NCBI GenBank assembly: GCA_963667175.2
Contig: CAXXXF010000012.1
Span: 160,001-224,000, forward strand
Direction: 5' to 3'
Source: Candidatus Latescibacterota bacterium
GTDB lineage: Bacteria > Latescibacterota > UBA2968 > GCA-2709665
DNA length: 64,000 bases
Shown one piece after another: positions 1-64,000 of this stretch; the stretch's first letter is position 1; each line of letters starts with the position of its first letter. The notes beneath the pieces are model-generated. The model was not told the origin of the DNA. It searched no databases and worked only from the letters and a program-made list of their open reading frames with translations. Position numbers and translations under genes: made by a program.

Positions 1-29
1 ATCGTTACGTCTACGTAGGTCGCGCCCAT
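1..29 (-). CDS. 5' end of a probable clan AA aspartic protease-like protein (runs off window)
   Basis: ATG at 29 preceded by a GGAG RBS; reads MGATYVDVT, like the N-terminus of small AF_0612-type aspartyl proteases; only 9 codons visible. Confidence 0.4.
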
Positions 30-104
30 CGTGAATCTCCTTTCGGCAGGTCCAGCACCATGGTTCGTGTCGCCGAAAAGATCACTGCAAACTTTCGTGC
101 CATT

Positions 105-1205
105 TCACCGTGCCAGCCAGGCGCTGAAGCGCTCGTTCATCTCGTCCTGGTGATCGCTCCACCACTCCCAGTTGTTGCGCAGCGCGCGCTTTAAATTCTG
201 CGGGCTGGTTGGCATGTGGGGATTCATATCCACGCCCTTTTCGGCGTGCGTCGAGATCAGCGGCGTCGCCGAGCGACGGGTTCCGCTGTATGCAATATGC
301 CGGGCCACGCCGGCCATGGACTGCGCGGTTGACGCGAATCTCAGGAACTTCAACGCGGCCTCGATATTGGGCGTGCCCGCGACAACGCCCAGCCCGCCGG
401 TGTCGAGCACCTGGCCGTCCCACACGATGACGAAGGGCTGGTTCTCCAGCACCTGAGCGTTGAAGATGCGCCCGTTGTAGGCCGTGCTCATCGCCACCTC
501 CCCGTCGGCCAGCATCTGCGGCGGCTGCGCCCCGGCCTCCCACCATACGATATGTTCCTTGATCGTGTCCAGTTTTCGGAACGCGCGGTCCACGCCGGCG
601 GGCGTATCGAGGACGGCGTACACCGAATCGATGGACACACCGTCGGCCATCAGCGCGAACTCCAGGTTCACCAGCGGCGAACGCCGCATCCCGCGACGCC
701 CCGGGAATTTCTCCAGGTCGAAGAAGTCGGCAATGGCGGCCGGTTTCTCGCCCTTGATGTGCTTCTCATTGTACGCGTATACGGTGGAGTAGAAAATCGT
801 TGCCGGACCGCAGTCCGTCATCGTCTCTGGCACAAAGTCCTCCGCCGCGGGCGTTGCGTCGGCTCCCGGCGGCAGCGATGCCGCGTCTACGGGTTCCAGC
901 AGCCCCTCGTCGCAACCGCGGACCAGGTCCGGGGTCTCCAGGTCGACCACGTCCCAGTACACGTTGCCCACGTCCACCTGCGCGCGAATCTGCGCCAGGC
1001 CGCCGTTGTAATCTTCGAGATTGATCTTGATACCCGTGTCCGCGGTAAACTGTTCGTGGTAGCCCTTGACGCAGGCGCGCGCGTAGGACCCGCCCCACGA
1101 AACCACGGTCAATGGCCGATCGCCGGCGAGCGCGCCTCCCGCGATCAGCACGGACAGTCCCGCCAACGACGCGATGCGAACGATGTTGCTCCATAGATCC
1201 TTCAT
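105..1205 (-). CDS. potD: Polyamine-type ABC transporter substrate-binding protein (substrate uncertain)
   Basis: Signal peptide; LTVVSWGGSY and WDVVD motifs; last gene of the ABC operon. Confidence 0.88.
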   Translation of the reverse strand: MKDLWSNIVRIASLAGLSVLIAGGALAGDRPLTVVSWGGSYARACVKGYHEQFTADTGIKINLEDYNGGLAQIRAQVDVGNVYWDVVDLETPDLVRGCDEGLLEPVDAASLPPGADATPAAEDFVPETMTDCGPATIFYSTVYAYNEKHIKGEKPAAIADFFDLEKFPGRRGMRRSPLVNLEFALMADGVSIDSVYAVLDTPAGVDRAFRKLDTIKEHIVWWEAGAQPPQMLADGEVAMSTAYNGRIFNAQVLENQPFVIVWDGQVLDTGGLGVVAGTPNIEAALKFLRFASTAQSMAGVARHIAYSGTRRSATPLISTHAEKGVDMNPHMPTSPQNLKRALRNNWEWWSDHQDEMNERFSAWLAR

Positions 1206-2311
1206 GTAGATTCCTCCTCGTTTTCCGGGTCCAGTACCCGGCAGTCCGTGGGCGTCCAGCCGATCCGGACGTTGTCACCCACCAGCATGGCGCCGTGCCC
1301 CACGATATTCGGTATCTTCGCGATAAAGTCCGACCGGCCGCAGACGTTGACGCGAACTCGCAGATGGTCGCCCAGAAACGTGATGTCTTCGATAATCGCA
1401 TCCAGTTCGTTCGTGTACAGCCCCGCCTCCGGCGAGACGGCGACGCGTTCCGGGCGAATCGAAAGCGTTGTGGCGTCGCCGGGCCGGCACGGCGCAACGC
1501 GCAGCGCCCGGACGATCTGACCGCCGGTTTCCACCTCGCAGATGTCCCCGTCGACGCTCCTCACGCGGCCATGGAGACGGTTGTTTTCCCCGATAAAGCG
1601 GGCGACGAAGGAGCGTTCCGGCTCTTCGTAGAGGACCTCGGGTTCGGCCACCTGCTCGACGTCTCCGCTCCGCAGCACCGCAATCCGGTCCGACATGACC
1701 ATTGCCTCCTCCTGATCATGCGTCACGTACACCATGGTGACGCCGAGGCTTTTGTGGATGCGCCGGATTTCGTATTGCATCTCCTCCCGCAAGCGCCGGT
1801 CGAGCGCGCCCAGGGGTTCGTCCATCAATACCAGCTCGGGCTCGAAGACCAGCGCGCGAGCGATTGCCACGCGCTGCTGCTGGCCGCCGGAGAGCTGCCC
1901 GGGCCGCCGGTCCTCGAGCCCGTCGAGCCGAACCAGCCGGAGGGCGCGAGCCACGCGTTCCCGGCATTGCGCCTCGTCCAGTCCCCGCACCTCCAGCGGA
2001 AAGGCGAGGTTCCGGCCCACCGTCATGTGGGGAAAGAGCGCGTAATTCTGAAAGACCATGCCGATCCCGCGTTTGCGCGGGGGCAGTTCATGCACGGACC
2101 GACCGTCGATGCGAATGGCGCCCGAGGTCGGCGTTTCGAAACCGGCCAGCATCATCAGGCAGGTGGTCTTGCCCGATCCGGACGGCCCGAGCATGGTCAG
2201 GAATTCACCCTTTTTCACGCTGAGATCGAGATTTTCGACGACCAGGGTCCTGCCGTCGAAGCTCTTGCTGACACCCTCGAACTCGACGTACGCGTTGTCG
2301 TTTCCTTGCAT
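1202..2311 (-). CDS. potA: ABC transporter ATPase, PotA family
   Basis: Walker A GPSGSGKT, signature LSGGQQQR, Walker B VLMDEP, C-terminal TOBE-like region; start moved to MQGND at 2311. Confidence 0.92.
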   Translation of the reverse strand: MQGNDNAYVEFEGVSKSFDGRTLVVENLDLSVKKGEFLTMLGPSGSGKTTCLMMLAGFETPTSGAIRIDGRSVHELPPRKRGIGMVFQNYALFPHMTVGRNLAFPLEVRGLDEAQCRERVARALRLVRLDGLEDRRPGQLSGGQQQRVAIARALVFEPELVLMDEPLGALDRRLREEMQYEIRRIHKSLGVTMVYVTHDQEEAMVMSDRIAVLRSGDVEQVAEPEVLYEEPERSFVARFIGENNRLHGRVRSVDGDICEVETGGQIVRALRVAPCRPGDATTLSIRPERVAVSPEAGLYTNELDAIIEDITFLGDHLRVRVNVCGRSDFIAKIPNIVGHGAMLVGDNVRIGWTPTDCRVLDPENEEEST

Positions 2312-2378
2312 TGAGGCGGCCTCTACGAACGGTGTTCGGTTTACTGGTTTCGCGAACGCGGCGGTCTGCCGCGGCGGC

Positions 2379-3203
2379 CTATCTTGCAGCGGAACGCCTT
2401 CGCATCCATTCAACGGCAAACAACAGCAGGACGGCGAAGACAATCAGAAACGTCGCCACCGCAAGGATGGTGGGGCTGATCTGCTCGCGGATTCCGGCCC
2501 ACATCTGACGCGGAATCGTACGCTGCTCGATGGCGGCCATGAACAGCACCACGACCACTTCATCGAAAGACGTGGCAAACGCGAAGAGCGCCCCCGAGAT
2601 CACGCCCGGCGCGATCAACGGCAGTTGGACGCGACGAAAGACGCGCACGGGCCCCGCGCCCAGGCTGGCGGCCGCACGCGTCAGATTGGTGTCGAACGCG
2701 GAGAGCGTGGCGGTCACCGTAATCACCACGAACGGCGTTCCCAGCGCGGCGTGGGCCAGAATCAACCCGATATGGGTCTGGGCCAGACCCAGGTTCGAGT
2801 AGAAGAAGAACATCCCCGCCGCCGCGATGATCACCGGGGTCACCATGGGCGAAATGAGCAGGCCCATCGCCCAGCGGCGGCCGGGCATGGCCGGGCTGGA
2901 AAGCCCCATCGCGGCGAGCGTTCCGAGTCCGGTCGCCAGCACCGTGGACGCGATGCCGATGACCAGACTGTTGACGAGCGCGCGCGTCCATACCTCGTTC
3001 TCGACGATCTGACGGTACCATCGCAGCGAATACGCGTCCGCGTCCAGACGCAGCATGCCCTCTGTAAAGGTGAAGTAGGGCTCCGCATTGAAGCTCAGAG
3101 GTACGATCACGAGGATCGGCGCAATGAGAAACAGGAAAACGGCCGTGCAGAAGCCAACGTAAATGAAACGGCCCACCCGTTCCCGCGTTCCGGCAGTCGC
3201 CAT
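2379..3203 (-). CDS. potC: ABC permease, PotC family
   Basis: VIVPLSFN, AAASLGA (EAA loop), FATSFDEVVV. Confidence 0.9.
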   Translation of the reverse strand: MATAGTRERVGRFIYVGFCTAVFLFLIAPILVIVPLSFNAEPYFTFTEGMLRLDADAYSLRWYRQIVENEVWTRALVNSLVIGIASTVLATGLGTLAAMGLSSPAMPGRRWAMGLLISPMVTPVIIAAAGMFFFYSNLGLAQTHIGLILAHAALGTPFVVITVTATLSAFDTNLTRAAASLGAGPVRVFRRVQLPLIAPGVISGALFAFATSFDEVVVVLFMAAIEQRTIPRQMWAGIREQISPTILAVATFLIVFAVLLLFAVEWMRRRSAAR

Positions 3204-3204
3204 C

Positions 3205-4419
3205 TCAACCCAACCTCATCCGCTCGATACCCACCAGACGGTCGTAGAGCAGATACAACGCCCCCACACAGGCCAGCAGGATGCCGCCGAGCGCCGCGGC
3301 AAGCCCCCAGTTGAGCGAGGTCTGCATGTGGAACGCAATCATATTGGAGATGAGTTGCCCGCTGCTCCCGCCCACCAGTGCGGGTGTGATATAGTACCCG
3401 ATGGCAAGAATGAATACCAGGAGCGATCCCGCGCTCACGCCGGGCAGCGACTGCGGCCAGTACACACGCCAGAAAGCCTGAAAGGAACTTGCGCCGAGGG
3501 AGGCCGCAGCGCTCATCTGAATGGGCGGAATGCCGCGCATGACCGAATAGAGCGGGAGAACCATAAAGGGAAGCAGCACGTGCGTCATCGCCACCAGCGT
3601 GCCGATCATGTTGTAAATCATGGCGAGCCGGCCGTCGTCGCCGATCAGCCCCAGAGTCACGAGCAGGTCGTTGAGTACGCCCTGGGTCTGCAACAGCACG
3701 ATCCAGGACGTGGTCCGCACAAGCAGCGACGTCCAGAACGGGACCAGCACAAGAATCAGAAGCAGATTGCCAATGCGCGGGGGCGCGTGCGCGATCAGGC
3801 GGGCAATCGGGTAACCGAGCAACAGACACAGCGCCGTGATGGTGAGGCTCACCCAGAGGGTCCGCCACAGCAAGGGAAGATAGATGCGTCGTTCTTCGGG
3901 TTGCCGCCCGACTGCGCCGTTCGGCAGGCGTTGAAGGTCGAGGGCGTTCAGATAGTGACGCGCGGTGTATCGCTCCCCGGCGCTCCGGATCGCGTGCCAG
4001 GTCCGCGCGTCCGCCCAGGCGGCGTCGATGCCGGTCATGGCGTCGCGCCACGGACCGCTGTCGACCTGACGGAGCCGCCGGGCGCTCTTCGTCAACACGC
4101 TTCGGAGCCCGCTCCGGACCCGGTTGACGCGGCTGGCAATCTGTCCGAGGGTCCGATCTTCGCGCGCCTGAACCAGTTCTCGCGCGGCCGACTCGTAGAC
4201 CGCCTCCGCGGGAGTGCTGCTGCCGTCCCAGTCGTTCAACAGCCCCAGCGTTCGCGGCAGGGCGTCGGAGACCACGGGATCGTACACGCTCCGCACCAGC
4301 ATCGTCGCAAGCGGCGCGACGAAGGTGAAACCGACAAAAGCCATCAGCGGCAGCGCCAGCCCCGCGGCGCGCAACCGGGGGCGGAGATTCGGGTTCTTAA
4401 TGTGCCGGTTTGACGCCAT
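3205..4419 (-). CDS. potB: ABC permease, PotB family, with extended periplasmic N-terminal loop
   Basis: LVPFWTSLLVRT, AAASLGA, GYYITPALVGG. Confidence 0.9.
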   Translation of the reverse strand: MASNRHIKNPNLRPRLRAAGLALPLMAFVGFTFVAPLATMLVRSVYDPVVSDALPRTLGLLNDWDGSSTPAEAVYESAARELVQAREDRTLGQIASRVNRVRSGLRSVLTKSARRLRQVDSGPWRDAMTGIDAAWADARTWHAIRSAGERYTARHYLNALDLQRLPNGAVGRQPEERRIYLPLLWRTLWVSLTITALCLLLGYPIARLIAHAPPRIGNLLLILVLVPFWTSLLVRTTSWIVLLQTQGVLNDLLVTLGLIGDDGRLAMIYNMIGTLVAMTHVLLPFMVLPLYSVMRGIPPIQMSAAASLGASSFQAFWRVYWPQSLPGVSAGSLLVFILAIGYYITPALVGGSSGQLISNMIAFHMQTSLNWGLAAALGGILLACVGALYLLYDRLVGIERMRLG

Positions 4420-4460
4420 GCGGAAGATGTGATTCTCTTATTGGACGATTTAATTGAGAA

Positions 4461-4635
4461 AACGAACATCAGAAACTACGAAACACGCGAAAAAGCGCGA
4501 AAAATACCTGACTGAACCTAGTTAAGTCATAAAACGGAACTTACGTGGATAGACAGGACGAAAACCAAAAAGCACGAGAAAACGGGAAACCCAAAGAGCG
4601 CGACAAAGGCATTTGCCACAAAAGGCACAAAGGGA
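4461..4635 (+). repeat. Cluster of A-rich short motifs with ~9-nt periodicity
   Basis: ctacgaaac-acgcgaaaa-agcgcgaaa; gcacgagaa-aacgggaaa; gccacaaaa-ggcacaaag; strongly T-poor on the + strand. Confidence 0.5.
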
Positions 4636-4649
4636 AATCTGTTTCTGTC

Positions 4650-4704
4650 CCGGACAGCGGTGAATCGACACCAAGCCGACTACCCCTCTTGCAGGTGTGC
4701 CCAT
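4650..4704 (-). pseudogene. N-terminal stump of a PemK/MazF-like toxin
   Basis: MGTPARGVVGLVS overlaps the antitoxin end and resembles MazF starts (MVTPARGAVVLVPFP); similarity is lost after ~13 codons. Confidence 0.4.
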
Positions 4705-4856
4705 GCGGCATCCTCTTCCGGACGATTCCAGTCGTCAGCGAGTGAGGGTTCACTCAACAACGCCGTTTCAGAAGGTTCGATCCTTCCAGTGGCGTCTGCT
4801 TCGTTCCGGCCGGAGGCGCGGTCGAATTCGCAATCGGATATCTGCTTCTCCGGCAT
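4680..4856 (-). CDS. Small putative antitoxin (58 aa, below the ORF-track cutoff)
   Basis: Translated by hand: MPEKQIS...ETALLSEPSLADDWNRPEEDAAWAHLQEG; this C-terminal motif is typical of small antitoxins upstream of PemK/MazF genes. Confidence 0.65.
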   Translation of the reverse strand: MPEKQISDCEFDRASGRNEADATGRIEPSETALLSEPSLADDWNRPEEDAAWAHLQEG

Positions 4857-4860
4857 CTAT

Positions 4861-5019
4861 CGTCCGTTGAAAAAGTCGCTCTGCAGGCGAGCCCGAGGCA
4901 TTGTGGCCGAAGACAAGGCGCGCGACCGACGCGAATCTCTGGATTCGGGGAGGGAGCGCAACGCCGTGTTTCGGCCACATGGGCCGGACGCAGACCGGAT
5001 GGACTTTATCAACGGGCTG
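4861..5019. mobile_element. MITE copy 1 (~159 bp)
   Basis: Terminal inverted repeats ccgttgaaaaagtc / gactttatcaacgg; internal IR tgtggccgaa/ttcggccaca; near-identical inverted copy at 46508-46714. Confidence 0.85.
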
Positions 5020-5586
5020 CTAAGGTCCGAATGTGGGGCAGCCCACAAGTGTTGGCGCGCAGCCTTCGGGAACGGGAACCTGAAACGCATTGAGGGTCTG
5101 CGCCACCAGGCTGTAATAGCCGACGATTCCCGTCAGCTCCACAACACCGGTCTTGCCGAGCGCTTCCTGCGCCGCGCTGAATACGCCATCCGGAACAACG
5201 TGCTTCCCCAACAATTCGCTGACGAAGTCAAAAACGGCGCGTTCGTCGTCTCGGCCGAAACCGGGCGCCCGTCCGTGCCGGACCGCGTCGATGAGTTCCT
5301 GACTCAATCCGCTTTCGACGGCGAAGGGTTCGTGCAGGGACCACTCCACCTGGCAGTCCCAGAATCGCGCGGTCACCAGGATGGCCAGTTCGCTCAGCCT
5401 GGGCGCCAGGCTCGTGCGGTACCGCACGAATTCACCCAGGCTCTGGGCGCGGTCGGCCAACTCCGGGCTGTGCAGCCAGACGCCGAACGGCCCGGAAATG
5501 CTGCCCCGGGACTCGAGGATCGCGTCGTAGATGCGCGCCTGCTCCGGATTCAGTTCGGCGCGCTCCAACTGGCCTGGTCTGGTCAT
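5020..5586 (-). CDS. Carboxymuconolactone decarboxylase/AhpD-like protein
   Basis: GPFGVWLHSPELA, RLSELAILVTARFW, EWSLH. Confidence 0.88.
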   Translation of the reverse strand: MTRPGQLERAELNPEQARIYDAILESRGSISGPFGVWLHSPELADRAQSLGEFVRYRTSLAPRLSELAILVTARFWDCQVEWSLHEPFAVESGLSQELIDAVRHGRAPGFGRDDERAVFDFVSELLGKHVVPDGVFSAAQEALGKTGVVELTGIVGYYSLVAQTLNAFQVPVPEGCAPTLVGCPTFGP

Positions 5587-5670
5587 TCGCGAAGGCTCCG
5601 CATCGTTGAACTCAGGTCGATGTCAAAAGGATGTTGGGGGAAATCTCTTTAAAGGAGCGCAAATTCGTGT

Positions 5671-5799
5671 TCACCGGCTTGCCAATTCGACGGTCGACGT
5701 CGCCGGTGGCAGAGGCTTCCCGTCCTTATGATATATCGCGATCGCCTCCTCGACAATCTGGCATAGGTGATCGAAGACGGCACGCGCGAGTTCAGCGAC
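5671..5799 (-). pseudogene. hicA'-'hicB deletion relic
   Basis: Reads VAELARA-VFDHLCQIVEEAIAIYHKDGKPLPPATSTVELASR*; left part matches HicA (8304-8501), right part matches the HicB C-terminus (8083-8307). Confidence 0.8.
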
Positions 5800-5840
5800 G
5801 ACATTGGAGTTGATTATACCATTAAAGGAGCAAGTGAGTC

Positions 5841-5922
5841 GTAGCACAAACTGTTAGTTTGTGCACCGTAAGAAATCCCATCCACGTTTGTCCTCAGCAC
5901 GCAAGCTGACAGTTTGCGCTAC
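5841..5922. repeat. REPIN 1 (inverted pair of GTAG-type REPs, 82 bp)
   Basis: GTAGcacaaactgttagtttgtgc ... acgcaagctgacagtttgcgCTAC, next to a RAYT gene. Confidence 0.88.
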
Positions 5923-5940
5923 CTTCGAAGGCCCGGAAAT

Positions 5941-5985
5941 GCCGCCCTTATCCACAAATCCGGCCCGCACGAGCTCTGAGACCAT
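5941..5985 (-). pseudogene. Second hicA fragment
   Basis: MVSELVRAGFVDKGG versus HicA LVAELARAGFVDRGG. Confidence 0.7.
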
Positions 5986-6023
5986 AAAGAAGCCAATTAC
6001 ACCGTCAAAAAAGCAAGTGGGTC

Positions 6024-6105
6024 GTAGCACAAACTGTTAGTTTGTGCACCGTAAGAAATCCCATCCACGTCTGTCCTCAGCACGCAAACTGACAGTTTGC
6101 GCTAC
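6024..6105. repeat. REPIN 2 (82 bp), overlapping the RAYT stop codon
   Basis: Near-identical to REPIN 1 at an offset of 183 bp. Confidence 0.88.
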
Positions 6106-6844
6106 GGTCCGATGCCCGGCGATAACTCCAACGCCACTCTTCCCAATTTTCCACGAGACCCGCTTTCACCGGGTTGTTAAGAATGTACGTTATAATCCGC
6201 TCCCATTCACTTGCATCCCGAATACATCGATCGTAACTTTCGTGCTGCCAGAATGACCCTTGCCGCCTTAATAGCCGATTTGCTTTCCATGCTGTATAGC
6301 CTTTCAGCGATTGCATAATCGAGGAAAGCGAGTTATAGCACGAATCGCCCGCTTCAGCCGAATTGTCCCGCAAGCTGTCGGAATGCGTTACGGACGGTTG
6401 GGTCACAAGTGGCGCAAACACAATATGAACGTGATTGGCCATGATACAGTAGGCATCCAACCGGTACACCTTCCCATCTCGGTAGCGCAGACTCTCATCC
6501 ACCTCTTTAGCGATTCGCTCATCTTTGAGCCACAAGGGTCCACTTTGCGCACTATCCAGCGTTGTCTCGAATTTCCGGAACCACTGTCGCTGCCATTCCG
6601 ACTCGCGATCTTCCGCATCACGTTCTTTGTCGAGTGTAACGCGTCCTGCTGAGGCAACGCGGCTCCGCAACGAGGCAAGACGCTCTTTTTCTTTTTCGAG
6701 TTGGTGTTTCTCCTGCGCCCATTCTTGCAAGACGATCCGCGGCAGGGAACCTGCAAGATGGAACGTGACAAAGAAAGTTGCGCCGGGCGGCTGTATATGC
6801 GGCAGGTTGCGACGATAGTACGGCTTGTAGTCAAATTGGCTCAT
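6077..6844 (-). mobile_element. REP-associated tyrosine transposase (RAYT, HUH Y1 family)
   Basis: YRRNLPH, FFVTF, YCIMANHVH (HUH), FWQHESYD, YILNNPVKAGL; flanked by REPs. Confidence 0.92.
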
Positions 6845-6871
6845 GTGCTATTTCGTTCTCGGTAGATCGTG

Positions 6872-7090
6872 TCAAGTGTCGCCTGCCCGCAATATGCCTT
6901 GCAGCCGACCCTTTTCTTTTTCTTCGAATGCCTCCGAGATCAAGAAATCCAATTTGCCGGCCCTTGAATCCGCTTCAATCCGCCGATCCCATTTTCTCCA
7001 GTCCAATTCGCTAAACGATTGTCTTAATTCAACATAATCAGATTCCGGAAGCGCCATAATCGCGTCCTTTATTTCAGCTATTTTTGTCAT
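6872..7090 (-). CDS. Small putative antitoxin (orphan)
   Basis: 72 aa with WDRRIEADSRAGKLDFLISEA, typical of small proteins upstream of RelE/ParE-like toxins; no toxin follows. Confidence 0.6.
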   Translation of the reverse strand: MTKIAEIKDAIMALPESDYVELRQSFSELDWRKWDRRIEADSRAGKLDFLISEAFEEKEKGRLQGILRAGDT

Positions 7091-7285
7091 TTTACATACC
7101 CCTCGTCAAATCCGTTTCCAGACAAAGACTGCGATTCTTGAACACCGATTTTCCGATCAGGTGGAAAAGATCGACCCCAGCCATCCAGTGATATACGGGA
7201 TGGTTTCAGAAGCAACTACGCGGGACTTTGAAATCTCGACGAATGAAATCGATTGAACCGAATTGATCGTACTCCTTTGCACGTC

Positions 7286-7314
7286 CAATTCGGGAGACGC
7301 CGTCTCCCGAATTG
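7286..7314. repeat. Perfect 14-bp inverted repeat
   Basis: caattcgggagacg-c-cgtctcccgaattg. Confidence 0.8.
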
Positions 7315-7528
7315 CAGCTTACACTATGGAGAAGAGCCGATACCGCCGCCACTCCGTCTCGTCCACTCGCACCGACCCATCTCTCCGTAGCCTACCGGCA
7401 AGCTTTACAAGAACTGTGTTCCCAATTTGTGACCGCTTCTTGGAGATCAAGGTATACGTAGCCCACCCATTCCGACAGTCTCGCCTCATTAACCCGCAGG
7501 ATGGACGTTTTCTGCACGGTGTTTGGTT

Positions 7529-7813
7529 CTATTGTCTACCTCGGTCAGGATTCATCCATTGGGGAAGCGGAGTCCCCGTCGCCTCTGCATACAAAGTCTC
7601 AGGTGCGATGTCGATTTCGCTTCCCCACGTAAGTACCCCAAGCTCCTCGTTCACGTTAAAGCTCCGAAAGTACTCGAGGTCCCTGAATCGCTCGAACACG
7701 CCACGCCTTTCCAGTTGTTTCGCGAAGTCAACGGTCCCGCGCCGGCCGTCATCGAACTCCAGTTCTATTCGATAGCCACCCTGGTAGGTTGCAGAAATCA
7801 CGTCGTGCAGCAT
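7529..7813 (-). CDS. DUF2442 family protein (DhiA-like antitoxin), copy 1
   Basis: YRIELEFDDGRRG ... LTWGSEIDIAPETLY. Confidence 0.88.
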   Translation of the reverse strand: MLHDVISATYQGGYRIELEFDDGRRGTVDFAKQLERRGVFERFRDLEYFRSFNVNEELGVLTWGSEIDIAPETLYAEATGTPLPQWMNPDRGRQ

Positions 7814-7826
7814 CCGCGGTTCCCTT

Positions 7827-7979
7827 CTATTGCAGAGGTGGTATTCTTCCTGGGGGCATGTCGTCGCACGTCGAATCCCAGTTTTCCATCAACTCCGGCT
7901 GATGTTGGGACGCCCACTCGACGACCAGACCCAGAATCCGCGGAGCCAGTCTCCCTTCCAATACCCGCAGTGAGGACAT
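7827..7979 (-). pseudogene. 5'-truncated DUF4160 (DhiT-like toxin)
   Basis: Hand translation MSSLRVLEGRLAPRILGLVVEWASQHQPELMENW...RIPPLQ* is the C-terminal half only; the N-terminal HxPPHFH region is absent. Confidence 0.75.
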
Positions 7980-8082
7980 CTCGGGCAAATTGAATCCTCT
8001 CGCTCATTTGTATAGTGTAAAACCACCGCAACGAAAGACCCCATCACCAGGTCGCGGCGACTACTGAGCACGTCTTTACGGC

Positions 8083-8307
8083 TCATCGGCTTGCTAATTC
8101 GACGGTCGACGTCGCCGGGGGCAACGGCTTCCCGTCCTCCTGATATAATTCAATTGCGTCCTCTACAATCTGGCAGAGTTGATCGAAGACGGCCCGTTCA
8201 TCGTCTCCGTGGCAGCCGCCGTAAATCAGACCGGGCGCGCTCCCGACATAACATCCATCCTCCTCCGACCATTCGACAATCTTTGCGTACCTCGCGCTGG
8301 CTTTCAT
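8083..8307 (-). CDS. hicB: HicB family antitoxin
   Basis: YAKIVEWSEEDGCYVGSAPGL...GCHGDDE...DGKPLP. Confidence 0.88.
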   Translation of the reverse strand: MKASARYAKIVEWSEEDGCYVGSAPGLIYGGCHGDDERAVFDQLCQIVEDAIELYQEDGKPLPPATSTVELASR

Positions 8308-8501
8308 TTTTCTGACTCCTCGATTGCCAATCGTACGGCACGAACTTGGTAATGCCTAGCGTCGTCACCCGAATTACCCGAGATCGTTAGCGGTTGACTC
8401 AGGTTCGGGTGTACAAAGTTCCTATGGTTACCCTTGCCGCCCCTATCCACAAATCCAGCCCGCGCGAGTTCTGCGACTAATTCCCTCACCTTTGGCGGCA
8501 C
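8304..8501 (-). CDS. hicA: HicA family toxin
   Basis: AGF..RGGKGNHRNFVHP with catalytic His; overlaps the hicB start. Confidence 0.88.
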   Translation of the reverse strand: MPPKVRELVAELARAGFVDRGGKGNHRNFVHPNLSQPLTISGNSGDDARHYQVRAVRLAIEESEK

Positions 8502-8607
8502 CAGGATCCCTTCCGACTCATATCCATATATCGATGGATGTCCATGTCTTCATGCGGATTCGGATCCATAAACAGAATGATGAGCGTTTTCCGGACGGAG
8601 CGTGGTG

Positions 8608-8892
8608 CTATTGTTCAACTCGGTCAGGATTCATCCACTGGGGAAGCGGGGTCCCCGTCGCCTCTGCATACAGAGTCTCCGGTGCGACGTCGATTTCGTT
8701 TCCCCACGTAAGAACCCCAAGCTCCTCGTAAACGGTGAAATTCCTGAAGAACTCAAGGTCCCTGAATCGCTCGAAAACACCCTGTCGGTCCAGATATTTC
8801 GCGAAGTCAACGTTCCCGCGCCGGCCGTCATCGAACTCCAGTTCAATCCGATAGCCGCCCTGATAAGTTGCCGAAACCACGTCGTGCAGCAT
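8608..8892 (-). CDS. DUF2442 family protein, copy 2
   Basis: 81/94 aa identical to 7529-7813 by manual alignment. Confidence 0.88.
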   Translation of the reverse strand: MLHDVVSATYQGGYRIELEFDDGRRGNVDFAKYLDRQGVFERFRDLEFFRNFTVYEELGVLTWGNEIDVAPETLYAEATGTPLPQWMNPDRVEQ

Positions 8893-8905
8893 CCGCGGCC
8901 CCCTT

Positions 8906-9133
8906 CTATTGCAGAGGTGGTATTCTTCCTGGGGGCATGTCGTTGCGCGTTGCGAAACTCAGGGCCGCCAGAACGCCTTGCCTGGTCAAACGGGGATGCG
9001 CTTCGAGTATCTGATCGATTGTCTCGCCTTCTGAAAGTTTCTCCAGGATCAACTCAACGGTAATGCGGGTTCCCGCGACGACGGGCTTTCCCATCATGAC
9101 GACAGGATCGGATTGAATGAGTTTGGCGTCCAT
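8906..9133 (-). CDS. DUF433 family protein (antitoxin-type) fused to a DUF4160 C-terminal tail
   Basis: DPVVMMGKPVVAGTRITVELIL; ends DMPPGRIPPLQ, identical to the DUF4160 relic tail. Confidence 0.85.
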   Translation of the reverse strand: MDAKLIQSDPVVMMGKPVVAGTRITVELILEKLSEGETIDQILEAHPRLTRQGVLAALSFATRNDMPPGRIPPLQ

Positions 9134-9362
9134 ATCTCAACTCCCCATTTGGAGCGAACCTGCAATTTCGTGATGCGGACAGGGGAAACGTGTGAGACTT
9201 CGTTATACCGGCCTCGTCCTCGCGAGACATTGCATCTGCTCGATCGCTTGCGAATCCGACATTGAAGATCAGGCCGCCCGGCGCGATCATAGGACGGTTT
9301 CACTTCACAGGTGTCACGCATTGTTGTCGTAAGCGTCAGGTGGATTGGTGAGACATCTGAAC

Positions 9363-9578
9363 TTATGATGCTATCTCAACGTACATCGAATCCGAGGTTG
9401 GTTCGGGAATCGGATAGCGTTCCTGTTTCATTCCATCGAGGCGGAATTCGATCGCCTCCTTCATGTTCGTTTCCACTTCCCGCCGCGTGGCGCCGGCGGA
9501 CACACATCCTGGTAGATCGGGAGAATATGCCGAAAACCCGGTTTCCGTCACTTCGATGACGATCAAGTACCGATTCAT
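9363..9578 (-). CDS. hicB: HicB family antitoxin (orphan)
   Basis: YLIVIEVTETGFSAYSPDLPGCVSAGATRREV; no hicA upstream. Confidence 0.85.
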   Translation of the reverse strand: MNRYLIVIEVTETGFSAYSPDLPGCVSAGATRREVETNMKEAIEFRLDGMKQERYPIPEPTSDSMYVEIAS

Positions 9579-9681
9579 GCCGTTCCCGTTGTCTATTATC
9601 GTTGCGAGCGCCACACTCGGACCGCATTGCACGAACCGAAACTTGCTCCGTTTCTATTGACCGCACGCGGGAACTCATCCC

Positions 9682-10755
9682 TCACACCCCATGTGCTTCG
9701 ATGAAGTCCTCGTTGACGGTCAGTCCGAGGCCGGGTTCGTCTCCCATGTGGATCAGTCCATCGATGATGCGGAAGGGCGGATCGTAGAGTTGCGACCAGA
9801 TCTGGTACGGCTCGGTGGGCGGGCAGGCGGAGACCATCAGCCCGTTGGGCACGGCGGCGATCAGGTGGCAGTTGATTTCCGGAAACGAGGCCCCATGAGG
9901 CGCCACGTAGACGTGGTGCGCCTCGGCCAGCGCCGCCATCCGCATCAGACCCGTGAAGCCCCCGCCGCCGATAATGTCAGATTGAACCACCTGCATGCCG
10001 CCGTCGACGATCAGATGACGAGTGCCATACAGCGTGCCTTCGCTCTCGCCGCCGGCGACCAGCGCGCTCGTCGCCTCGCGAACCATCCGCATGTGCGCCG
10101 CTTCGTCGTCACCCCGGACGGGTTCCTCGATCCAATACAGGTTGTACGGCTCGAACCGTCGCGCCATGTCCGCGGCCGTTTTTCCCTCCCACATCCGGTG
10201 GACGTCGATCATCAGCCTCGGTCCGTCGCCCAGGGCCTCGCGCGACAGCCGGACCTTATCGAACGCGAGTTCGCGATCGTCATCCGACAGATGGAACTTC
10301 ACGGCCCTGAATCCGAGGTCCGCGTGTTTCCTGACGAGGGCCGCGACCTCCTCGGCGTTCTGATGCTCATAGCCGATCCCGTCCGCGTACGCGGTGACCC
10401 GGTTCCGATACCCGCCCAGCAGCCGCCAGACCGGTTCGCCGCACGCCTTCCCGTACAGATCCCAAATTGCCACGTCCAGCGCGCCGATCGTCCCCATCGC
10501 GGCCCGGCCGGGCCCGCGAAAGCGCCACGCGTGATCGTACATCCGCTGCCATAGCAGCGCCGGGCGGCGCGGGTCTTCGCCCACGAGCAGCGGCGCGAAT
10601 TCACGTTCGATCAGTTCTGCGCTTCCCCCTCTACCGATGCCGGCGAGCCCGTTGTCCGCATGGACAAAGTGAAGGGGCCAGGACCGCTTGACTCCCCGAT
10701 CGGACGGCCCCCAGAAACAGGACAGCGAAACCGTCTCAATTCGTTCGATACGCAT
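9682..10755 (-). CDS. Mandelate racemase/muconate lactonizing enzyme family protein
   Basis: GALDVAIWDLYGKACGEPVWRLLGG, LMID, WIEEP, GGES, APHG. Confidence 0.92.
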   Translation of the reverse strand: MRIERIETVSLSCFWGPSDRGVKRSWPLHFVHADNGLAGIGRGGSAELIEREFAPLLVGEDPRRPALLWQRMYDHAWRFRGPGRAAMGTIGALDVAIWDLYGKACGEPVWRLLGGYRNRVTAYADGIGYEHQNAEEVAALVRKHADLGFRAVKFHLSDDDRELAFDKVRLSREALGDGPRLMIDVHRMWEGKTAADMARRFEPYNLYWIEEPVRGDDEAAHMRMVREATSALVAGGESEGTLYGTRHLIVDGGMQVVQSDIIGGGGFTGLMRMAALAEAHHVYVAPHGASFPEINCHLIAAVPNGLMVSACPPTEPYQIWSQLYDPPFRIIDGLIHMGDEPGLGLTVNEDFIEAHGV

Positions 10756-10772
10756 GGCGCGACCTCCTGTGT

Positions 10773-11198
10773 TCAGGATGCGATGCGTTTACAAAGAACC
10801 ACCTGGGTCCCGGTCTCGAAAAACTGGTGTGCGACGTCGTCCACCATCGCGCGCATCATCAGCAGGCCGCGGCCGGACGAATTCAACAGGTTCTCCTCTG
10901 CAAGCGGATCCGGAACCGCGGCCGGGTCGAATCCCGGACCCTGATCCCGGACCGCGATGCGTAACATCCCGTCTGCTACTGCAAATTCCACGGTGAACGA
11001 TCGCTCCCGCACGCCGCCGTTGCCGTGGAAGATGGCATTGTTGACGGCTTCCGTCAGCGCGATGGCCACCTCGTCGCAGGCATCCTCGCTCATCGCCAGA
11101 TCGGCCGTGACCTGCGCAGCAGCGTCAACCACCTTATGAAGCGATTCTACGCAACTCGGCAACTCCAGTCGTCTGACGTTACGAGACTCGATACCCAT
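10773..11198 (-). CDS. rsbW: Anti-sigma factor / RsbW-type HATPase
   Basis: EAVNNAIFHGN, DQGPGFDP, SGRGLLMM. Confidence 0.88.
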   Translation of the reverse strand: MGIESRNVRRLELPSCVESLHKVVDAAAQVTADLAMSEDACDEVAIALTEAVNNAIFHGNGGVRERSFTVEFAVADGMLRIAVRDQGPGFDPAAVPDPLAEENLLNSSGRGLLMMRAMVDDVAHQFFETGTQVVLCKRIAS

Positions 11199-11378
11199 GT
11201 ACGCATTCCCTCGTACCGTTCACCGGCGCGACGAACGTCTCCGCCGGCCGAGTGGGGGATTCTCCTTGACAATCCGTGTTCTTGACGTTATCAAGAACGA
11301 CCACGAAGGTGAAAGTGTCTACCGTCTTCTCGCCACGTACACAGTACGTCCCGAACAATCGAATGGAGATATCGCATC

Positions 11379-11762
11379 ATGCAGAAAGAGGTGATTCGCA
11401 CCGACAAGGCAGCCCTTCCCGTGGGTCCCTATTCGCAGGCCATCAAAACAGGCGAGTTGATCTTTGTGGCGGGCGAAAAGGGAATCGACCCCGCCACCGG
11501 CGAAATCGTCAGCGGCGGCATTGCCGCGGAAACCCGGCAGACGCTCGACAACGTCAAGGCGATCCTGGACGCGGCGGGCGCGACGATGGGCCACGTGGTC
11601 CGCACGGTTGTGTATATGACGGACATCTCGGAATTCGCCGAAATGAACGCCGTCTACGCGGGATACTTCCCGAGCGACCCTCCCGGTCGGAGTTGCGTCC
11701 AGGTGGTCGCGCTCCCTGCCGGGGCGCACGTCGAAATCGAAGTCACCGCGGTCCTGGCCTGA
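11379..11762 (+). CDS. ridA: RidA/YjgF family imine deaminase
   Basis: GPYSQA, FAEMNAVY, PPGRSCVQVVALP, VEIE. Confidence 0.92.
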   Translation: MQKEVIRTDKAALPVGPYSQAIKTGELIFVAGEKGIDPATGEIVSGGIAAETRQTLDNVKAILDAAGATMGHVVRTVVYMTDISEFAEMNAVYAGYFPSDPPGRSCVQVVALPAGAHVEIEVTAVLA

Positions 11763-11778
11763 TCTGCCCGCGGCAGCG

Positions 11779-12576
11779 CTACATCCCGGACAGGATCCCC
11801 TCGACGTAACCTCGTGCAAACGCCACGTCCCTGTCCACCTCGTCCGGCTCTTTGCCTCCCACGCATTCCACGTAGAGCGGACCGTCAAACCCGCCGGCGA
11901 CCAGACCGGACAACACCGAATGAAAATCCACCAGCCCGTCGCCGGGCGTGACCATCACGTCGGGCACGCCGTCGACCACCGTACAGTCTTTGATGATCCC
12001 CGTCGTCACCACCGGCGCCACTTCCGAGACGTCCGTCTCGGGCCGCAGATCACCCTTTGTGTAGTAGATGATGTTTCCCGGATCGTAGCAGATGCCGAAC
12101 GCCGCGTGGTTCACGTTCCGGTTGGCCGCAAGGAGGTGGGACACCGTGAGACTGATCCCCCCGTGGGGCTTCATGGTTACGTTCACGCCGACCTCATCCG
12201 CGTGGGGCGCGGCCTGCCGCATCAACTCGAAATAGTCGTCGAAGTGGGCTTCATTGCTTGTGCCGCAGTCCAACAGCCAGTTCGCGCCCAGCGCGGCCGC
12301 ATTGTCGATCAGTCGCTTGTAGTCGTCCACCGCGGCATCCAGGCCGTCGCCCAGCCGCGTGCCGCCGATGAGCATCGACGGAACCACGCCGGCGTCTTCC
12401 GCCGCTTTGCGCACGTCCGCGACCTCTGCGGGCGAGCTGTCCGGTCCGACCGGCGCCTGCCCGTCATTGGCAAATACAGCCACGTCCGAATAGCCGGCCT
12501 CGGCAATCCGGCTGTACGCTTCGCTGTAACTCAGTTGGCCGTAAGGCCGCGTCGTACATCCAACCGTCAATTCCAT
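11779..12576 (-). CDS. Sugar phosphate isomerase/epimerase (TIM barrel)
   Basis: MKPHGG, YDPGN, IIKD, PGDGLVDF, GPLYVE. Confidence 0.82.
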   Translation of the reverse strand: MELTVGCTTRPYGQLSYSEAYSRIAEAGYSDVAVFANDGQAPVGPDSSPAEVADVRKAAEDAGVVPSMLIGGTRLGDGLDAAVDDYKRLIDNAAALGANWLLDCGTSNEAHFDDYFELMRQAAPHADEVGVNVTMKPHGGISLTVSHLLAANRNVNHAAFGICYDPGNIIYYTKGDLRPETDVSEVAPVVTTGIIKDCTVVDGVPDVMVTPGDGLVDFHSVLSGLVAGGFDGPLYVECVGGKEPDEVDRDVAFARGYVEGILSGM

Positions 12577-12617
12577 CCTTGTCGCTCCTTTGCTGGTTCG
12601 TCCGGACAAACGCCGGA

Positions 12618-13409
12618 TCACTCTTCCATTTCACGCCCGCAGTGCGGACAGATGCCGCCTTCTTTCTTGCGCCGGTCGATCTCTTCCGCGAACCCCGATC
12701 CCAGGATGCCGGCCGGGAGGGCAAACATCCCGATGCCCAGAAGCGCGATCACGGCGCCGAGTACCTTTCCCACGCCGGTCACCGGGTACGTGTCTCCGTA
12801 TCCCACCGTCGTCAGCGTCACGATACCCCACCACATGGCCGACGGAATGCTGGAAAAAGCGTTGGGTTGAGCGCCGTTTTCCGCGAAGTACATCAGCGTC
12901 GACGCGATGACCAGCATGATCAGCAGGACGAACAGGGTGACCAGCAATTCGCCGCTGTGCTTCCGCAACACGTTGGCGAGGGTCTGCAGAGAGGCGGAAT
13001 ACCGTCCGAGCTTGAACAACCGCAACAGCCGCATGGCTCGCAATACGCGGAGGTCGACGGTGGTTACCAGAGGCAGGTAGAACGGCAGGATCGCGATCAG
13101 GTCCACCAGTGCCAGCGGCGTAAAGAAATAACGCAATCGACCCCGAACGGGCCTGGCAAATCGTTCATCGGCGGTACATGACCACATTCGCATCAGGTAT
13201 TCGATGCTGAACACACCCACTGAAAAGGCGTCGAACGCTTCGAACAGCCACCTGTACGACACCAGGACGGCCTGCACCGTTTCGAGGATGACAGCCACAA
13301 CGTTCAGGATGATCAACCCCATGATGAACAGGTCGATCATTCGACTCGCACGGTCGCCTGACTGCGCCTTGTCCAGGATTTGGTTGGTCCGTTCTTTGAA
13401 CCGATGCAC
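12618..13409 (-). CDS. Voltage-gated potassium channel (6TM ion transporter)
   Basis: S4 helix RVLRAMRLLRLFKL, filter TTVGYGD, C-terminal CPHCG. Confidence 0.93.
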   Translation of the reverse strand: MHRFKERTNQILDKAQSGDRASRMIDLFIMGLIILNVVAVILETVQAVLVSYRWLFEAFDAFSVGVFSIEYLMRMWSCTADERFARPVRGRLRYFFTPLALVDLIAILPFYLPLVTTVDLRVLRAMRLLRLFKLGRYSASLQTLANVLRKHSGELLVTLFVLLIMLVIASTLMYFAENGAQPNAFSSIPSAMWWGIVTLTTVGYGDTYPVTGVGKVLGAVIALLGIGMFALPAGILGSGFAEEIDRRKKEGGICPHCGREMEE

Positions 13410-13611
13410 GAGGGCGTCCTTTCACTTTCGCACGATTGACGTCGGCACGCCGCGTCCGCCGCCGGCCAGCCCCGGGGCGTCGGCGCAGGCAATCTCAAAG
13501 ATAGGATTCTAGGGTTCGAATGGAAACGTCTTTTTCCAATGAGTGCATCGCCCGCGCGGAATCGCCGCCTCAATCGTCATTCGGCAAACCCGTATCAACA
13601 ATTGGAGACCG

Positions 13612-15582
13612 ATGAATCGGAACGCGGAAGCAGGAAACAGATTCCATGGCTTCGCGCGCATTCTCGCGGCACTGGTCCTGGCGACGGTATTCACGGCCGT
13701 GCTGCCGAAAAACCGGGACCGCGTCATTCATCAGCAGATCGTGACCGAATTGCCGGGACTTGCGAAAGCGGCGGGCGGCGGCCCGTGGCGTCTTGCGGAG
13801 ACCGACGATCCGCGCTGCCGCTCGGGTTACGAGGAAGTGAACCGGCGGAGAACAACCCCCGAGACCGATTCTCTCCCGATCACGTTGACGTGCCGGGAAG
13901 AACCCGATGGTCTGATCCTGACCGCCGCGACTGCCGGAATGCATCGGCAGATCCGCCTGAAACCCGTCGACGGCTGGAGTCTGTTTCCACCGATCGCGGC
14001 CATTTTTGTCGCGGTGATCAGCGGTCGCGTGCTCCTGGGGCTCGCGCTTGCCGTACTCTCCGGCGGCATGCTCAGCGCGGGCGACGCGCCCCTGTACGAA
14101 CTCCCGTTCGCCGCCCTGGAAAGGGCGGCCGTAGATTACGTCTGGACCCCGCTGAGTTCGTCCTTCCAACTGTTCATTCTCGGCTTTACGGCGGCGCTGA
14201 TCGGCATGGTGCGCGTTACCACGCTCGCCGGGGGAAACGCCGGCATCGCCGCGCTGCTGGCCGCCCGCGCCGAAAGCGCCAGGTCCACGCGGTTTGCCGC
14301 GTTTCTCATGGGCCTGGCGATATTCTTCGATGACTACGCCAACACGATCGTGGTCGGCACGACGCTGCGGCCCATGACGGACCGGTTCCGGATCTCCCGC
14401 GAAAAGCTCGCGTACATCGTCGATTCCACCGCGGCGCCTGTCGCCGGCGTGGCGGTCATCAGCACCTGGATTGGCTTCGAAGTGGGTCTGTTCGGGGACC
14501 TCATGCGGGATCTCGGAACCGGTGTTTCCGGATATCAGCTCTTCCTCCACGCGCTTCCCGCCCGCTTCTACTGCCTCTTTACCCTTTTGTTTGTCGCCAC
14601 GTCGGCGTGGTTCCAGCGGGACTACGGGACCATGTACCGGGCTGAGTACCGCGCGCAAACCACCGGCCGCGTGCTTCGGCCGGGCGCCACGCCCCTGACG
14701 GGACTCCGCGGCACAGAGGTAAAGGCGGCAGCAGGCGTTCGACCCGCCTGGTGGGCCGCGGCCGTTCCCGTTCTGATCGTTGTGTTTGCCGTCGTCTTCG
14801 GCATGGCCGCCGATACGTGGACTCATGCCAGCGTACGGCCGGTCCGAATTAACGATTCGCTCGCCAGCTGGTCCTTCTGGACTGCGTGTTTTTCCAATGC
14901 GGACAACCCGCGGGTGCTGTTCGTGTCCGCCGTACTCGGTTCCGTTGCGGCGTTGCTCATCGCGGTTACGCGGCGTCACAGCACCGACGGATCCGCCCCG
15001 ATTTCACCCTTTTCGGCAGTGAAGACGTGGGCGATGGGAGTAACGGGAATCCACTATGCGATTGCCATCCTCATCATGGCCTGGGCCATTCAGGCCATCT
15101 GCAAGGACGTCGGCACGTCCGTGTACCTCACGGCGGCGCTCTCGCCCCTGGTTCTCCCCGGCCTGCTTCCCGTGCTCATCTTCCTCCTGGCCGCCTCGGT
15201 CGCGTTCGCCATGGGGACGTCGTGGGCGACGATGGCGATCCTCATTCCCACCGCGGTTCCCCTCGCGCACGGCCTGGGCGGCCTCCCGCTCACCATTCTC
15301 GCGGCGGCCGCTGTACTGGACGGCGCCATCTTCGGGGATCACTGCTCACCCATCAGCGACACGACGGTCATGTCGAGCATCGCAACGTCGTGCGACCACC
15401 TGGACCACGTCAAAACGCAACTTCCCTACGCCCTCACCACGATGGCCGTCGCCGCGCTCGCGGGGTACGTCGGCGCCGCCTTTTTCTATCCGGGATGGAT
15501 CGGGCTTGTCATCGGCTTTACCGCGATCCCTGCGATCCTTCTCCTGTTCGGCAGGAATCCGGACAAGCCTGCCGACGGTTAG
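13612..15582 (+). CDS. Na+/H+ antiporter NhaC family protein
   Basis: IFFDDYANT, ISREKLAYIVDSTAAP, GAIFGDHCSPISDTT, DHVKTQLPYA. Confidence 0.9.
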   Translation: MNRNAEAGNRFHGFARILAALVLATVFTAVLPKNRDRVIHQQIVTELPGLAKAAGGGPWRLAETDDPRCRSGYEEVNRRRTTPETDSLPITLTCREEPDGLILTAATAGMHRQIRLKPVDGWSLFPPIAAIFVAVISGRVLLGLALAVLSGGMLSAGDAPLYELPFAALERAAVDYVWTPLSSSFQLFILGFTAALIGMVRVTTLAGGNAGIAALLAARAESARSTRFAAFLMGLAIFFDDYANTIVVGTTLRPMTDRFRISREKLAYIVDSTAAPVAGVAVISTWIGFEVGLFGDLMRDLGTGVSGYQLFLHALPARFYCLFTLLFVATSAWFQRDYGTMYRAEYRAQTTGRVLRPGATPLTGLRGTEVKAAAGVRPAWWAAAVPVLIVVFAVVFGMAADTWTHASVRPVRINDSLASWSFWTACFSNADNPRVLFVSAVLGSVAALLIAVTRRHSTDGSAPISPFSAVKTWAMGVTGIHYAIAILIMAWAIQAICKDVGTSVYLTAALSPLVLPGLLPVLIFLLAASVAFAMGTSWATMAILIPTAVPLAHGLGGLPLTILAAAAVLDGAIFGDHCSPISDTTVMSSIATSCDHLDHVKTQLPYALTTMAVAALAGYVGAAFFYPGWIGLVIGFTAIPAILLLFGRNPDKPADG

Positions 15583-15590
15583 CCGTACCG

Positions 15591-17351
15591 CTAAGGTTCC
15601 TCAACGCGATGGTATACATTCGGCGCCGGGTTTTCCATGGTGAGGCTGCGCCCGGAAGGCCAGGTCACAACAACCTTTTCCAGGTCAGGCCGTACCCCCA
15701 GCCCGAAATGCAGCCTTCTCTGATTCTGCGACGAGAAGCCGCTGCCGCCCGACACCTCCTGCATCTGTTCCTGTCCATCCCAGAACAGCCTCACCTGCGC
15801 CCCGATCGCGCTGCGATTGCTCGTTACGCCCGCCAGATCGAATCCGATCCATTGGCGGGCGGGATCCACTGTGTTTCTGTATACGAGAAGCGGGCCGCGC
15901 TGGTTGGCCACCACAACGTCAAGCACCCCGCGGTTCCAGAGATCAACGAGCGCTACCGCACGCCCGTCAAAACGGTCGTGCACCCCCGCCTCGCGAGCCA
16001 CGTCTACGAAACGTCCCATCCCGTCGTTCACCCACACACGCGATTGCTGAAAGCCGGCGAGGCTGCGTCCCTTCATCGCGGGCCAGTGCTTCGCATCTGA
16101 AATGATCGCCCTGTGTCCGCCCGCCACCTGTGAGAAGTCGTACCAATAGCTCTCCGACTCCGAGGCCGACACGTAGCCGTTGGTCAAGAACAGATCCAGG
16201 CGCCCGTCGTTGTTGAGATCTCCGAACTGCGCGCCGAAACTCCAGTCGCCCAGCTCCACGCCCATCACCTGCGCCAGGTTTTCGAACGCCAGCTCACCGT
16301 CCTTCCGGGCGACCCAGAGGTTGTTGCCCTGCAGCAGAATTCCGGCCTCCGAGATATTGGTCTCGTAGATCGCCAGGCGACCCTGGTTCAGCACGTCGCC
16401 GAATGTCGCGTTCATTCCGCTCTTCGGCTGGTATCCGACGCCCGCCTGCCGCCCGATCTCCTCAAACCCCGTTCCGTCCTGGTTACGGTAGAGCTCCGAG
16501 ACGCCGTAGTCGTTGGCCAGGAACAGATCCGGATAACCGGACCGGTTCAAATCAGCCGCAGCCACGGCAAGGGTCCAGCGACGACTGCGAATGCCCAGCC
16601 GTTCGGCAACGTCCTCGAAACGTCCGTCGCCCCGATTGCGCAACAGGTACTTCCGACCGCCGTTTTCGGCATATTCGAAACTGTCCGGCATCATGCGGGT
16701 GGATTCGAGGCGCCACAGGTCCAGCCCATCCGGCCAGTATCCGGCGACAAACAGATCCAGACGCCCGTCGCAATCGTAATCCAGCCAGACGGCGCTTCCC
16801 GCGTTGATCCAGGCGGGCAGCCCGGCGTCCTCGCTCACTCGCCTAAACCTCTGTCCGGACTCGTTCCGATACAGCTCCGGCCGACCCCATTTGTACACGA
16901 AAAGGTCTTCGAAGCCGTCGTTGTCATAGTCCCCCCAGACCGAGCCCACCGAAATTCCAGTGCCGGCCCGATTCAGGTCCGCCACGCCGACCCTGTCGGC
17001 CACGTCTTCGAATTTCCCTGTACCGAGATTGCGGTAGAGCCGGTTCGCCGCGCCTTCCGCGCTGTTGGTCACGTACAGATCCTGCCAGCCGTCCCTGTCG
17101 AAGTCCGCGACCGACACCGCGGCGCCCATTGCGGCGACGTGTGGCATGATATGGGTCAGCTTCGCGTCGAACGTGGGCCCGCGGTGCACGAAGTCGATGC
17201 CGCTTTTGCCGGTGACGTCCTCGAGCGCGAATCCATAGTGGACCACTTTCCTCTTTTTCGGCGGCCACAGACCGGATTTCTGGAGGACGGGTACCGCCAG
17301 CAGCATCACAAAGATCGCGATCGGGACGCCGTGTACCGCTCGACGTGACAT
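15591..17351 (-). CDS. CRTAC1-family FG-GAP repeat protein with ASPIC/UnbV domain
   Basis: Repeated DxDxDGxxD motifs; NRSAIGAQV...GSGFSSQNQRRLHFGLG. Confidence 0.9.
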   Translation of the reverse strand: MSRRAVHGVPIAIFVMLLAVPVLQKSGLWPPKKRKVVHYGFALEDVTGKSGIDFVHRGPTFDAKLTHIMPHVAAMGAAVSVADFDRDGWQDLYVTNSAEGAANRLYRNLGTGKFEDVADRVGVADLNRAGTGISVGSVWGDYDNDGFEDLFVYKWGRPELYRNESGQRFRRVSEDAGLPAWINAGSAVWLDYDCDGRLDLFVAGYWPDGLDLWRLESTRMMPDSFEYAENGGRKYLLRNRGDGRFEDVAERLGIRSRRWTLAVAAADLNRSGYPDLFLANDYGVSELYRNQDGTGFEEIGRQAGVGYQPKSGMNATFGDVLNQGRLAIYETNISEAGILLQGNNLWVARKDGELAFENLAQVMGVELGDWSFGAQFGDLNNDGRLDLFLTNGYVSASESESYWYDFSQVAGGHRAIISDAKHWPAMKGRSLAGFQQSRVWVNDGMGRFVDVAREAGVHDRFDGRAVALVDLWNRGVLDVVVANQRGPLLVYRNTVDPARQWIGFDLAGVTSNRSAIGAQVRLFWDGQEQMQEVSGGSGFSSQNQRRLHFGLGVRPDLEKVVVTWPSGRSLTMENPAPNVYHRVEEP

Positions 17352-17365
17352 GGGACACTCACTGT

Positions 17366-20300
17366 CTATCTGCCGGCGTGCATCCGGGAAATCTCCGGCG
17401 CGACGTACCGGGTGTGGAATTCCTGCCAATCTGCGGGATTGCGGCGGTAGACCGGGTCGTCTTCCAGCCGACCCGGCGGGGTTTCGTACGTAGACCAGGC
17501 ATGAGAAGGCAGCGGCAGAACGGTTTTCGAATACGCCGTATTGTAGTCACCGTCTTTTACCCAGCCATCGCCCATCAGCACGAAATCCCTCACCCATCCG
17601 GACGGCGGCGGACCCGGATCCGGGAAACGAAAAACAAGCTCGTCTCCGGCGTTCATGATCACGTATCGATCGTCTACGTCGGCCAGCAGTGGACGCACGT
17701 CACCGAAACGGGTGTGATATCCCTTCAGGTCCCACCACAGGGGCGCGGGGTTTACGGGAGACGAATACAAAGGAACGTCGGGCGATCGCCGATCCGGTTG
17801 CGAGACCTCCGAAAACCCGCGGCCTCTCAACACCGCGGTCTGAGACGTCACCCGGCGGGTCCGCAACTGCGCGTCGTTTGCGGTTTCCGCCCACGCCAGC
17901 CGGTCCCAGTAGATCTCCAGATTTGTCCGGAGACGCAACCGGGGAGACGTCACACCCGACAGATCGATCGCGATCGTCTTGAACTTACCGGCGGGGAACC
18001 CCAGATCCGGTACCGCGGTTTCCCAGGTTCCATCGTCCCGCTGCGCATCCAGACGGAGCCCCCGGGGTCTCGCGTGCGCGCCATGACCCATCGCGACGTT
18101 GATCGAACTGTCGGTGGGATAGATCCATCCGTATCCGATCAACCATCCGCCCCCGTTCTCGGCCGCCCGCGGCAGATCCACCTCAACCCAGTGGTCCGCG
18201 GCCACGCCCTGGTATCGCCCGACGTCGAACGTATCGAGATACCGGCCATCTCTCGCCGTTACCAGATCCGTCACGTCACGCCCCGTTTCGTCCCGCGCCG
18301 CACGGACCGCGACGGGCGTTTCCGTTGGAATGACCCTGAGTTCCGGCTGTCGCGTTGCAAAACGCTCATCCACAAATACGGCGACGTCCGCGGGGTGGTC
18401 GACGACCATCAGTTCCACCCAGTCCACGAACTGGGTCTCCCACAGTTCGGACGTGATGCGTACGTCGTAGGTTCCGTCCCGGGACGCGAGTTCATCGCCC
18501 CGGATCAGGATCCAATCCTCCGTTTGAGACACGCCGGCCGTCACCTGAGCGTTGATTCGCATCCCCAGCGGGGATCGCCACAGGAAATCTTTAACGAAGG
18601 CCCATTCTTCGCCATTGAACGCGAACACCCAGGGACAGGATCCCTTCAGGCGCTGCTGAGCCAGAATCGTCTGATCGGCCGCGACGTCGAACTCGGCCTG
18701 TACCGTTCCGTTCGGCCACTGCACGCGCACCACGTTCGCCAGGTCGTACTCGCCCAGACCGAAATGTACCGCCGGCGTCCTGATCGCCCGGCGCTGTGCC
18801 AGGAGCCCGGACCGCACCAGCACCTCCCCGCCCAGCGCGAATGAATTGATCCTCCCGTCCCCCTGGATCGCCCGCACCCGCGGCCGGACGACCTGCCAGT
18901 GGTAGTCGCGTTTTCCCCGGTTCACGAGAATCTGTGGTCGTCCGGCGTCAGAGAGTCCCAGCAGATCCAGGCGACCGTCCCGGGTCATGTCGGATATCCC
19001 GAAGATTCGCAACCCGTCCGGCAGGGCGTTGTAACGCCAGGACCCTTCGGCATCGCCCAGCCAGTACCCGCCTCGGACCCGGCCGCCGACAACGAGATCG
19101 AGCTGCCCGTTATTGTCGATATCGGCCAGAAACAGGCGCGCCGGGTCTTCGTATCCCTTCGTGTTGACCAGTTCGCTGAATTCCCATCGCCCGTTCTTGC
19201 GCGAAATCGCAGTGATCCGTCCATCCGGGTAGAGGGCAACCAGGTCCAGACTTCCATCGCCGTCCACGTCTCCGGACGCGATCGCGCGGACCTCGTCACC
19301 ACTCTCGTACGAATGCTCGAACGACCCGCTTCGCTCGTTGACGTATACAAGCAGCCGGCCCCGGTTGTCCACCAGCGCCGCATCCGGTACGCCATCGCCA
19401 TCGAGATCCGTCCATTCGAACGCCCGCGCGCCAGCCGCGCCCGCAAAGGGTTGCGCGACGTCGAACGTACCGTCCCCGTTGTTTCGCAATACCCGGCAGG
19501 CATGCCGCCCCCCGAGGACCAGGTCCAGGTCCCCGTCCATCTCGACGTCCGCGGCCCAGACCCCACCATACGCCCGATCGGTCACACTCCGGTCCAGGCC
19601 GGTCTGATCCGTAACATCGACTGGCGACCCGTCCCCGTCCCGGCGGAACAGGCGAATGCCGCCTTCCCCTGCCGTCACCAGATCCAGCCTGAAATCGTTG
19701 TTCCAGTCGACCGAAAGCAAACCGTTGGCGCCCAACGGCATGGAGGCAGGAGATGGGACGGTTCGGCCGGACGAATCCTGCCAGCGGATGGTTTCCTCGG
19801 TTGCAGACAGCACCACCGGAGGATCCTCCGGGGCGAGGCCGAGCGCCCTGAGACCGGTTGCTTCGCCGAGTGTTTGCGGAACAAATGCAAGCGCCGTATC
19901 CGCCGGCGCGGGATCGGCCGGCGGACTCTGCATCTTCAGGAACCGCCGCAGTGGCTCGCCGACTGCCTGTGACGGAATACGCAACCGACTCAGGTCGCTT
20001 CGGAAGGACGGCGTCCGCAACAGCGCATTGTGGAGGAACGCCGCGTGCCGCGCGGCGAGCCGGAAGTCCGTTTCCGCATTTGCGAGCGCCCTCGCCTGAT
20101 CCTTCGCCGTTTCCGGCCACGCGCCGGCGCGCCCGGTGATCCGCGCAATCGAAACCCTCAGGCCTTCCGCGTCCCGCGCCTTCGCCGCCAGCCTGATCCG
20201 TTCCAGCAGGAGCGCGAGATTCCGCGGCGCGTTGCCGAGCATCCCTTCCACCACGGCGAGCGCCTCTCGCGTGTCTCCCTTCCGTTCCAGCTCACGCGCC

Positions 20301-20722
20301 AGCGCGTAGCCCGCTTTGAGGTGGGCCGGACCGGCAAGGGCCGCTGCCCGCCGGAGGTGAAAAACCGCCTCGTCCGTCCGTCCGCGACGGCTCTCGAATG
20401 CCCCCATCAGGAGCGCGAGACGCCCGTTTTCCGGCGCCAGTCCCTGCGCGCGCTCGATCGATCTGAGCGCCTGTTCCTCCCTGCCCATCGAGAACTGCAG
20501 CAGCGCCAGGTTCGCCCAACCCGCGGGCTCGCCCGGCGCGTTCTCGGTCATCCGCGTAAGCGCGACGGCCGCCCGGTCCCGGGCGCCCACGTCGAGGGCG
20601 GCAAGGCCGGTGTAGAAGTCGGCGACGGCGCTCCGGTAGGCCTCGCTACCGGGTTCCGGAACGGGCGTTTCACAGCCCGCGGTCAAACCGATCAGCGCAA
20701 GCGCGATGGACAGATATCTCAT
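17366..20722 (-). CDS. TPR + FG-GAP + ASPIC/UnbV lipoprotein
   Basis: Lipobox TAGC, TPR-like helices, DxDxDG repeats, VHFGLG, KGSCP, GWVKDGD tail. Confidence 0.88.
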   Translation of the reverse strand: MRYLSIALALIGLTAGCETPVPEPGSEAYRSAVADFYTGLAALDVGARDRAAVALTRMTENAPGEPAGWANLALLQFSMGREEQALRSIERAQGLAPENGRLALLMGAFESRRGRTDEAVFHLRRAAALAGPAHLKAGYALARELERKGDTREALAVVEGMLGNAPRNLALLLERIRLAAKARDAEGLRVSIARITGRAGAWPETAKDQARALANAETDFRLAARHAAFLHNALLRTPSFRSDLSRLRIPSQAVGEPLRRFLKMQSPPADPAPADTALAFVPQTLGEATGLRALGLAPEDPPVVLSATEETIRWQDSSGRTVPSPASMPLGANGLLSVDWNNDFRLDLVTAGEGGIRLFRRDGDGSPVDVTDQTGLDRSVTDRAYGGVWAADVEMDGDLDLVLGGRHACRVLRNNGDGTFDVAQPFAGAAGARAFEWTDLDGDGVPDAALVDNRGRLLVYVNERSGSFEHSYESGDEVRAIASGDVDGDGSLDLVALYPDGRITAISRKNGRWEFSELVNTKGYEDPARLFLADIDNNGQLDLVVGGRVRGGYWLGDAEGSWRYNALPDGLRIFGISDMTRDGRLDLLGLSDAGRPQILVNRGKRDYHWQVVRPRVRAIQGDGRINSFALGGEVLVRSGLLAQRRAIRTPAVHFGLGEYDLANVVRVQWPNGTVQAEFDVAADQTILAQQRLKGSCPWVFAFNGEEWAFVKDFLWRSPLGMRINAQVTAGVSQTEDWILIRGDELASRDGTYDVRITSELWETQFVDWVELMVVDHPADVAVFVDERFATRQPELRVIPTETPVAVRAARDETGRDVTDLVTARDGRYLDTFDVGRYQGVAADHWVEVDLPRAAENGGGWLIGYGWIYPTDSSINVAMGHGAHARPRGLRLDAQRDDGTWETAVPDLGFPAGKFKTIAIDLSGVTSPRLRLRTNLEIYWDRLAWAETANDAQLRTRRVTSQTAVLRGRGFSEVSQPDRRSPDVPLYSSPVNPAPLWWDLKGYHTRFGDVRPLLADVDDRYVIMNAGDELVFRFPDPGPPPSGWVRDFVLMGDGWVKDGDYNTAYSKTVLPLPSHAWSTYETPPGRLEDDPVYRRNPADWQEFHTRYVAPEISRMHAGR

Positions 20723-20848
20723 GGTCCCACCCCTGGGAACGGCACGATCGTCTTCGCCTTAAATCAGAAGGGCGGAACCGTGGCAAGACGGCGCCGCTCC
20801 TGATCACGCCAAAACAGAATACACGTTGCCTGTTGCGCGCCGCCCGGG

Positions 20849-21307
20849 TTACGAACCGGCTCTTCCCTCAAGCCACCGATCCAGCGAAACCGGCATATTG
20901 CGCACGTACAACAGCGCGAGCGAACACCCGATCAGCACGAGATCCTGGGCCAGCGCCGCATCGAGTGAACCGCGTGCGCCGTCCAACCCGAAGCAGCCGC
21001 AGTCCAGATCCGCGCCCCGGTAGAGGTTTATCGCGATGGCGATGCCGAACGACGCAAGCAACGCGAGCGCGGCGAGCGCGCCGCTCCGGGACCAGAATCC
21101 CGCCAGCAGGCACACGCCGGCGGCGACTTCCATCCAGGGGACGACCACCGCGAATCCGTTGATGAACGCATGCGGGAGCACGTTGTACGCCCGCACGGTG
21201 AGGGCGAACAACGCGGGTTCCGACACCTTGGCCAGGCCTGCCCAGATCAGCACGCCGCCGAGCGCGACGCGCAGAACGACCGGGATTCCGTACCGGACCC
21301 ACCTCAT
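20849..21307 (-). CDS. MauE/DoxX family membrane protein
   Basis: LRVALGGVLIWAGLAK, PWME, LDCGCFG. Confidence 0.88.
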   Translation of the reverse strand: MRWVRYGIPVVLRVALGGVLIWAGLAKVSEPALFALTVRAYNVLPHAFINGFAVVVPWMEVAAGVCLLAGFWSRSGALAALALLASFGIAIAINLYRGADLDCGCFGLDGARGSLDAALAQDLVLIGCSLALLYVRNMPVSLDRWLEGRAGS

Positions 21308-21804
21308 GGTTCATTCCCTTTTTTTACCGGATATCCGGCGTTTACCCAGGCGCCCCATCCATCGAAGAACGCCCGCACCCGCGTAAACCCCAGGCCCTGC
21401 TTCAGCAGATGGGCCAGCTTGACGCTGGCCTGACATCGAGCGCCGCCGCAGTACGTGATGATTTGCGCGTCCCTTGGGATACCGGCGAGCTTGTTCCTGC
21501 CGTCCGTGCTCACGTCGTGAGGCGTCAGATTCATCGCGCCCGGTATGTGTCCGCCGGCATAGGTACGCGGACCGCGGGCATCCATAAAGACGACGGACCC
21601 GGAGTCGAACGCCGCTTTCGCGTCCGCGAGACTTGCCCGGACGCCTTCGAGATAGAGGCTCCAGTTCACATGCTCGGATGCCGTTACGGTCCTGGGCGTC
21701 CGAAGCGGAATGCCCGAGTCGGACATCGCGTTGTACGCAAGACCCGCGCCCGTTCCGGCCGCCAGAATAATCATCGCCTGTAATATGACCCTTACTCGAG
21801 ACAT
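21304..21804 (-). CDS. Membrane-anchored rhodanese-like protein
   Basis: DAR..YAGGHIPGA, IITYCGG, GWGAW. Confidence 0.88.
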   Translation of the reverse strand: MSRVRVILQAMIILAAGTGAGLAYNAMSDSGIPLRTPRTVTASEHVNWSLYLEGVRASLADAKAAFDSGSVVFMDARGPRTYAGGHIPGAMNLTPHDVSTDGRNKLAGIPRDAQIITYCGGARCQASVKLAHLLKQGLGFTRVRAFFDGWGAWVNAGYPVKKGNEP

Positions 21805-21839
21805 CTGAGTGGCCTCCCCTGGATGAATGATACCGATAA

Positions 21840-21868
21840 TATATAACACACGTCGGCGGGGCTGTCAA
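21840..21868 (-). promoter_or_regulatory. Sigma70 promoter for the rhodanese/mauE operon
   Basis: TTGACA-17 bp-TATATA on the minus strand. Confidence 0.6.
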
Positions 21869-21891
21869 GCATCCACGGGTCGCCTTCACCT

Positions 21892-21920
21892 TTGACAATT
21901 CGTGCCGCGTATGCTATTAT
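21892..21920 (+). promoter_or_regulatory. Sigma70 promoter for the DegT-hydantoinase operon
   Basis: TTGACA-17 bp-TATTAT with extended TG; back-to-back with the minus-strand promoter. Confidence 0.7.
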
Positions 21921-22030
21921 GGATCGCCTCCGCGGCAGCCGTCGCCCCCCCGAAAAAACCGGCGAAGACGACTTCTTCCCTGTGCGTGAGTCCGTTCACG
22001 CGAATCGACGTCCCCGGGAGATCATTGATT

Positions 22031-23317
22031 ATGTCTGACGAACTGGCACTTGACGGCGGTCCGCCGTCGGTCACCGACCCGCAGGATGACGGCTGGACGA
22101 CCATAACGGCCCTGGAGAGACAATCCGTCCTGAGCGTTCTGGACGGCGGCGTGGGTGATTCCTATTCCGAGATCGACCGATTCCAGGAGGAATTCCGCGC
22201 CTTCACCGGCTCCGGATTCGCCATCGCCACCTGCAATGGCACGGCGGCCCTGCATTCGGCAATCTTCGCCTCCGGCGCACGGGCCGGCAGAGAGGTCATC
22301 GTGCCTTCAGTGACCTGGCACGCGAGCATCACGCCCATCCTGCATTGCGGCGCGACACCGGTCTTCTGTGACGCGGACCCGGACACCTTCTGCGCGGATC
22401 CCGGAGACGCCGGACGTCGAATTACGGAAAACACGTGCGCGATCATCGTAACCCACGTCTACGGCAACCCCGCCCATATGGACGCGTTCCGGAATCTCGT
22501 CGACGGAACCGGCATCACGCTGATCGAAGACGCGTCGCACGCCCACGGCGCGCTCTGGAACGGCACGCCCGTCGGCTCACTCGGCCACGTCGGCTGCTTC
22601 AGCCTGCAGGGTAGCAAGCCGGTCACGGGGATCGAAGCGGGTGTGGTCGTGACCGACGACGGAGACCTCTACGACCGGATGCTGGCCCTGGGCCACTACG
22701 GACGGTGCGAGAATGCGTTCGTCACCGACAGATTCAGAGACCTCCGCAACATGGGCCTGGGCGTCAAGTACCGGGCGAACCCTCTGGGGATTGCCCTGGC
22801 CCGCGCGCAGCTCGAACGGTTGCCCGGACTGAACGAAAAGAGGCGCGCCTGGTTCGGCCGGCTGGACAGCCATCTGAAATCTGTCCCCGGCTTTTACCCG
22901 CAGAAAACCTACACGCAGGCGGTACGCGGCGGGCTCCTGCTGTATACCGGGCTTATCGATCCGGCGGAAATCGGCGCCCCGGTTTCCGCCGTCCTGAAGG
23001 CGCTCGTGGCGGAGGGCGTGGCGACCACCCCGGCCATCACGCCGTTCGGCTACGGCGCCATGCACCTGGAACCGCTCTTCAACGATTTCCCGTTCGACGA
23101 CCTTGGCGGCCCCTGGGGCGACCTGCCTCCTGACGCAAGGATCCCGTACAGCCGCGGCGACCTGCCGATCAGCGAACGCATCCACGATTCCGGCTTCTGG
23201 CTGTCAACGCCGGTTGACCCGGATCCGGCGTGGGTTGACCAGGTTGCCGCTGCCTTTTCCAAAGTCGCCGGTCACGGCGAACGCCTGGCAAAGATCGCCG
23301 AAGACGGTGTTGGTTGA
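22031..23317 (+). CDS. DegT/DnrJ/EryC1/StrS family PLP aminotransferase
   Basis: NGTAALH, IEDASHAHGA, FSLQGSK (PLP Lys). Confidence 0.92.
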   Translation: MSDELALDGGPPSVTDPQDDGWTTITALERQSVLSVLDGGVGDSYSEIDRFQEEFRAFTGSGFAIATCNGTAALHSAIFASGARAGREVIVPSVTWHASITPILHCGATPVFCDADPDTFCADPGDAGRRITENTCAIIVTHVYGNPAHMDAFRNLVDGTGITLIEDASHAHGALWNGTPVGSLGHVGCFSLQGSKPVTGIEAGVVVTDDGDLYDRMLALGHYGRCENAFVTDRFRDLRNMGLGVKYRANPLGIALARAQLERLPGLNEKRRAWFGRLDSHLKSVPGFYPQKTYTQAVRGGLLLYTGLIDPAEIGAPVSAVLKALVAEGVATTPAITPFGYGAMHLEPLFNDFPFDDLGGPWGDLPPDARIPYSRGDLPISERIHDSGFWLSTPVDPDPAWVDQVAAAFSKVAGHGERLAKIAEDGVG

Positions 23318-23380
23318 GCCGGACGCGCGCAGAAAGCAGTGGCTCCCGACGGCGGTGGAAGCGGTTCAAGGAGGCCGTGC

Positions 23381-25135
23381 ATGTCCGATCGATCATCTCA
23401 GCTGACCATGGACCCCATCACGTTCGAAGTGATGAAGAACGCACTGCTCAACGCAACCGAAGAGATGGCATACACCATTCGCCGAACCGCGTACTCCACG
23501 AATATCAAGACCCGGGCCGACTTTTCCTGTGCCTTCTTCGACGCTTCATTCAGGGTGGTCGCACAGTCTTTCTCGCAGCCGCCCCACCTCTCATCCATGA
23601 AGACCGCGATCCCGAACGCCCTCCGGGAATACGGCGCGGAGAACCTCGATCCCGGCGACGGCCTCGTCCTCAACGATCCTCACCGCGGAAGCAGCCATCT
23701 GAACGACATCGCCCTGATCGCGCCGGTCTTTGCCGGAAAGACCCGGATCGGGTACCTGGCCAACATGGCCCACCACGTCGACGTGGGGGGCAGCACGCCG
23801 AGCAGCCTGGGCGTCAACCGCGAGATCTACCAGGAAGGCATCATCATCCCCCCCACGAAAATCATGCGGCGGGGGGAGATCGACAACGACGTCCTGGGCC
23901 TCATCCTCGAAAACGTGCGCGCGCCCCACGAAACCGGAGGGGACCTGCGCGCGCAGATGGGTGCGAACCTGGTGGGCGCTATACGCATCGCCGAACTCAT
24001 GGACCGTTACGACGTCGGCCAGGTGGAGGCCTTCTTCGACGAACTGCTGGATTATACGGAGCGCTGGGCCCGGCGTGAGATCGCCGCATTGCCGGCCGGT
24101 GTATACAAGGCTGAGGGATATCGCGACAACAACGGATTCGACGACGAGCCGGTCAAAATCGCCGTTGCCGTCCAACTCCGCGATGGAAGCGCCAGACTGG
24201 ACGTCACCGGGTCCGCGCCGCAGCAGACGGGCCCGCTGAACGCCACGCGCTCAAACACACTGGCCGCCATCGCGGTGGTCATCAAGAGCCTGATCGATCC
24301 GCGCATCCTGGTCAACGACGGGCTCTACCGATGCATGGACGTGATCGGACCGGACAATACCGTGCTCACGGCAACCTGGCCCGCCGCCGTGGTCGGCGCG
24401 TGGGAACTGGCGCAACTCACGGCGGAGCTGACCCTCACCTCCCTGCGCGACGCGTTGCCGGACCGGATTCCCGCCTGCGGCAAAGCCATTATCTGCAACC
24501 TGGGTTTCGCGGGAAACGATCCGCGTAAAGAAGCGTATTACTGTTACATGGAGACCGTTGGCGGCGGCAACGGCGCCCGCCCCGCCAAGGACGGTCCGGA
24601 TGCCATCCAGACCACCATCCACAATACGGAAAACGCGCCGGTCGAGGAGGTGGAAATCAACTATCCCATCCGCTTCGCCCGGTACGGCCTGATACCCGAC
24701 AGCGGGGGCGCGGGTCGTTTCCGCGGCGGCCTCGGCATCAGGAGGGATTTTGAGTTTCCGGACTGCGATACCATCTTCACGGTCCTCTCAGACGGCACGC
24801 GTTTTCCACCATGGGGACTCAGGGGCGGCGGGGACGGGCGCACCGCACGGTTCATTCTGGATCCGGACGGCAACGCGGAGCGACTTCCCTCCAAAGTCAG
24901 CATCACGGTGCCGAAGGGCGGCCGCGTCAGCGTGCAGACCCCTGGCGGGGGAGGTTTCGGACACCCCCTCGAACGGGAACCGGACGCCGTAGTGAGAGAC
25001 GTGAGAGACGGGAAGGTATCACATCGGACCGCGAGTGAAACCTACGGAGTCATCTATGACGCGGCGACATGGTCCGTGGCCCACGAGGCGACGCTGGCGC
25101 AGCGCGAACGCCTCGAACGGAGTTCGACTCGATGA
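23381..25135 (+). CDS. hyuB: Hydantoinase B/oxoprolinase family protein
   Basis: RTAYSTNI, NDPHRGSSHLNDI, HHVDVGG, DSGGAGRFRGG, TPGGGGFG; AGGAGG RBS. Confidence 0.92.
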   Translation: MSDRSSQLTMDPITFEVMKNALLNATEEMAYTIRRTAYSTNIKTRADFSCAFFDASFRVVAQSFSQPPHLSSMKTAIPNALREYGAENLDPGDGLVLNDPHRGSSHLNDIALIAPVFAGKTRIGYLANMAHHVDVGGSTPSSLGVNREIYQEGIIIPPTKIMRRGEIDNDVLGLILENVRAPHETGGDLRAQMGANLVGAIRIAELMDRYDVGQVEAFFDELLDYTERWARREIAALPAGVYKAEGYRDNNGFDDEPVKIAVAVQLRDGSARLDVTGSAPQQTGPLNATRSNTLAAIAVVIKSLIDPRILVNDGLYRCMDVIGPDNTVLTATWPAAVVGAWELAQLTAELTLTSLRDALPDRIPACGKAIICNLGFAGNDPRKEAYYCYMETVGGGNGARPAKDGPDAIQTTIHNTENAPVEEVEINYPIRFARYGLIPDSGGAGRFRGGLGIRRDFEFPDCDTIFTVLSDGTRFPPWGLRGGGDGRTARFILDPDGNAERLPSKVSITVPKGGRVSVQTPGGGGFGHPLEREPDAVVRDVRDGKVSHRTASETYGVIYDAATWSVAHEATLAQRERLERSSTR

Positions 25136-27225
25136 GTGATTCATACCGCATCGGCATCGACATCGGCGGCACGTTTACGGATGCCGTGGTGATGGACGAG
25201 AACACGGGCGACTTTCGCCCCGTCAAGGTATCCTCCACTCCTGACGATCCGTCACGGGCGTTCATGGAAGCGTATACCCGCGGCCTCGACAACCAGGGGC
25301 TCACGGCCCGGCAGGTGGGCTTCGTGGTACACGGCACGACCGTGGCGACCAACACGATCATCCAGCAAAAAGGCGCCCGGATCGGCCTCATCGCCTCCGA
25401 AGGTTTCAGTGATCTGTTCGAGATCGCGTGGCAGATTCGGCCCAACCTCTACGACCTCGATTACGACAAGCCTCCTCCGCTCGTTCCGCGCCACCTGTGC
25501 ATTGGCGTACCCGAACGTATCGATGCCCATGGGGAGGTGCTCGTCCCCCTGGACGAGGCCGCCGTGTACCGTGCCGCTCGCAAACTGGCCGAGGACGGGG
25601 TGGAAGCGATACTCGTCTGCTTCCTGCACGCGTACCGGGACCCGGCGCACGAACGGCGGGCCGCCGGGATCATCCGGGAAGCATGTCCCGGTCTGCCCGT
25701 CTGCGTCTCCTCCGACGTCTGTCCCGAATACCGCGAATATACCCGCGCCAGCACAACGGCCGTCAACGCCGCGCTGCTTCCGGCGGTGGGCGCCTACGTG
25801 GAACGCCTGGAGGACCGGCTCGGAGCGGTAAACCCAGGTTCCGGCCTGTTCCTGATGACTTCCGGCGGCGGCATCATCGCCTCCGGGACCGCCAGGCAGC
25901 AGCCTGTACAGCTCATCGAATCCGGTCCGGCAGCGGGCGTCATCGCGGCTTCGTACGTGGGCCGGCTGGCCGGGTACGAAAATCTGATTGCGCTGGACAT
26001 AGGGGGCACAACCGCGAAGGCGGCGCTTATAGAGAACGGACGGCCGCGCCTGGCCGCCGAATTCGAGGTCGGCGATGCGGCGGTTGCAACCACCACCCGG
26101 GACAAGGGTCAGGGTTATCCCGTAAAAACGCCCGTGATCGATCTGGTTGAAATCGGGTCCGGCGGCGGGAGCATCGGCCACGTTGATCCGGGCGGGGCGC
26201 TTGCCGTGGGCCCGCAATCCGCGGGCGCGGCGCCTGGACCCGCCTGTTACGGAAAGGGGGGGTCGGAACCCACGCTGACGGACGCAAACCTCGTTCTCGA
26301 CCGCCTCGATCCCGGTTACTTTCTGGGTGGTGAACTCCGCCTCGACAGATCGCTCGCGGAACTGGCAATCGACCGGCGCATCGCAGGGCCCCTGAATATG
26401 GCCGTCGAAGAGGCTGCGGCCGGTCTGATTGAAATCGCCAATGCCAATATGACGGGCATCCTCCAACTCGTGTCGGTCCAGAAAGGCGTGGACCCTCGCG
26501 CGTTCGTCCTGGTGGCCTTCGGCGGCGCCGGCCCCCTCCATGCCGCCGCGCTTGCCAAGGCGCTGCACATCCGCACCGTCCTCGTACCGCCCAGCCCGGG
26601 CGTGACCACGGCGCTCGGACTGCTCGTTACGGACCTGCGCCACGACTACGTTCGCACCTATATCTCGAAGACGGACGATTTGGACCTGCCGGCCCTTACG
26701 GCCATCTACCGCGAGTTTGAAGACCATGCGACCGGCCTGCTTCTGAGCGAGGGGGTCTCCCGCGACAACGTCCGCTTCGTCCGCGAGGCCGATATGCGGT
26801 ATCTGGGCCAGTCCTACGAACTTCGGGTACCCGTTGCCCGATTGTCGGAAAGCCTTCCCGGGAAGATGAACGACGCCTTCTTCGCAGCCCACCGGCGCCA
26901 GTACGGTTTCGCGACCCGGGACGAGCCCACCGAAATCGTCAACGCGCGTCTCTCAGCCGTGGGCGCCGTGCCCCGCCCCAGCCGGCGGCAGGTTCCCAAG
27001 GGCGGACCATCCTCGCGCACGGCCCTGAAGGCGAAACGCGACGTCCGCATGCCGGGTTCCACCGAACCGGCGCCCACGTCGATCTACGACCGGTACCGCC
27101 TTCAGGCGAACAACCGCTTTACGGGTCCCGCCATCGTGGAGGAAATCGACTCCACAACGCTTGTTCCGCCCGATTGTACCGTAACAGTGGACGACTACGG
27201 AAATCTCCTGATCGACGTCGATTGA
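25132..27225 (+). CDS. hyuA: Hydantoinase A/oxoprolinase family protein (ATP-binding)
   Basis: GIDIGGTFTD, HGTTVATN, ESGPAAG, DIGGTTAK, FGGAGPLHA. Confidence 0.93.
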   Translation: MSDSYRIGIDIGGTFTDAVVMDENTGDFRPVKVSSTPDDPSRAFMEAYTRGLDNQGLTARQVGFVVHGTTVATNTIIQQKGARIGLIASEGFSDLFEIAWQIRPNLYDLDYDKPPPLVPRHLCIGVPERIDAHGEVLVPLDEAAVYRAARKLAEDGVEAILVCFLHAYRDPAHERRAAGIIREACPGLPVCVSSDVCPEYREYTRASTTAVNAALLPAVGAYVERLEDRLGAVNPGSGLFLMTSGGGIIASGTARQQPVQLIESGPAAGVIAASYVGRLAGYENLIALDIGGTTAKAALIENGRPRLAAEFEVGDAAVATTTRDKGQGYPVKTPVIDLVEIGSGGGSIGHVDPGGALAVGPQSAGAAPGPACYGKGGSEPTLTDANLVLDRLDPGYFLGGELRLDRSLAELAIDRRIAGPLNMAVEEAAAGLIEIANANMTGILQLVSVQKGVDPRAFVLVAFGGAGPLHAAALAKALHIRTVLVPPSPGVTTALGLLVTDLRHDYVRTYISKTDDLDLPALTAIYREFEDHATGLLLSEGVSRDNVRFVREADMRYLGQSYELRVPVARLSESLPGKMNDAFFAAHRRQYGFATRDEPTEIVNARLSAVGAVPRPSRRQVPKGGPSSRTALKAKRDVRMPGSTEPAPTSIYDRYRLQANNRFTGPAIVEEIDSTTLVPPDCTVTVDDYGNLLIDVD

Positions 27226-27235
27226 GAGAAACGTC

Positions 27236-28864
27236 ATGGATCTCCATCTGGCGGCGGCTGGCGTTACCTGGCAACTCGTGGCCTTCTGCGGCCTTTCTCT
27301 TTCTGTCGGATGGGGCATTCGCGGTAACTTCGGCCACGAATACGGAGCGGCCATACCCGGTGCGCTGGCGGCCATTGCGGCCGTTCTGGTATCCGGCCGT
27401 TCCGACTGGCTTGCGAACGTTCACTACTTCGCCATGTTCGGCGCGCTCGGCTGGTCTTTCGGTGGAAGCATGTCATATATGGGCGTGGTTGGATACACGC
27501 ACTCGGGCCACCCGCCTTCCGTCCTGTACGGATTCGCCAACCTCTTCGTCATCGGCTTCCTGTGGGCGTTTTTGGGCGGGGCGGGAACCGCGCTTCCCGT
27601 GTTCTTCACCGGAGACCGGCTTGCCCTCTTCTTTGCCCCTCTGGCCGCGATCTTTACGGGGTGGGCGCTGCAGTCGGTCGTGGTCGACCTGCTTTTTTCG
27701 GGTGGCGGCCAATCAGGCAGGGCCGCTCTTTCCTGGTACGATACCGACTGGCTTGCGAACCTGGTGGCGATGGCCGCCGGCATCATCGTGTCTCTCTTCC
27801 GCGGCGGCTTCGATATTGCCACGTCGCTTGTGATCCACATGACCATCGGGTGGTTCGTGTCCTTCCTGGTGCTTGTCGTCGTCCTCAAGCTCCGGATGAC
27901 CCCGCCCAGGGGCGACAACTGGGCCGGGTGTGTCGGCCTTGCCGCCGGTCTGCTGATCTACTGCTGGCAGTACGACCTCTACGGTCCGGCTTTTGCAGGA
28001 CTGATCACGGGATTCATCGGCGGCATCGGCTTCGGGCTGGGCCAGTTCCTGAAGCTGCTGAACATTCGCACCGGTTTACAGACCAACTGGCACAGTGTCA
28101 TGGAGCAGACCCAGGGGCTTTTGTTCGGCATTGCCATCGCCGTCTGCATGGGGCTGTTATCGACCGTCGCGCCTGCCGGCTCGAATGCCGGCCCGCCGCC
28201 CGGGTGGACCGGGATGTTCGCGACCGGATTCGTCCTGGTGGGACTCACCTATCTCAATCACAGAAAGGCGCCGTTGAACTGGGTGGATAAAGTGGCGTCG
28301 CTGTCGAAGAGGCCCTACGGCCTGCCGGTTGCGGGCTGGTTCGTGCGGTCGAAGGGGTGGATCGGCTGGCTTGAACTGGTATACATTGCCATCGGTATCG
28401 CCCTGTTCTGGCTGATGCACGCGCACCGCTCTCAGCCGCTTTCATTCATTCCCGATACCTGGACGGGTACGGGCCAGCTCCTCTATCTGGTCTTCCTGTG
28501 GTGGGTCGTCAACTTCAACTTCGCACTGAAGATCGTCGAATTCACACCGCGGCGTCTGGTCACCGAGGGCGTGATTACATTCAACGCCGTCATCTGCACC
28601 ATTCTCGCGGCGCTTGTCGTCCAGACCGACGCGTTTCATCAACCCCTTTTTCTGTCCGCGGGCAGCTTCGCCGCGTGGATCGGATACACAACAAGCGTCG
28701 GTCTGGCGGCAACAGTCGCCTTTACGTTGTCAGAATGGGGACTTACCCACGCCCTGTTCGGCAGACGCCATATCCCATTCGCCTTCCGACACATCCGCTT
28801 TGGACCCGACGCCACGACCCGGGAGGAAGTGACTGCAGCCGGAGAACCGTGGAAACGAACATAG
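27236..28864 (+). CDS. Polytopic membrane protein of unknown function
   Basis: Many hydrophobic helices; GWGIRGNFGHEYGA, FGGSMSY and RGDNW motifs; tight operon spacing. Confidence 0.75.
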   Translation: MDLHLAAAGVTWQLVAFCGLSLSVGWGIRGNFGHEYGAAIPGALAAIAAVLVSGRSDWLANVHYFAMFGALGWSFGGSMSYMGVVGYTHSGHPPSVLYGFANLFVIGFLWAFLGGAGTALPVFFTGDRLALFFAPLAAIFTGWALQSVVVDLLFSGGGQSGRAALSWYDTDWLANLVAMAAGIIVSLFRGGFDIATSLVIHMTIGWFVSFLVLVVVLKLRMTPPRGDNWAGCVGLAAGLLIYCWQYDLYGPAFAGLITGFIGGIGFGLGQFLKLLNIRTGLQTNWHSVMEQTQGLLFGIAIAVCMGLLSTVAPAGSNAGPPPGWTGMFATGFVLVGLTYLNHRKAPLNWVDKVASLSKRPYGLPVAGWFVRSKGWIGWLELVYIAIGIALFWLMHAHRSQPLSFIPDTWTGTGQLLYLVFLWWVVNFNFALKIVEFTPRRLVTEGVITFNAVICTILAALVVQTDAFHQPLFLSAGSFAAWIGYTTSVGLAATVAFTLSEWGLTHALFGRRHIPFAFRHIRFGPDATTREEVTAAGEPWKRT

Positions 28865-28990
28865 CAGCTCGAATTCGATCCAGGACGGCCAGTACCTTAC
28901 TAAGTCGTTCCATGCCGGGCATCCGAACCACGGGCACCGGTCCTTCCCGGACACCTGACGTTCCCCGAAAACATCTCTGCACAAGGAACC

Positions 28991-31348
28991 GTGACCGTGA
29001 AAATTGCCGTCACAGAGGGCGTGTATTCGAACGACAGTTACGAACCCAATCTGTGCACCCTGCCGGACGGCAACATCTGCTGGGCGGCCTGGGCGGCTTA
29101 CGCGGCCGAGGGGTCGAGGGTTTTCGCTCGACAGTTCGCCGGAGAGACCGCGGGTCCGATTGAGCCGATATCCACGAACGACGCCATGCAGACCCGTCCC
29201 ATCTGTATACCCGACGGGAATGAAGTGGTATTCGTCTGGCTGGAAAAGACAGGCCGTCAATACGCGTTCAGAACCCGCAGGCGGGATGGAAATTCGTTCA
29301 GTCCCTGCCGGACCTGCCTGACTCTGCCTGCGTCGGCGAAAGTCTGGGAGCCTCAGGCCCTCCTCGACGAAACCGGCGCCCTGTGGATCTGCTGGGCGCA
29401 ATCCGTCAGGGAAGGCGGCAGCATCGAGATATCGAGAACACTCGCTGACGGCACAACCGCGACCTGGTCGATTCGAAACGGAGGACGCTACAATTACCGG
29501 CCCAGAATGGTCGAATGGGGGCCGGAAGGCATCTATATCGTCTGGGACAGCTACGTGGAACGCACCTACGACATATTCGGCTGCGCTGTCGATCCCTCTG
29601 GCCCGCGGAAAGTGGTCCGGATCAGCACCGACGAGGAGTGGGAGAACCGGTCGACGCTCTGCAGGGACACGGGAGGTTCACTCTGGACGGTGTGGGTGCG
29701 CGGCGTGGACGTCATGTACAGGGACAGCACCCTCCAGCAGAAGTACTCCCTGCGTGGCGCCCGCCTGGACGGCCTGTCCTGGGAGCCGGTTTCCGGTGCC
29801 GAAGGAGGGACGGAGATCGCCCCGCTGCACTACGGGCTGCTGACCGAGTTTCCGAAACCGCCCAACCTGGGGCACATGGGCAGGCGGCTTTTCCCCATCG
29901 TCAAAGGGGCGGAATCCGGCGGCGTGTGGCTCTTCTACGAGGTCAAGGCCGACAGCGAACAGGGCACGCTCACTTCCACGGGCCGCCTCTTCGGCCAACC
30001 CTGCGTCGACGGCGTCTGGTCGGATCCTCGCACTGTCGCCGAAGGAAACGTCTTCTATGAGCTTCCCCACAACGGCACGGTCGGTACCGGGGTTCACCTG
30101 ATGTCACAGGACATGATTACGGATGAGCGGTACCTGGAAACGGCGCGCCTCAGCCCCGATCTCCCTACCGTGCCCCGTGAATACCGTCGTATCGACCTGA
30201 CCGAATGGAAAGAAGTCCGGCTTCCGTTCGAAGAGCGGCGGCGCACGGACCGGCCCGGCAACGAACTGCCCGGCGCGGAACGCGGCAAGTACCGCCTCTT
30301 CTGGGTGGACCTGCACTGCCACTCGGCGGCATCCATCGAAGTGGAGGGCGAGCCGGATGAGCTGGGTCACTACGCCCGTGACAAGGCGCAGATAGACGGA
30401 CTGACCGTTTCCGACAACGACAGCTTCTGGAATCTACCCACGCGCCGGAACGTGCGGCACCTGAAGGACTATGAGTGGGACTACGTGAAGGGCAACGCCA
30501 TGGTCCTGAATGATCCGGGGCAATTCGCCATGTTTCCCGGCTACGAAATGACCATCACCGACCGGGTGGACTCCGGCCGGGATCACCGGTCCGTGATGTC
30601 GGACGACGACGACATGGAGATGGACCTGCTGCACTTCAAGTACAAAGACGCTCACACGAAGGGCGAGCGGCATACCCACAAGGACACCCGGGAGTGCCTC
30701 GCCTGGTTCAAGGAAAAGGGCTACCTGCCTCTCCCCCATCCCCACAACGGGAAATGGAATCTCTACGACACGGACGTCGAATGGGGCGTCGACGTATGCG
30801 CCGGCTGGATGATCAACATCGACCTGTACGACATCTATTTCAAATATCTGAACGCGGGTCACAGATTTGCCTTCACCGGCAGCGGCGACAGCCACCACCG
30901 CAATCCGGGCCTGAGCGGCGCGCTCACCGGCATCTGGGCCGATCGGCTGGATCGCGACGCTCTACTTGAAGCGATCAGGGCCAGGCGTTGTTACGCGACG
31001 GCCGGCCAGCAGATCCTGATCGAATTCACGATCAACGATCGGATGATGGGCAGTTCGCTGCTCGTCAGGGACGACCCGGTGCTGAAGTGGCGCGTCGTGG
31101 GCGAAGCCGGCCGGGAATACATCCTGCGCATCCACCGGGACGGGCGTCTGATGCACGACGACAGGTTCATCGGCCGGACCCGGGGAGAGCGAACGGAATT
31201 CCGGTTGCGCCGGTACCGCCCGGGAAGGCACTACTACCACCTCGAAGTCCTGTCGCCCGAACCCATCCCCCAATACCCCAACAACGTCGCGCACGCCAGG
31301 GGCGCGAAGGGATGGAGCACACCCATCTGGGTGGAGACGTCGGATTGA
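28991..31348 (+). CDS. Beta-propeller + PHP-type (CehA/McbA or DUF3604-like) metallohydrolase
   Basis: FWVDLHCHS, PGYE, GSGDSHH, GALTGIWA...EAIRARRCYAT, WSTPIWV. Confidence 0.75.
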   Translation: MTVKIAVTEGVYSNDSYEPNLCTLPDGNICWAAWAAYAAEGSRVFARQFAGETAGPIEPISTNDAMQTRPICIPDGNEVVFVWLEKTGRQYAFRTRRRDGNSFSPCRTCLTLPASAKVWEPQALLDETGALWICWAQSVREGGSIEISRTLADGTTATWSIRNGGRYNYRPRMVEWGPEGIYIVWDSYVERTYDIFGCAVDPSGPRKVVRISTDEEWENRSTLCRDTGGSLWTVWVRGVDVMYRDSTLQQKYSLRGARLDGLSWEPVSGAEGGTEIAPLHYGLLTEFPKPPNLGHMGRRLFPIVKGAESGGVWLFYEVKADSEQGTLTSTGRLFGQPCVDGVWSDPRTVAEGNVFYELPHNGTVGTGVHLMSQDMITDERYLETARLSPDLPTVPREYRRIDLTEWKEVRLPFEERRRTDRPGNELPGAERGKYRLFWVDLHCHSAASIEVEGEPDELGHYARDKAQIDGLTVSDNDSFWNLPTRRNVRHLKDYEWDYVKGNAMVLNDPGQFAMFPGYEMTITDRVDSGRDHRSVMSDDDDMEMDLLHFKYKDAHTKGERHTHKDTRECLAWFKEKGYLPLPHPHNGKWNLYDTDVEWGVDVCAGWMINIDLYDIYFKYLNAGHRFAFTGSGDSHHRNPGLSGALTGIWADRLDRDALLEAIRARRCYATAGQQILIEFTINDRMMGSSLLVRDDPVLKWRVVGEAGREYILRIHRDGRLMHDDRFIGRTRGERTEFRLRRYRPGRHYYHLEVLSPEPIPQYPNNVAHARGAKGWSTPIWVETSD

Positions 31349-31385
31349 CCGCCCACTTGGCTCCCTCGGGGAGCCTGTACACGAC

Positions 31386-31416
31386 AAAAAAGGGCGGCCG
31401 CGACCGGTTGCCCTTC
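31386..31416. terminator. Probable intrinsic terminator between convergent genes
   Basis: aaaaaagggcggccg-cgac-cggttgccctt. Confidence 0.6.
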
Positions 31417-31440
31417 TGGACTTCGCATCTGTCCGGATCC

Positions 31441-32784
31441 CTAACGCGTCCAGTTCAAATACAGGTTGACCGCGGTAAAGTTCACGATCGCCCAGATCGT
31501 CAGCAGCAATCCGAGTTCCGTCCAGACGGACATCCGTTCCGCGTCCGCGGCGCGCATCGCCAGGTGCACCACGCCGTAGGCCATCGGAATCAGCAGCAGG
31601 TTGTTGGCATTGGCCCCGATCAGCACCAGGGCCAGCGGCGTATCGGGAGTTGCAATGGTCACACAGAGCCACAGAAACGGAAACGCGATCTGCAATGCCC
31701 TCAGCAGCCGAAGCCGGCCGTCCTCGTGATCGAGACTGGCGACGCCCGTCTGCCTCAGAAAATCCACGCTGATGCGCCCCGAACTGGCGGTAAAGACGAG
31801 CAACGTGGAAAACAGCGTGCAGAACGCGCCGAACATGAACACGTTCTTGGTCCACGGTCCGATGCTGCGGGTAAAGATCAGCGATACCTGCTCGACGACC
31901 TCCATGCCCTGGGGAACCACGTTCAGTTTCTTGAGGATCGAGGCCCCGAGCAGATAGTAGGCGCACGTAATCACCAATGCGATACCCGTACAGACCAGCG
32001 CGTCGGTTTTCAGCACCCGCATCCAGCCCCGATAGCGCGCCCGCCATTCGGGCGTATCCTCACGGGGCCCGACGAAATCCGCATACCCCTTCTCCCTCAC
32101 CCAGTAGGGATACATAAACAACTCCACCGCCGTCGCGCCCACAGACCCCATCACAGCCAATGCCACGAAGGCCCCCTCCGCCGGCAAGGCGAAGCGAAAC
32201 CCTGACAATACCTCGTCGCCGCCCACGGCGTAGGGCGTTGCCTGCATCGCCGCGACGGACCCGATAACGACCAGACTGAAGCCCGCAACCAGTACGGTGA
32301 TCATGCGTTCGAGGTCGGCGTACAGACCCCGGTACAGCAGAATCGAGATGGCCGCGAATACCAGAACGGCCCAAACGTTGTACGGGACCCCGGGAAGGAG
32401 GGTCACCATCAGTCCGGCCACCGACCCCAGGATGCCGATCACGGCGATCATCACCGAGAAGTATCCCAGCACGCACAACCATGCCGCCCACGAGGTATTC
32501 GCCAGCCGCATTCCGGGCACGCGATCCAGCACCTGTATCGTCGTACTGTTGCGCAGAACGCACTGGCGCCCGAGTTCAAGCTGGATGAAGAACTTGACCA
32601 GACAGGCCAGGATCACCCCCCAGAGGAACACGAAGCCCACCTCGGCGCCCATGCGCGTGGTAACCAGCAACTCGCCGGATCCAACCACCGACCCCGACAC
32701 AACCATGCCCGGACCGATATTTCGGAGCAATCCTCCGATGCCCCTCGGCGCCTCGCGCACCGACCGCTCGGTCGCATTCGCCAT
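31441..32784 (-). CDS. Nramp/YcsG-like APC superfamily transporter
   Basis: IGPGMVVSGSVVGSGEL, YPYWVREKGY, ~11 TM segments. Confidence 0.82.
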   Translation of the reverse strand: MANATERSVREAPRGIGGLLRNIGPGMVVSGSVVGSGELLVTTRMGAEVGFVFLWGVILACLVKFFIQLELGRQCVLRNSTTIQVLDRVPGMRLANTSWAAWLCVLGYFSVMIAVIGILGSVAGLMVTLLPGVPYNVWAVLVFAAISILLYRGLYADLERMITVLVAGFSLVVIGSVAAMQATPYAVGGDEVLSGFRFALPAEGAFVALAVMGSVGATAVELFMYPYWVREKGYADFVGPREDTPEWRARYRGWMRVLKTDALVCTGIALVITCAYYLLGASILKKLNVVPQGMEVVEQVSLIFTRSIGPWTKNVFMFGAFCTLFSTLLVFTASSGRISVDFLRQTGVASLDHEDGRLRLLRALQIAFPFLWLCVTIATPDTPLALVLIGANANNLLLIPMAYGVVHLAMRAADAERMSVWTELGLLLTIWAIVNFTAVNLYLNWTR

Positions 32785-32863
32785 CGTCAGTCCTCGCGAC
32801 GTCAACCGACACTGCAACGTTCATGCGGGGTGAAACAGCCAGGCCCCGAACGTGCGCTGAACG

Positions 32864-34198
32864 CTAGTACACCGGCAGATAGCGTTCCCGCTCCCACTGG
32901 TCGACGTGCAGATGGTATTCCGCCCACTCTTCGCGTTTCACCTGCACGTAGTAGTCGGCATATTCCGTTCCGAGCGCTTCCCGAAGCACGTCGTCGGACG
33001 CCAGGTGGTCGGCCGCCTCGGCCAGAGTCCCCGGCAGCAGATCGATGCCCCGCGCTTCCAACTCGCTCTCGGACACCTCGTAGAGGTTGCCCTCGTTGCG
33101 TTCGCCCGGATCCATGCGGTTTTCGATGCCGTCGAGCCCCGCCGCCAGCATCGCCGCGGCCGTCAGATAGGGATTGGCCGCCCCGTCGATCGCCCGATTC
33201 TCGATACGGCCCGCGTCCGGGATGCGGACCATCTGCGTCCGGTTCGATCCGCCGTAGGTGATGCAGATCGGCGCCCAGGACGCGCCGGACCGGGGCGCGC
33301 CCCTCGTGAGGCGCTTGTAGCTGTTCACGAGCGGCGCGGAAACGGCCGAAATCGCCTTGGCGTGGTTGAGGATGCCCGCCATGAACCAGTAGGCTTCCCT
33401 CGACAGTCCGTTTTCGTCCGCCTCGTCTAGGAACAGATTCGTCCTGTTCTCCGGATCCCACAGGCTCATGTGATAATGCGCTCCGCTGCCGGTGAGATGA
33501 GAAAACGGCTTCGGCATAAACGTCGCATGGTATCCGTGACGCTCCGCGTTCACCTTCACCATCCACCTGAAAAACGTCTGGCGGTCGGCGGTCGTCAGCG
33601 CGTCGGAATAGGTCCAGTTGATCTCGAACTGGCAATTGGCGTCTTCGTGGTCGTTGGCATAGGGTTCCCAACCCAGATCCTGCATATATCCGATCAGCGT
33701 GGTCATCACGTCCAGGTTGCGATGCAGGGTGACGAGATCGTAACAGGGCTTCTCCAGCGTGTCCATCGGATCGGCCAGCGAGTAATTGCCCATTTCGTCC
33801 TTTTTCAGGAGAATGAACTCCGCTTCCACGCCCAGATTCAATCGGTATCCCTTTGTCTCCGCCTTCTCGAGCTGGCGCTGCAGAATCGTCCGGGGACAAT
33901 ATCCGAAGGGTTCCCCTTCGACCTGAATGTTACCCGCCACCCACGCCGTATTCTTTCGCCAGGGCAACACGGTCATCGAATTGAAATCCGGTATGTTCAT
34001 CATATCGGAATCGTGCGGTCCCTGCCCCATATTGCCCGCCGCGAACCCCGCGAACCCCGCGCCCTCCGAGGCCATGTCGTCAAGGTGCGTGACAGGCACG
34101 ACCTTGGCCTTCGGCATCCCGCTCATCTCCACAAACGAACACAGAAAGAAGTCGATTCCATTTCTCTCTACGTATTCTTTAACCTGGTCCAGCGTCAT
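32864..34198 (-). CDS. glnT: GlnT-type glutamine synthetase / gamma-glutamylmethylamide synthetase (GmaS)
   Basis: GAGFAGFA, DHEDANCQFEIN, ATFMPKPF, NRTQMVRIP, DGAANPYL; methylamine-cluster context. Confidence 0.9.
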   Translation of the reverse strand: MTLDQVKEYVERNGIDFFLCSFVEMSGMPKAKVVPVTHLDDMASEGAGFAGFAAGNMGQGPHDSDMMNIPDFNSMTVLPWRKNTAWVAGNIQVEGEPFGYCPRTILQRQLEKAETKGYRLNLGVEAEFILLKKDEMGNYSLADPMDTLEKPCYDLVTLHRNLDVMTTLIGYMQDLGWEPYANDHEDANCQFEINWTYSDALTTADRQTFFRWMVKVNAERHGYHATFMPKPFSHLTGSGAHYHMSLWDPENRTNLFLDEADENGLSREAYWFMAGILNHAKAISAVSAPLVNSYKRLTRGAPRSGASWAPICITYGGSNRTQMVRIPDAGRIENRAIDGAANPYLTAAAMLAAGLDGIENRMDPGERNEGNLYEVSESELEARGIDLLPGTLAEAADHLASDDVLREALGTEYADYYVQVKREEWAEYHLHVDQWERERYLPVY

Positions 34199-34225
34199 CG
34201 CGAATTCTCCCCCGGAAAATCATCG

Positions 34226-34456
34226 TTAGGAATCCTTGCCCTCGTCTTCCGTTTCCGATGCGGAAGGACCGGCTTCCGCTAACTGATCCAGTTCGTCCCG
34301 ATAGACCGCGTTCTCGTGTTTCATCTGCCAGACCGTGTACGCGAGCCACAGGACAACACAAACCACGAAGAGAGGGACCTCGTACCCGACGAAGGGATAC
34401 ATGGGACCCACGTCAGCCGGATTTCCCGTCCACGTGTCTACCAAACCCGTTCTCAT
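34226..34456 (-). CDS. Small single-TM protein
   Basis: 76 aa, GPMYPFVGYE then one TM helix; GGAGG RBS. Confidence 0.7.
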   Translation of the reverse strand: MRTGLVDTWTGNPADVGPMYPFVGYEVPLFVVCVVLWLAYTVWQMKHENAVYRDELDQLAEAGPSASETEDEGKDS

Positions 34457-34601
34457 CTGCCACCTCCTTGACCGATCGTGTGTATGAAAATCAGTTGTCC
34501 CGCTCGGAATCTTGAACAGTACGTCTCAGACCCCGAAATATCGAATTCCCGGAAGCGCGGTTCGCTGGAATCGGCACGCTCGACGGATCGCGGCCCCGAC
34601 G

Positions 34602-36287
34602 TCAGAACAGCCCCACGGTCTGTCCGGCTTCATCGTAGTCGATCGCCTCGGCTGAAGGTTTTCGGGGGAGCCCCGGCATTGTCATGACGTCGCCGGTGTA
34701 CACCACCACGAAACCGGCCCCGGCAGACACCCGCACGTCGCGGATGGGCACGTTGAAGCCTCTCGGTCTGCCCTTCAGTCCCGGATCGGTCGAGAGCGAA
34801 TACTGGGTCTTGGCCATACATACCGGAAACCTTCCGTACCCCGCTTCCTCGAGCTTTCCGAACCGGGCTCTCAGACGTTTGTCCCCCATGATATCGTCGG
34901 CGCCGTAGATTTCCCGGGCCACGATCCTGGCCTTGTCCCACAACCGCAGGCTATCGGGATACAGAAGGTTGAAATCGGCAGGCGCCGTTTCCGCGGCTTC
35001 GACCACCGTTCGAGCAAGCGCTTCGGCGCCGGCCCCTCCCGCGGCCCAGTGTTCCGCAGGAACGATCGGCAGGTCCATGTCGGCGCACCTGTCCCGGATC
35101 AATGCGACCTCACGGGTGGTGTCGGAAAGAAACCGGTTCACGGCGACGACCGCCGGCAGACCGAAGCGCCGGATATTCTCAATATGCTTCCTGAGGTTTA
35201 CGAGCCCTTTCTCCACCGCGGCCGGATCGGGGTCCGCCAGCCTCCTGAGCGACGTCCCTCCATGGTATTTCAGCCCCCGGACGGTTGCCACGAGCACCAC
35301 TACGTCCGGGCGGATGCCGGCCTGCCGGCACTTGATGTTCAGAAATTTCTCCGCGCCGAGGTCCGCGCCGAATCCGGCTTCGGTCACGGTGTATTCCCCC
35401 AGACGCATCGCCAACTTCGTCGCGATCACCGAATTGCATCCGTGCGCGATATTGGCGAACGGACCCCCGTGGACGATCGCCGGGTTGTTCTCGAGCGTCT
35501 GGACCAGATTCGGTTTCAACGCGTCCTTCAACAGCACGGCCATCGCTCCGTGCACATTGAGATCTGCCGCCGTGACCGGTTCGTTGGCCCGTGTGCGCGC
35601 AACGACAATTCGACCCAGCCGCTCACGAAGCTCGTCGAGCGACTCGGACAGGCAGAAGATCGCCATCACTTCGGACGCGACCGTGATCTCAAACCCGGAT
35701 TCTCGAGGAAAGGAATTCCCCGTGCCCCCAAGACCGATGACGATGTCCCGCAACGCCCGGTCGTTCATATCCATGGCGCGCTTCCACAGGATGCGCCGGG
35801 GATCGATATCCAGCCTGTTCCGGTGATGAAGTTGGTTGTCGATTGCCGCGGCCAGCAGATTGTGGGCGACGCCGATGGCATGGATATCGCCCGTAAAGTG
35901 CAGGTTGATGTCCTCCATTGGCGCGACCTGCGAGGCCCCGCCGCCGGCAGCGCCTCCCTTCATGCCGAAACAGGGACCCAGAGAGGGCTCCCGGAGACAC
36001 ACGGCCGCGCGCTTGCCCAGCCGGTTCAGCGCGTCGCACAGACCCACGGTTGTGGTGGTCTTGCCCTCGCCGGAGGGCGTCGGATTGATCGCCGAGACCA
36101 GCACCAGTTTTCCGGTGGGATTTCCGGCCAGGCTGTCGCAGAAATCCAACGAAACCTTGGCCTTGTGCCTGCCATAGACCTCCAGTTGATCTTCCGGAAC
36201 GCCCAGCTTTCGCCCGACCTCGCCGACATGAAGCAAATCGGCCTGCCTCGCGATCTCGATATCCGGCAGTATCCCCTGTTCGCCCAT
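34602..36287 (-). CDS. fhs: Formate-tetrahydrofolate ligase
   Basis: [48 protein letters not shown]. Confidence 0.97.
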
Positions 36288-36296
36288 CGATTCCCT

Positions 36297-37689
36297 TCAG
36301 TTTCCCCGCGCTTCGTCGACTTCCGCCTGAACGAGTTCGTTCGCGTCCGCCGTTTCGTTCTCGATGGTCGCGTGATCCAGACCCGCCAGCTCGATTCGCC
36401 CCGGAACGCGGAGAACGCCCAGCTTCTTGAGGATCGCGCCCACCACGTAACAGGGCAGAAAACCCAGCACGAAAAACATGATGACGGCGCCGAGCGTCTG
36501 ACCCCACGGCGTTATCGGGGCGTATTCGGGATTCGCGCCCGGATACCCCCACAGAACGAATCCCGCGACAATCACGCCGATGACCCCGGCATAGCCATGC
36601 ACCGCCACGGCGCCCACCGCATCGTCGATCCTGAAGCGGCGTTCGACCCAATTGTGCAGCTTGTACATGCAGAACGTGCCGAATGCGCCGATGAGAAGCG
36701 CCTGCATCGGATGATACAGGTCGTTGCCGGCCGACGCCGTGATGATACCGGCCAGTCCGCCCGAGAAGGTCCAGTAAGGATCGCCTTTGGACACGAAATA
36801 CCCCATGATCAATCCGCCGGCGAGAGACATCAGAAAGTTGAAGGTGATGGCGCTGAGCGTCGTGGGTGTCAGGTAAATCGTGGTGGCCGAGAAGAACGAC
36901 CTGCCGTCGGCCGCATCGACGTCCATAATGGGAACGTTGCAGGCCGCGTAGAAGCCCCAGAATCCGGTATAGATCAGAAACAGTCCGATAATGACCAGCC
37001 ACGTGTTCTGCGGCGGGAAATTCCTCGGAGAGCCGTCAGGCCTGAACCTGCCGATGCGCGGCCCGAGGTGATAGAGTATCGCCAGCGCGGAACCGCCGCT
37101 GATCGCGTGGATCACGCCGGACGCGTACGCGTCGTGATAACCCAGCAACTGCACCATCCAGCCGTCCGCGGACCATCCCCACGCCGCATCGATCACCCAG
37201 GTGACCGACCCCACCAGCACCGCAAAAATCCAGAACGCGCCGGATCGGATGCGTTCGATGACCGCCCCCGAAAGAATCGATCCCGCCGTCAACGAAAACA
37301 GAAGAAACGCCGCCCAGAACACGCCGTTCAACCGCGCCCAGAGTGCCGTATCATCCCCGGTCAAGCCCCCGGAGTGCGGCTTTCCCCCCATTATGCGTCC
37401 CCATCAGTTCATTCCACGGCGCCGCCCAGGCGGCTTGTATGAGTCCGCCCGTGATCCCGGGCCCGTTCTGGACCGCAAAGTAGATCCACCACCCGAAGAA
37501 ATAGAACGTGATGGTCACCAGAGGAATCAGCATCGCGTTCTTCATCAGGGTGTGCATCATATTCTTCCGCCTGGAGACGCCGACTTCATACAGACAGAAG
37601 CCGACGTGGATCAGGAACATGAGAACGATGCATATCCAGTAATAGAACTCCGTAAACACGACCGTCAATGCGCTGAGTTCGTTATCCAT
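36297..37689 (-). CDS. amt: Ammonium/methylammonium transporter (one apparent +1 frameshift near 37392)
   Basis: Two ORFs join: MFLIHVGFCLYE.. then SGAVIERI, HDAYASG, GPRIGRF, IDDAVGAVAVHG. Confidence 0.9.
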
Positions 37690-37742
37690 TCCACTCCTCC
37701 CTATTGTGCTTGAATACGCCGACAGGCATGCGACAGAAACCT

Positions 37743-38231
37743 TCAGACCTCCGCGGACCCTTCCGCCATCCGGCTATACTTCCCCCGGTAAAACAGCAGC
37801 GGACGACCCACGCCGGCGTCGCCCGCCACAATCTCACCAACGAAAATGTCGTGGTCGCCGGTCCGCAGCACCTCGATCAGCAGACACTCCACGTGGCCCA
37901 GCGCGTCCGCGAAGACGGGCGATCCCGTCCGGCCAGCGGAGGAAGCCACGTTCGAAAAGTCCTTCGGGCCCGGCCTGGCGAACTGTACGGAAAGCGCTTC
38001 CTGATCCTCGTTGAGGATATTCAATGCAAATTGCCGGCTGGCGGTCAGATGGGCGTGCATCTGCGCCCCCTTGTCCACGGCGACCATGACCAGGGGCGGG
38101 TCCAGCGACAGCGAGGTCACGGCATTGGCCGTCATCCCCCGGGACTCGCCTCCCGCAACCGTCGTCACGACGGTTACCCCGGTCGCGAAACAACCCATAA
38201 TCCGCCGTTGTTCCATCGGGTCGAACGCCAT
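37743..38231 (-). CDS. Flavin reductase (HpaC/DIM6-NTAB family)
   Basis: FATGVTVVT, GMTANAVTSLSLDPPL, GDHDIFVGE, PLLFYRG. Confidence 0.93.
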   Translation of the reverse strand: MAFDPMEQRRIMGCFATGVTVVTTVAGGESRGMTANAVTSLSLDPPLVMVAVDKGAQMHAHLTASRQFALNILNEDQEALSVQFARPGPKDFSNVASSAGRTGSPVFADALGHVECLLIEVLRTGDHDIFVGEIVAGDAGVGRPLLFYRGKYSRMAEGSAEV

Positions 38232-38350
38232 TCCGATACCCTCTCAATGGCCGCGGCGCAGGATTCGGCCTCGTCCGCCGCCGGACGTCCGGACGCTGTG
38301 AACCGGACCGCCGGGATACCCGTTGAAGCGTCCCAGGTTTCGCTTATCGA

Positions 38351-40692
38351 TCAGGACCGGGGCCGGGTCTTCTCCGGATCGTAGAACGGCAACGGCGCCA
38401 CGCGGGCGGGTATGCGCTTCTGATGTCCGTCCAGCCTTCCCACCTCCACGGCCACGCCGACCGCTGCGTACCCGGTCGCCAGACGGCACAGCGCGATATT
38501 CCTGGCCCAGAATGGGTGAGCGGGCGCCGCTGGTAATCACGCCCACGCGGGCCCTTCCGTCATAGACGTCGTCGCCGGTGGCGGCGGGCTCGTTTCCGGA
38601 CAACTCCAGGCCCACGAGCACGCGTTGCGGATGGGACCGCCTTTGTATCAGCGCCTCTTTACCGATGAAATCGTCTTTCTTGCGTTCGAGCGGAACGGTG
38701 AAGCCGATGCCCGCCTCGAACGGATCCGTCTGATCGTCGAACTCGCAGCCGGCGAAAACCAGACCCGCCTCGATCCGAAGCATGTCCAGGGCTTCCAGCC
38801 CCAGTGGGGTCAGGCCATGCGGCTGCCCCGATTCCCATATGGCATCCCAGACTTCGGGCGCATCGTCGGGATGGCACCACACCTCATAGCCCAGTTCGCC
38901 CGTGTAGCCGGTCCTGGAGACCACAACCGCCGCTCCGCTTCCATGGCCGATTCGACCCACCGTGAATCGGAACCAGCCCAATTCGACCAGGGACGGACGC
39001 GACGGAGGCGTCCCAGATGACTTCCTTGAGAATATCCCGGCTTCTCGGGCCCTGGACGGCAAGATTATGGAGTTGGTCCGTGGCGTTTCTGACCCATACC
39101 CGCATCCCGCGGCGACTCGCCTGCTCGCGCAACCACGCCCCGCCGTAGTCGTCTCCGCAGATCCAGCGAAAATTCTCGGGACCCAACCGGAACAGGGTCC
39201 CGTCGTCCAGCATGCCGCCGGTTTCATAGCACATGGCGGAATACGTCACCTGGCCCGTCGAAATCCTGCGAACGTCTCGCGTGAGCGTGAGCTGCAGCAA
39301 CGCCTCGGCGTCCGGCCCCAGGACCTCGAACTTGCGAAGCGCGGACAGGTCCATCACCGCCGCCGCCTCACGACAGGCGTAATACTCCTCGACGGCGCCC
39401 TTCCCCGTAAAGGAGTACGGCAGCCAGAAACCGCGGTATTCCTCGAAATTTCGAGTCAGGGCCGAGGTTCGCCGGTGAAAGGCCGTCTCCCTCGTCAACC
39501 TCGGTTCGGCGTCTGCCGTCATCCGGTGCGCAATTCCTCTGGAAAAACCGGTACCGTTCGGGGTAGACGCGGACCTGGATCTCTGTTGGCTCCCAACCGT
39601 TGGCCGGATCGATATCGTCCGGGCACGCGGACGACAGGCAGACCAGGTCCGTCAGGGCTTTCAGCAGCACGTAGTCCCCCGGACGAGACCATGGTTCGTC
39701 CATGACAAGGACGTTATTCAGGTCGATTCTCGTATTGTAGAAAAAGTTCACCGCGGGCCAGCCGCGGCGGGACTGAATCGTATACGGGGCCAGTGCCGCG
39801 TTGAAGTTGTCCGTACAGTTGACGTGGCCCGGGTAACCCATATCCTCGTAATATTTCGCGGTGCACGCAAGCGCAAACGTATCGTGCCGACCTACCGTAT
39901 CCCGAACCACTTCGACCAGCGGCTGCATATCCTGGTCGTAAAACTTCGAGAAAAGTCCCGGACCGGGATAAGCGGCGCCCATGAGCGTCCGCGTCGTGGG
40001 TCGCGTCCAGACCCCGCTCGATGCCCCGTTGCAACCGCCTGGCGTCGAACGCCAGAAAATCGGAACACTGCCGGCCGGCGGCGTCGATCACCTGGATGAA
40101 CTCTCCGGCCTTTACCTCGTATGCGATCGCCGACGCCTTCTCCACCTCCAGATCCAGGCGCATGTCGCCAAGAGGCGACGGAAGCGGGGGACGTTCCGGC
40201 GCCTCAACGCGCGAACGCCTGACCACCACGTCGAGGTCCGTGGGAGGGTCCTGGGCATCCACCCTCATCGGCGCCCCCGGCGCCGCAATCAGGCAGACGG
40301 CGTCGTCTGCGGCGTGGAAACACGCTTCGGCGCCGGCTTCCGTTTCTCCGCCGAAGACCTGCACCGCTCTGGCGCGGGGCAAGGTCAACGCCGCGCCGCC
40401 GAAGCGCCGCGTCGGCCGCCTGCGCGCTTTCGTCGCCCCGCCTGAGCGCGGCCGCGAAACCTTCCATCGCGCCATCCGCCCGGAGTCCCAGCCTGGACGG
40501 ATCGGCATTGCCGTCCGGACCGAACACACCCAGTTCGCATCGCTGGCGCCCCTCCACGTCCACAACCGCAAGCCGGTCGCCAGGCGCCAGCGCCAGGGCG
40601 ATCGCCCCGCCGCCCGGCACCCGATAGCGCTCCCTGCCCGGCGTCCACCTCAGCAGTCCCGTCCCCGTCATTTGGACGTCCGCAGGCATCAC
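38351..40692 (-). CDS. tdm: DUF1989 + GcvT aminomethyltransferase fusion (TMAO demethylase-like), split by ~5 apparent frameshifts
   Basis: Fragments give GRQCSDFLAF, GRHDTFALAC, GHVNCTDNFN, SSACPDDIDPANGW, DLSALRKFEV, SRTGYTGELGYE, RIEAGL. Confidence 0.82.
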
Positions 40693-42089
40693 CCTTCTTC
40701 GGTTTCAGCCAGAAGCTGGCGCGCGAGTTCCTTCTTCTTCTCGCCGTCCATTTTCTTGAGTTCGTTCCTCAACAACCGCTCGTTCACCGACTGGTTCCAG
40801 TAGTCCAGGGAGTCGAATCCCAGCAGCACGCTCTTGCCCACAAACTGGCGGAGGACCTCGTTCGTGGGGCCCATCACCCAGCCGGCCTTGCCGTCGCGCA
40901 GGTACCGTTCAATCCCAAGGTCGGGTTTGTACCCCGTCCCGCCGCAGGCATGGAGCATCTTGTCGGAGACGTTTGCCACGTTCTTCGCCGCGGTGAACTT
41001 TACCTGCCACATCCAGTGCAGCACGTCCGCCCTGGGCATGCAGGAGAAGGTCCCGGTGGATGGACCAGTCGCACCGATTCGTGACGTCGTCCATCGCGCG
41101 GGCCATCAGGTAGACAAAGGACCGGGAGGCGTTGGTATCGATCACGGCTTCGCCCACGTAGTCCTGGATTGTCGGGTAGTCCGCCACCCGCATGCCCACG
41201 TCAGCGTGCCGCCTGGCGGTGGTATGCCGCCTGGCGATGTCGATCATCCCCAGAGAAATGCCGTTCCAGCAGGCCGATGAGCACAACAGGAAGAACGGAT
41301 CCACCGTCTCGTCGTTCGAATTCGCCCCGTCACCCACCGGCCCCACCAGCCTGCTCTCGGGCATCGTGACGTTGTCGACCTCCAGCGTGCCGGACTGATT
41401 CCCGCGCAGACCCAGGCCGTCCCACAGCGACGGTTCCGCTTTCACCTCGTCGGCCATAACGAGAAAGCAGGAAAGATTCGAATAGTCACCCGCGAAATCC
41501 GGACTCGTCGTCTGCACGATGTACCAATCGGCGAAGCCCGCGGACGTCGTCCAGGACGCCTTCTTCCGCACCTTCCAGCCGCCTTCCACCCGCTCGGCCC
41601 CGGAAGAAACGGGGTAGGTACCAGAAATGAGAGCCCGTCTCCGGGTCCGAATAGGATAACGTGCCCACCAGCACGTCGCTGTCGAGGCGTTTCATGAGGC
41701 CCCTGAAGCGTCGCATTGTCGTGCGCCCGAAACATGGCGGCGGCCACGGCCCCGACGTGCATGGTGTAACACATTGCGGTACTGGCGCACCCGTAACGCG
41801 CGATCGTCTCCACCACCATCGCCGTACACGTGTGGTCTTCTCCCAGACCTCCCCATTCGCGGGGCACGTTCAGTCCCAGCAGACCCAGCGAAGCCAGCGC
41901 TTCGAAGTTTTCCCGTGGAAACACGAGGTTGCGATCGCTTTCTACCGCGTTGTCCCGCAGCGTTGTCCGGCAGAGGTCGATCAGTTTCTCCTGGAGCGCC
42001 CGCTGCCCGGGCGTCAATACCCATTGGGGATCCCAATCGTAGTCCAGACCCCAGAACGCCTCCGGGCCCCACGTCTTCGTATTGCTCAT
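40689..42089 (-). CDS. Acyl-CoA dehydrogenase-fold flavoprotein (possible monooxygenase), split by apparent frameshifts
   Basis: VPREWGGLG, SDPETGSH, KASWTTSAG, WDGLGLRGNQS, GGTGY..IERYLRD, VMGPTNE. Confidence 0.85.
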
Positions 42090-42104
42090 TGCGCCTCCGG
42101 GTTT

Positions 42105-42537
42105 TCAGGTTGCCGGGTTTGAGACTGCGCCATGCGCGTCGTCGTCAAGATTCATGCCGTAGGCATCTCCAAGTTCCATCATCGGATGATTATCGGACAT
42201 CTGAAACTTGACGAGCAGCTCCCGTGCGATCATATCACGCTCCTGCTGGTTGTCGGGCAGCGCCATGTCTACGGGAACCAGCACCCAGCCGTTGATGTTC
42301 CGGTCGAATACCGCCGGCTTTCCGTCTTCGTATCCCATATGCACGTCTTCCAACCAGTTCAGGTCCCGCCACCCCATAACCTCGATGTATCGCTTCAGGA
42401 ACGGAGTCAGGAGCCCGTAGTCCGGCGGCAGGTTCACGTCGTAACCGGTATCCGATGTGCTGGCCGATTTCCTTCTCGCGGTCCGAGTCCAGCCCCGTGG
42501 ACTCGAGGTAGTAGTTCACGTCTTTGGCTTCGTCCAT
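42105..42537 (-). CDS. Conserved-looking hypothetical protein (~140 aa, one apparent frameshift near 42445)
   Basis: AGGAG RBS + MDEAKDVNYYLES..HIGY joins DVNLPPDY..WLEDVHMGYE..FDRNINGW. Confidence 0.7.
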
Positions 42538-42621
42538 CGGATTCTCCTGGCGCGGCGCCCTGCCCCCGGAATTGCGAGCGCAGGACCGGTGGCCGTGCGG
42601 TGGGTTACTCGCTTCCGCCGT

Positions 42622-43992
42622 TCAATACCTGTTCATCTCGGGATGTCCGACCGTATAGCGGGTACCTGCCAGGGGCACCTCCGCCATGGCGGAGGCTTCC
42701 ATGGTGAGCGCGGCAAGATCCTCCGGCTCCAGGGAATGAACGTCGGTCTTGCCGCAGGCCCTGGCGAACATCTGGCATTCGATCGCCAGGGTATGCAGGA
42801 AGTTATACACCCGCTCGGCCGCGTCATCCGGGTCCAGCCGGCTGCGCAGGTCCGGATCCTGGGTGGCCACGCCCACGGGGCAGAGTCCGGTATGGCAGTG
42901 ATAGCATTGCCCCGCCGGAACGCCTACCGTGCCTTCGTAATCCGCCTCGGGGATATCCTTGTTGCAATTCAGCGCCACCATCGCCGCCGTACCGATGGCC
43001 ACCGCGTCGGCGCCGAGCGCAAGCGCCTTGGCCACGTCGGCCCCGTTGCGAATCCCGCCCGCGTAGACGAGCGTAATCGCTCCGGTCTTGCCCACGTCGT
43101 CCAGCGCTTTTCTGGCCTGCCGGATGGCCGCGATCCCCGGCACGCCCGTCTCCTCGGTGGCCAGATGGGGCCCCGCCCCCGTCGAGCCCTCCATCCCGTC
43201 CATATAGATGCTGTCGGGCCCCGTCTTCGCTGCCATCCGCACGTCGTCGTAAACACGGGCCGCGCCGAGCTTCAATTGAATCGGCACCTGCCAATTGGTC
43301 GCCTCCCGGATCTCTTCGATCTTCAGGGCAAGATCGTCGGGGCCCAGCCAGTCCGGGTGCCTCGCCGGCGAACGCTGGTCGATCCCCGCGGGCAGCGAAC
43401 GCATTTCAGCCACCTGGTCGGTTACTTTCTGGCCCATCAGGTGGCCGCCGAGCCCCACCTTGCATCCCTGGCCGATAAAAAACTCCACGCCGTCGGCGAG
43501 GCGCATGTGGTGCGGGTTGAACCCGTAGCGGGACTGGATGCACTGGTAGAGCCACTTCTCGGAATACCGGCGCTCGTCGGGCAGCATGCCCCCTTCTCCC
43601 GAGCAGGTGGCGGTGCCCGCCATCGTGGCCCCTCTTGCCAGCGCCACTTTCGCCTCGTAGGATAACGCGCCGAAGCTCATGCCCGTAACGTAGACGGGAA
43701 TATCCAGCACGAGCGGCCGTTCGGCCCCGGGCCCGATCACCGTCCGGGTCTCACATTTCTCACGGTATCCCTCGATCACGAACCTTGTGAGCGTGCCGGG
43801 AAGAAACGTCAGGTCGTCCCACGATGGAATCTGCTTGAAAAGCGCCATGCCCCGCATTCGGTACCGCCCCAGATTCGCCTTGACGTGGATGTCGTCGATC
43901 ACGTGGGGCGGAAACATGAAATTCCTGCCCAGAACCTGGGGGTTCCGGTCATGCCGGCCATTTCCGGAAACGTCATTTCCGGGTGTATCCAT
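42622..43992 (-). CDS. mgsC: FMN-binding glutamate synthase-like subunit (N-methylglutamate synthase MgsC/GlxD)
   Basis: GMSFGALS, SGEGG, GQGCKVGLGGHL, RHPDW, CYHCHTGLCPVG. Confidence 0.88.
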   Translation of the reverse strand: MDTPGNDVSGNGRHDRNPQVLGRNFMFPPHVIDDIHVKANLGRYRMRGMALFKQIPSWDDLTFLPGTLTRFVIEGYREKCETRTVIGPGAERPLVLDIPVYVTGMSFGALSYEAKVALARGATMAGTATCSGEGGMLPDERRYSEKWLYQCIQSRYGFNPHHMRLADGVEFFIGQGCKVGLGGHLMGQKVTDQVAEMRSLPAGIDQRSPARHPDWLGPDDLALKIEEIREATNWQVPIQLKLGAARVYDDVRMAAKTGPDSIYMDGMEGSTGAGPHLATEETGVPGIAAIRQARKALDDVGKTGAITLVYAGGIRNGADVAKALALGADAVAIGTAAMVALNCNKDIPEADYEGTVGVPAGQCYHCHTGLCPVGVATQDPDLRSRLDPDDAAERVYNFLHTLAIECQMFARACGKTDVHSLEPEDLAALTMEASAMAEVPLAGTRYTVGHPEMNRY

Positions 43993-44092
43993 AACCCGTT
44001 TCTCCTGGCGTCGGCCCGGAATGCTCGCGGTTCCGGGAGCGACGCGCGTTGAAGCGTTCGATTGTCTTTTTATGGAAGGGAGTAAACGGTAG

Positions 44093-44120
44093 ATAATACG
44101 GAAGGGTCGCGCGCTGTCAA
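44093..44120 (-). promoter_or_regulatory. Sigma70-like promoter at the head of the methylated-amine cluster
   Basis: TTGACA-16 bp-TATTAT on the minus strand, ~100 bp upstream of the mgsC ATG. Confidence 0.55.
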
Positions 44121-44179
44121 AGGAGGAAACGTCGTGGGGTTCAACGGGTTCAGCCCCACCCACAACGCTGACCTGAAGC

Positions 44180-44914
44180 TTAGCGGAGCGCTTTCAACGA
44201 TACGTACAACCCTCGACCCGGCGTCAATCCATCCTCGTGATACCGGGTGCGGAGACCTGCGTCCGAAAGGATCTCAAGGAACCGCGACCGGTCGAAGAGC
44301 GCCAGTTCGTGGGTGTCGCGGAAGTATCGTACGCCCTTTTTTGTGGATAGGAGAAAATGGAAATCGAGAACGGCCAGGTCTCCGCGGCGCCTGCTCACGC
44401 TGTGCCTGGAGATTCTGACACCCTCTCCTGCCATGGTGCCGCCGTGGATCGACCCGGGCAGAAACGTCTCGGTCGTGAAAAAGGGCTCGACGACAAGGAC
44501 GCCGCCCGGTTTCAGGTGTTTTTCGAAACACGCGATTGACCGTCTAAGATTCCGGTAGGTCCTGACGTAAGCGATCGAACTGAACAGGCAGACGACGGCG
44601 TCGAAGCGGCGCTTCAGGTCGAAGGAGGTCATGTCGCGACAGCGTAGAGGGATTCCGGGATTCTTTCTGCGCGCCACCTTCAACATTTCACGGTTCAAAT
44701 CCAGTCCGGTCACGTCGTAGCGTTCCCGCAGGAACCGGGTGTGTTCTCCGGTCCCGCACGCGACGTCCAGCAGGGAGCGGCCGGATGACGCGCGCCTTGC
44801 CCGGATCAGTTGATGTACTTGCTCCGACTCGGCCCGATAATCCTTCCACTGGTACATCACGTCGTAGAACGGCGCCAGGGCGGCCCACATTTTTTCGGTT
44901 TCTCTGGGCGCCAC
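44180..44914 (-). CDS. Class I SAM-dependent methyltransferase (TylM1/DesVI-like)
   Basis: KDYRAES, LLDVACGTGEH, FDAVVCLFSSIAY, LKPGG. Confidence 0.88.
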   Translation of the reverse strand: MAPRETEKMWAALAPFYDVMYQWKDYRAESEQVHQLIRARRASSGRSLLDVACGTGEHTRFLRERYDVTGLDLNREMLKVARRKNPGIPLRCRDMTSFDLKRRFDAVVCLFSSIAYVRTYRNLRRSIACFEKHLKPGGVLVVEPFFTTETFLPGSIHGGTMAGEGVRISRHSVSRRRGDLAVLDFHFLLSTKKGVRYFRDTHELALFDRSRFLEILSDAGLRTRYHEDGLTPGRGLYVSLKALR

Positions 44915-44942
44915 TGCAACCTCCTAACCATACCGACAGCCG

Positions 44943-45917
44943 CTAGCGAGCGAAAAAGTGATACGTGGCGCCCACGTGGAGCTGGTAGTCGGACGTCAGC
45001 TGGCTCTCGTTTACGTTCTGATAGACCGGTAGCGGCAGCCGGGCCTCCAGGCTCAGATTCTCCGTTGCCCGTATGCCCAGCTTTGGTGCGAGATACAGCC
45101 AGGCGCCGCCGCGTTTTCGGGCGATCTTTCCATATTGGAAGTAATCGCGCGACGTGTAGACGTGGTTCAGGCTGAGACCCGTGATAAGCATGTCCCCGTG
45201 CATGTAATCCATCGAGAAGATGCCCTGAAACTCGTTTCCGTATTTGTAGCCGTATACATTCTCGCGGGAAATAATGCGGGTGAACAGCATACCGTTGAAG
45301 AACAGGTTGTCGAATGCATGCGACAGACTGACCGAGAAAATCGGGTCCATGCTTCCGGACCCCACCTGCAGCAGGTCGGCGAAGCGCTCGCCGTATTCGT
45401 CGACCGCGTGGGTCGACCCGTTCGCGAGCTTGACGCCGGCGGAAAAGAGCAGGCCCGGCAATGATTCCGGCAGAGGAGGAGCAAAGTTCAACATCAGAAC
45501 GACGTCGCCGAGTCCCGCGGCATGCCGGATATATTTGCCGCCCTCATACTGGTTGTCGTACTGACCGGGAAGGAGGATTTTGTCGTTGGTTATGGAACGA
45601 AACGGGAGAACCACGGCGGCGCCGAACCAATCCTTGACCCCGTAACTGGCGAATACGGACACGGTGGACATGCTGGTCACTTCCTGGTTGATGTTGGGGA
45701 TCGGCCCGGTACCGTACATCGCATCGCCCAGGTACTCATACTCGTAATTCACGCTCAGTACCAGCAGGTCCCTGGTGATCAGACTGCCCTGCAGCATTCT
45801 CCCGCCCGGGAGCACGGGACGGCGTCAACTCACGCCGGGCTGCGCCTGAACGGACCGGCCTGCGAAAATCAGCTGGGCGAACAGAATCAACGGCAGCACC
45901 TGCAACGTACGTTTCAT
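44943..45917 (-). CDS. Exported/outer-membrane beta-barrel-like protein with in-frame TGA at codon 31 (candidate selenoprotein)
   Basis: ATG 45917 overlaps the upstream stop (ATGA); signal peptide MKRTLQVLPLILFAQLIFAGRSVQA-QPGVS-TGA-RRPVLPGG is in frame with ORF 44943-45815; GLGDV, QVGSGSMD, YKYGN, PVYQNVN, aromatic C-terminus. Confidence 0.75.
45797..45824 (-). promoter_or_regulatory. SECIS-like hairpin downstream of the in-frame TGA
   Basis: mRNA UGA CGCCGUCCCGUG CUCCC-GGGC-GGGAG AAUGC; G-led loop starting 18 nt after the UGA. Confidence 0.55.
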
Positions 45918-46429
45918 GTTCCTGACTCCTCCGGGACTGAACGCTTCAGTGACTTATCCAGGATCTTTCGGTATTTCCGAAAAGATCCGTAACCCGAAAA
46001 AACGACCTCTCCCCGGGCGTTGACGATGACAACCGTGGGCGTCAAGCGGGTCTCGAAGGCTTCGAACACCCGACCATCCGAATCGATATAGCTGAGCAGC
46101 GATTCCTTCTTGTCGGCGAAGTAGGTCTGTATTTCCTCCGCGCTGTTCTTCCACGCGATGCCGAAGACCTGCACCCTGTTTCCGTATTTCTTCCTCAGCT
46201 TGTAGACGCGCTTCAACTCCCTCTTGCATGTCTTGCACCAGGTTGCCCACAGATAGACGAAGGACGTCCTGCCTTCGCAGACGTCGGCCAGACTCAGCGT
46301 ATCTCCTTCGAGCGTGACGACCTGCACCAGAGGCAGTGGATCGGGTCTGTCGTCCGCGGCGGCGGTATCAACAAAAAAAACGAACAGACCCGCAGTCAGC
46401 ACGACACCCATGATCCGGAGCAACTGCAT
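45914..46429 (-). CDS. TlpA/redoxin family thiol-disulfide oxidoreductase
   Basis: Signal/TM anchor, LWATWCKTC, TPTVVIVN. Confidence 0.9.
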   Translation of the reverse strand: MQLLRIMGVVLTAGLFVFFVDTAAADDRPDPLPLVQVVTLEGDTLSLADVCEGRTSFVYLWATWCKTCKRELKRVYKLRKKYGNRVQVFGIAWKNSAEEIQTYFADKKESLLSYIDSDGRVFEAFETRLTPTVVIVNARGEVVFSGYGSFRKYRKILDKSLKRSVPEESGT

Positions 46430-46536
46430 TCCACCCACAATCGAACCCTCAGCAAACGGCATCCGATCCCAGATCCCCTGTCTCCAGCCGAACGGCCGAA
46501 GGGTTATCAGCCCGTTGAAAAAGTCCATCCGGTCTG

Positions 46537-46564
46537 CCTGCCTGTGCGTTCGCACGCAGACAGG
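46537..46564. repeat. 28-bp palindromic micro-insertion
   Basis: cctgcctgtgcg-tt-cgcacgcagacagg; absent from MITE copy 1. Confidence 0.8.
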
Positions 46565-46596
46565 CGTCCGGCCCTTGTGGCCGAAATACGGCGTTG

Positions 46597-46615
46597 CCTG
46601 CCTGCAGCAGGCAGG
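46597..46615. repeat. 19-bp palindromic micro-insertion
   Basis: cctgcctgc-a-gcaggcagg; absent from MITE copy 1. Confidence 0.8.
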
Positions 46616-46714
46616 CGCTCCCTCCCCGAATCCAGGGATTCGCGTCGGTCGCGCGCCTTGTCTTCGGCCACAATGCCTCGGCCTCGCCTGCAGAGCGACT
46701 TTTTCAACGGACTG

Positions 46715-47908
46715 TTATCTCCTGGCGACGTGCTTGTACACCACGCGGATGCGATGGTTAAACGTATCGGCAATGTACAGATTCTCGTCCTGATCGAGCG
46801 CGACTCCGAACGGACTCCGGAGTTTGCCCCACCGGGGATGGTCGCTGTCGCCCTTGAAACCCGGCTCTCCGCACCTGCCGGCAAGCGTGCTAATGGTCCC
46901 CTCCGTATCCACCTTGCGGATACAGTGGTTGCCGGTATCGGCAATGTACAGATTTCCCTCCGCGTCGACGACCACGTCGCCGGGGCGGGAAAGGCTGGCC
47001 TGGACCGCCGGGCCGCCGTCTCCTGAATACGTGCCGGCGGTGGGGCCGATGCTGCCGCCGCCGGCCACCGTACTGATCCTGCCCGTGGCGTCCACCATGC
47101 GGATGCGGTTGTTGAACGTATCGGCGATATACAGGTTGCCCCTGCCATCCATCGCAATCCGGCCCGCCGGCTGCGCGGCGTCTCCCGTGGGCGCATAGAG
47201 GTCGGCCAGGACAGCCGGACCGCCGTCCCCGGAAAACCCCTCCCGTCCGGTGCCCGCGACGGTGGAGATCACACCGTCAAGGTCCACCATTCGTATGCGA
47301 AGGTTGCCCTGATCCGAGATATACATGCGACCGGCTGGATCGAAACCCGTGGAACTCGGCAGGTTCAGCGAGGCCTCGAGAGCGGGGCCGCCGTCACCCC
47401 CGAATCCGCGGTCGCCACGTCCGGCAATGGGTTCGACGCGACCGGAGGTCGAGTCGTATCTCAGGATCGTGGCGTTCTGCCAGGCCGACACAATCAGCCG
47501 TCCCTGGAGATCGAAGGAAATATGGGTCGGGTGATCGACGCCCGTCTCCAGCGCGGGGCCCGCGAGCGGATGGCCCGGTTCGCCGTTGCCAATGAGCGGT
47601 CGGACGATTCCGTTGTCGATCACGACAACCCGATTGTTGTTCCAGTCCAGAATGTACGTCCGGTCGTCGGGGCCGACGGCCACGTCCTGGGGGAAATACA
47701 GGTTCGTGTCAAGAGGACCCGATCCCGCGGCGCTTCTGCCCGGGTCTCCGGTGCCGGCGAGGGTGATCATGATCCCGTAGGGCAACCCCGGGTACTCTTC
47801 GTACAAATCGTCGTCCACGGTGGGAGGCGTCTTTCCGCAAGCCGCCACGGCCGCGGAAGCCCCGACCACGAACGCGAGCCGAACCCACACCTGTTTCAGT
47901 AATTTCAT
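46715..47908 (-). CDS. NHL-repeat (teneurin-like) lipoprotein
   Basis: Lipobox VAAC; repeated GFSGDGGPA..L..P....D..GNLYIADT.NHRIR. Confidence 0.9.
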   Translation of the reverse strand: MKLLKQVWVRLAFVVGASAAVAACGKTPPTVDDDLYEEYPGLPYGIMITLAGTGDPGRSAAGSGPLDTNLYFPQDVAVGPDDRTYILDWNNNRVVVIDNGIVRPLIGNGEPGHPLAGPALETGVDHPTHISFDLQGRLIVSAWQNATILRYDSTSGRVEPIAGRGDRGFGGDGGPALEASLNLPSSTGFDPAGRMYISDQGNLRIRMVDLDGVISTVAGTGREGFSGDGGPAVLADLYAPTGDAAQPAGRIAMDGRGNLYIADTFNNRIRMVDATGRISTVAGGGSIGPTAGTYSGDGGPAVQASLSRPGDVVVDAEGNLYIADTGNHCIRKVDTEGTISTLAGRCGEPGFKGDSDHPRWGKLRSPFGVALDQDENLYIADTFNHRIRVVYKHVARR

Positions 47909-48043
47909 CTCTGTAAAAATAGGAACAAGCGAGCCGCGATTCAACCCCGAAATCGGTTCGGTTGCCTGAATCGCGCGCATTGAGCCCTGTACGCCGGTCC
48001 CACCGGCGAACCGCGACCTGAACGCCATAACGGCCGGGGACCG

Positions 48044-48928
48044 TCAAACCCCGGCAAACGCCCGATAGTGTGCCAGAGGCTGGGACATGCCTTCATCGAG
48101 CTCCGTCAATACCAGTCGCATCCGGACCGTGCGTCGGCTGCCGGGTACCAGGTCGTCGCCGAACAGCGAAAAATCGAACGCGCTGTAATCCGTCATGCGG
48201 TCGGCTTCGTCCTCCACGTGGTACCGAGTACTAATGGCATAACAGTCCGCTTCCGTGGACATCAGCACCACGCCCAGCCGGTTCGCGGTGTCCGTCAGGA
48301 AGGAGAACGGATACCCGTAGTACCGCACCGGACACATCTGCACGGTGGGCGAGTTGCCCTCGCTGCGGTTCCACCGCCCGTCCACGCAGCGCCGGGCGGC
48401 GTGCGGGTCCCGAGGAAACACGACGACGGCGCCGCGAAAGACGTCGTTGACCATGGGAACGACAAGCTCCGGGGCCGTGCTCGCCCTGCCGTACCGGCTT
48501 CCGTGGAGATAGACGTGCGGCCGCAGTGTCTTGTGAAAATAGTTGGAAAGGAAGAGCTCATATCCCGCATAGGTACCTTCGCAACTCACCGTCACCGTCA
48601 GGTCGATCCCGTTGGGCTCGATCACCTCGTACCGTGCGGTCAGCGCTCCCTGGTGCGTTTCGGTTACGGGCCAATGCACGTCAACGGTGTTGTTGCCGGC
48701 TTCGGTCGTGCGTTCCATCAGGCGCGGCTGGTCCAGGCCCTGGTGAACCGCGAACAGCCGGAACAGGTTCAATGCCGAATAATCTGGATGAATCACCTGT
48801 CTGCCGGTGATCTTGTCGGTGAGCGTCCACACGCCGTGATAGTCGCCCGACGCGCGAATCTCGCCGGACATCGCTTCCGTCTCGAACCGATAGGTGTCGG
48901 TAGCCGGGAGATATACGAGCTCGGCCAT
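48044..48928 (-). CDS. Hypothetical protein (possible beta-sandwich/mutarotase-like fold)
   Basis: Good RBS (GAGGA) and globular composition; no recognisable motif. Confidence 0.65.
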   Translation of the reverse strand: MAELVYLPATDTYRFETEAMSGEIRASGDYHGVWTLTDKITGRQVIHPDYSALNLFRLFAVHQGLDQPRLMERTTEAGNNTVDVHWPVTETHQGALTARYEVIEPNGIDLTVTVSCEGTYAGYELFLSNYFHKTLRPHVYLHGSRYGRASTAPELVVPMVNDVFRGAVVVFPRDPHAARRCVDGRWNRSEGNSPTVQMCPVRYYGYPFSFLTDTANRLGVVLMSTEADCYAISTRYHVEDEADRMTDYSAFDFSLFGDDLVPGSRRTVRMRLVLTELDEGMSQPLAHYRAFAGV

Positions 48929-48951
48929 TTTCGGTCCTCCTCGGTACGCCG

Positions 48952-50400
48952 CTATTCAGCTGCGAGCTCTTCGATTCGTTCCGCCATGGCCTCGGTCAGG
49001 ATTTCGAGGCAACCCGGCGCCAGACTCGACGGCTCCTCCTGGTACAGTCCCTTGCCGTACGCCTCTCTCCGCAGAAGATAGGCGACCTGCACGTTGCCCG
49101 CGAGCGGGGAAACCAGAATCGCGAACCCGGGAAACCGCCGGCGCAACACGACCTGAAGATCGCTGTAGGGTTCCCCGCCGCAGGTCACCCAGATTGCGTC
49201 TCCCATTCGGTAAACCGAAAATCCATAGGGATATGACTCGCCCGGCGGCAGGTTCGCGATCCGCGCGAGCCAGCGCCTGGCCCGTTCGGCCCGGGCGCCG
49301 CAGGACCGGGCTTTCAGGGCATCCCCCTCCGCGTCAGCGGCCCGTTGAGCCTCGGACCACCGCGCCACGTCTTCCCGGAGCGTTTCCCGGTCGGGCCGTT
49401 CCACCATCGGCAGATCCACGGAATAGACGCCCCCGGCGACAAGAGAAGCTCCGCGTAAACGCTCCCGGCCGAATGCCGAATGCGCCCACGTGCCCAGCGT
49501 GGCGCCCGAGATCACGGGCCCCCGGTATTCGAAGTCCATACCCGGCGGGCCCATCGACGTCAGGACGGACAGCGCCGCAAACCCGAGTTGCCTGCCGTTC
49601 TTGTCGGCCGCCGCGAGATCTCCGACAAACCCGTCTTTCGGTCCCAGGTCTCCACAGGGCGCCAGCGCGAACGTGCATGGCGCCCCGGTCGCCCTCTCGA
49701 CTTCCTCCCGCATGGCGCCCACGTAGTCCGGGCTGATGAGGGTGTTTTTCCAGGCCAGCGTGGTCGGGTGGCATCCGTAATTGACAATCGTCGCGACGGT
49801 CGCGCCGTCCACGTCGCACATCCGTCCCACCAGCAGCGAATCGTCACACTCGCCGTCCGGATTGTACCCGCACACGTACCCGCCGAACGCGTCATCCCGG
49901 TAATCCCGGTCCGCCGCCATGCTGCAACGCCCGTCCGCGTAGGTGACCAGCACCTCCCGCATCCCCGCCACCGCGCTCGTACAGGCCTGCGCGAGCTTCT
50001 CTCCGACGTCCTTCAGAAACGGTTGTATCAGTTCGCCTCCCGGCATGCCGAACCGATCCGGTGCGTACCATCCCGAGGCATGGGTGTGCGAAAACGTCAC
50101 GTCTGCCCGATCCGGCCCGACCCCCGCGGCGTCGCAGAGGGCCTTCACGAGCGCCGCGTACTGTTGAGCGACCAGACCGACCAGGTCCAGGTGCGCCCGA
50201 ACCAGCGCAACTTTCCCCGGCGAGTCGACCGACGCGAACGCGAGCACGTCGGCCAGAATCGGGCGGTGAACCCCCGTTGCCCTGTCGTGCCGGGCGGCGC
50301 CCCACATCCGATGGTAGATCCCCACCGGCGGCGTTATATCCACTCTCGCAAAGCCAAAGCGCACGCGGGAGGTCGGCGCGCGTTCCGTTCTTCGAACCAT
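48952..50400 (-). CDS. Neutral/alkaline ceramidase-like hydrolase
   Basis: GFARVDITPPVG, FSHTHAS, IVNYGCHPTTL, ISPDYVG. Confidence 0.8.
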   Translation of the reverse strand: MVRRTERAPTSRVRFGFARVDITPPVGIYHRMWGAARHDRATGVHRPILADVLAFASVDSPGKVALVRAHLDLVGLVAQQYAALVKALCDAAGVGPDRADVTFSHTHASGWYAPDRFGMPGGELIQPFLKDVGEKLAQACTSAVAGMREVLVTYADGRCSMAADRDYRDDAFGGYVCGYNPDGECDDSLLVGRMCDVDGATVATIVNYGCHPTTLAWKNTLISPDYVGAMREEVERATGAPCTFALAPCGDLGPKDGFVGDLAAADKNGRQLGFAALSVLTSMGPPGMDFEYRGPVISGATLGTWAHSAFGRERLRGASLVAGGVYSVDLPMVERPDRETLREDVARWSEAQRAADAEGDALKARSCGARAERARRWLARIANLPPGESYPYGFSVYRMGDAIWVTCGGEPYSDLQVVLRRRFPGFAILVSPLAGNVQVAYLLRREAYGKGLYQEEPSSLAPGCLEILTEAMAERIEELAAE

Positions 50401-50495
50401 CCGGACCCTCTCTCAGCATTCAATGACGCAGCCGCGCGCACGCAAGTGCGCGCGTTCGGGAGCTTCGCCGCTCTCATCGCCGCCGGCTTCGGGTT

Positions 50496-51218
50496 CTACC
50501 GCAACTGGTACGCGATCGCGTAGGCCGTCTTGTGCTCGCCCGACCGGTTCACTTCCGAACGATGCCAGGTATAATTGGAGAAAAACGCCGCGTCGCCGGG
50601 CCGCATCGGCAGCACCACTTCACGGGACAGGTCGACGCCCTCTGTGGGAATCCGCCACCGGGTGAACGCTTCTCCGGACCGCGCGGCGTAGTAATTGGGC
50701 TCATCGTAATAGCGCTCGTGGTCAGTCAGCGTCCAGTCCGCGTGGGATCCGGGCAGGATGCCCAGCGCGCTGGCGTCGACCCCCACCTCATCCAGCGCGA
50801 TCCATGCATTGCACCCTCGATTCGGCTCGATTTTCCAGTAATAGGAGTCCTGGTGATAGAACGACTGCCCGTCGATCGCGCGGTTCTTGATGAGCGCCTG
50901 ATCCGTAAATCGTTTCACCGGCCCACCCAGCAACTGCGACATCGCCCCCCTCAGATTGGCGTGGTCCGCAACCTCCCGGAAGACGGCCTCCTGCCTGGCG
51001 GGTCTTTGTACGCCGATCGGCACGTATCCACCCTTTTCGTTGCGGTACTTCGCGGGGTCCAGGACCTGAAAGTGCAGGTCCGGCCAGTCGTGCTCCCCCT
51101 CAAGTACTTCCATGAGCCGCTTTCGCGCCGCGGCCGCCTCGGCGGTCGAAATCAGCCCTTCCACCGTTGTGTATCCATCCTGCCGGTACTGCCGCAGTTT
51201 CGCCTCATCCAGCTCCAT
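50496..51218 (-). CDS. Phytanoyl-CoA dioxygenase (PhyH) family Fe/2OG oxygenase
   Basis: YHQDSYYW, WIALD, LPGSH, WHRSEVNRS. Confidence 0.9.
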   Translation of the reverse strand: MELDEAKLRQYRQDGYTTVEGLISTAEAAAARKRLMEVLEGEHDWPDLHFQVLDPAKYRNEKGGYVPIGVQRPARQEAVFREVADHANLRGAMSQLLGGPVKRFTDQALIKNRAIDGQSFYHQDSYYWKIEPNRGCNAWIALDEVGVDASALGILPGSHADWTLTDHERYYDEPNYYAARSGEAFTRWRIPTEGVDLSREVVLPMRPGDAAFFSNYTWHRSEVNRSGEHKTAYAIAYQLR

Positions 51219-51306
51219 GGGTAATTCTCCCGATTCTCCCGTTCTGACGATGAGCTCCAAGGATCCTGACGACACCGGAAGCCGACCTGTCGAATCCGCA
51301 TCGGAA

Positions 51307-52305
51307 TCAACCGGCTACGAGCCTTCCCACCGCGTAACCCATCCCCGTGGCGCCAAACCCGTTTCCGGTATACCAGCATCGGTATTCATCGCCGTGTTTT
51401 ACGACACTCACGTAGCACCGCTGCTTATCATCGAACGCGCCCGGCTTTCCCACGCCGAGTTCCCCGTCGGGCCCGCTGTGGCGCCAGGACCAGGTCAGGC
51501 CGTCACGTCCGACCAGACTCCTTATCCGATAGGCCGTGCCGAACGTATTCACCCACATCCGGTAGCCTCCGCCGTCCCCTAAGATGAAGGGCTTCGAACA
51601 GATATACTCATAGAGTTCGGTGTCGAAGCCCCGTGGTCCGACCATCAGACCATCTGTGGGTTTGGTCCACACCATTCCGTCCGGCGACGCCGCGTATGCA
51701 ACGCCGATGCGTGGAATCACGTCTCCGTGGCCCGTGACCGCGCCTTCGGGACGGTTGAAATAGGCCCCGATAGACGTATAATACATATGGTACCGGTCAT
51801 CGATCCGCAAGACACATACACTTCCGGTTCCCTCCCGGTCCCAGTCCCGATCCAGCGGCAGAATCGGTACCCTTTTCGGGTAAGAGAACTTGTATCCGCC
51901 GTCGTCGCTGACTGCCACGCCAGTGGTATTGGGCAATTTGCCGTCCTGCCTGGGTTTCCCCCAACCGCAAAAGTACAGGAGCCATGGGCCGTCGTCCCGC
52001 GGAACCACAAACGGAAACCCAGGACCCTGGTCGTTATAGTCCGTGTCCCGCTGCCGGCTGAGCGCGACGCCCGCGGGCTGCCATTCGTTGGGCGCATCCA
52101 CCGTGCTCTCGGCAATCAGTATGCGATGAAACCCGTTCACACCGGTACCCCAGTAATACATCCGGTACCGGTCTCCGACCTGCACGACGTGCGCGGCGCC
52201 GGCGCGCCGGCTGTCCATATCCGCGTGCAACTGTCCCGGCGCGATGACCGGATGATCGCCGCTGCATCTCCAGGCGATGCGTTCTGGCTGCAGGTTCCGT
52301 TCCAA
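51307..52305 (-). CDS. Five-bladed beta-propeller glycoside hydrolase-like protein
   Basis: Repeats YRMYY/YHMYY, GVAVSDDG, AYAASPDG, WYTGNGFGATGMGYA. Confidence 0.75.
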   Translation of the reverse strand: MERNLQPERIAWRCSGDHPVIAPGQLHADMDSRRAGAAHVVQVGDRYRMYYWGTGVNGFHRILIAESTVDAPNEWQPAGVALSRQRDTDYNDQGPGFPFVVPRDDGPWLLYFCGWGKPRQDGKLPNTTGVAVSDDGGYKFSYPKRVPILPLDRDWDREGTGSVCVLRIDDRYHMYYTSIGAYFNRPEGAVTGHGDVIPRIGVAYAASPDGMVWTKPTDGLMVGPRGFDTELYEYICSKPFILGDGGGYRMWVNTFGTAYRIRSLVGRDGLTWSWRHSGPDGELGVGKPGAFDDKQRCYVSVVKHGDEYRCWYTGNGFGATGMGYAVGRLVAG

Positions 52306-52360
52306 GGATCCCCTCCGCGTCTGAATAACCGGGTATGGACGGACGAGCGTCCGCAGGCCG

Positions 52361-53950
52361 TCAGGCGCGACGCAGTACCCGGCCGTGCCGCTTTCCCGTA
52401 AGGGCGCCGTCCTTCACCGCGAAGCCGCCGTTCACCAGTACGTGGCGCATGCCCGCGGCCGTACGGTTCGGTTCGAACGTGGTCCCGCGCTCGGAAAAAC
52501 CATCCAGATCGAAAACGGCCAGATCCGCGCGCGCTCCTAACCGAATCACGCCCCGGTCGGCGACCCCCAGGCGGGCGGCCGGCAGCGCCGTCAGCCGGCG
52601 CACGGCCTCCTGCGGGCTGAACAGCTTTCGGTCCCGAACGAAATGACGGAAGAACCAGGATGCCCACGTGAAGGCGCCGTGGAACGTATCGTCCTTCAAC
52701 GGCCCATCCGTTGCGAGCGCGGTCGCGTCGGATCCGACCATACAGAACGGGTGTTCGAACGCTGGCCGGACGTCCGCCTCCCGATAGCTGAACGCGATCA
52801 CCATGACTTCGTGCAGGCGGTCGACTGCCGCGTACAGGACGTCGCAGATGGTGTCGAAGGCGTTGCCGTTTCCGGCGGCGGAGAGTTCCGCGATACTCTT
52901 CCCCGCCAGCTCCGGCTGAACGGGTGAATGGAAGATGACGATCCGCCCCCAGTCGCCGCGCGCCAGCGCGGAGACGATACTCCCACAGTCTTCCATCTCC
53001 CGCCGAAGGGATGGATCGCGCAGGCGCCTCGCAACGTCGCCCTCATGTCCCTCCAGCGCCCAGGACGGCAGCGCGGCGCTCAGATTGGTGGTCCCGAAAA
53101 GCCGCGTGTGCATGTCGAACTGCACGTCCAGGCCGCGGTTGCGCGCGCGGTCGACCTGCTCGATGGCCTGTTCGACCGCCCGCCCGCCGTCGTCCTCGAG
53201 CCGCGCGACGCATGAAATATGGGAAATCTGGAGGGGCGCGCCGGCCGTTTCGGCCGTACGGATCGCCTCCGCGACAGTCTCCTCCGCCTCCCCCATCCGG
53301 TTGCGGGTATGGGTTGCGTAGACCCCGCCGTAGCCGGCGGCGACCGCGCACAGGTCGGAGATCTCTTTCTCGGGACAGTCCCGCTCGGGGACGTATTCCA
53401 GACCCGTGGAATACCCCGCTGCGCCCTCCTCCATGCCCTGCGCCAGCATCCGTTTCATTCTGGCGAGTTCATCAGGCGTGGATGGTCGATCCACCGACTC
53501 ACAGACCGCCAGTCTCAGGTTTCCGTTGGGCACCAGCGTTAAGACGTTCAGGGCGGGGCGCCGCGCCTCCAGGACGTCCAGGTATTCGCCGACGGTACGC
53601 CATTGGATCTCGTGCCCGGTCCTGCACCCGTAGATGTTCGCACGAGCGCGCGCCGGGTCGACGATGGGCGCGCAGCCGTGCCCGCAGTTCCCCACCACCT
53701 CGAGCGTCACGCCCTGCGTGACCGAACTCACCGCTCGCGGGTCCACGACCAGGGTGAAATCGGAGTGGCTGTGAATATCGATAAAACCCGGGGATACGTA
53801 ACACCCCGCCGCATCGACGCGGGGTACGCCCTGCGGGCGCCGGAACCGGCCCACGTCGACGATCCGTCCGTCCGCCACGGCCACGTCGCCCGGGACGGGA
53901 GCGGCGCCGGTACCGTCAATGACCGTACCGCCCGAAATCACCAGATCCAT
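52361..53950 (-). CDS. N-acyl-D-amino-acid deacylase family amidohydrolase
   Basis: PGFIDIHSHSD, GNCG, STGLEY, THTRN, GSD, GARADLAVFD. Confidence 0.92.
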   Translation of the reverse strand: MDLVISGGTVIDGTGAAPVPGDVAVADGRIVDVGRFRRPQGVPRVDAAGCYVSPGFIDIHSHSDFTLVVDPRAVSSVTQGVTLEVVGNCGHGCAPIVDPARARANIYGCRTGHEIQWRTVGEYLDVLEARRPALNVLTLVPNGNLRLAVCESVDRPSTPDELARMKRMLAQGMEEGAAGYSTGLEYVPERDCPEKEISDLCAVAAGYGGVYATHTRNRMGEAEETVAEAIRTAETAGAPLQISHISCVARLEDDGGRAVEQAIEQVDRARNRGLDVQFDMHTRLFGTTNLSAALPSWALEGHEGDVARRLRDPSLRREMEDCGSIVSALARGDWGRIVIFHSPVQPELAGKSIAELSAAGNGNAFDTICDVLYAAVDRLHEVMVIAFSYREADVRPAFEHPFCMVGSDATALATDGPLKDDTFHGAFTWASWFFRHFVRDRKLFSPQEAVRRLTALPAARLGVADRGVIRLGARADLAVFDLDGFSERGTTFEPNRTAAGMRHVLVNGGFAVKDGALTGKRHGRVLRRA

Positions 53951-53996
53951 GATTGCATCACGTCAGTACCCCATCCCGGGACATCGATAGCCCGAT

Positions 53997-54034
53997 AAAA
54001 AAACGGTCTCGCAATGTGTCGCTGTTACGAGACC
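53997..54034 (-). terminator. Probable intrinsic terminator after the ankyrin genes
   Basis: cggtctcg/cgagaccg stem followed by T7 on the minus strand. Confidence 0.55.
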
Positions 54035-54064
54035 GATTCTCAAGAGCAAGAACCCGCCGGGTAC

Positions 54065-54742
54065 CTACCTTGAACTCCCCACGACACTGTCCACTTCGGC
54101 TTCCAGCAAGAGATCCACGATTTCCGAGTGCCCCTTTTTGTATGCGAGGTCCAGCGCGGTCTTTCGGTCCTGTGAACCGTAGAGCCGACGGTTATATGCA
54201 TGGTAACGGCTGCGGATAGGCTTGTAGATGTGTTCACCGGACCCGCCGCTCTTCGCGCGTACGTCCGCACCGCTTTGGATGAGCGCTTCAACGACGTCTC
54301 GGTGGCCCATCTCCGCGGCGAACATCAGCGCTGTCTTCCCGTCTGTCGGTATCCCGATTAAATCACTGTCGGTTGTTCGCTTCGCCATAAATAGCGACTG
54401 AGGGCCGGAACTGTCGGCATTGACAAACCGTTCCCTGGTATACTCGGAATCGCGCGTATAATCCTCGGCCTCGGCTACATAGACAATCCTCCAGGCCCTG
54501 GCTTCGAGATCCGAACCGGCCTGAATCAGGGCCCGAACCACCTCCAGGTGGCCCTGCCGGGCCGCCAGCGTCAGTGGGGTGTGCCCGCGGCGTGTCGTGA
54601 CGTTTACGTCGATTCCACGACGAAGGGCTCGCCGAACGCCGTCCAAGTCTCCACGCTCCGAAAGTTCAATCAACGAAGGTCCGCAGCCCGTTGCGGCCAA
54701 AAGAATGACCAAGGCCTTCAGACGATCAATTGTTCGAGTCAT
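54065..54742 (-). CDS. Ankyrin-repeat lipoprotein
   Basis: Lipobox-like ATGC; GHTPLTLAARQGH, GKTALMFAAEMGH, KTALDLAYKKGH. Confidence 0.88.
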   Translation of the reverse strand: MTRTIDRLKALVILLAATGCGPSLIELSERGDLDGVRRALRRGIDVNVTTRRGHTPLTLAARQGHLEVVRALIQAGSDLEARAWRIVYVAEAEDYTRDSEYTRERFVNADSSGPQSLFMAKRTTDSDLIGIPTDGKTALMFAAEMGHRDVVEALIQSGADVRAKSGGSGEHIYKPIRSRYHAYNRRLYGSQDRKTALDLAYKKGHSEIVDLLLEAEVDSVVGSSR

Positions 54743-55571
54743 CGGTCACGTCCTCACGAGGCGATGAATGTTCACGTTTCAGACTCGACGGCGTCATCCC
54801 CGCGCCGGCTTCCAGGAGGCACTCGATTATCTCCTTGTGTCCGTTCCGGTAAGCGAAGTCCAGCGCCGTGCTTCCGCCGATCGACCAGGAAGGTCGCTCC
54901 GGATAGGAATGGACGATATCGTAATAGAGAACGCGGCCGTGCTCGGGCCCGTAGTAAGTGCCGCCATGTTTATCCTCTTCGCGGCCGACGTCTTCGGGCT
55001 GCGCCCCGGTATATCCGGAGATGTACGCATCGTAATCCTTGAACGAAGGCATCCCGGCGGTCACGACTTCACCGCCGCTGGTGGCGAACAGGTCGGCGCC
55101 GCCCTCGACAAGCGCCTCGACCACGTCCTCGTGACCGGCCTCGGCAGCCAGCATCAACGCAGTCTTCCCGTCTCTGAGCACCCATCCGGCCGAGCCGCGC
55201 GTACGCTGCGCCATGAACCTGGACTGAGGGCCGGAACTGTCGGGGTTGACGTACCGTTCCCTGATGAACGCGTAGCCGCCGTGTCGGTCCTGGCTTTCGA
55301 TGGTATGCGCGCCAACGGTCCAGGCCACGGCGTGGACGTCCGCGCCTGCTTGCAGCAGGGAGAGAACGACCTCCAGGTGACCCTCTCTCGACGCCAGCGT
55401 CAACGGGCTGTGGCCCTGCGGCGTCCTTGCGTTTACGTCGCGTCCGCGTTCCAGGGCCCGGTGAACGCCGTTGACGTCTCCGCGCCGCGACAGTTCCGTC
55501 AGCGGGGCGCCGCAGGACGCGAATCCCAACGACAGCAGAACCAGTACGAATTGATTGATTTTTCTGGACAT
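54726..55571 (-). CDS. Ankyrin-repeat lipoprotein (paralogue)
   Basis: Lipobox FASC; GHSPLTLASREGH, GKTALMLAAEAGH, STALDFAYRNGH. Confidence 0.88.
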   Translation of the reverse strand: MSRKINQFVLVLLSLGFASCGAPLTELSRRGDVNGVHRALERGRDVNARTPQGHSPLTLASREGHLEVVLSLLQAGADVHAVAWTVGAHTIESQDRHGGYAFIRERYVNPDSSGPQSRFMAQRTRGSAGWVLRDGKTALMLAAEAGHEDVVEALVEGGADLFATSGGEVVTAGMPSFKDYDAYISGYTGAQPEDVGREEDKHGGTYYGPEHGRVLYYDIVHSYPERPSWSIGGSTALDFAYRNGHKEIIECLLEAGAGMTPSSLKREHSSPREDVTDDSNN

Positions 55572-55645
55572 AGGTCGCCTCTTAAATGAATCCTATTCAA
55601 CTACCTTCAGCCCCGATTCAAATATACCGCCATTCAACGTTCGAG

Positions 55646-57400
55646 TCAACCCTCGCCGTGGCTGCGGGACGGGGTTCCGGGCGCCGACATCCGCCGCCGC
55701 GTATTCCCGGTTTCCGTCTCGTTGACCGACAGGGTCCCGCGATCCATCACCACGCCGTACAGTTCCCGCGCCTGGCTCACCGAAACTCTTCCGTTCTTTA
55801 CGTCGCGCGCGACCGCCCCTGGGTCCCGCTCCATCGGATTTCCCCATCCCCCGCCGCCCGCCTGCCGGTGGTAGATCCGCTCTCCGGCCCCCATCGTCGT
55901 CGAAATCATCGTCGGCAACTCCTCGCCGCCGTCGCTTCCGTAAAGCACGTTGGTCGATCCCGTCGCCGGTTTTCCGCCGTACAGGCCATACGGCAGGTGG
56001 TCTCTTCGATCGGACCGGATTGCCAGGTGCGCTTCTCCCGAAAGCAGGGTCCACTCCCGCTCGATCGCCATTCCGCCCCGAAAACGTCCGGCGCCCCCGC
56101 TGTCGCAAACCAGTCCGTACCGGTCGATTCTCACCGGGTATTCACACTCCGCCTGTTCAACGGGAATATTGCTGGCCACGTTCGCCGGATTGCACAGCCC
56201 GTCGTTTCCGTCCCGGTCCGGCCGCGCGCCCCAGGTCCCGGAGAGCAGTTCATAGTAAACATAGTGCGACCGGTCCTGCCGCTGGCCGCCGATGATGACC
56301 AGCGAATTGCCCCCCTCGCCGGCGGCCGGCACGCGGTCGGGCAGCAGCCCGGACAGAGCGCCGAACACCACGTCCGCCATCCGGAAGCCCGTCACGCCGC
56401 GCATCGACGACGCGCCCGGCATGCGCACGTTCACCAGCGTGCCCTCGGGCGCGATGACCTCCAGCGGACGGAACATCCCTTCCGTATTCGGAATCTCCTC
56501 CCGCATTACGGCGCGCACGCAAAGGGCCACGACGGCCGCGGTAAACGAGAGCGTACTGTTGACAGCGCCCCGAACCTGCGGGTCCGTCCCCGTGAAATCG
56601 GCGGTGAGCGAGTCTCCCCGCACGGTCACGGTCACGCGGATCCGCACCCGGGGGCCGCCCACTCCGTCGCTGTCCAGGAAATCGGTAAAGGTATGGGATC
56701 CATCGGGCCAGGACGCAATCTCCGACCGTACCAGGCGTTCCGTATAGTCGATCAGATCCTGCGCGCACGCCAGAAACGTCCCGGATCCGTACCGCTCGAT
56801 CAGCGCTTGCACTGCCCGTTCCCCCATATGGCAGGCCGCCAGCTGCGCCCTGATGTCCCCAATCGTCATCTGGGGCACCCGCACGTTCGCCCGGATCAAT
56901 GAAAATATGGACTCGTCGGGCTCACCCTGGCGATAGAGCTTCAGCCACGGAATGCGAAACCCTTCCTGAAAGATCTCCGTGTTGTCGCACGCGGAACTGC
57001 CGGGCAGGCGCCCTCCGAGGTCCAGGTGGTGCGCCGTACTCACCGCAAACGCCACCCGCTCACCGTTCCAGAAGATCGGTTGTACGATAAAGACGTCCGG
57101 AATGTGCATCCCGCCGTCGAACGGATCGTTCAGGATAAACACGTCGCCGGGGTCGATGTTATCCTCGAACCGCTCGAGCAGCGCATTCAGAGCATACGGG
57201 ACCGATCCCAGATGCAGTGGTATGGTCACGCCCTGCGCGATCATCTGACCATCCGCGTTGCACAGCGACGTGGAGTAGTCCAGGCAGTCGCGCACGATGG
57301 TGGAATAGGCCGTGCGATACAGCGCGGCGCTCATTTCGTCGGCGGCCGCAGCCAGTGCATTCTGCATGATCTCACGCGTGATTGGGTCTATTTCCGTCAT
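55646..57400 (-). CDS. hyuB: Hydantoinase B/oxoprolinase family protein
   Basis: RTAYSTIV, NDPFDGGMHIPD, HHLDLGG, DSGGAGRFRGG. Confidence 0.92.
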   Translation of the reverse strand: MTEIDPITREIMQNALAAAADEMSAALYRTAYSTIVRDCLDYSTSLCNADGQMIAQGVTIPLHLGSVPYALNALLERFEDNIDPGDVFILNDPFDGGMHIPDVFIVQPIFWNGERVAFAVSTAHHLDLGGRLPGSSACDNTEIFQEGFRIPWLKLYRQGEPDESIFSLIRANVRVPQMTIGDIRAQLAACHMGERAVQALIERYGSGTFLACAQDLIDYTERLVRSEIASWPDGSHTFTDFLDSDGVGGPRVRIRVTVTVRGDSLTADFTGTDPQVRGAVNSTLSFTAAVVALCVRAVMREEIPNTEGMFRPLEVIAPEGTLVNVRMPGASSMRGVTGFRMADVVFGALSGLLPDRVPAAGEGGNSLVIIGGQRQDRSHYVYYELLSGTWGARPDRDGNDGLCNPANVASNIPVEQAECEYPVRIDRYGLVCDSGGAGRFRGGMAIEREWTLLSGEAHLAIRSDRRDHLPYGLYGGKPATGSTNVLYGSDGGEELPTMISTTMGAGERIYHRQAGGGGWGNPMERDPGAVARDVKNGRVSVSQARELYGVVMDRGTLSVNETETGNTRRRMSAPGTPSRSHGEG

Positions 57401-57432
57401 CGTGCCATCGACCTTCCAGGCCGCGCCGCGGC

Positions 57433-59532
57433 TTATCCCCGCGCCCCGGCGGCTTCCAGAATCAAGTAATCCTGCCGATTCCGATACGCCCGCATTTCCG
57501 GCGGCACCACGATTGTGGAGTCGTATTCATCGATCAGGAGGGGCCCGACCCGCGGCGCAGTCAGATCCGCTCGTTCGATCACGGGCGTTTCCACGGTTCC
57601 CCACGCCTTTCCGTAATACGCCCGACGTGCTGAGGTGCCCGGCCCGCTGCGCCGCAGGGCGCGCATTCGGCCACTTGCGTCGCGGCGGGCGGTTCTGCCG
57701 ATCAGACGAACGGCAACCACCTCGACCGGATTGTCCGGGTCCGACGAATGTCCGTACATCTGCCGATGGGCGCGTTCAAACGCTCCGCGCAGACGACCTA
57801 TAGCTGCGTCCGTCGCCGGGGATTCCGGCGCCGGAATCCGGATTTCCGAAGCCTGGCCCCTGAAGCGCACGTCGACACTGTGTCCAAGCGCCACCTGCTC
57901 AGCGGAATACCCCTCCGCCCGGAACCGGGCAAGCATCTTTCGTTTCAGGTCCGACTGGATTTCGCCCAACGCTTCCGCGTTCAGTGCGTCGCCCGAAAGC
58001 AAACAGCTGTAAACTTCGTGATGTTCCACGCCGGAGAGCAGAAGTCCCAGCGCGCTGAACAACCCGGGCAACGGAGGGACAATGACTTTGGGGCTCAGAA
58101 GTTCACTGGCCAGCCCGGCTGCGTGAATCGGACCGGACCCGCCGAAGGCGATCAGGGCGAACGCCCTGGGATCACGGCCCCGCTCCGTGGACACGGACCG
58201 AAGCGCCCGCATACACCGGGCATTGGCAATCCTGTGTATGCCCTCGGCCGCTTCGAGCAGGCCCAGGCCCAGTGGAGCCGCGATCCGATCGTGAACGATC
58301 CTTCTCGCGTTCTCGGGGTCGATGGAGACTTCTCCGTCTGCCAGTTCCCCAGGCCGTATATACCCCAACACGACGTTGGCGTCGGTAACGGTGGGCTCGT
58401 CTCCGCCCCGGCCGTAACAGACGGGGCCCGGTTCGGCGCCCGCACTTCTGGGTCCGACCCGCAATCCGCCCGCTCCATCCAGCCAGGCCACGCTGCCACC
58501 ACCGGATCCCACCTCCGCGATATCGATGCTGGGCGCGCGGATCAGCTCCCCTCCTCCGCCCACCAACCTGTTTCCCGCCGACACGGATGCGCCGACTTCG
58601 TATTCCGGGCTGTAGGAAATCTCGCCATTCTCGATGATGGACGCCTTGGCAGTGGTGCCTCCCATATCGAACGTGATGAGGTCGTCGATTTCCAGTTGCT
58701 CGCCGGCGGAACGGGCGGCGAAAACCCCGGCCGCGGGTCCCGACTCGAGCACGTACACCGGACGGTGCGCCGCGTCGGCTTCAGGCGTCAGTCCCCCGGC
58801 GGACTGCATGATCAGCACCGGCGTCAGAATGCCCTGCTCACTCAGCCCATCCCGCATCGCCGTGAGATAACGCTGCATCACCGGACGCACGTACGCATTC
58901 AGCACCGTGGTTGCCGTACGTTCGTACTCCCGCCGCTCCGGCAGAATCTCCGTGGAGAGAGACACCGGTACGCCGGGACACGCGCCTTCTAGACACCGGC
59001 CAATGGCGTGTTCATGCTCGGGATACGCGTACGAGTGAAGCGTGCAGACCGCAATCGACTCCACCCGTTCCTTCTCCAGCGCTGAGATGACGGCCTTGAG
59101 GTCCGCCTCGTCCAGGGGCGCCAGAACGTCACCATTCGCGGCAAAGCGTTCGGTCACCTCGAACCTGAGATACCGGGCCACCAGCGGTTCAGGCTTGTCG
59201 AAGAACAGATCGTACATCTGCGGCGCCCTGATGCGCCTCAGTTCCAGAACGTCCCGGAATCCGCGCGTGGTGATCAGCGCGGTCCTGGCGCCCCGCCGCT
59301 CCAGGACCGCATTCGTCGCCACGGTGGTCCCGTGGGAGACGTCACCGATCTCTCCGCCCGGGATGCCGGAATCTCCCAGCAGGCGGGCGATGGCGTCCAG
59401 TACGGCCTGCTCGAAGTCCGGCGGCGTCGAGGGGATCTTGTGGGTCCATAGATTCCCCTCGCCGTCCATGAGGATGACGTCCGTGAAGGTTCCGCCAACG
59501 TCAGCGCCGATTCGATATGAAGTCCGATTCAT
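57433..59532 (-). CDS. hyuA: Hydantoinase A/oxoprolinase family protein
   Basis: GADVGGTFTD, HGTTVATN, ESGPAAG, DMGGTTAK. Confidence 0.93.
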   Translation of the reverse strand: MNRTSYRIGADVGGTFTDVILMDGEGNLWTHKIPSTPPDFEQAVLDAIARLLGDSGIPGGEIGDVSHGTTVATNAVLERRGARTALITTRGFRDVLELRRIRAPQMYDLFFDKPEPLVARYLRFEVTERFAANGDVLAPLDEADLKAVISALEKERVESIAVCTLHSYAYPEHEHAIGRCLEGACPGVPVSLSTEILPERREYERTATTVLNAYVRPVMQRYLTAMRDGLSEQGILTPVLIMQSAGGLTPEADAAHRPVYVLESGPAAGVFAARSAGEQLEIDDLITFDMGGTTAKASIIENGEISYSPEYEVGASVSAGNRLVGGGGELIRAPSIDIAEVGSGGGSVAWLDGAGGLRVGPRSAGAEPGPVCYGRGGDEPTVTDANVVLGYIRPGELADGEVSIDPENARRIVHDRIAAPLGLGLLEAAEGIHRIANARCMRALRSVSTERGRDPRAFALIAFGGSGPIHAAGLASELLSPKVIVPPLPGLFSALGLLLSGVEHHEVYSCLLSGDALNAEALGEIQSDLKRKMLARFRAEGYSAEQVALGHSVDVRFRGQASEIRIPAPESPATDAAIGRLRGAFERAHRQMYGHSSDPDNPVEVVAVRLIGRTARRDASGRMRALRRSGPGTSARRAYYGKAWGTVETPVIERADLTAPRVGPLLIDEYDSTIVVPPEMRAYRNRQDYLILEAAGARG

Positions 59533-61196
59533 TGGGAAATGACCGGGAGACGCAGAAAGGAGGCATATTGGCCGCTGTGATGGATCGTCTGAAGGGCGAC
59601 TCTCATTTCGTCGTCCAGGCCGGGGATATTGCCGGTGTTGAGATTCCGGTCGAAACGGGGAAAGTTGCTGCTGGAGACCTCCAGCCTGATCCGATGGCCG
59701 GCCCTGAACAAATTGCTCGTCTCCCAGAGTACGATCCGGTATTCCACCACCGCCCCCGGACGGATCAGACTCGGCCTGCGAAAGGATTCTCGGTAACGGG
59801 CCCGCACGATGCCCTCCGTAACGTGGATCGCCGCGCCATCGGGATACACGTCGACCAGGGTGGCCGTAAAGTCCGTATCGCGCGCATCCGATGCGGCGAA
59901 CAGGGTGAGTTCCACGGGGCCGGTCACCTCCACGTCCGACGTCAGGGCTTCCGTTGTGTAAAACAGCACGTCCTCGCGGGTTTCCAAGCCTCGCCGGTCC
60001 CGGGGACCCGTGTTGGCGGGGAACAAGCTCTGCCCGCCCACGGTGGTCACCGGATCCTCCGGATCGTAGTCGAACCGGTCCGCGGGCTCGTCCCCCGGCG
60101 CTTCACGGCTGAGCGTTCCATCGCCGAGCGAAGTATTGGCGCGGCCGCCGCTGTGGAGATAGTATGCCGTGTATTTCGTTCGCGCCAGCGGCCACTCGTT
60201 TTCCCACCGCCAGGAATTCCGGCCCATCACGAAAATCCTGACGGGCGGCTCCTCGTCGATCCCCGTATCGATTCCGCGCAGCCGCTGGTCGTACCAGCGC
60301 AGGTGTTCGCCGGGAATATCCACCGCGGCACTCGATCCGAAATCGATATCCCCGTACGGCGCCGCGCTCCCGATCTGCGAGTGTGTCCACGGGCCGACCA
60401 ACAGGCGGGTCAACGATCGGGTCCGGGCGTCTGCCGGCTCCGTTCGCCAGCCGCGAAAACACTTGAAGCTCTCGTGGACGAGATTGTCGTACCAGCCCGT
60501 GACGAAATAGGCCGGCGTATTCACTTCCCGGTACCGGCCTTTCATGCTGATTGACGACCAGAATTCGTCGAATTCGCCGTGCCGGACCACCTCTCTGAAA
60601 AAAGGCCGTTCCGCGATGCCGTCCATTGCGGAGATCAGCGGCAGCCGGCGGTAGATGCGTTCCCAGTCCAGCAGGTCCCGCGGCGCGTTCTGGTTGGTCC
60701 GTCCTCCGAGCCAGATCCAGTTCATCGCATTCTGCAGCTGAAGGAGACCATTGTAGCGCAGGTGCCCGTAGTTGTCCTCCTGGTTTGCGATGGGCATCAG
60801 CCCCTTTACGAAGGGGCTCCGGAACGGGGCCGGTAGAATCTGGGTGAAGCCCGGATAGGAAATCCCGAACATCCCGATATTGCCGTCGCACCATGCCTGC
60901 GCCCCGATCCATTGTTGCGTGTCGTAGCCGTCGCGAGCTTCGTCCGCATAGGCCCGCCACTCCCCTTCCGATTCGTACCGCCCCCTGCTGTCCACCATGA
61001 CCACCGCGTAGCCGGACCTCGCGAACCGGACCGCCCAGTCCACGTATCTGGGATGCTCGGTACTGTAGGGCGACCGGATCAGCAGAACGGGAAAGCGCAC
61101 GCCGTGCGCGGGCCGATATGCCGCGCCGTAGAGCGTCACCCCGTCTCTCATCGGGATGCTCAGGTCCAGTTGAATTCGCACACCCGCATCAGACAT
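59529..61196 (-). CDS. CocE/NonD family (S15) serine hydrolase
   Basis: PMRDGV, DSRGRYESEG, GISYPG, GWYD, GPWTH, SSSNFPRFDRN. Confidence 0.93.
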   Translation of the reverse strand: MSDAGVRIQLDLSIPMRDGVTLYGAAYRPAHGVRFPVLLIRSPYSTEHPRYVDWAVRFARSGYAVVMVDSRGRYESEGEWRAYADEARDGYDTQQWIGAQAWCDGNIGMFGISYPGFTQILPAPFRSPFVKGLMPIANQEDNYGHLRYNGLLQLQNAMNWIWLGGRTNQNAPRDLLDWERIYRRLPLISAMDGIAERPFFREVVRHGEFDEFWSSISMKGRYREVNTPAYFVTGWYDNLVHESFKCFRGWRTEPADARTRSLTRLLVGPWTHSQIGSAAPYGDIDFGSSAAVDIPGEHLRWYDQRLRGIDTGIDEEPPVRIFVMGRNSWRWENEWPLARTKYTAYYLHSGGRANTSLGDGTLSREAPGDEPADRFDYDPEDPVTTVGGQSLFPANTGPRDRRGLETREDVLFYTTEALTSDVEVTGPVELTLFAASDARDTDFTATLVDVYPDGAAIHVTEGIVRARYRESFRRPSLIRPGAVVEYRIVLWETSNLFRAGHRIRLEVSSSNFPRFDRNLNTGNIPGLDDEMRVALQTIHHSGQYASFLRLPVISQ

Positions 61197-61256
61197 TGGC
61201 TGTACCCCGTTCGAAGCGTTACCATGTGTTGCCGTGAGAAACCGGATCGGTCCCCG

Positions 61257-62627
61257 TTACGTCGCCAATCTGTCCAGAACGTTGCGGGTAATCCCGGCCA
61301 CCACGCTCTCATCGCGGTACAACCCATGAGCCCATTCGATGGTGGCGGCGTTGAAGACCGTGCCCTCGAACTCCGTTTCATTGATGGCCACCGTGCCGTA
61401 GCACGGCGCAACGCCCTCTTTCCCCCCTTCCTTCGCCAGACGGTGACCGTCGGGGGTCATGCAATCCGCAAGCGCCACGATCCTGTACTCCGGCGATACC
61501 CCGTCGGCGCCCGTGTACACGGGCCGGCCGTCATTGAATTTCAGGTCCGCCGCGTCCGCCTCCACGCCGACGATCGAGTCCTCCCGTCCGAATTCGTCCC
61601 CTTCGGCCAACCCCGTCCCCTCATACACCCAGTGTTCCGGGTCGCACACGCGGTAGTACCCCCAGTCCTCGGTCGTGGGCGCCAGGAAAACGTTCGGATC
61701 TGACGTCTTCGTGTGGACAAACGACGTGTAGAACACGCCGATCGTGCGCTGGCGAAGGTCGTCCAGAAAGCAGAGAAACGACGTTTCCGGACGCTCGGGC
61801 GTGGGATGATCGTGATAGTAGGGCTTTGCGCAATAAATCTGCCTGCCGTGGTTTCTCAACTCGATTTCCTGGCAGAAACAGTTCCCGCCGAACAGGATGA
61901 GATTGCCTCCATTCCGAACGAAACGCTGTAACTGTTCGCACTCGTTTCTGCTGTTGTATTCGTCGTGACAGAAGCGCACGTTCGCCCGGTAGTCTTTCAG
62001 TATATCGGGTTCCGCGTCGTGGTCGCCGTTCACACAATAATCGGCGCCGTACCCCTCCGCATCCAGCCACGAGGTGAAAAACTGGTCCCAGATGTAGAAG
62101 TTGCCCAGGCATTCCATCTGAAGGGGGCGTTCGAAACTCAGCAGCTTGGCGTGCTGCCGGTCGGTTGATATATAATCGTAAAAGCACTTGCCGCCCACGT
62201 TGTTGTAGGCCTGGTAGGTATTGGTCGCAACCGTCAGCAACATCGGAGATTCCGGTGACCTGGGGCGTACCACGAAGAAAATCTCGCGCAGCCCCTGTCC
62301 GGTCGGGAAGGTCGCAATATAGATTCCGCTCTTCCAGGTGTCCGGAATGACGAAGGACGCCGCCGGCGCCCACCCGTAGCCATCCCGGTAGCCCTGTTCC
62401 GGAACCTCCTGAAGCGCGCCCCGCAGCCCCTCTATAGTCTTGACCAGTTCCCGTTTGGCGCCTTCCCGGAAGATGAATATCTCGTAGTACGACCGTGAGT
62501 TCGAAACGTGAAACGTGATTTCCTCGCCCGGCCTCACGCTCTGCAGGTCGGCGTAGCCGCCTTCCATCAACTTCCAGTTGATCGTTGCGTCCCACTCATG
62601 ATGCGCCCAGATGTGTTCTCTCTTCAT
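61257..62627 (-). CDS. N,N-dimethylformamidase large-subunit-like (DUF6605) protein
   Basis: IPDTWKSGIY, TNTYQAYN, SFERP, HDEY, VGVEAD, VFNAATIEW. Confidence 0.75.
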   Translation of the reverse strand: MKREHIWAHHEWDATINWKLMEGGYADLQSVRPGEEITFHVSNSRSYYEIFIFREGAKRELVKTIEGLRGALQEVPEQGYRDGYGWAPAASFVIPDTWKSGIYIATFPTGQGLREIFFVVRPRSPESPMLLTVATNTYQAYNNVGGKCFYDYISTDRQHAKLLSFERPLQMECLGNFYIWDQFFTSWLDAEGYGADYCVNGDHDAEPDILKDYRANVRFCHDEYNSRNECEQLQRFVRNGGNLILFGGNCFCQEIELRNHGRQIYCAKPYYHDHPTPERPETSFLCFLDDLRQRTIGVFYTSFVHTKTSDPNVFLAPTTEDWGYYRVCDPEHWVYEGTGLAEGDEFGREDSIVGVEADAADLKFNDGRPVYTGADGVSPEYRIVALADCMTPDGHRLAKEGGKEGVAPCYGTVAINETEFEGTVFNAATIEWAHGLYRDESVVAGITRNVLDRLAT

Positions 62628-62809
62628 CCCGAATGCCGCCTTCCTCTGTTAAGTTGACCTTCCGAAAACCCATGCCGCCCGTACACGCCGGATCGGTGGC
62701 GCCGAAACCCCCCGGGCCGCGGGTTGTCCTTGACACCGGCGTTCAATCCTCGCAATATTCCCCCTGGAAAGATGGTTCGAAATCTTCGCTCCGAAACGAA
62801 AGGTCCGCC

Positions 62810-63595
62810 ATGAAGAACATCCGGCTGGACGTCCGGTACTATCACCTCACCCGGCGAGCCAGGGTGACCGAAGACGAATTCCATCTCCGGACACTGCGGC
62901 GAGACTATCCGGCGGACCGGACCGCACTGGTGCTGGTGGACGTGTGGAGCGACCACTTTGTGAGCACGCACCTGAAGCGCGGGAGAGACATCACCCTTGA
63001 ACGCATCATTCCCGTTGCGGAGGCCTTCCGATCGGTCGGCGCCGCGGTGATCCACGCGCCCAGCCCGGACTGCGCCAAACGCTATGAGGCGTGGACCCGC
63101 TTTGCAGGCGATGACGAAGTCTTCGGACGCCCCGGTCCGGCCCCCGACGACTGGCCTCCCGCGGAATTCCGCTCGAGGACGGGCGACTACGAAGCGTGGG
63201 CTCAGCCGAAGGACCCGCACGATCAGGATTTCGAGGACACCATCAGGAACCGCCGCATCATTCCCGAAGCCGAACCTTGCGACGGCGACGAGGTTGTCGT
63301 AACCGGCGCCCAGCTGCACCGCCTGCTGAAGCACCGGGGGATCCTGCACCTGTTCTACGCCGGCTTCGCCGCAAACATGTGCGTCCCCTTCAGGGACTAC
63401 GGCATGAGGGCCATGAAAGACCGCGGGTACGACATCATCCTCATCAGAGACTGCACCACCGCCATCGAAGTCGCGGACACGTCCGAAAATCTGGACCTGT
63501 CCCGGGCCGCCGTCATCGATACGGAAGTCAATATAGGATACACCACGTCCCACAGCGAACTGGTTGCAGCCTGCCGGCAGGCGTCACAACCGTGA
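62810..63595 (+). CDS. Isochorismatase family cysteine hydrolase
   Basis: TALVLVDVW, YAGFAANMCV, LIRDCTTA. Confidence 0.85.
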   Translation: MKNIRLDVRYYHLTRRARVTEDEFHLRTLRRDYPADRTALVLVDVWSDHFVSTHLKRGRDITLERIIPVAEAFRSVGAAVIHAPSPDCAKRYEAWTRFAGDDEVFGRPGPAPDDWPPAEFRSRTGDYEAWAQPKDPHDQDFEDTIRNRRIIPEAEPCDGDEVVVTGAQLHRLLKHRGILHLFYAGFAANMCVPFRDYGMRAMKDRGYDIILIRDCTTAIEVADTSENLDLSRAAVIDTEVNIGYTTSHSELVAACRQASQP

Positions 63596-63640
63596 GCAGC
63601 CGTTCGGAAAGGAGTCCTTCATCGTCAGGTGTGGGGCGAG

Positions 63641-64000
63641 TCACGACGGCCCCAGGACGAAGGTGGCGGCCTGCCGGATCACCTCGACGCCCGATCCGGG
63701 CCTGTGCGCGTTCTCGCTCAGGTGCCGGCGCCAGGCGCGGGCTCCCGGCAACCCCTGGAAGAGGCCCATGATGTGCCGCGTCATGCCGGCCAGCGGCATC
63801 CCCATGCGCAGCTGATCGTCGACGTATTCACAGAATCGATCCAGAATCTCCCCCCGCCCGGCCACGGGGCGCGTATCGCCGTAGAACGCCTGGTCCATCG
63901 ACGCCAGGAAATAGGGATTCTGATAGGCCTCGCGACCGATCATGACGCCATCCACGGTTTCGAGGTGTTCCCGCACCTGCTCGCGGGTTGTGATTCCTCC
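63641..64000 (-). CDS. dusA: tRNA dihydrouridine(20/20a) synthase, 3' part (runs off window)
   Basis: DGVMIGREAYQNPY, TRHIMGLFQGLPGARAWRRHLSENA. Confidence 0.93.
   Translation of the reverse strand, partial: GGITTREQVREHLETVDGVMIGREAYQNPYFLASMDQAFYGDTRPVAGRGEILDRFCEYVDDQLRMGMPLAGMTRHIMGLFQGLPGARAWRRHLSENAHRPGSGVEVIRQAATFVLGPS

Follow-up and report, generated by a model that had tools for sequence, protein, structure and literature searches.

A candidate two-component flavin oxygenase with an acyl-CoA dehydrogenase fold in a bacterial methylated-amine gene cluster

Group D flavin monooxygenases, among them DszC, SfnB, HsaA, the C2 component of p-hydroxyphenylacetate hydroxylase and isobutylamine N-hydroxylase, have an acyl-CoA dehydrogenase (ACAD)-type fold without the catalytic Glu; the consulted part of the source describes HpaC-like reductases for the group and N-hydroxylases among its members (PMC6165268). 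The oxidation of trimethylamine (TMA) to trimethylamine N-oxide (TMAO) is known from FMO-type Tmm (NF058570), a single-component NADPH-dependent class B flavoprotein. DmmDABC, the haem-dependent oxidative N-demethylase (PF11927), consists of unrelated proteins (haem-PAS subunit, FeS reductase, GcvT-like subunit), performs an oxygen-dependent step in the methylated-amine pathway and is often clustered with tdm. Many bacteria with tmm, tdm and gmaS are known to lack dmmDABC, according to the consulted part of PMC5520151. For another ACAD-related family, Rv1679/FadE16 (NF049984), none of the titles and abstracts listed by a literature search dealt with function.

Here, an ACAD-fold protein encoded beside tdm was analyzed in the window, a stretch of 64,000 nucleotides from a Candidatus Latescibacterota bacterium (GCA_963667175.2, CAXXXF010000012.1:160001-224000). 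Together with a 162-aa PF01613 protein, it probably forms a two-component flavin monooxygenase that may be a non-homologous stand-in for Tmm. As in group D, the ACAD-type fold lacks the catalytic Glu, the gene has its own PF01613 reductase of the HpaC type next to it, and amine N-oxygenation, described for that group in the consulted part of PMC6165268, is the chemistry proposed here. The protein differs from group D members in resembling the uncharacterised Rv1679/FadE16 clade and true ACADs more closely than it resembles them, in having N- and C-terminal extensions of its own, and in that it would act on a small methylated amine, a new substrate for the group. It would share its reaction with Tmm and shares the place beside tdm, but it has no homology to Tmm.

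Gene cluster and assembly of the window copy

The cluster comprised the following genes.

42622-43992, minus strand: mgsC-like FMN subunit (glutamate-synthase central domain), 456 aa; PF01645, 302 bits
42105-42537, minus strand: small conserved protein, ~145 aa; no Pfam or NCBIfam match; one assembly insertion near 42444
40689-42089, minus strand: ACAD-fold protein, proposed oxygenase component, ~464 aa corrected; Acyl-CoA_dh N, M and C domains over three ORF pieces
38351-40692, minus strand: tdm, trimethylamine N-oxide demethylase, ~778 aa corrected; DUF1989, GCV_T and GCV_T_C, in five pieces
37743-38231, minus strand: HpaC-type NAD(P)H:flavin reductase, 162 aa, proposed reductase component; PF01613, 143 bits
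36297-37689, minus strand: amt, Amt-family transporter; PF00909, 190 bits (G009 orthologue); one assembly insertion near 37392
34602-36287, minus strand: fhs, formate-tetrahydrofolate ligase; PF01268, 859 bits
32864-34198, minus strand: gmaS-type glutamine-synthetase-like ligase; Gln-synt_C, 354 bits
31441-32805, minus strand: Nramp-family metal transporter, end of the cluster; NF037982, 106 bits against a cut-off of 50 (G009 orthologue)

The gene order from mgsC to gmaS given by a first-pass annotation of the window was confirmed, with all genes on the minus strand. The overlap it reported between the stop codon of the ACAD-fold gene and the start codon of tdm was also present, as a GTGA common to both genes (40689-40692), and an identical 4-base overlap was found in genome G009. 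No family match to ETF or CoA ligase was found among the ORFs scanned (32.8-50.4 kb), in agreement with the same annotation.

The intact G009 orthologue of tdm scored 1244 bits on NF053776 (cut-off 1100), and the window copy was 85-95% identical to it in pieces (tblastn). The gmaS orthologue scored 598 bits on TIGR03105 (cut-off 470). For amt, the TIGR00836 score of 181 bits was below the cut-off, as was every NCBIfam match of the flavin reductase to HpaC, HsaB and StyB-type reductases. For the Nramp transporter, the identity by tblastn was 96%. The mgsC-like gene, conserved at 81-95% identity across phyla, has a paralogue on contig C11, the canonical mgsC, which lies within a canonical mgsABC and to which it was 59% identical.

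The window copy contained ten insertions (a single base in nine cases, 4 bases in the other) near 42444, 41703, 41620, 41048, 40379, 40000, 39547, 39014, 38505 and 37392. Three were located in the ACAD-fold gene (near 41703, 41620 and 41048, that near 41620 being the 4-base insertion) and five, each of 1 base, in tdm; the resulting ten frameshifts affected the genes for the small protein, the ACAD-fold protein, Tdm and Amt. Nine of the ten insertions were missing from contigs of public runs, of which X1 and X4 had 0 other differing letters, and the tenth, near 39014, was covered by an X1 contig having one gap. Because the public contigs are without the extra letters, the breaks are errors of assembly and the genes are intact in the organism.

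Fold and catalytic residues of the ACAD-fold protein

The ACAD-fold protein belongs to a family of 464-468 aa proteins that are 72-95% identical and occur in at least six phyla; the G009 orthologue is intact, with 464 aa. The Pfam N, M and C domains correspond to the three-domain ACAD fold (alpha, beta, alpha). An AF2 model had a pLDDT of 92.4, and its top Foldseek matches were ACADs, with 2cx9 and 3mpi at TM ~0.9. The best sequence match among solved structures was 8i4p (111 bits). Among NCBIfam models, the best match was NF049984, with 218 bits against a cut-off of 600; no ACAD equivalog reached its cut-off, the next after NF049984 scoring at most 104 bits. The characterised group D families were likewise all below their cut-offs, with only weak similarity (53-69 bits against 431-850): DszC 63/850, SfnB 69/431, HsaA 63/450 and p-hydroxyphenylacetate (HPA) hydroxylase 53/650 bits. 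In relatives at ~30% identity, whose NF049984 scores are 264-391 bits, Y-E-G is likewise replaced by M-x-P. Those proteins are ~380 aa long and, unlike the ACAD-fold protein, do not have the Trp-rich N-terminal (residues 1-25) and helical C-terminal (422-464) extensions.

As reference positions for the catalytic Glu, we took Glu376 of MCAD and Glu254 of IVD. The VMGPTNE motif noted in the first-pass annotation was present in the translation of 40689-41039 and aligned with I-Y-E-G-T-N of solved ACADs, so that Gly (Gly405) replaces the Glu of Y-E-G; the IVD-type position was occupied by Phe. The claimed loss of the catalytic Glu was thereby borne out. At the Glu376-equivalent, all 14 of 14 close family members had Gly and 29/33 distant ones had Ala or Gly, and the V-M-x-P-T motif was retained throughout. 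In addition, some distant relatives were fused to reductase modules, with C-terminal FAD_binding_6 and NAD_binding_1 domains in P0122 (770 aa, 52% identical to the ACAD-fold protein) and in P0129 and P0134 (882 aa, 36% identical).

Linkage to tdm and co-occurrence with Tmm and Dmm

Linkage was counted over 80 loci of the ACAD-fold gene, 49 of which were well-flanked (5 kb or more of sequence on each side). In 42 of the well-flanked loci, tdm was found within 10 kb of the gene, and in 38 a PF01613 reductase was; 35 loci had both. No PF01613 reductase was found within this distance in 11 of the 49, including Acidobacteriota and cyanobacterial loci. Over all 80 loci, tdm was present in 55 and a reductase homologue was directly adjacent (at most 313 bp) in 28, while gene order and strand differed from lineage to lineage. 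The homologues are thus strongly enriched beside tdm, and the proposal that the protein is paired, within a methylated-amine cluster, with a reductase of the HpaC type held, a PF01613 gene being present in the operon. The ACAD-fold gene was present in 18 of 41 relatives of the window's genome; Tdm was full-length in 16 of these and in pieces in G000, and G002 contained a 58-aa ACAD-fold piece only and no Tdm. In the 23 relatives without the gene, no Tdm match above ~206 bits was found. The ACAD-fold gene and tdm are inherited together in the window's relatives.

The small protein, with 64 invariant columns among 15 sequences from several phyla, had been proposed as part of the oxygenase, and this did not hold: it was found in only 23 of the 80 loci and adjoined an mgsC-like gene (at least 81% identical) in 22 of them (the exception, L060, has it at the edge of the retrieved sequence). 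It is a partner of the mgsC-like gene, not of the oxygenase. A five-gene module consisting of a second GS-like gene, GATase, GXGXG, FMN-subunit and small-protein genes was also observed.

A HAL-family lyase without the Ala-Ser-Gly triad was encoded just upstream of the reductase and ACAD-fold genes in 13/80 loci, and 9 of the 10 such genomes checked were without Tmm. MIO-less HAL-type enzymes release TMA, according to the consulted part of a preprint (bioRxiv 10.1101/2025.08.13.670108). The neighboring lyase may be a TMA source, which we count in favor of a TMA role.

When the search for tmm and dmm was extended beyond the window, as the first-pass annotation had suggested, the window's genome, which is 95% complete, yielded neither. 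No match to tmm (PF00743, NF058570) was detected in this genome or in the 41 relatives. The dmm haem subunit (PF11927) was not found in the window's genome, G009, G007, G008 or G015, a weaker negative because PF11927 matched 0/14 control genomes (14/70 genomes here) and may miss some dmm genes.

Among 401 evenly sampled Alphaproteobacteria, 33 had Tdm. Tmm was present in 0/9 of these with the ACAD-fold gene vs 15/24 without it (Fisher p = 0.0014; p = 0.003 leaving out the centre genome), a test that overstates the contrast because the genomes are interrelated and of differing habitat. For PF11927, there was no contrast (2/9 vs 6/24). Among 46 carrier genomes of the ACAD-fold gene, Tmm was found in 6, PF11927 was missing in 38 and neither was found in 34, absences that may in part reflect incomplete carrier MAGs. 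Four of the six Tmm carriers were without PF11927, and six of the eight PF11927 carriers were without Tmm. In five loci (Xanthobacter, Labrys and a Burkholderiales MAG), the arrangement was gene-reductase-tdm-permease-dmm; the three Xanthobacter and Burkholderiales genomes of this type were without Tmm, and two Labrys genomes contained the ACAD-fold gene, tmm and dmm together. In three other loci (L059, L060 and L078), tmm was placed between the ACAD-fold gene and tdm, and these genomes, plus G059, were without PF11927. The mutual exclusivity anticipated earlier was therefore found for tmm as an anticorrelation that is not strict, and was not found for dmm.

Proposed reaction and alternatives

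We consider it likely that the ACAD-fold protein is an oxygenase of the methylated-amine pathway, although no characterised group D oxygenase resembles it in sequence and fold as closely as true ACADs do. The assignment of TMA as its main substrate and TMAO as product is more tentative and falls a little short of an even chance. The earlier proposal that the ACAD-fold protein, reductase and small protein fill a missing step (TMA to TMAO or DMA to MMA; DMA and MMA, di- and monomethylamine) fits the first two proteins, given the Glu loss, the HpaC-type reductase, the failure to find tmm and dmm in the genome and the enrichment beside tdm; the small protein has to be left out.

In the proposed mechanism, the PF01613 reductase would reduce free FAD or FMN at the expense of NAD(P)H. 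The reduced flavin would be bound by the ACAD-fold protein, which would form a C4a-hydroperoxyflavin with O2 and transfer one oxygen atom to the nitrogen of TMA, yielding TMAO. Tdm, whose gene is translationally coupled to the ACAD-fold gene, would cleave TMAO to DMA and formaldehyde, the latter being taken up by tetrahydrofolate. The C1 unit and MMA would then be handled by the products of fhs, gmaS and the mgs/mgd genes (contig C11). A TMA oxygenase would be redundant in the six carriers with Tmm, including the three loci with tmm beside the gene.

Because of these three loci, a role of the pair in DMA oxidation is a live rival, albeit an unlikely one. As a DMA monooxygenase/demethylase replacing DmmDABC, it would oxidise the DMA released by Tdm so that MMA reaches GmaS. 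The unfilled link in the window cluster, which runs from tdm to gmaS with no dmm found in the genome, is indeed DMA to MMA rather than TMA to TMAO, and the cluster of gene, tmm and tdm in L059, L060 and L078 would be a complete TMA-to-MMA route. The four non-Labrys Tmm carriers, all without PF11927, fit this role better than the TMA role, and the frequent absence of PF11927 from carriers and of dmmDABC from bacteria with tmm, tdm and gmaS (consulted part of PMC5520151) is consistent with it. However, it is Tmm and not PF11927 that is strongly anticorrelated with the gene, and the role would be redundant in the five loci with dmm in the same cluster. In addition, dmm was missing in 18/24 genomes without the ACAD-fold gene, and therefore a gap at the DMA step alone need not call for a replacement. 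Further, flavin hydroperoxides typically oxygenate nitrogen, which would convert a secondary amine to a hydroxylamine and not to MMA.

Less probable is an N-oxygenase of broad methylamine specificity that accepts TMA as well as DMA, with Tdm demethylating both N-oxygenated products and two methyls removed in turn. Each cycle would consist of N-oxygenation followed by a Tdm-type rearrangement to formaldehyde, so carriers could do without both Tmm and Dmm, as 34 of the 46 apparently do; where one of the two was present, the other was usually missing. The co-inheritance with tdm and the translational coupling in the window and G009 would also fit, and the missing DMA step would be supplied in many bacteria with tdm and gmaS but no dmm. 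This reading is wholly inferential, however: reports of Tdm accepting N,N-dimethylhydroxylamine were not found in a literature search, and the two Labrys genomes hold the gene, tmm and dmm together.

It is improbable that the pair acts on a different nitrogen substrate feeding or following the pathway, such as a gamma-glutamyl amide or an N-methylated glutamate from the five-gene module. For other amines, a GS-like activation step preceding an oxygenase is a known pattern, and the module immediately preceded the gene and tdm in L026-L029, L035, L040, L051, L058 and L071, but it was found in only ~13-24 of the 80 loci vs 55 for tdm, and the linkage to tdm and reductase persists without it. It is highly improbable that the protein is an ordinary dehydrogenase or oxidase of acyl-CoA (or acyl-carrier) substrates whose position beside tdm is coincidental or has an unrelated cause: the best matches are true ACADs and the Rv1679/FadE16 family, but the catalytic Glu is missing at both known positions, the ACAD equivalogs score far under cut-off, the cluster is without ETF or CoA ligase among the ORFs scanned, the linkage to tdm and flavin reductase extends across phyla, and some relatives carry a fused NAD(P)H reductase module.

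An earlier description of the ACAD-fold/reductase pair beside tdm was not found in a literature search. If the favored TMA oxygenase reading is true, the pair would be a new, two-component route to a reaction known from FMO-type Tmm.

Gene cluster in the window and its assembly breaks

The gene order described in the first-pass annotation was upheld. The cluster, encoded entirely on the minus strand, comprised genes for an mgsC-like protein, a small protein, an ACAD-fold protein, trimethylamine N-oxide (TMAO) demethylase (tdm), a flavin reductase, amt, fhs, and gmaS, followed at its end by an Nramp transporter:

42622..43992, minus strand: mgsC-like FMN subunit
42105..42537, minus strand: small protein (about 145 aa)
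40689..42089, minus strand: ACAD-fold protein (about 464 aa), the proposed oxygenase
38351..40692, minus strand: tdm
37743..38231, minus strand: flavin reductase (PF01613)
31441-32805, minus strand: Nramp metal transporter, which ends the cluster in this genus

Tdm reportedly requires Fe and Zn. The overlap between the stop codon of the ACAD-fold gene and the start codon of tdm, also described previously, was GTGA in the window and likewise in G009, a genome of the same genus.

In the genome (5.5 Mb, 18 contigs, 95% complete; window on contig C12, 160001-224000), four genes of the cluster were fragmented: amt, tdm, and those for the small and the ACAD-fold protein. Relative to the intact, 93% identical cluster of G009 (locus L012), the window had ten insertions, nine of one base and one of four bases, and each 1-base insertion doubled the neighbouring base. 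They were confined to 37392-42444, leaving the mgsC-like gene on one side and fhs and gmaS on the other free of insertions. Public contigs from four runs lacked the inserted letters at nine of these ten positions, and the contigs of runs X1 and X4 were identical to the window letter for letter apart from the insertions; the tenth, near 39014, was spanned by an X1 contig with one gap. Because the public contigs omit the inserted letters, the breaks arose as mistakes in this assembly and the organism itself has intact genes, which rules out pseudogenisation of the cluster. The ten errors lay within 5 kb, mostly a few hundred bases apart between clean flanking genes, and possible causes are thin coverage of this part or a fault in polishing.

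The G009 copies were used as stand-ins for the broken genes. Its Tdm scored 1244 bits on the NCBIfam TMAO demethylase equivalog (cut-off 1100), and its GmaS 598 bits on TIGR03105 (cut-off 470). The public runs that best represented the window stretch were sponge metagenomes, and of the words sampled from this stretch, a small fraction was present in RNA runs X19 and X20. Elsewhere in the window, positions 6001-10000 had a G+C of 0.52-0.56 versus about 0.62-0.65 in the rest, and may be foreign DNA.

Fold, residues, and spread of the ACAD-fold family

The protein, labelled 'acyl-CoA dehydrogenase family protein' at its source, contained all three ACAD domains, and its AlphaFold model (pLDDT 92.4) superposed on solved ACADs with a TM-score of about 0.9. 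Since W-V-M-G-P-T-N-E aligned over Q-I-Y-E-G-T-N-Q of the best solved relatives, the catalytic Glu is replaced by Gly, in agreement with the VMGPTNE motif noted previously; the alternative position used by isovaleryl-CoA dehydrogenase was occupied by Phe. In an alignment of 50 sequences, Gly was found at the catalytic position in all 14 close members, and the motif V-M-(A/G)-P-T persisted in relatives of about 30% identity, which scored highest on the Rv1679/FadE16 model. Its scores on the curated models, whether for ACADs or for group D oxygenases, all fell far under the cut-offs. Close family members share two extensions that are missing in distant relatives, an N-terminal segment rich in Trp and a helical tail at the C-terminus. 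The fold comparison did not separate dehydrogenase from oxygenase, as a 'flavin-containing monooxygenase' (5z8t, rank 9) scored like the ACADs.

The family is remarkably uniform: the best 120 of 1492 matches showed 74-95% identity and lengths of 457-511 aa, with labels that included Latescibacteria, Acidobacteria, Alpha- and Gammaproteobacteria, and Udaeobacter. When each species was represented by a single genome, scanning yielded 239 relatives, from which 80 loci were retained.

Table. The 80 retained loci by submitter label.
Pseudomonadota: 51
Latescibacterota: 10
Acidobacteriota: 6
Cyanobacteriota: 5
Gemmatimonadota: 4
Verrucomicrobiota: 1
Melainabacteria: 1
Without name: 2

Cultured carriers included Xanthobacter flavus, Xanthobacter sp. 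AM33, two Labrys species, Dongia deserti, Virgifigura deserti, and Zavarzinia. The ACAD-fold gene and the reductase gene were found as a pair next to tdm in sponge symbionts of the Latescibacterota, in Acidobacteriota and Cyanobacteria, in many Alphaproteobacteria from soil, and in other groups. Phyla were intermixed in places on a quick tree of the ACAD-fold proteins, which suggests transfer. A locus labelled Candidatus Udaeobacter (L050) and an alphaproteobacterial one (L047) were near neighbours on this tree and shared a gene order, for which the two candidate explanations are recent transfer and a binning error.

Linkage to tdm and the flavin reductase, and the separate small-protein module

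Proteins of the G009 cluster were used to search the 80 loci, and tdm was found in 55 and the flavin reductase in 53, the latter directly adjoining the ACAD-fold gene in 28. Many of these loci were short contigs; in the set of 49 flanked by 5 kb or more on either side, tdm was present in 42, bearing out the proposed enrichment beside tdm, the reductase in 38, both in 35, and either in 45. Gene order and orientation varied among lineages, and the linkage is therefore kept up and not merely inherited. In the window's lineage, the ACAD-fold gene and tdm are jointly present or absent. The former was found in 18 of 41 genomes, 16 of which encoded a full Tdm; the window's genome adds Tdm in pieces, and G002 contained only a 58-aa ACAD-fold fragment and no Tdm. 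The other 23 genomes had no Tdm match above about 206 bits.

In three more distant members, P0122 (52% identical), P0129, and P0134 (36% identical), the ACAD-fold domain was naturally fused to a C-terminal FAD_binding_6 and NAD_binding_1 module resembling ferredoxin reductase. These fusions fit an enzyme supplied with reducing equivalents by NAD(P)H, the direction expected of an oxygenase and not of a dehydrogenase handing electrons to ETF. Exactly such anatomy is described for group D monooxygenases, N-hydroxylases among them (PMC6165268).

The small protein had been proposed as a further part of the oxygenase, which was not borne out. It is a real and strongly conserved protein, with 64 invariant columns across 15 sequences, but was present in just 23 of the 80 loci and adjoined the mgsC-like gene in 22 of those; in L060 it borders the end of the retrieved sequence. 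It belongs to a five-gene paralogue of gmaS/mgsABC. Besides the small protein itself (125-145 aa, without known family), this encodes a second ligase of the GS-like type (495-535 aa, with 30% identity to GmaS), one GATase and one GXGXG protein, and the mgsC-like FMN subunit (81-95% identical across phyla). This very conserved module, in many cases immediately preceding the ACAD-fold gene and tdm, was contiguous with them in other Latescibacterota genera, Acidobacteriota, and some Alphaproteobacteria. It was located at the following sites:

Window, 42105-43992, minus strand: small protein and mgsC-like gene
Contig C11 of the same genome, 70.7-74.0 kb (L105, 8755-12036)
Further loci with the module: L026-L029, L035, L040, L051, L058, L071

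The module might handle another amine such as dimethylamine (DMA). A predicted complex of the mgsC-like and small proteins, scored 0.00 in a run without controls, speaks neither for nor against their association, and searching a protein atlas for the small protein yielded nothing usable.

Which step the gene pair may catalyse

The accepted aerobic route for methylated amines proceeds through Tmm, the trimethylamine (TMA) monooxygenase, and then Tdm, Dmm, and GmaS. Because contig C11 carries canonical mgsABC and soxA/soxB-like (mgd-type) genes, the steps from monomethylamine onward are encoded in the window's genome. The absence of tmm and dmm from the window extended to the whole genome, in which no match to Tmm (PF00743, NF058570) and no PF11927 haem subunit of dmm were found; PF11927 is an imperfect marker that was silent in every control genome, which makes the dmm absences soft. 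MttB (PF06253) and a convincing trimethylamine dehydrogenase were likewise not found in this genome; the sole Oxidored_FMN match was weak and partial, and the 618-aa ORF that contains it has its domains in an order unlike that of the dehydrogenase. Four of five complete relatives likewise showed no match to Tmm or PF11927.

In an even set of 401 Alphaproteobacteria, 33 encoded Tdm; 15 of these had Tmm, 9 had the ACAD-fold gene, none had both, and 9 had neither. The anticorrelation with tmm expected from the first-pass annotation thus appeared, with Tmm in 0/9 carriers versus 15/24 non-carriers (Fisher p = 0.0014; 0.003 omitting the centre genome), p values that overstate the significance because the genomes are kin to one another and their habitats differ. 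Exclusivity with dmm did not hold, as PF11927 was found in 2/9 carriers versus 6/24 non-carriers. The majority of all 46 carrier genomes lacked Tmm (Tmm in 6, PF11927 in 8, both in 2, neither in 34).

Local gene context points both ways. Five loci, from Xanthobacter, Labrys, and one Burkholderiales MAG, had the order ACAD-fold gene, reductase, tdm, permease, dmm, an arrangement that suits a TMA oxygenase. Further, a HAL-family lyase without the Ala-Ser-Gly triad was encoded a short distance upstream of the reductase and ACAD-fold genes at 13 loci (L037, L047, L048, L050, L052-L055, L057, L059, L063, L065, L068; for example L047, 6066-9187), accompanied by FA_desaturase-like and cold-shock-domain genes. 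Such MIO-less members free trimethylamine from ergothioneine or histidine betaine, according to a preprint (bioRxiv 10.1101/2025.08.13.670108), and the lyase at these loci may release TMA from a betaine, e.g., hercynine or ergothioneine. Tmm was absent in 9 of the 10 tested genomes with this locus, which points to TMA as the compound oxidised there.

Oxidation of DMA by the pair is a less probable but live alternative. Three loci (L059 of Virgifigura, L060, and L078) suit it: in each, a true tmm separates the ACAD-fold gene from tdm (861 bits in L059; cut-off 675), and no PF11927 was found in their genomes. Lidbury et al. (2017; PMC5520151) report dmmDABC as absent from many carriers of tmm, tdm, and gmaS, but this acknowledged gap alone does not demand an ACAD-fold enzyme, and PF11927 shows no contrast between carriers and non-carriers. 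Also live, though less probable still, is a dual role, in which the oxygenase would act on both TMA and DMA, and Tdm twice. On balance, we tentatively favour the gene pair as a stand-in for Tmm, so that the missing step it was proposed to fill would be TMA to TMAO, carried out without the small protein.

The kind of enzyme, a two-component ACAD-fold oxygenase, is already known; the clade, its pathway context, and the probable substrate, which we infer from sequence context, are new. Searches of the main text of open-access papers and preprints returned nothing relevant on an ACAD-fold enzyme beside tdm, and the open-access literature likewise nothing on Tdm acting with dimethylhydroxylamine or on growth of Xanthobacter on trimethylamine; the papers listed by a search on Rv1679/FadE16 did not address its function in their titles and abstracts.

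Methylated amines are a large nitrogen pool in marine and soil environments and precursors of climate-active aerosols. Should the pair oxidise TMA, tmm-based surveys would underestimate TMA oxidisers, above all outside the pelagic ocean, and this Rv1679-like clade would be a further case of the ACAD fold being adopted for oxygenase chemistry. If DMA were the substrate, the enzyme would bear on the DMA bottleneck described in PMC5520151. The cultured carriers make the question open to direct test.

Follow-up and report, generated by a model that had tools for sequence, protein, structure and literature searches.

A UGA-interrupted outer-membrane barrel gene in Candidatus Latescibacterota and its relatives, probably encoding a selenoprotein with a single selenocysteine near the mature N-terminus

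The DNA analysed here (the window) is a stretch of 64,000 nt, and its positions 44943–45917 (minus strand) very probably constitute one gene, encoding an exported outer-membrane barrel of the COG4313 type with 12 strands, in which codon 31, a UGA, is decoded as selenocysteine (Sec). This assignment draws on the sequence, the read-through translation, homologue matches and a barrel model, and above all on the conservation of the UGA and of a hairpin just downstream of it.

Gene structure and the in-frame UGA

The start codon (ATG, 45917–45915) shares the tetranucleotide ATGA (45917–45914) with the TGA stop (45916–45914) of the upstream redoxin gene. It is preceded by a Shine-Dalgarno-like run, GGAGGAG (45926–45932); inspection of the sequence 5′ of GTG 45815, where the table 11 ORF listing opens the barrel gene 34 codons 3′ of the ATG, revealed no comparable run. 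Codons 1–25 (45843–45917) specify a signal peptide, MKRTLQVLPLILFAQLIFAGRSVQA, followed by QPGVS, with a predicted signal peptidase I site between VQA and QPG. Cleavage after A25 is placed solely by the AxA–Q pattern, and the numbering of Sec as mature residue 6 depends on it. Equivalents of the n-region, the h-region and the AxA–Q site lie upstream of the TGA in every homologous locus.

The in-frame UGA occupies 45825–45827 and is followed by 293 sense codons up to a TAG stop (44945–44943), giving a precursor of 324 aa. The region 44946–45824 encodes a conserved tip motif, RRPVLPGG, and then the barrel body, in which the motifs GSGSxDP, ENxYGYKYGNE, RxRGG and NVNESQL are apparent from alignments. 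An ATG coupled to the tlpA stop, a signal peptide, a single TGA and 293 aa of continuous coding had all been proposed in a preliminary description of this DNA, and each was found at the positions given there.

A contig from a public run (run X2, covering 45702–45998) spans the TGA without any difference, but this run may be the source sample and is then not an independent check; in runs X1 and X3 the TGA site itself has no contig cover. The RNA run X20 contains only a small share of this material, and its single barrel contig, with 12 differences, represents a relative in the RNA library and is not evidence of expression. Of the 17 intact genes examined, 5 terminate with TGA, so the recoding of UGA is site-specific and not a change of the genetic code.

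Conservation of the UGA and of the downstream hairpin

Two paralogues, about 54% identical, occur in the genus, and in all 15 genomes both carry the TGA at the identical column of the motif AQ-G-G-[VI]-S-U-R-R-P-x-L-P-G-G. Among the full-length matches in 41 related genomes, 33 of 36 match rows have exactly one TGA, and the other three do not reach residue 31. The preliminary description had looked to homologues with Cys or TGA at this column, and it is TGA that is retained, in 41/41 genome loci from five or more phyla of the FCB group (labelled Latescibacterota, ‘Gemmatimonadota’ MAGs, KSB1, Calditrichaceae, Fidelibacterota and Marinimicrobia/Neomarinimicrobiota) and in 57 metagenome loci; together with the run contig, this bears out the TGA as a real feature. 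The 57 are drawn from 79 metagenome loci, of which the other 22 comprise 6 with the N-terminus off the contig and 16 distant relatives. Alignments of orthologues show coding conservation on either side of the TGA, always with a signal peptide 5′ of it, and the frame is maintained through the TGA in all 127 motif-bearing loci. The string S-U-R-R-P-x-L-P-G is conserved straight over the junction, and S5, U6, R7, P9, L11, P12 and G14 are invariant tip residues among 54 sequences.

Cys exactly at the Sec column was found in none of the close homologues. Ser occupies the column in two full-length proteins from metagenomes (P0012, SSRRPALLGG; P0020, GSRHPVLPGG). Replacement of Sec by Ser is unusual, and these forms argue that residue 31 is not indispensable for folding. 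A subfamily at 28–30% identity has a tip without any Cys or Sec. The public gene calls seen for close homologues all begin just 3′ of the TGA and are 276–289 aa long.

Twelve nucleotides after the UGA lies a small, G+C-rich, SECIS-like hairpin (45799–45812), identified by covariation, RNAalifold and constrained codon use. It consists of CUCCC (45812–45808), a GGGC loop (45807–45804) and GGGAG (45803–45799), encodes L-P-G-G-R(AG), and has its first loop G as the 18th nucleotide after the UGA. The preliminary description had offered this hairpin as fitting the bacterial SECIS model. As a single sequence it is unremarkable: the local fold scores z = 0.02 against shuffles without the hairpin being picked cleanly, Rfam gave no match over 45650–45950 at E ≤ 10, and a comparable hairpin follows 638 of the 22,433 in-frame TGAs of this genome that have open frames on both sides (2.8%), so such structures are common by chance. 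What stands is its conservation with compensatory changes, and the significance of the hairpin comes from this comparison, in which the TGA column is conserved and the stem covaries.

In the alignment, 199 of 200 stem cells are paired, pair 27–36 occurring as CG (29), UA (8), UG (2) and AU (1). The covariation score was reached by none of 500 shuffles, slid controls paired in 26–80%, and RNAalifold selected the same helix. Across 75 distinct sequences the 12 nt spacer, the 5 bp stem and an NGGN or GGUC loop are present without exception; the stems include CTCCC/GGGAG (44), CTTCC/GGAAG (19), CTTCC/GGGAG (3), CTACC/GGTAG (2) and CTGCC/GGCAG (2). Both partners of the middle pair are synonymous third positions of codons, and C-G, U-A, A-U and G-C all occur there. 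Codon choice within the hairpin is similarly restricted in comparison with the rest of the same genes: Leu is CTN in 75/75 (67% elsewhere), Ser is AGY in 59/59 (38% elsewhere) and Arg is AGA in 11/11 (26% elsewhere). The alternation of R and S at one residue is explained by the stem, which needs the AG common to both codons. The hairpin is absent from 7/7 Sec-free relatives (EIGPRRMTLPTEN), which can form just 2–3 of the 5 pairs, and is retained at the same place in three other TGA-bearing subfamilies. Judged by this pattern of substitutions, the hairpin is maintained by selection acting on the RNA itself.

The in-ORF SECIS of E. coli fdhF and the bSECISearch consensus provide the general likeness for the barrel hairpin, and a closer one is found in the selD gene of the same genome, whose SECIS has a 10 nt spacer, a 7 bp stem and a CC-GGUC-GG apex. 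Both elements lie within the ORF, 10–12 nt after the UGA, with G at loop positions 1 and 2, and the barrel apex reads CC-GGGC-GG. They differ in that the barrel stem has 5 bp (6 bp in the paralogue) and shows no evident bulged U. An apex of the form CC-NG[GT]N-GG is present at only 10 of the 22,433 candidate TGAs, among them selD and both barrel paralogues.

The genes that Sec insertion presupposes, as set out in the preliminary description, are all present in the genome and score above curated cut-offs: tRNA-Sec (73.4 bits, anticodon tca), SelB (354.9 bits), SelA (474.8 bits) and SelD (360.1 bits, with its own TGA). The selB, selA and tRNA-Sec genes are clustered on one contig (C6). SelA was detected in 39 of the 41 relatives; among those that hold the barrel the count is 17 of 18. 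For five distant barrel holders, tRNA-Sec exceeded the cut-off in three and SelA was detected in four; a small Marinimicrobia assembly (1.6 Mb) carrying the barrel gene yielded neither, and one fragmented barrel-holding assembly had a tRNA-Sec under the cut-off and SelA as a fragment only.

Barrel fold, tip residues and neighbouring genes

The structure model (pLDDT 85.1, with the tip only 57–61) is predicted to fold as a 12-strand barrel of the COG4313 type. It matches the Pseudomonas putida F1 channel Pput2725 (4RL8) with Z 25.8 and an rmsd of 2.4 Å, 255 of 268 residues being aligned (model 13–296 onto chain 1–268). Pfam returned no family at E < 0.01 for the read-through protein of the window, and the PF13557 (Phenol_MetA_deg) model was not matched. 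Several relatives do exceed the 22-bit cut-off of PF13557, namely P0013, which is about 54% identical (29.9 bits), and P0085, P0102, P0065 and P0043 (about 23 bits each). The barrel is thus a divergent relative of COG4313/PF13557 and not a member by HMM.

Like Pput2725, the protein has 12 predicted strands and a short segment before strand 1, which in the model spans about 25 residues of the mature protein. The N-terminal ~14 residues of Pput2725 occlude its lumen according to the accessible text of PMC4493636, where the word cysteine does not appear. Compared with that channel, the present protein is extended by about 12 residues on the N-terminal side of the plug-equivalent segment, and the Sec lies in this extension. 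Charged or polar side chains (E, D, R, K, N, Q) are frequent among its invariant positions, whereas the COG4313 channels are linked to hydrophobic substrates. The top Foldseek match was the amyloid secretion channel FapF (5O65; E 8.5e-11, Z 23.8 over model residues 18–296), of which only residues 99–406 align; the long periplasmic N-terminal region of FapF has no counterpart here and no fap genes are nearby, ruling out a FapF-type identity.

The mature protein lacks Cys in 54/54 non-redundant sequences, as the preliminary description had remarked for the single protein, leaving Sec as its sole chalcogen side chain. In most selenoproteins a Cys lies close to the Sec, or orthologues in a Cys form exist. 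The N-terminal Cys attributed earlier to related barrels does occur in distant ones, which carry CC, CxC, Cx4C, CxxU or UxxU; full-length distant homologues have AQ[GTS]CCS.., CxC or Cx4C at the mature N-terminus. Alignment through U-x-x-P-x-L-P-G places the U of the family on the second motif position of two metagenome loci, L166 (CPAU) and L168 (UAAU), and their hairpin is in the same place. In contrast to these, the family described here has one Sec (G-V-S-U) and no partner Cys or Sec. A lipoprotein in which Sec replaces the lipobox Cys was considered and rejected by eye, G-V-S (or G-I-S, Q-V-S) preceding the U and AxA–Q lying 5 residues upstream.

The gene immediately upstream (45914–46429, minus strand) encodes a TlpA-like exported thioredoxin with a WATWCKTC motif (Pfam Redoxin 1.1e-13, AhpC-TSA 5.5e-12) and is translationally coupled to the barrel gene. 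Its ORF is listed from GTG 46555, but translation probably begins at ATG 46429 (MQLLRIMGVV...). All TlpA/ResA-type matches in NCBIfam were under their cut-offs, the TlpA model scoring 38.1 bits against a cut-off of 230 bits. The protein shares the export, thioredoxin fold and WCxxC of TlpA-type thiol:disulfide reductases but is no equivalog of TlpA, ResA or DsbE. TlpA itself reduces the copper-site cysteines of ScoI and CoxB. An orthologous WATWCxxC gene is directly 5′ of the barrel gene in 35 of the 84 loci with enough flank, across phyla.

The most constant neighbour of the barrel gene is a propeller lipoprotein gene (67/85 loci), in whose product the lipidation Cys is the sole invariant Cys. 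In the window, an NHL-repeat-like beta-propeller lipoprotein (46715–48028, minus strand) is encoded 5′ of the thioredoxin gene and may belong to the module. It aligns poorly, at 17–24% identity, with the propeller lipoproteins encoded 3′ of the barrel in other loci, and was not accepted as their orthologue. A SAM-dependent methyltransferase gene (44180–44914, minus strand; Pfam Methyltransf_25 1.8e-17) begins 29 nt 3′ of the barrel gene and is not conserved beside it outside the genus; locus L028, for example, has a different neighbour. No metal-handling or metal-resistance gene adjoins the barrel in the neighbourhoods of the family loci. A Pfam scan around 8 of the 16 loci of distant relatives (L158, L159, L164, L165, L167, L168, L169, L171) found nothing conserved. 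An OEP efflux-type gene adjoins the UxxU locus L168, and thioredoxin HMM matches lie near L167 and L169.

Two outer-membrane selenoproteins are catalogued in the accessible part of PMC13188914, the GSU2204/MtrB-PioB barrel (NF041027) and a TonB-dependent receptor with an FCYXU motif (NF049945); these are likewise outer-membrane beta-barrels predicted to contain Sec but belong to unrelated families. PF13557 and COG4313 are not mentioned in that text, and in the accessible part of PMC9312934 ‘outer membrane’ occurs only for the MtrB/PioB entry. NCBIfam release 20 gave no match at E ≤ 1 for the protein of the window (P0001), a Marinimicrobia member or the paralogue, and the family is absent from its models and from the accessible parts of the two selenoprotein reviews (2022, 2026). 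Searches of open-access article texts combining COG4313 or Phenol_MetA_deg with selenoproteins, or directed at the selenoproteomes of Marinimicrobia, Latescibacteria, SAR406 and KSB1, brought up no report on the family among the papers listed. By comparison with catalogue, NCBIfam and reviews, in none of which it was found, it would represent a new family of outer-membrane selenoproteins.

Role of the selenolate and competing readings of the UGA

In the proposed mechanism, the hairpin would be bound by SelB, which would bring Sec-tRNA to the UGA in the manner of bacterial selenoprotein genes of the fdhF type. The precursor would be cut after AxA, giving a mature start of Q-P-G-V-S-U-R-R-P-V-L-P-G-G with Sec near the tip, and this tail would sit just N-terminal to the segment equivalent to the periplasmic-side lumen plug of the solved COG4313 channel. 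Sec would take the place of the CC, CxC, Cx4C, CxxU or UxxU found at the tip of distant homologues. There can be no intramolecular redox pair, as there is only a single selenolate; Sec would be held reduced in trans, here by the translationally coupled WATWCxxC thioredoxin. Failure of Sec insertion at codon 31 would cost merely a 30-residue peptide, and channel synthesis would be tied to the selenium supply. For the function of the lone selenolate, a tentative suggestion, possible but short of probable, is that it serves as ligand or redox handle where the channel opens to the periplasm, its partner being a thiophilic cargo or signal and, as a first guess, a soft metal. Three observations speak against this role: the thioredoxin gene is adjacent in only 35/84 loci, metal-handling genes are absent from beside the family, and one selenolate alone makes no redox pair within the protein. 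The low pLDDT (57–61) of the tip makes its placement relative to the lumen tentative.

Sec might instead be inserted for a purpose other than metal or redox chemistry, either as a selenium-dependent translational checkpoint or to anchor or gate the barrel through a covalent bond, in the form of a diselenide dimer or of a selenenylsulfide with another protein of the envelope. Such a purpose appears improbable. A checkpoint would suit the very early UGA (codon 31), where abortive termination is cheap, and the existence of Ser forms, but the invariant tip around Sec in 54 sequences suggests a working site over a mere checkpoint. For a link, the Cys-free mature protein would have to form its bonds in trans, and the propeller lipoprotein (67/85 loci) is a constant neighbour; its only invariant Cys, however, is the one used for lipidation.

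Very unlikely is a reading in which the UGA is read through without selenium, by hairpin-stimulated near-cognate decoding (e.g., as Trp, Cys or Arg) or by low-level leakiness. UGA followed by C or A is a leaky context in bacteria, and the next nucleotide is C or A in all aligned rows; the hairpin is small, and the Ser variants suggest that Sec may be dispensable. Against this, all Sec genes are present, SelA occurs in 17/18 holders, the hairpin apex matches that of the selD SECIS, the position corresponds to Cys/Sec motifs in related subfamilies, and the hairpin is lost exactly where the TGA is absent. Keeping a leaky stop over five or more phyla in place of a sense codon would also have no obvious advantage.

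Still more remote is the reading of the TGA as a true stop, with a 30-codon leader peptide (uORF) regulating an independent barrel gene with its start at GTG 45815 or ATG 45797. Downstream start codons do exist, and the gene calls of close homologues begin after the TGA (276–289 aa), but the downstream product would lack the signal peptide that an outer-membrane barrel requires, and the Shine-Dalgarno-like run precedes ATG 45917 and not GTG 45815. Moreover, the frame is kept in 127 loci, residues are conserved over the junction, the nearest possible start varies by locus, and an identical layout is seen within one continuous protein in the full-length Ser forms and in the distant Cys forms. 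A sequencing or assembly error, or a pseudogene, for which only the stop codon itself speaks, is virtually impossible and already refuted by the conserved column, the TGA recurring in assemblies made independently from many species and phyla, with the run contig in agreement and the rest of the gene intact and conserved.

If the UGA is decoded as Sec, as preferred here, a wider but doubtful proposal is that the Sec-tipped, plugged barrel is an unrecognised envelope device that captures thiophilic cargo (a soft metal, or S/Se species) and either passes it over the outer membrane or gates that membrane. The thioredoxin with its WATWCxxC motif would then reset the tip, and the superfamily with CC, CxC, Cx4C, CxxU, UxxU or lone-U tips (2,175 representative clusters at E ≤ 0.001) would form one functional class, with the lone-Sec branch as the extreme case, one selenolate working without a partner thiol. 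Bolder still, the barrel could supply the outer-membrane step that is missing from selenium or sulfane uptake; according to the accessible part of PMC13188914, prokaryotes have no known specific transporter with high affinity for selenium.

The family includes Marinimicrobia/SAR406-type marine lineages and bacteria from runs labelled as sponge metagenome. Gene calls that start after the UGA drop the signal peptide, making these proteins invisible both as exported proteins and as selenoproteins. The hairpin offers a natural experiment on the evolution of a SECIS within coding sequence, in which synonymous third positions covary through four Watson-Crick pairs. A lone Sec in the oxidising envelope, without a partner thiol, would be unusual chemistry, and would make the role of a single selenolate directly testable.

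The barrel gene and its in-frame UGA

By computation, the minus-strand gene at 44943-45917 combines a conserved in-frame UGA, a covarying hairpin at SECIS spacing, an upstream signal peptide and a downstream COG4313-type barrel, in a genome with complete selenocysteine (Sec, U) machinery. Its ATG (45917-45915) shares bases with the TGA stop of the gene before it (ATGA), and a Shine-Dalgarno-like GGAGGAG run precedes it (45932-45926). The in-frame TGA, codon 31, lies at 45827-45825 and the frame ends at a TAG (44945-44943). Twelve nt after the UGA is a SECIS-like hairpin, with arms CUCCC (45812-45808) and GGGAG (45803-45799) around the loop GGGC (45807-45804), all on the minus strand. Translated with TGA as U, the frame gives 324 residues: MKRTLQVLPLILFAQLIFAGRSVQA/QPGVS-U-RRPVLPGGRMLQG... 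(slash, predicted cleavage site). The table 11 ORF listing starts this gene only at GTG 45815 (290 aa). The start, TGA, stop and hairpin positions of the preliminary description all proved correct on re-reading of the sequence. A SAM-dependent methyltransferase gene (44180-44914, minus strand) with a weak TehB-like match (E 0.0024) lies 29 nt downstream, and is a conserved neighbour within the genus only.

A search of 41 related genomes with the read-through protein gave matches in 18 (36 rows), with exactly one TGA in 33 rows; the other three do not reach residue 31. Two barrel paralogues of about 54% identity are present in each of the 15 genomes of the genus (counting the window's), and a scripted comparison found that the TGAs of the two share one alignment column, in the context ...AxA/Q[PG]GVS-U-RRPVLPGG[RS][LM]... 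The proposed Sec codon is supported by homologues: TGA occupies this column in 41/41 barrel loci of a one-genome-per-species collection, and the U motif is present in 57 of 79 metagenome barrel loci. Sixteen of the others are distant relatives, and in six the N-terminus is absent from the contig or the alignment starts only at residue 125. The closest loci are 86-93% identical to the window's barrel. Within the one-genome-per-species collection, close loci are labelled Candidatus Latescibacterota, with some MAGs labelled Gemmatimonadota, and distant ones KSB1, Calditrichaceae, Fidelibacterota and Marinimicrobia/Neomarinimicrobiota.

Of 17 intact genes inspected, 5 end in TGA, so these organisms use it as a normal stop codon and its recoding is site-specific. 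The reads also agree with the TGA, in that a contig from a public sequencing run (X2) shows it and has zero differences over 45702-45998; this run may be the source sample, and its support adds little beyond the cross-species evidence. The stretch is present in public runs labelled sponge metagenome.

A covarying hairpin downstream of the UGA

Taken singly, the hairpin is unremarkable. The surrounding 75 nt fold no better than shuffled sequences (z = 0.02), and a comparable hairpin occurs 9-15 nt downstream of 638 of the 22,433 in-frame TGAs of the window's genome that are flanked by open frame on either side. The case therefore rests on comparison. In a gap-free alignment of 40 distinct 60-nt stretches, the helix (columns 25-29 with 34-38) pairs in 199/200 cells. 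Its third pair joins the third positions of a Leu and a Gly codon, both synonymous sites, and is CG in 29 stretches, UA in 8, UG in 2 and AU in 1, being unpaired in none. The observed covariation score and percentage paired were matched by none of 500 shuffles, sliding the 3' arm by 1-3 columns reduced pairing to 26-80%, and RNAalifold independently chose the same helix.

Adding metagenome loci enlarged the set to 75 distinct sequences, in which all four Watson-Crick combinations are seen at the covarying pair. The stems are CTCCC/GGGAG (44), CTTCC/GGAAG (19), CTTCC/GGGAG (3), CTACC/GGTAG (2), CTGCC/GGCAG (2) and five singletons, each departing from full pairing by a single wobble or mismatch. 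The loop is NGGN, except in L-P-V-G variants, where it is GGUC. Codon choice follows the stem. The Leu codon is CTN in 75/75, although TTR accounts for 33% of leucine codons in the rest of these genes, and the stem-closing codon is AGN in 70/75. Serine there is AGY in 59/59 (38% elsewhere) and arginine AGA in 11/11 (26% elsewhere); the residue alternates between R and S because the RNA needs AG.

A hairpin is kept at the homologous place in three other TGA-bearing subfamilies, represented by loci L164, L166 (CPAU) and L168 (UAAU), and seven Sec-free relatives (EIGPRRMTLP[TNS]EN, 26-31% identity) form only 2-3 of the five pairs there. The metagenome locus L164 (2501-3436) is a separate TGA-bearing branch of 30% identity, with the tip GVKUASPNLPVGG and a perfect 5-bp hairpin.

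Selenocysteine machinery and gene neighbourhood

The Sec machinery on which the proposal depended is present in full in the window's genome. The tRNA-Sec (73.4 bits; ARAGORN anticodon tca) adjoins selB (354.9 bits, cut-off 242) and selA (474.8 bits) on contig C6, and selD (360.1 bits) contains one TGA. This selD (contig C13, 163286-164209, minus strand; locus L091) is itself a selenoprotein gene (...ARTCG-U-AAKVSPVG...), and its SECIS follows a 10-nt spacer and consists of a 7-bp stem with the loop GGUC. Its apex, CC-GGUC-GG, compares with CC-GGGC-GG in the barrel gene. Only 10 of the genome's 22,433 candidate TGAs have an apex CC-N-G-[GT]-N-GG with a 4-nt loop, and these include selD and both barrel paralogues. 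A TGA at 466749 of contig C3 (plus strand), with apex CC-UGGA-GG, a 6-bp stem, a 13-nt spacer and a protein-like context (...NNIGDYVYP-U-PADRKFLEELGISAEKF...), may mark a further selenoprotein gene.

Of the 41 relatives, 39 have SelA; among the 18 barrel holders the count is 17, and the one genome without it is 80% complete. Among five distant barrel holders, tRNA-Sec scored above cut-off in three and SelA was found in four, once as a fragment at a contig end; neither was found in one 1.6-Mb Marinimicrobia assembly holding the barrel.

Neighbours were surveyed at 95 distinct barrel loci, with denominators limited to loci with enough flank. In 35/84 the gene immediately upstream, in the same orientation, encodes a thioredoxin-fold protein; these thioredoxins cluster tightly as orthologues that share the site [YF][LF]-W-A-T-W-C-x-x-C. 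The most constant neighbour, directly downstream in 67/85, is a beta-propeller lipoprotein of about 350 residues, with a lipobox Cys followed by SLY.D..P.IY[FY], a C-terminal FEPYN..SFDLQRI and weak SGL/Lactonase Pfam matches only (loci L054, L057, L059, L068-L083 and most metagenome loci; L035:2423-3688 in the window's own genome). It is missing from 18 loci, those of the window's own group (paralogue A), which instead carry the thioredoxin gene and, farther upstream, an NHL-like lipoprotein gene (46715-48028). At the genome's second barrel copy (contig C5) the propeller is present and the thioredoxin absent. FG-GAP/ASPIC-UnbV proteins, most of them ending in a type-9 secretion sorting domain, are frequent further neighbours in several phyla, and stand beside the thioredoxin-barrel-propeller cassette at L057:325-2154, L068:657-2420, L077:649-2598 and L078:5033-6643. 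No metal-resistance gene was found beside the barrel family at the 95 loci.

A short dispersed repeat (46480-46600, 121 nt; core about 46508-46600) lies between the NHL-like and thioredoxin genes. BLAST finds 171 matches to it, with every one of the genome's 18 contigs represented and some matches reaching 96-98% identity over about 93-95 nt, and public-run contig depth rises at the repeat from about 6 to about 740. Since the thioredoxin ORF as listed (GTG 46555) carries the repeat in its 5' end, the true start is probably ATG 46429.

Barrel fold, tip motifs and proposed role

Neither Pfam nor NCBIfam yields a match for the window's protein, and its relatives reach PF13557 (Phenol_MetA_deg) just above threshold. 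An AlphaFold2 model of the mature barrel, built from 54 non-redundant sequences, has a mean pLDDT of 85.1. Structurally it comes closest to the COG4313 channel Pput2725 (PDB 4RL8; Z 25.8, rmsd 2.4 Å over 255 residues, model 13-296 onto chain 1-268), then to FapF (Z 23.8) and to autotransporter barrels; a Foldseek search with the first model was in agreement. According to PMC4493636, the N-terminal ~14 residues of Pput2725 fold into the lumen and occlude it from the periplasmic side. The equivalent segment starts at about mature residue 13 of the window's protein, placing Sec (residue 6) on a 12-residue extension beyond that segment, where the model's pLDDT is only 57-61. The protein had been described as lacking Cys, and all 54 mature sequences are indeed cysteine-free. 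Most invariant residues of the family are polar or charged; this would suit an ion or a polar molecule as cargo more than the hydrophobic compounds suggested for COG4313 channels.

In a profile search, 2,175 of 1.84 billion representative proteins matched at E<=0.001 and 18 at E<=1e-30. The closest matches begin at profile position ~38-39, just past the TGA, and are therefore truncated gene calls. Most of the 121 full-length distant homologues inspected (290 aa or more) have a mature start ...AQ[GTSA]-C-C-S-[GA]-G-[TV]-P-..., and others C-x-C or C-x4-C, in agreement with the earlier statement that related barrels often carry N-terminal Cys. G-V-S-U of the window's family occupies the place of C/U-x-x-U in related barrels; as CPAU (L166) and UAAU (L168) align with it on a common U-x-x-P-x-L-P-G, the alignment points to a branch with a single remaining selenol. 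Two full-length close-family metagenome proteins, P0012 and P0020, have Ser at the Sec column, and one subfamily among the metagenome loci has neither Cys nor Sec at the tip. P0012 reads L-L-G-G in place of L-P-G-G, which would weaken the hairpin.

In the proposed mechanism, SelB would recognise the hairpin and insert Sec at the UGA, signal peptidase I would cleave at AxA/Q, and the Sec-bearing tail would come to lie in, or right at, the barrel's periplasmic opening. Its role is the weakest step. Tentatively favoured, at somewhat less than even chances, is a role of the selenolate as ligand or redox handle for a thiophilic cargo, with the coupled thioredoxin keeping the selenolate reduced in trans, because homologous tips elsewhere carry dithiol-type motifs, a dedicated exported CxxC reductase co-occurs and the barrel interior is polar. 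Alternatively, the Sec might serve as a selenium checkpoint or form a covalent latch or dimer.

Decoding of Sec through a hairpin within the ORF is textbook. Two reviews (PMC13188914, PMC9312934) list as outer-membrane selenoproteins the GSU2204/MtrB-PioB barrel and the FCYXU TonB-dependent receptor, which are other families than the window's barrel, and do not list PF13557 or COG4313. The literature searched yielded no description of a lone-Sec barrel family, nor of selenoproteins in Phenol_MetA_deg. The window's barrel is filed here as a new selenoprotein family, the unusual feature of which is a lone Sec without a thiol partner.
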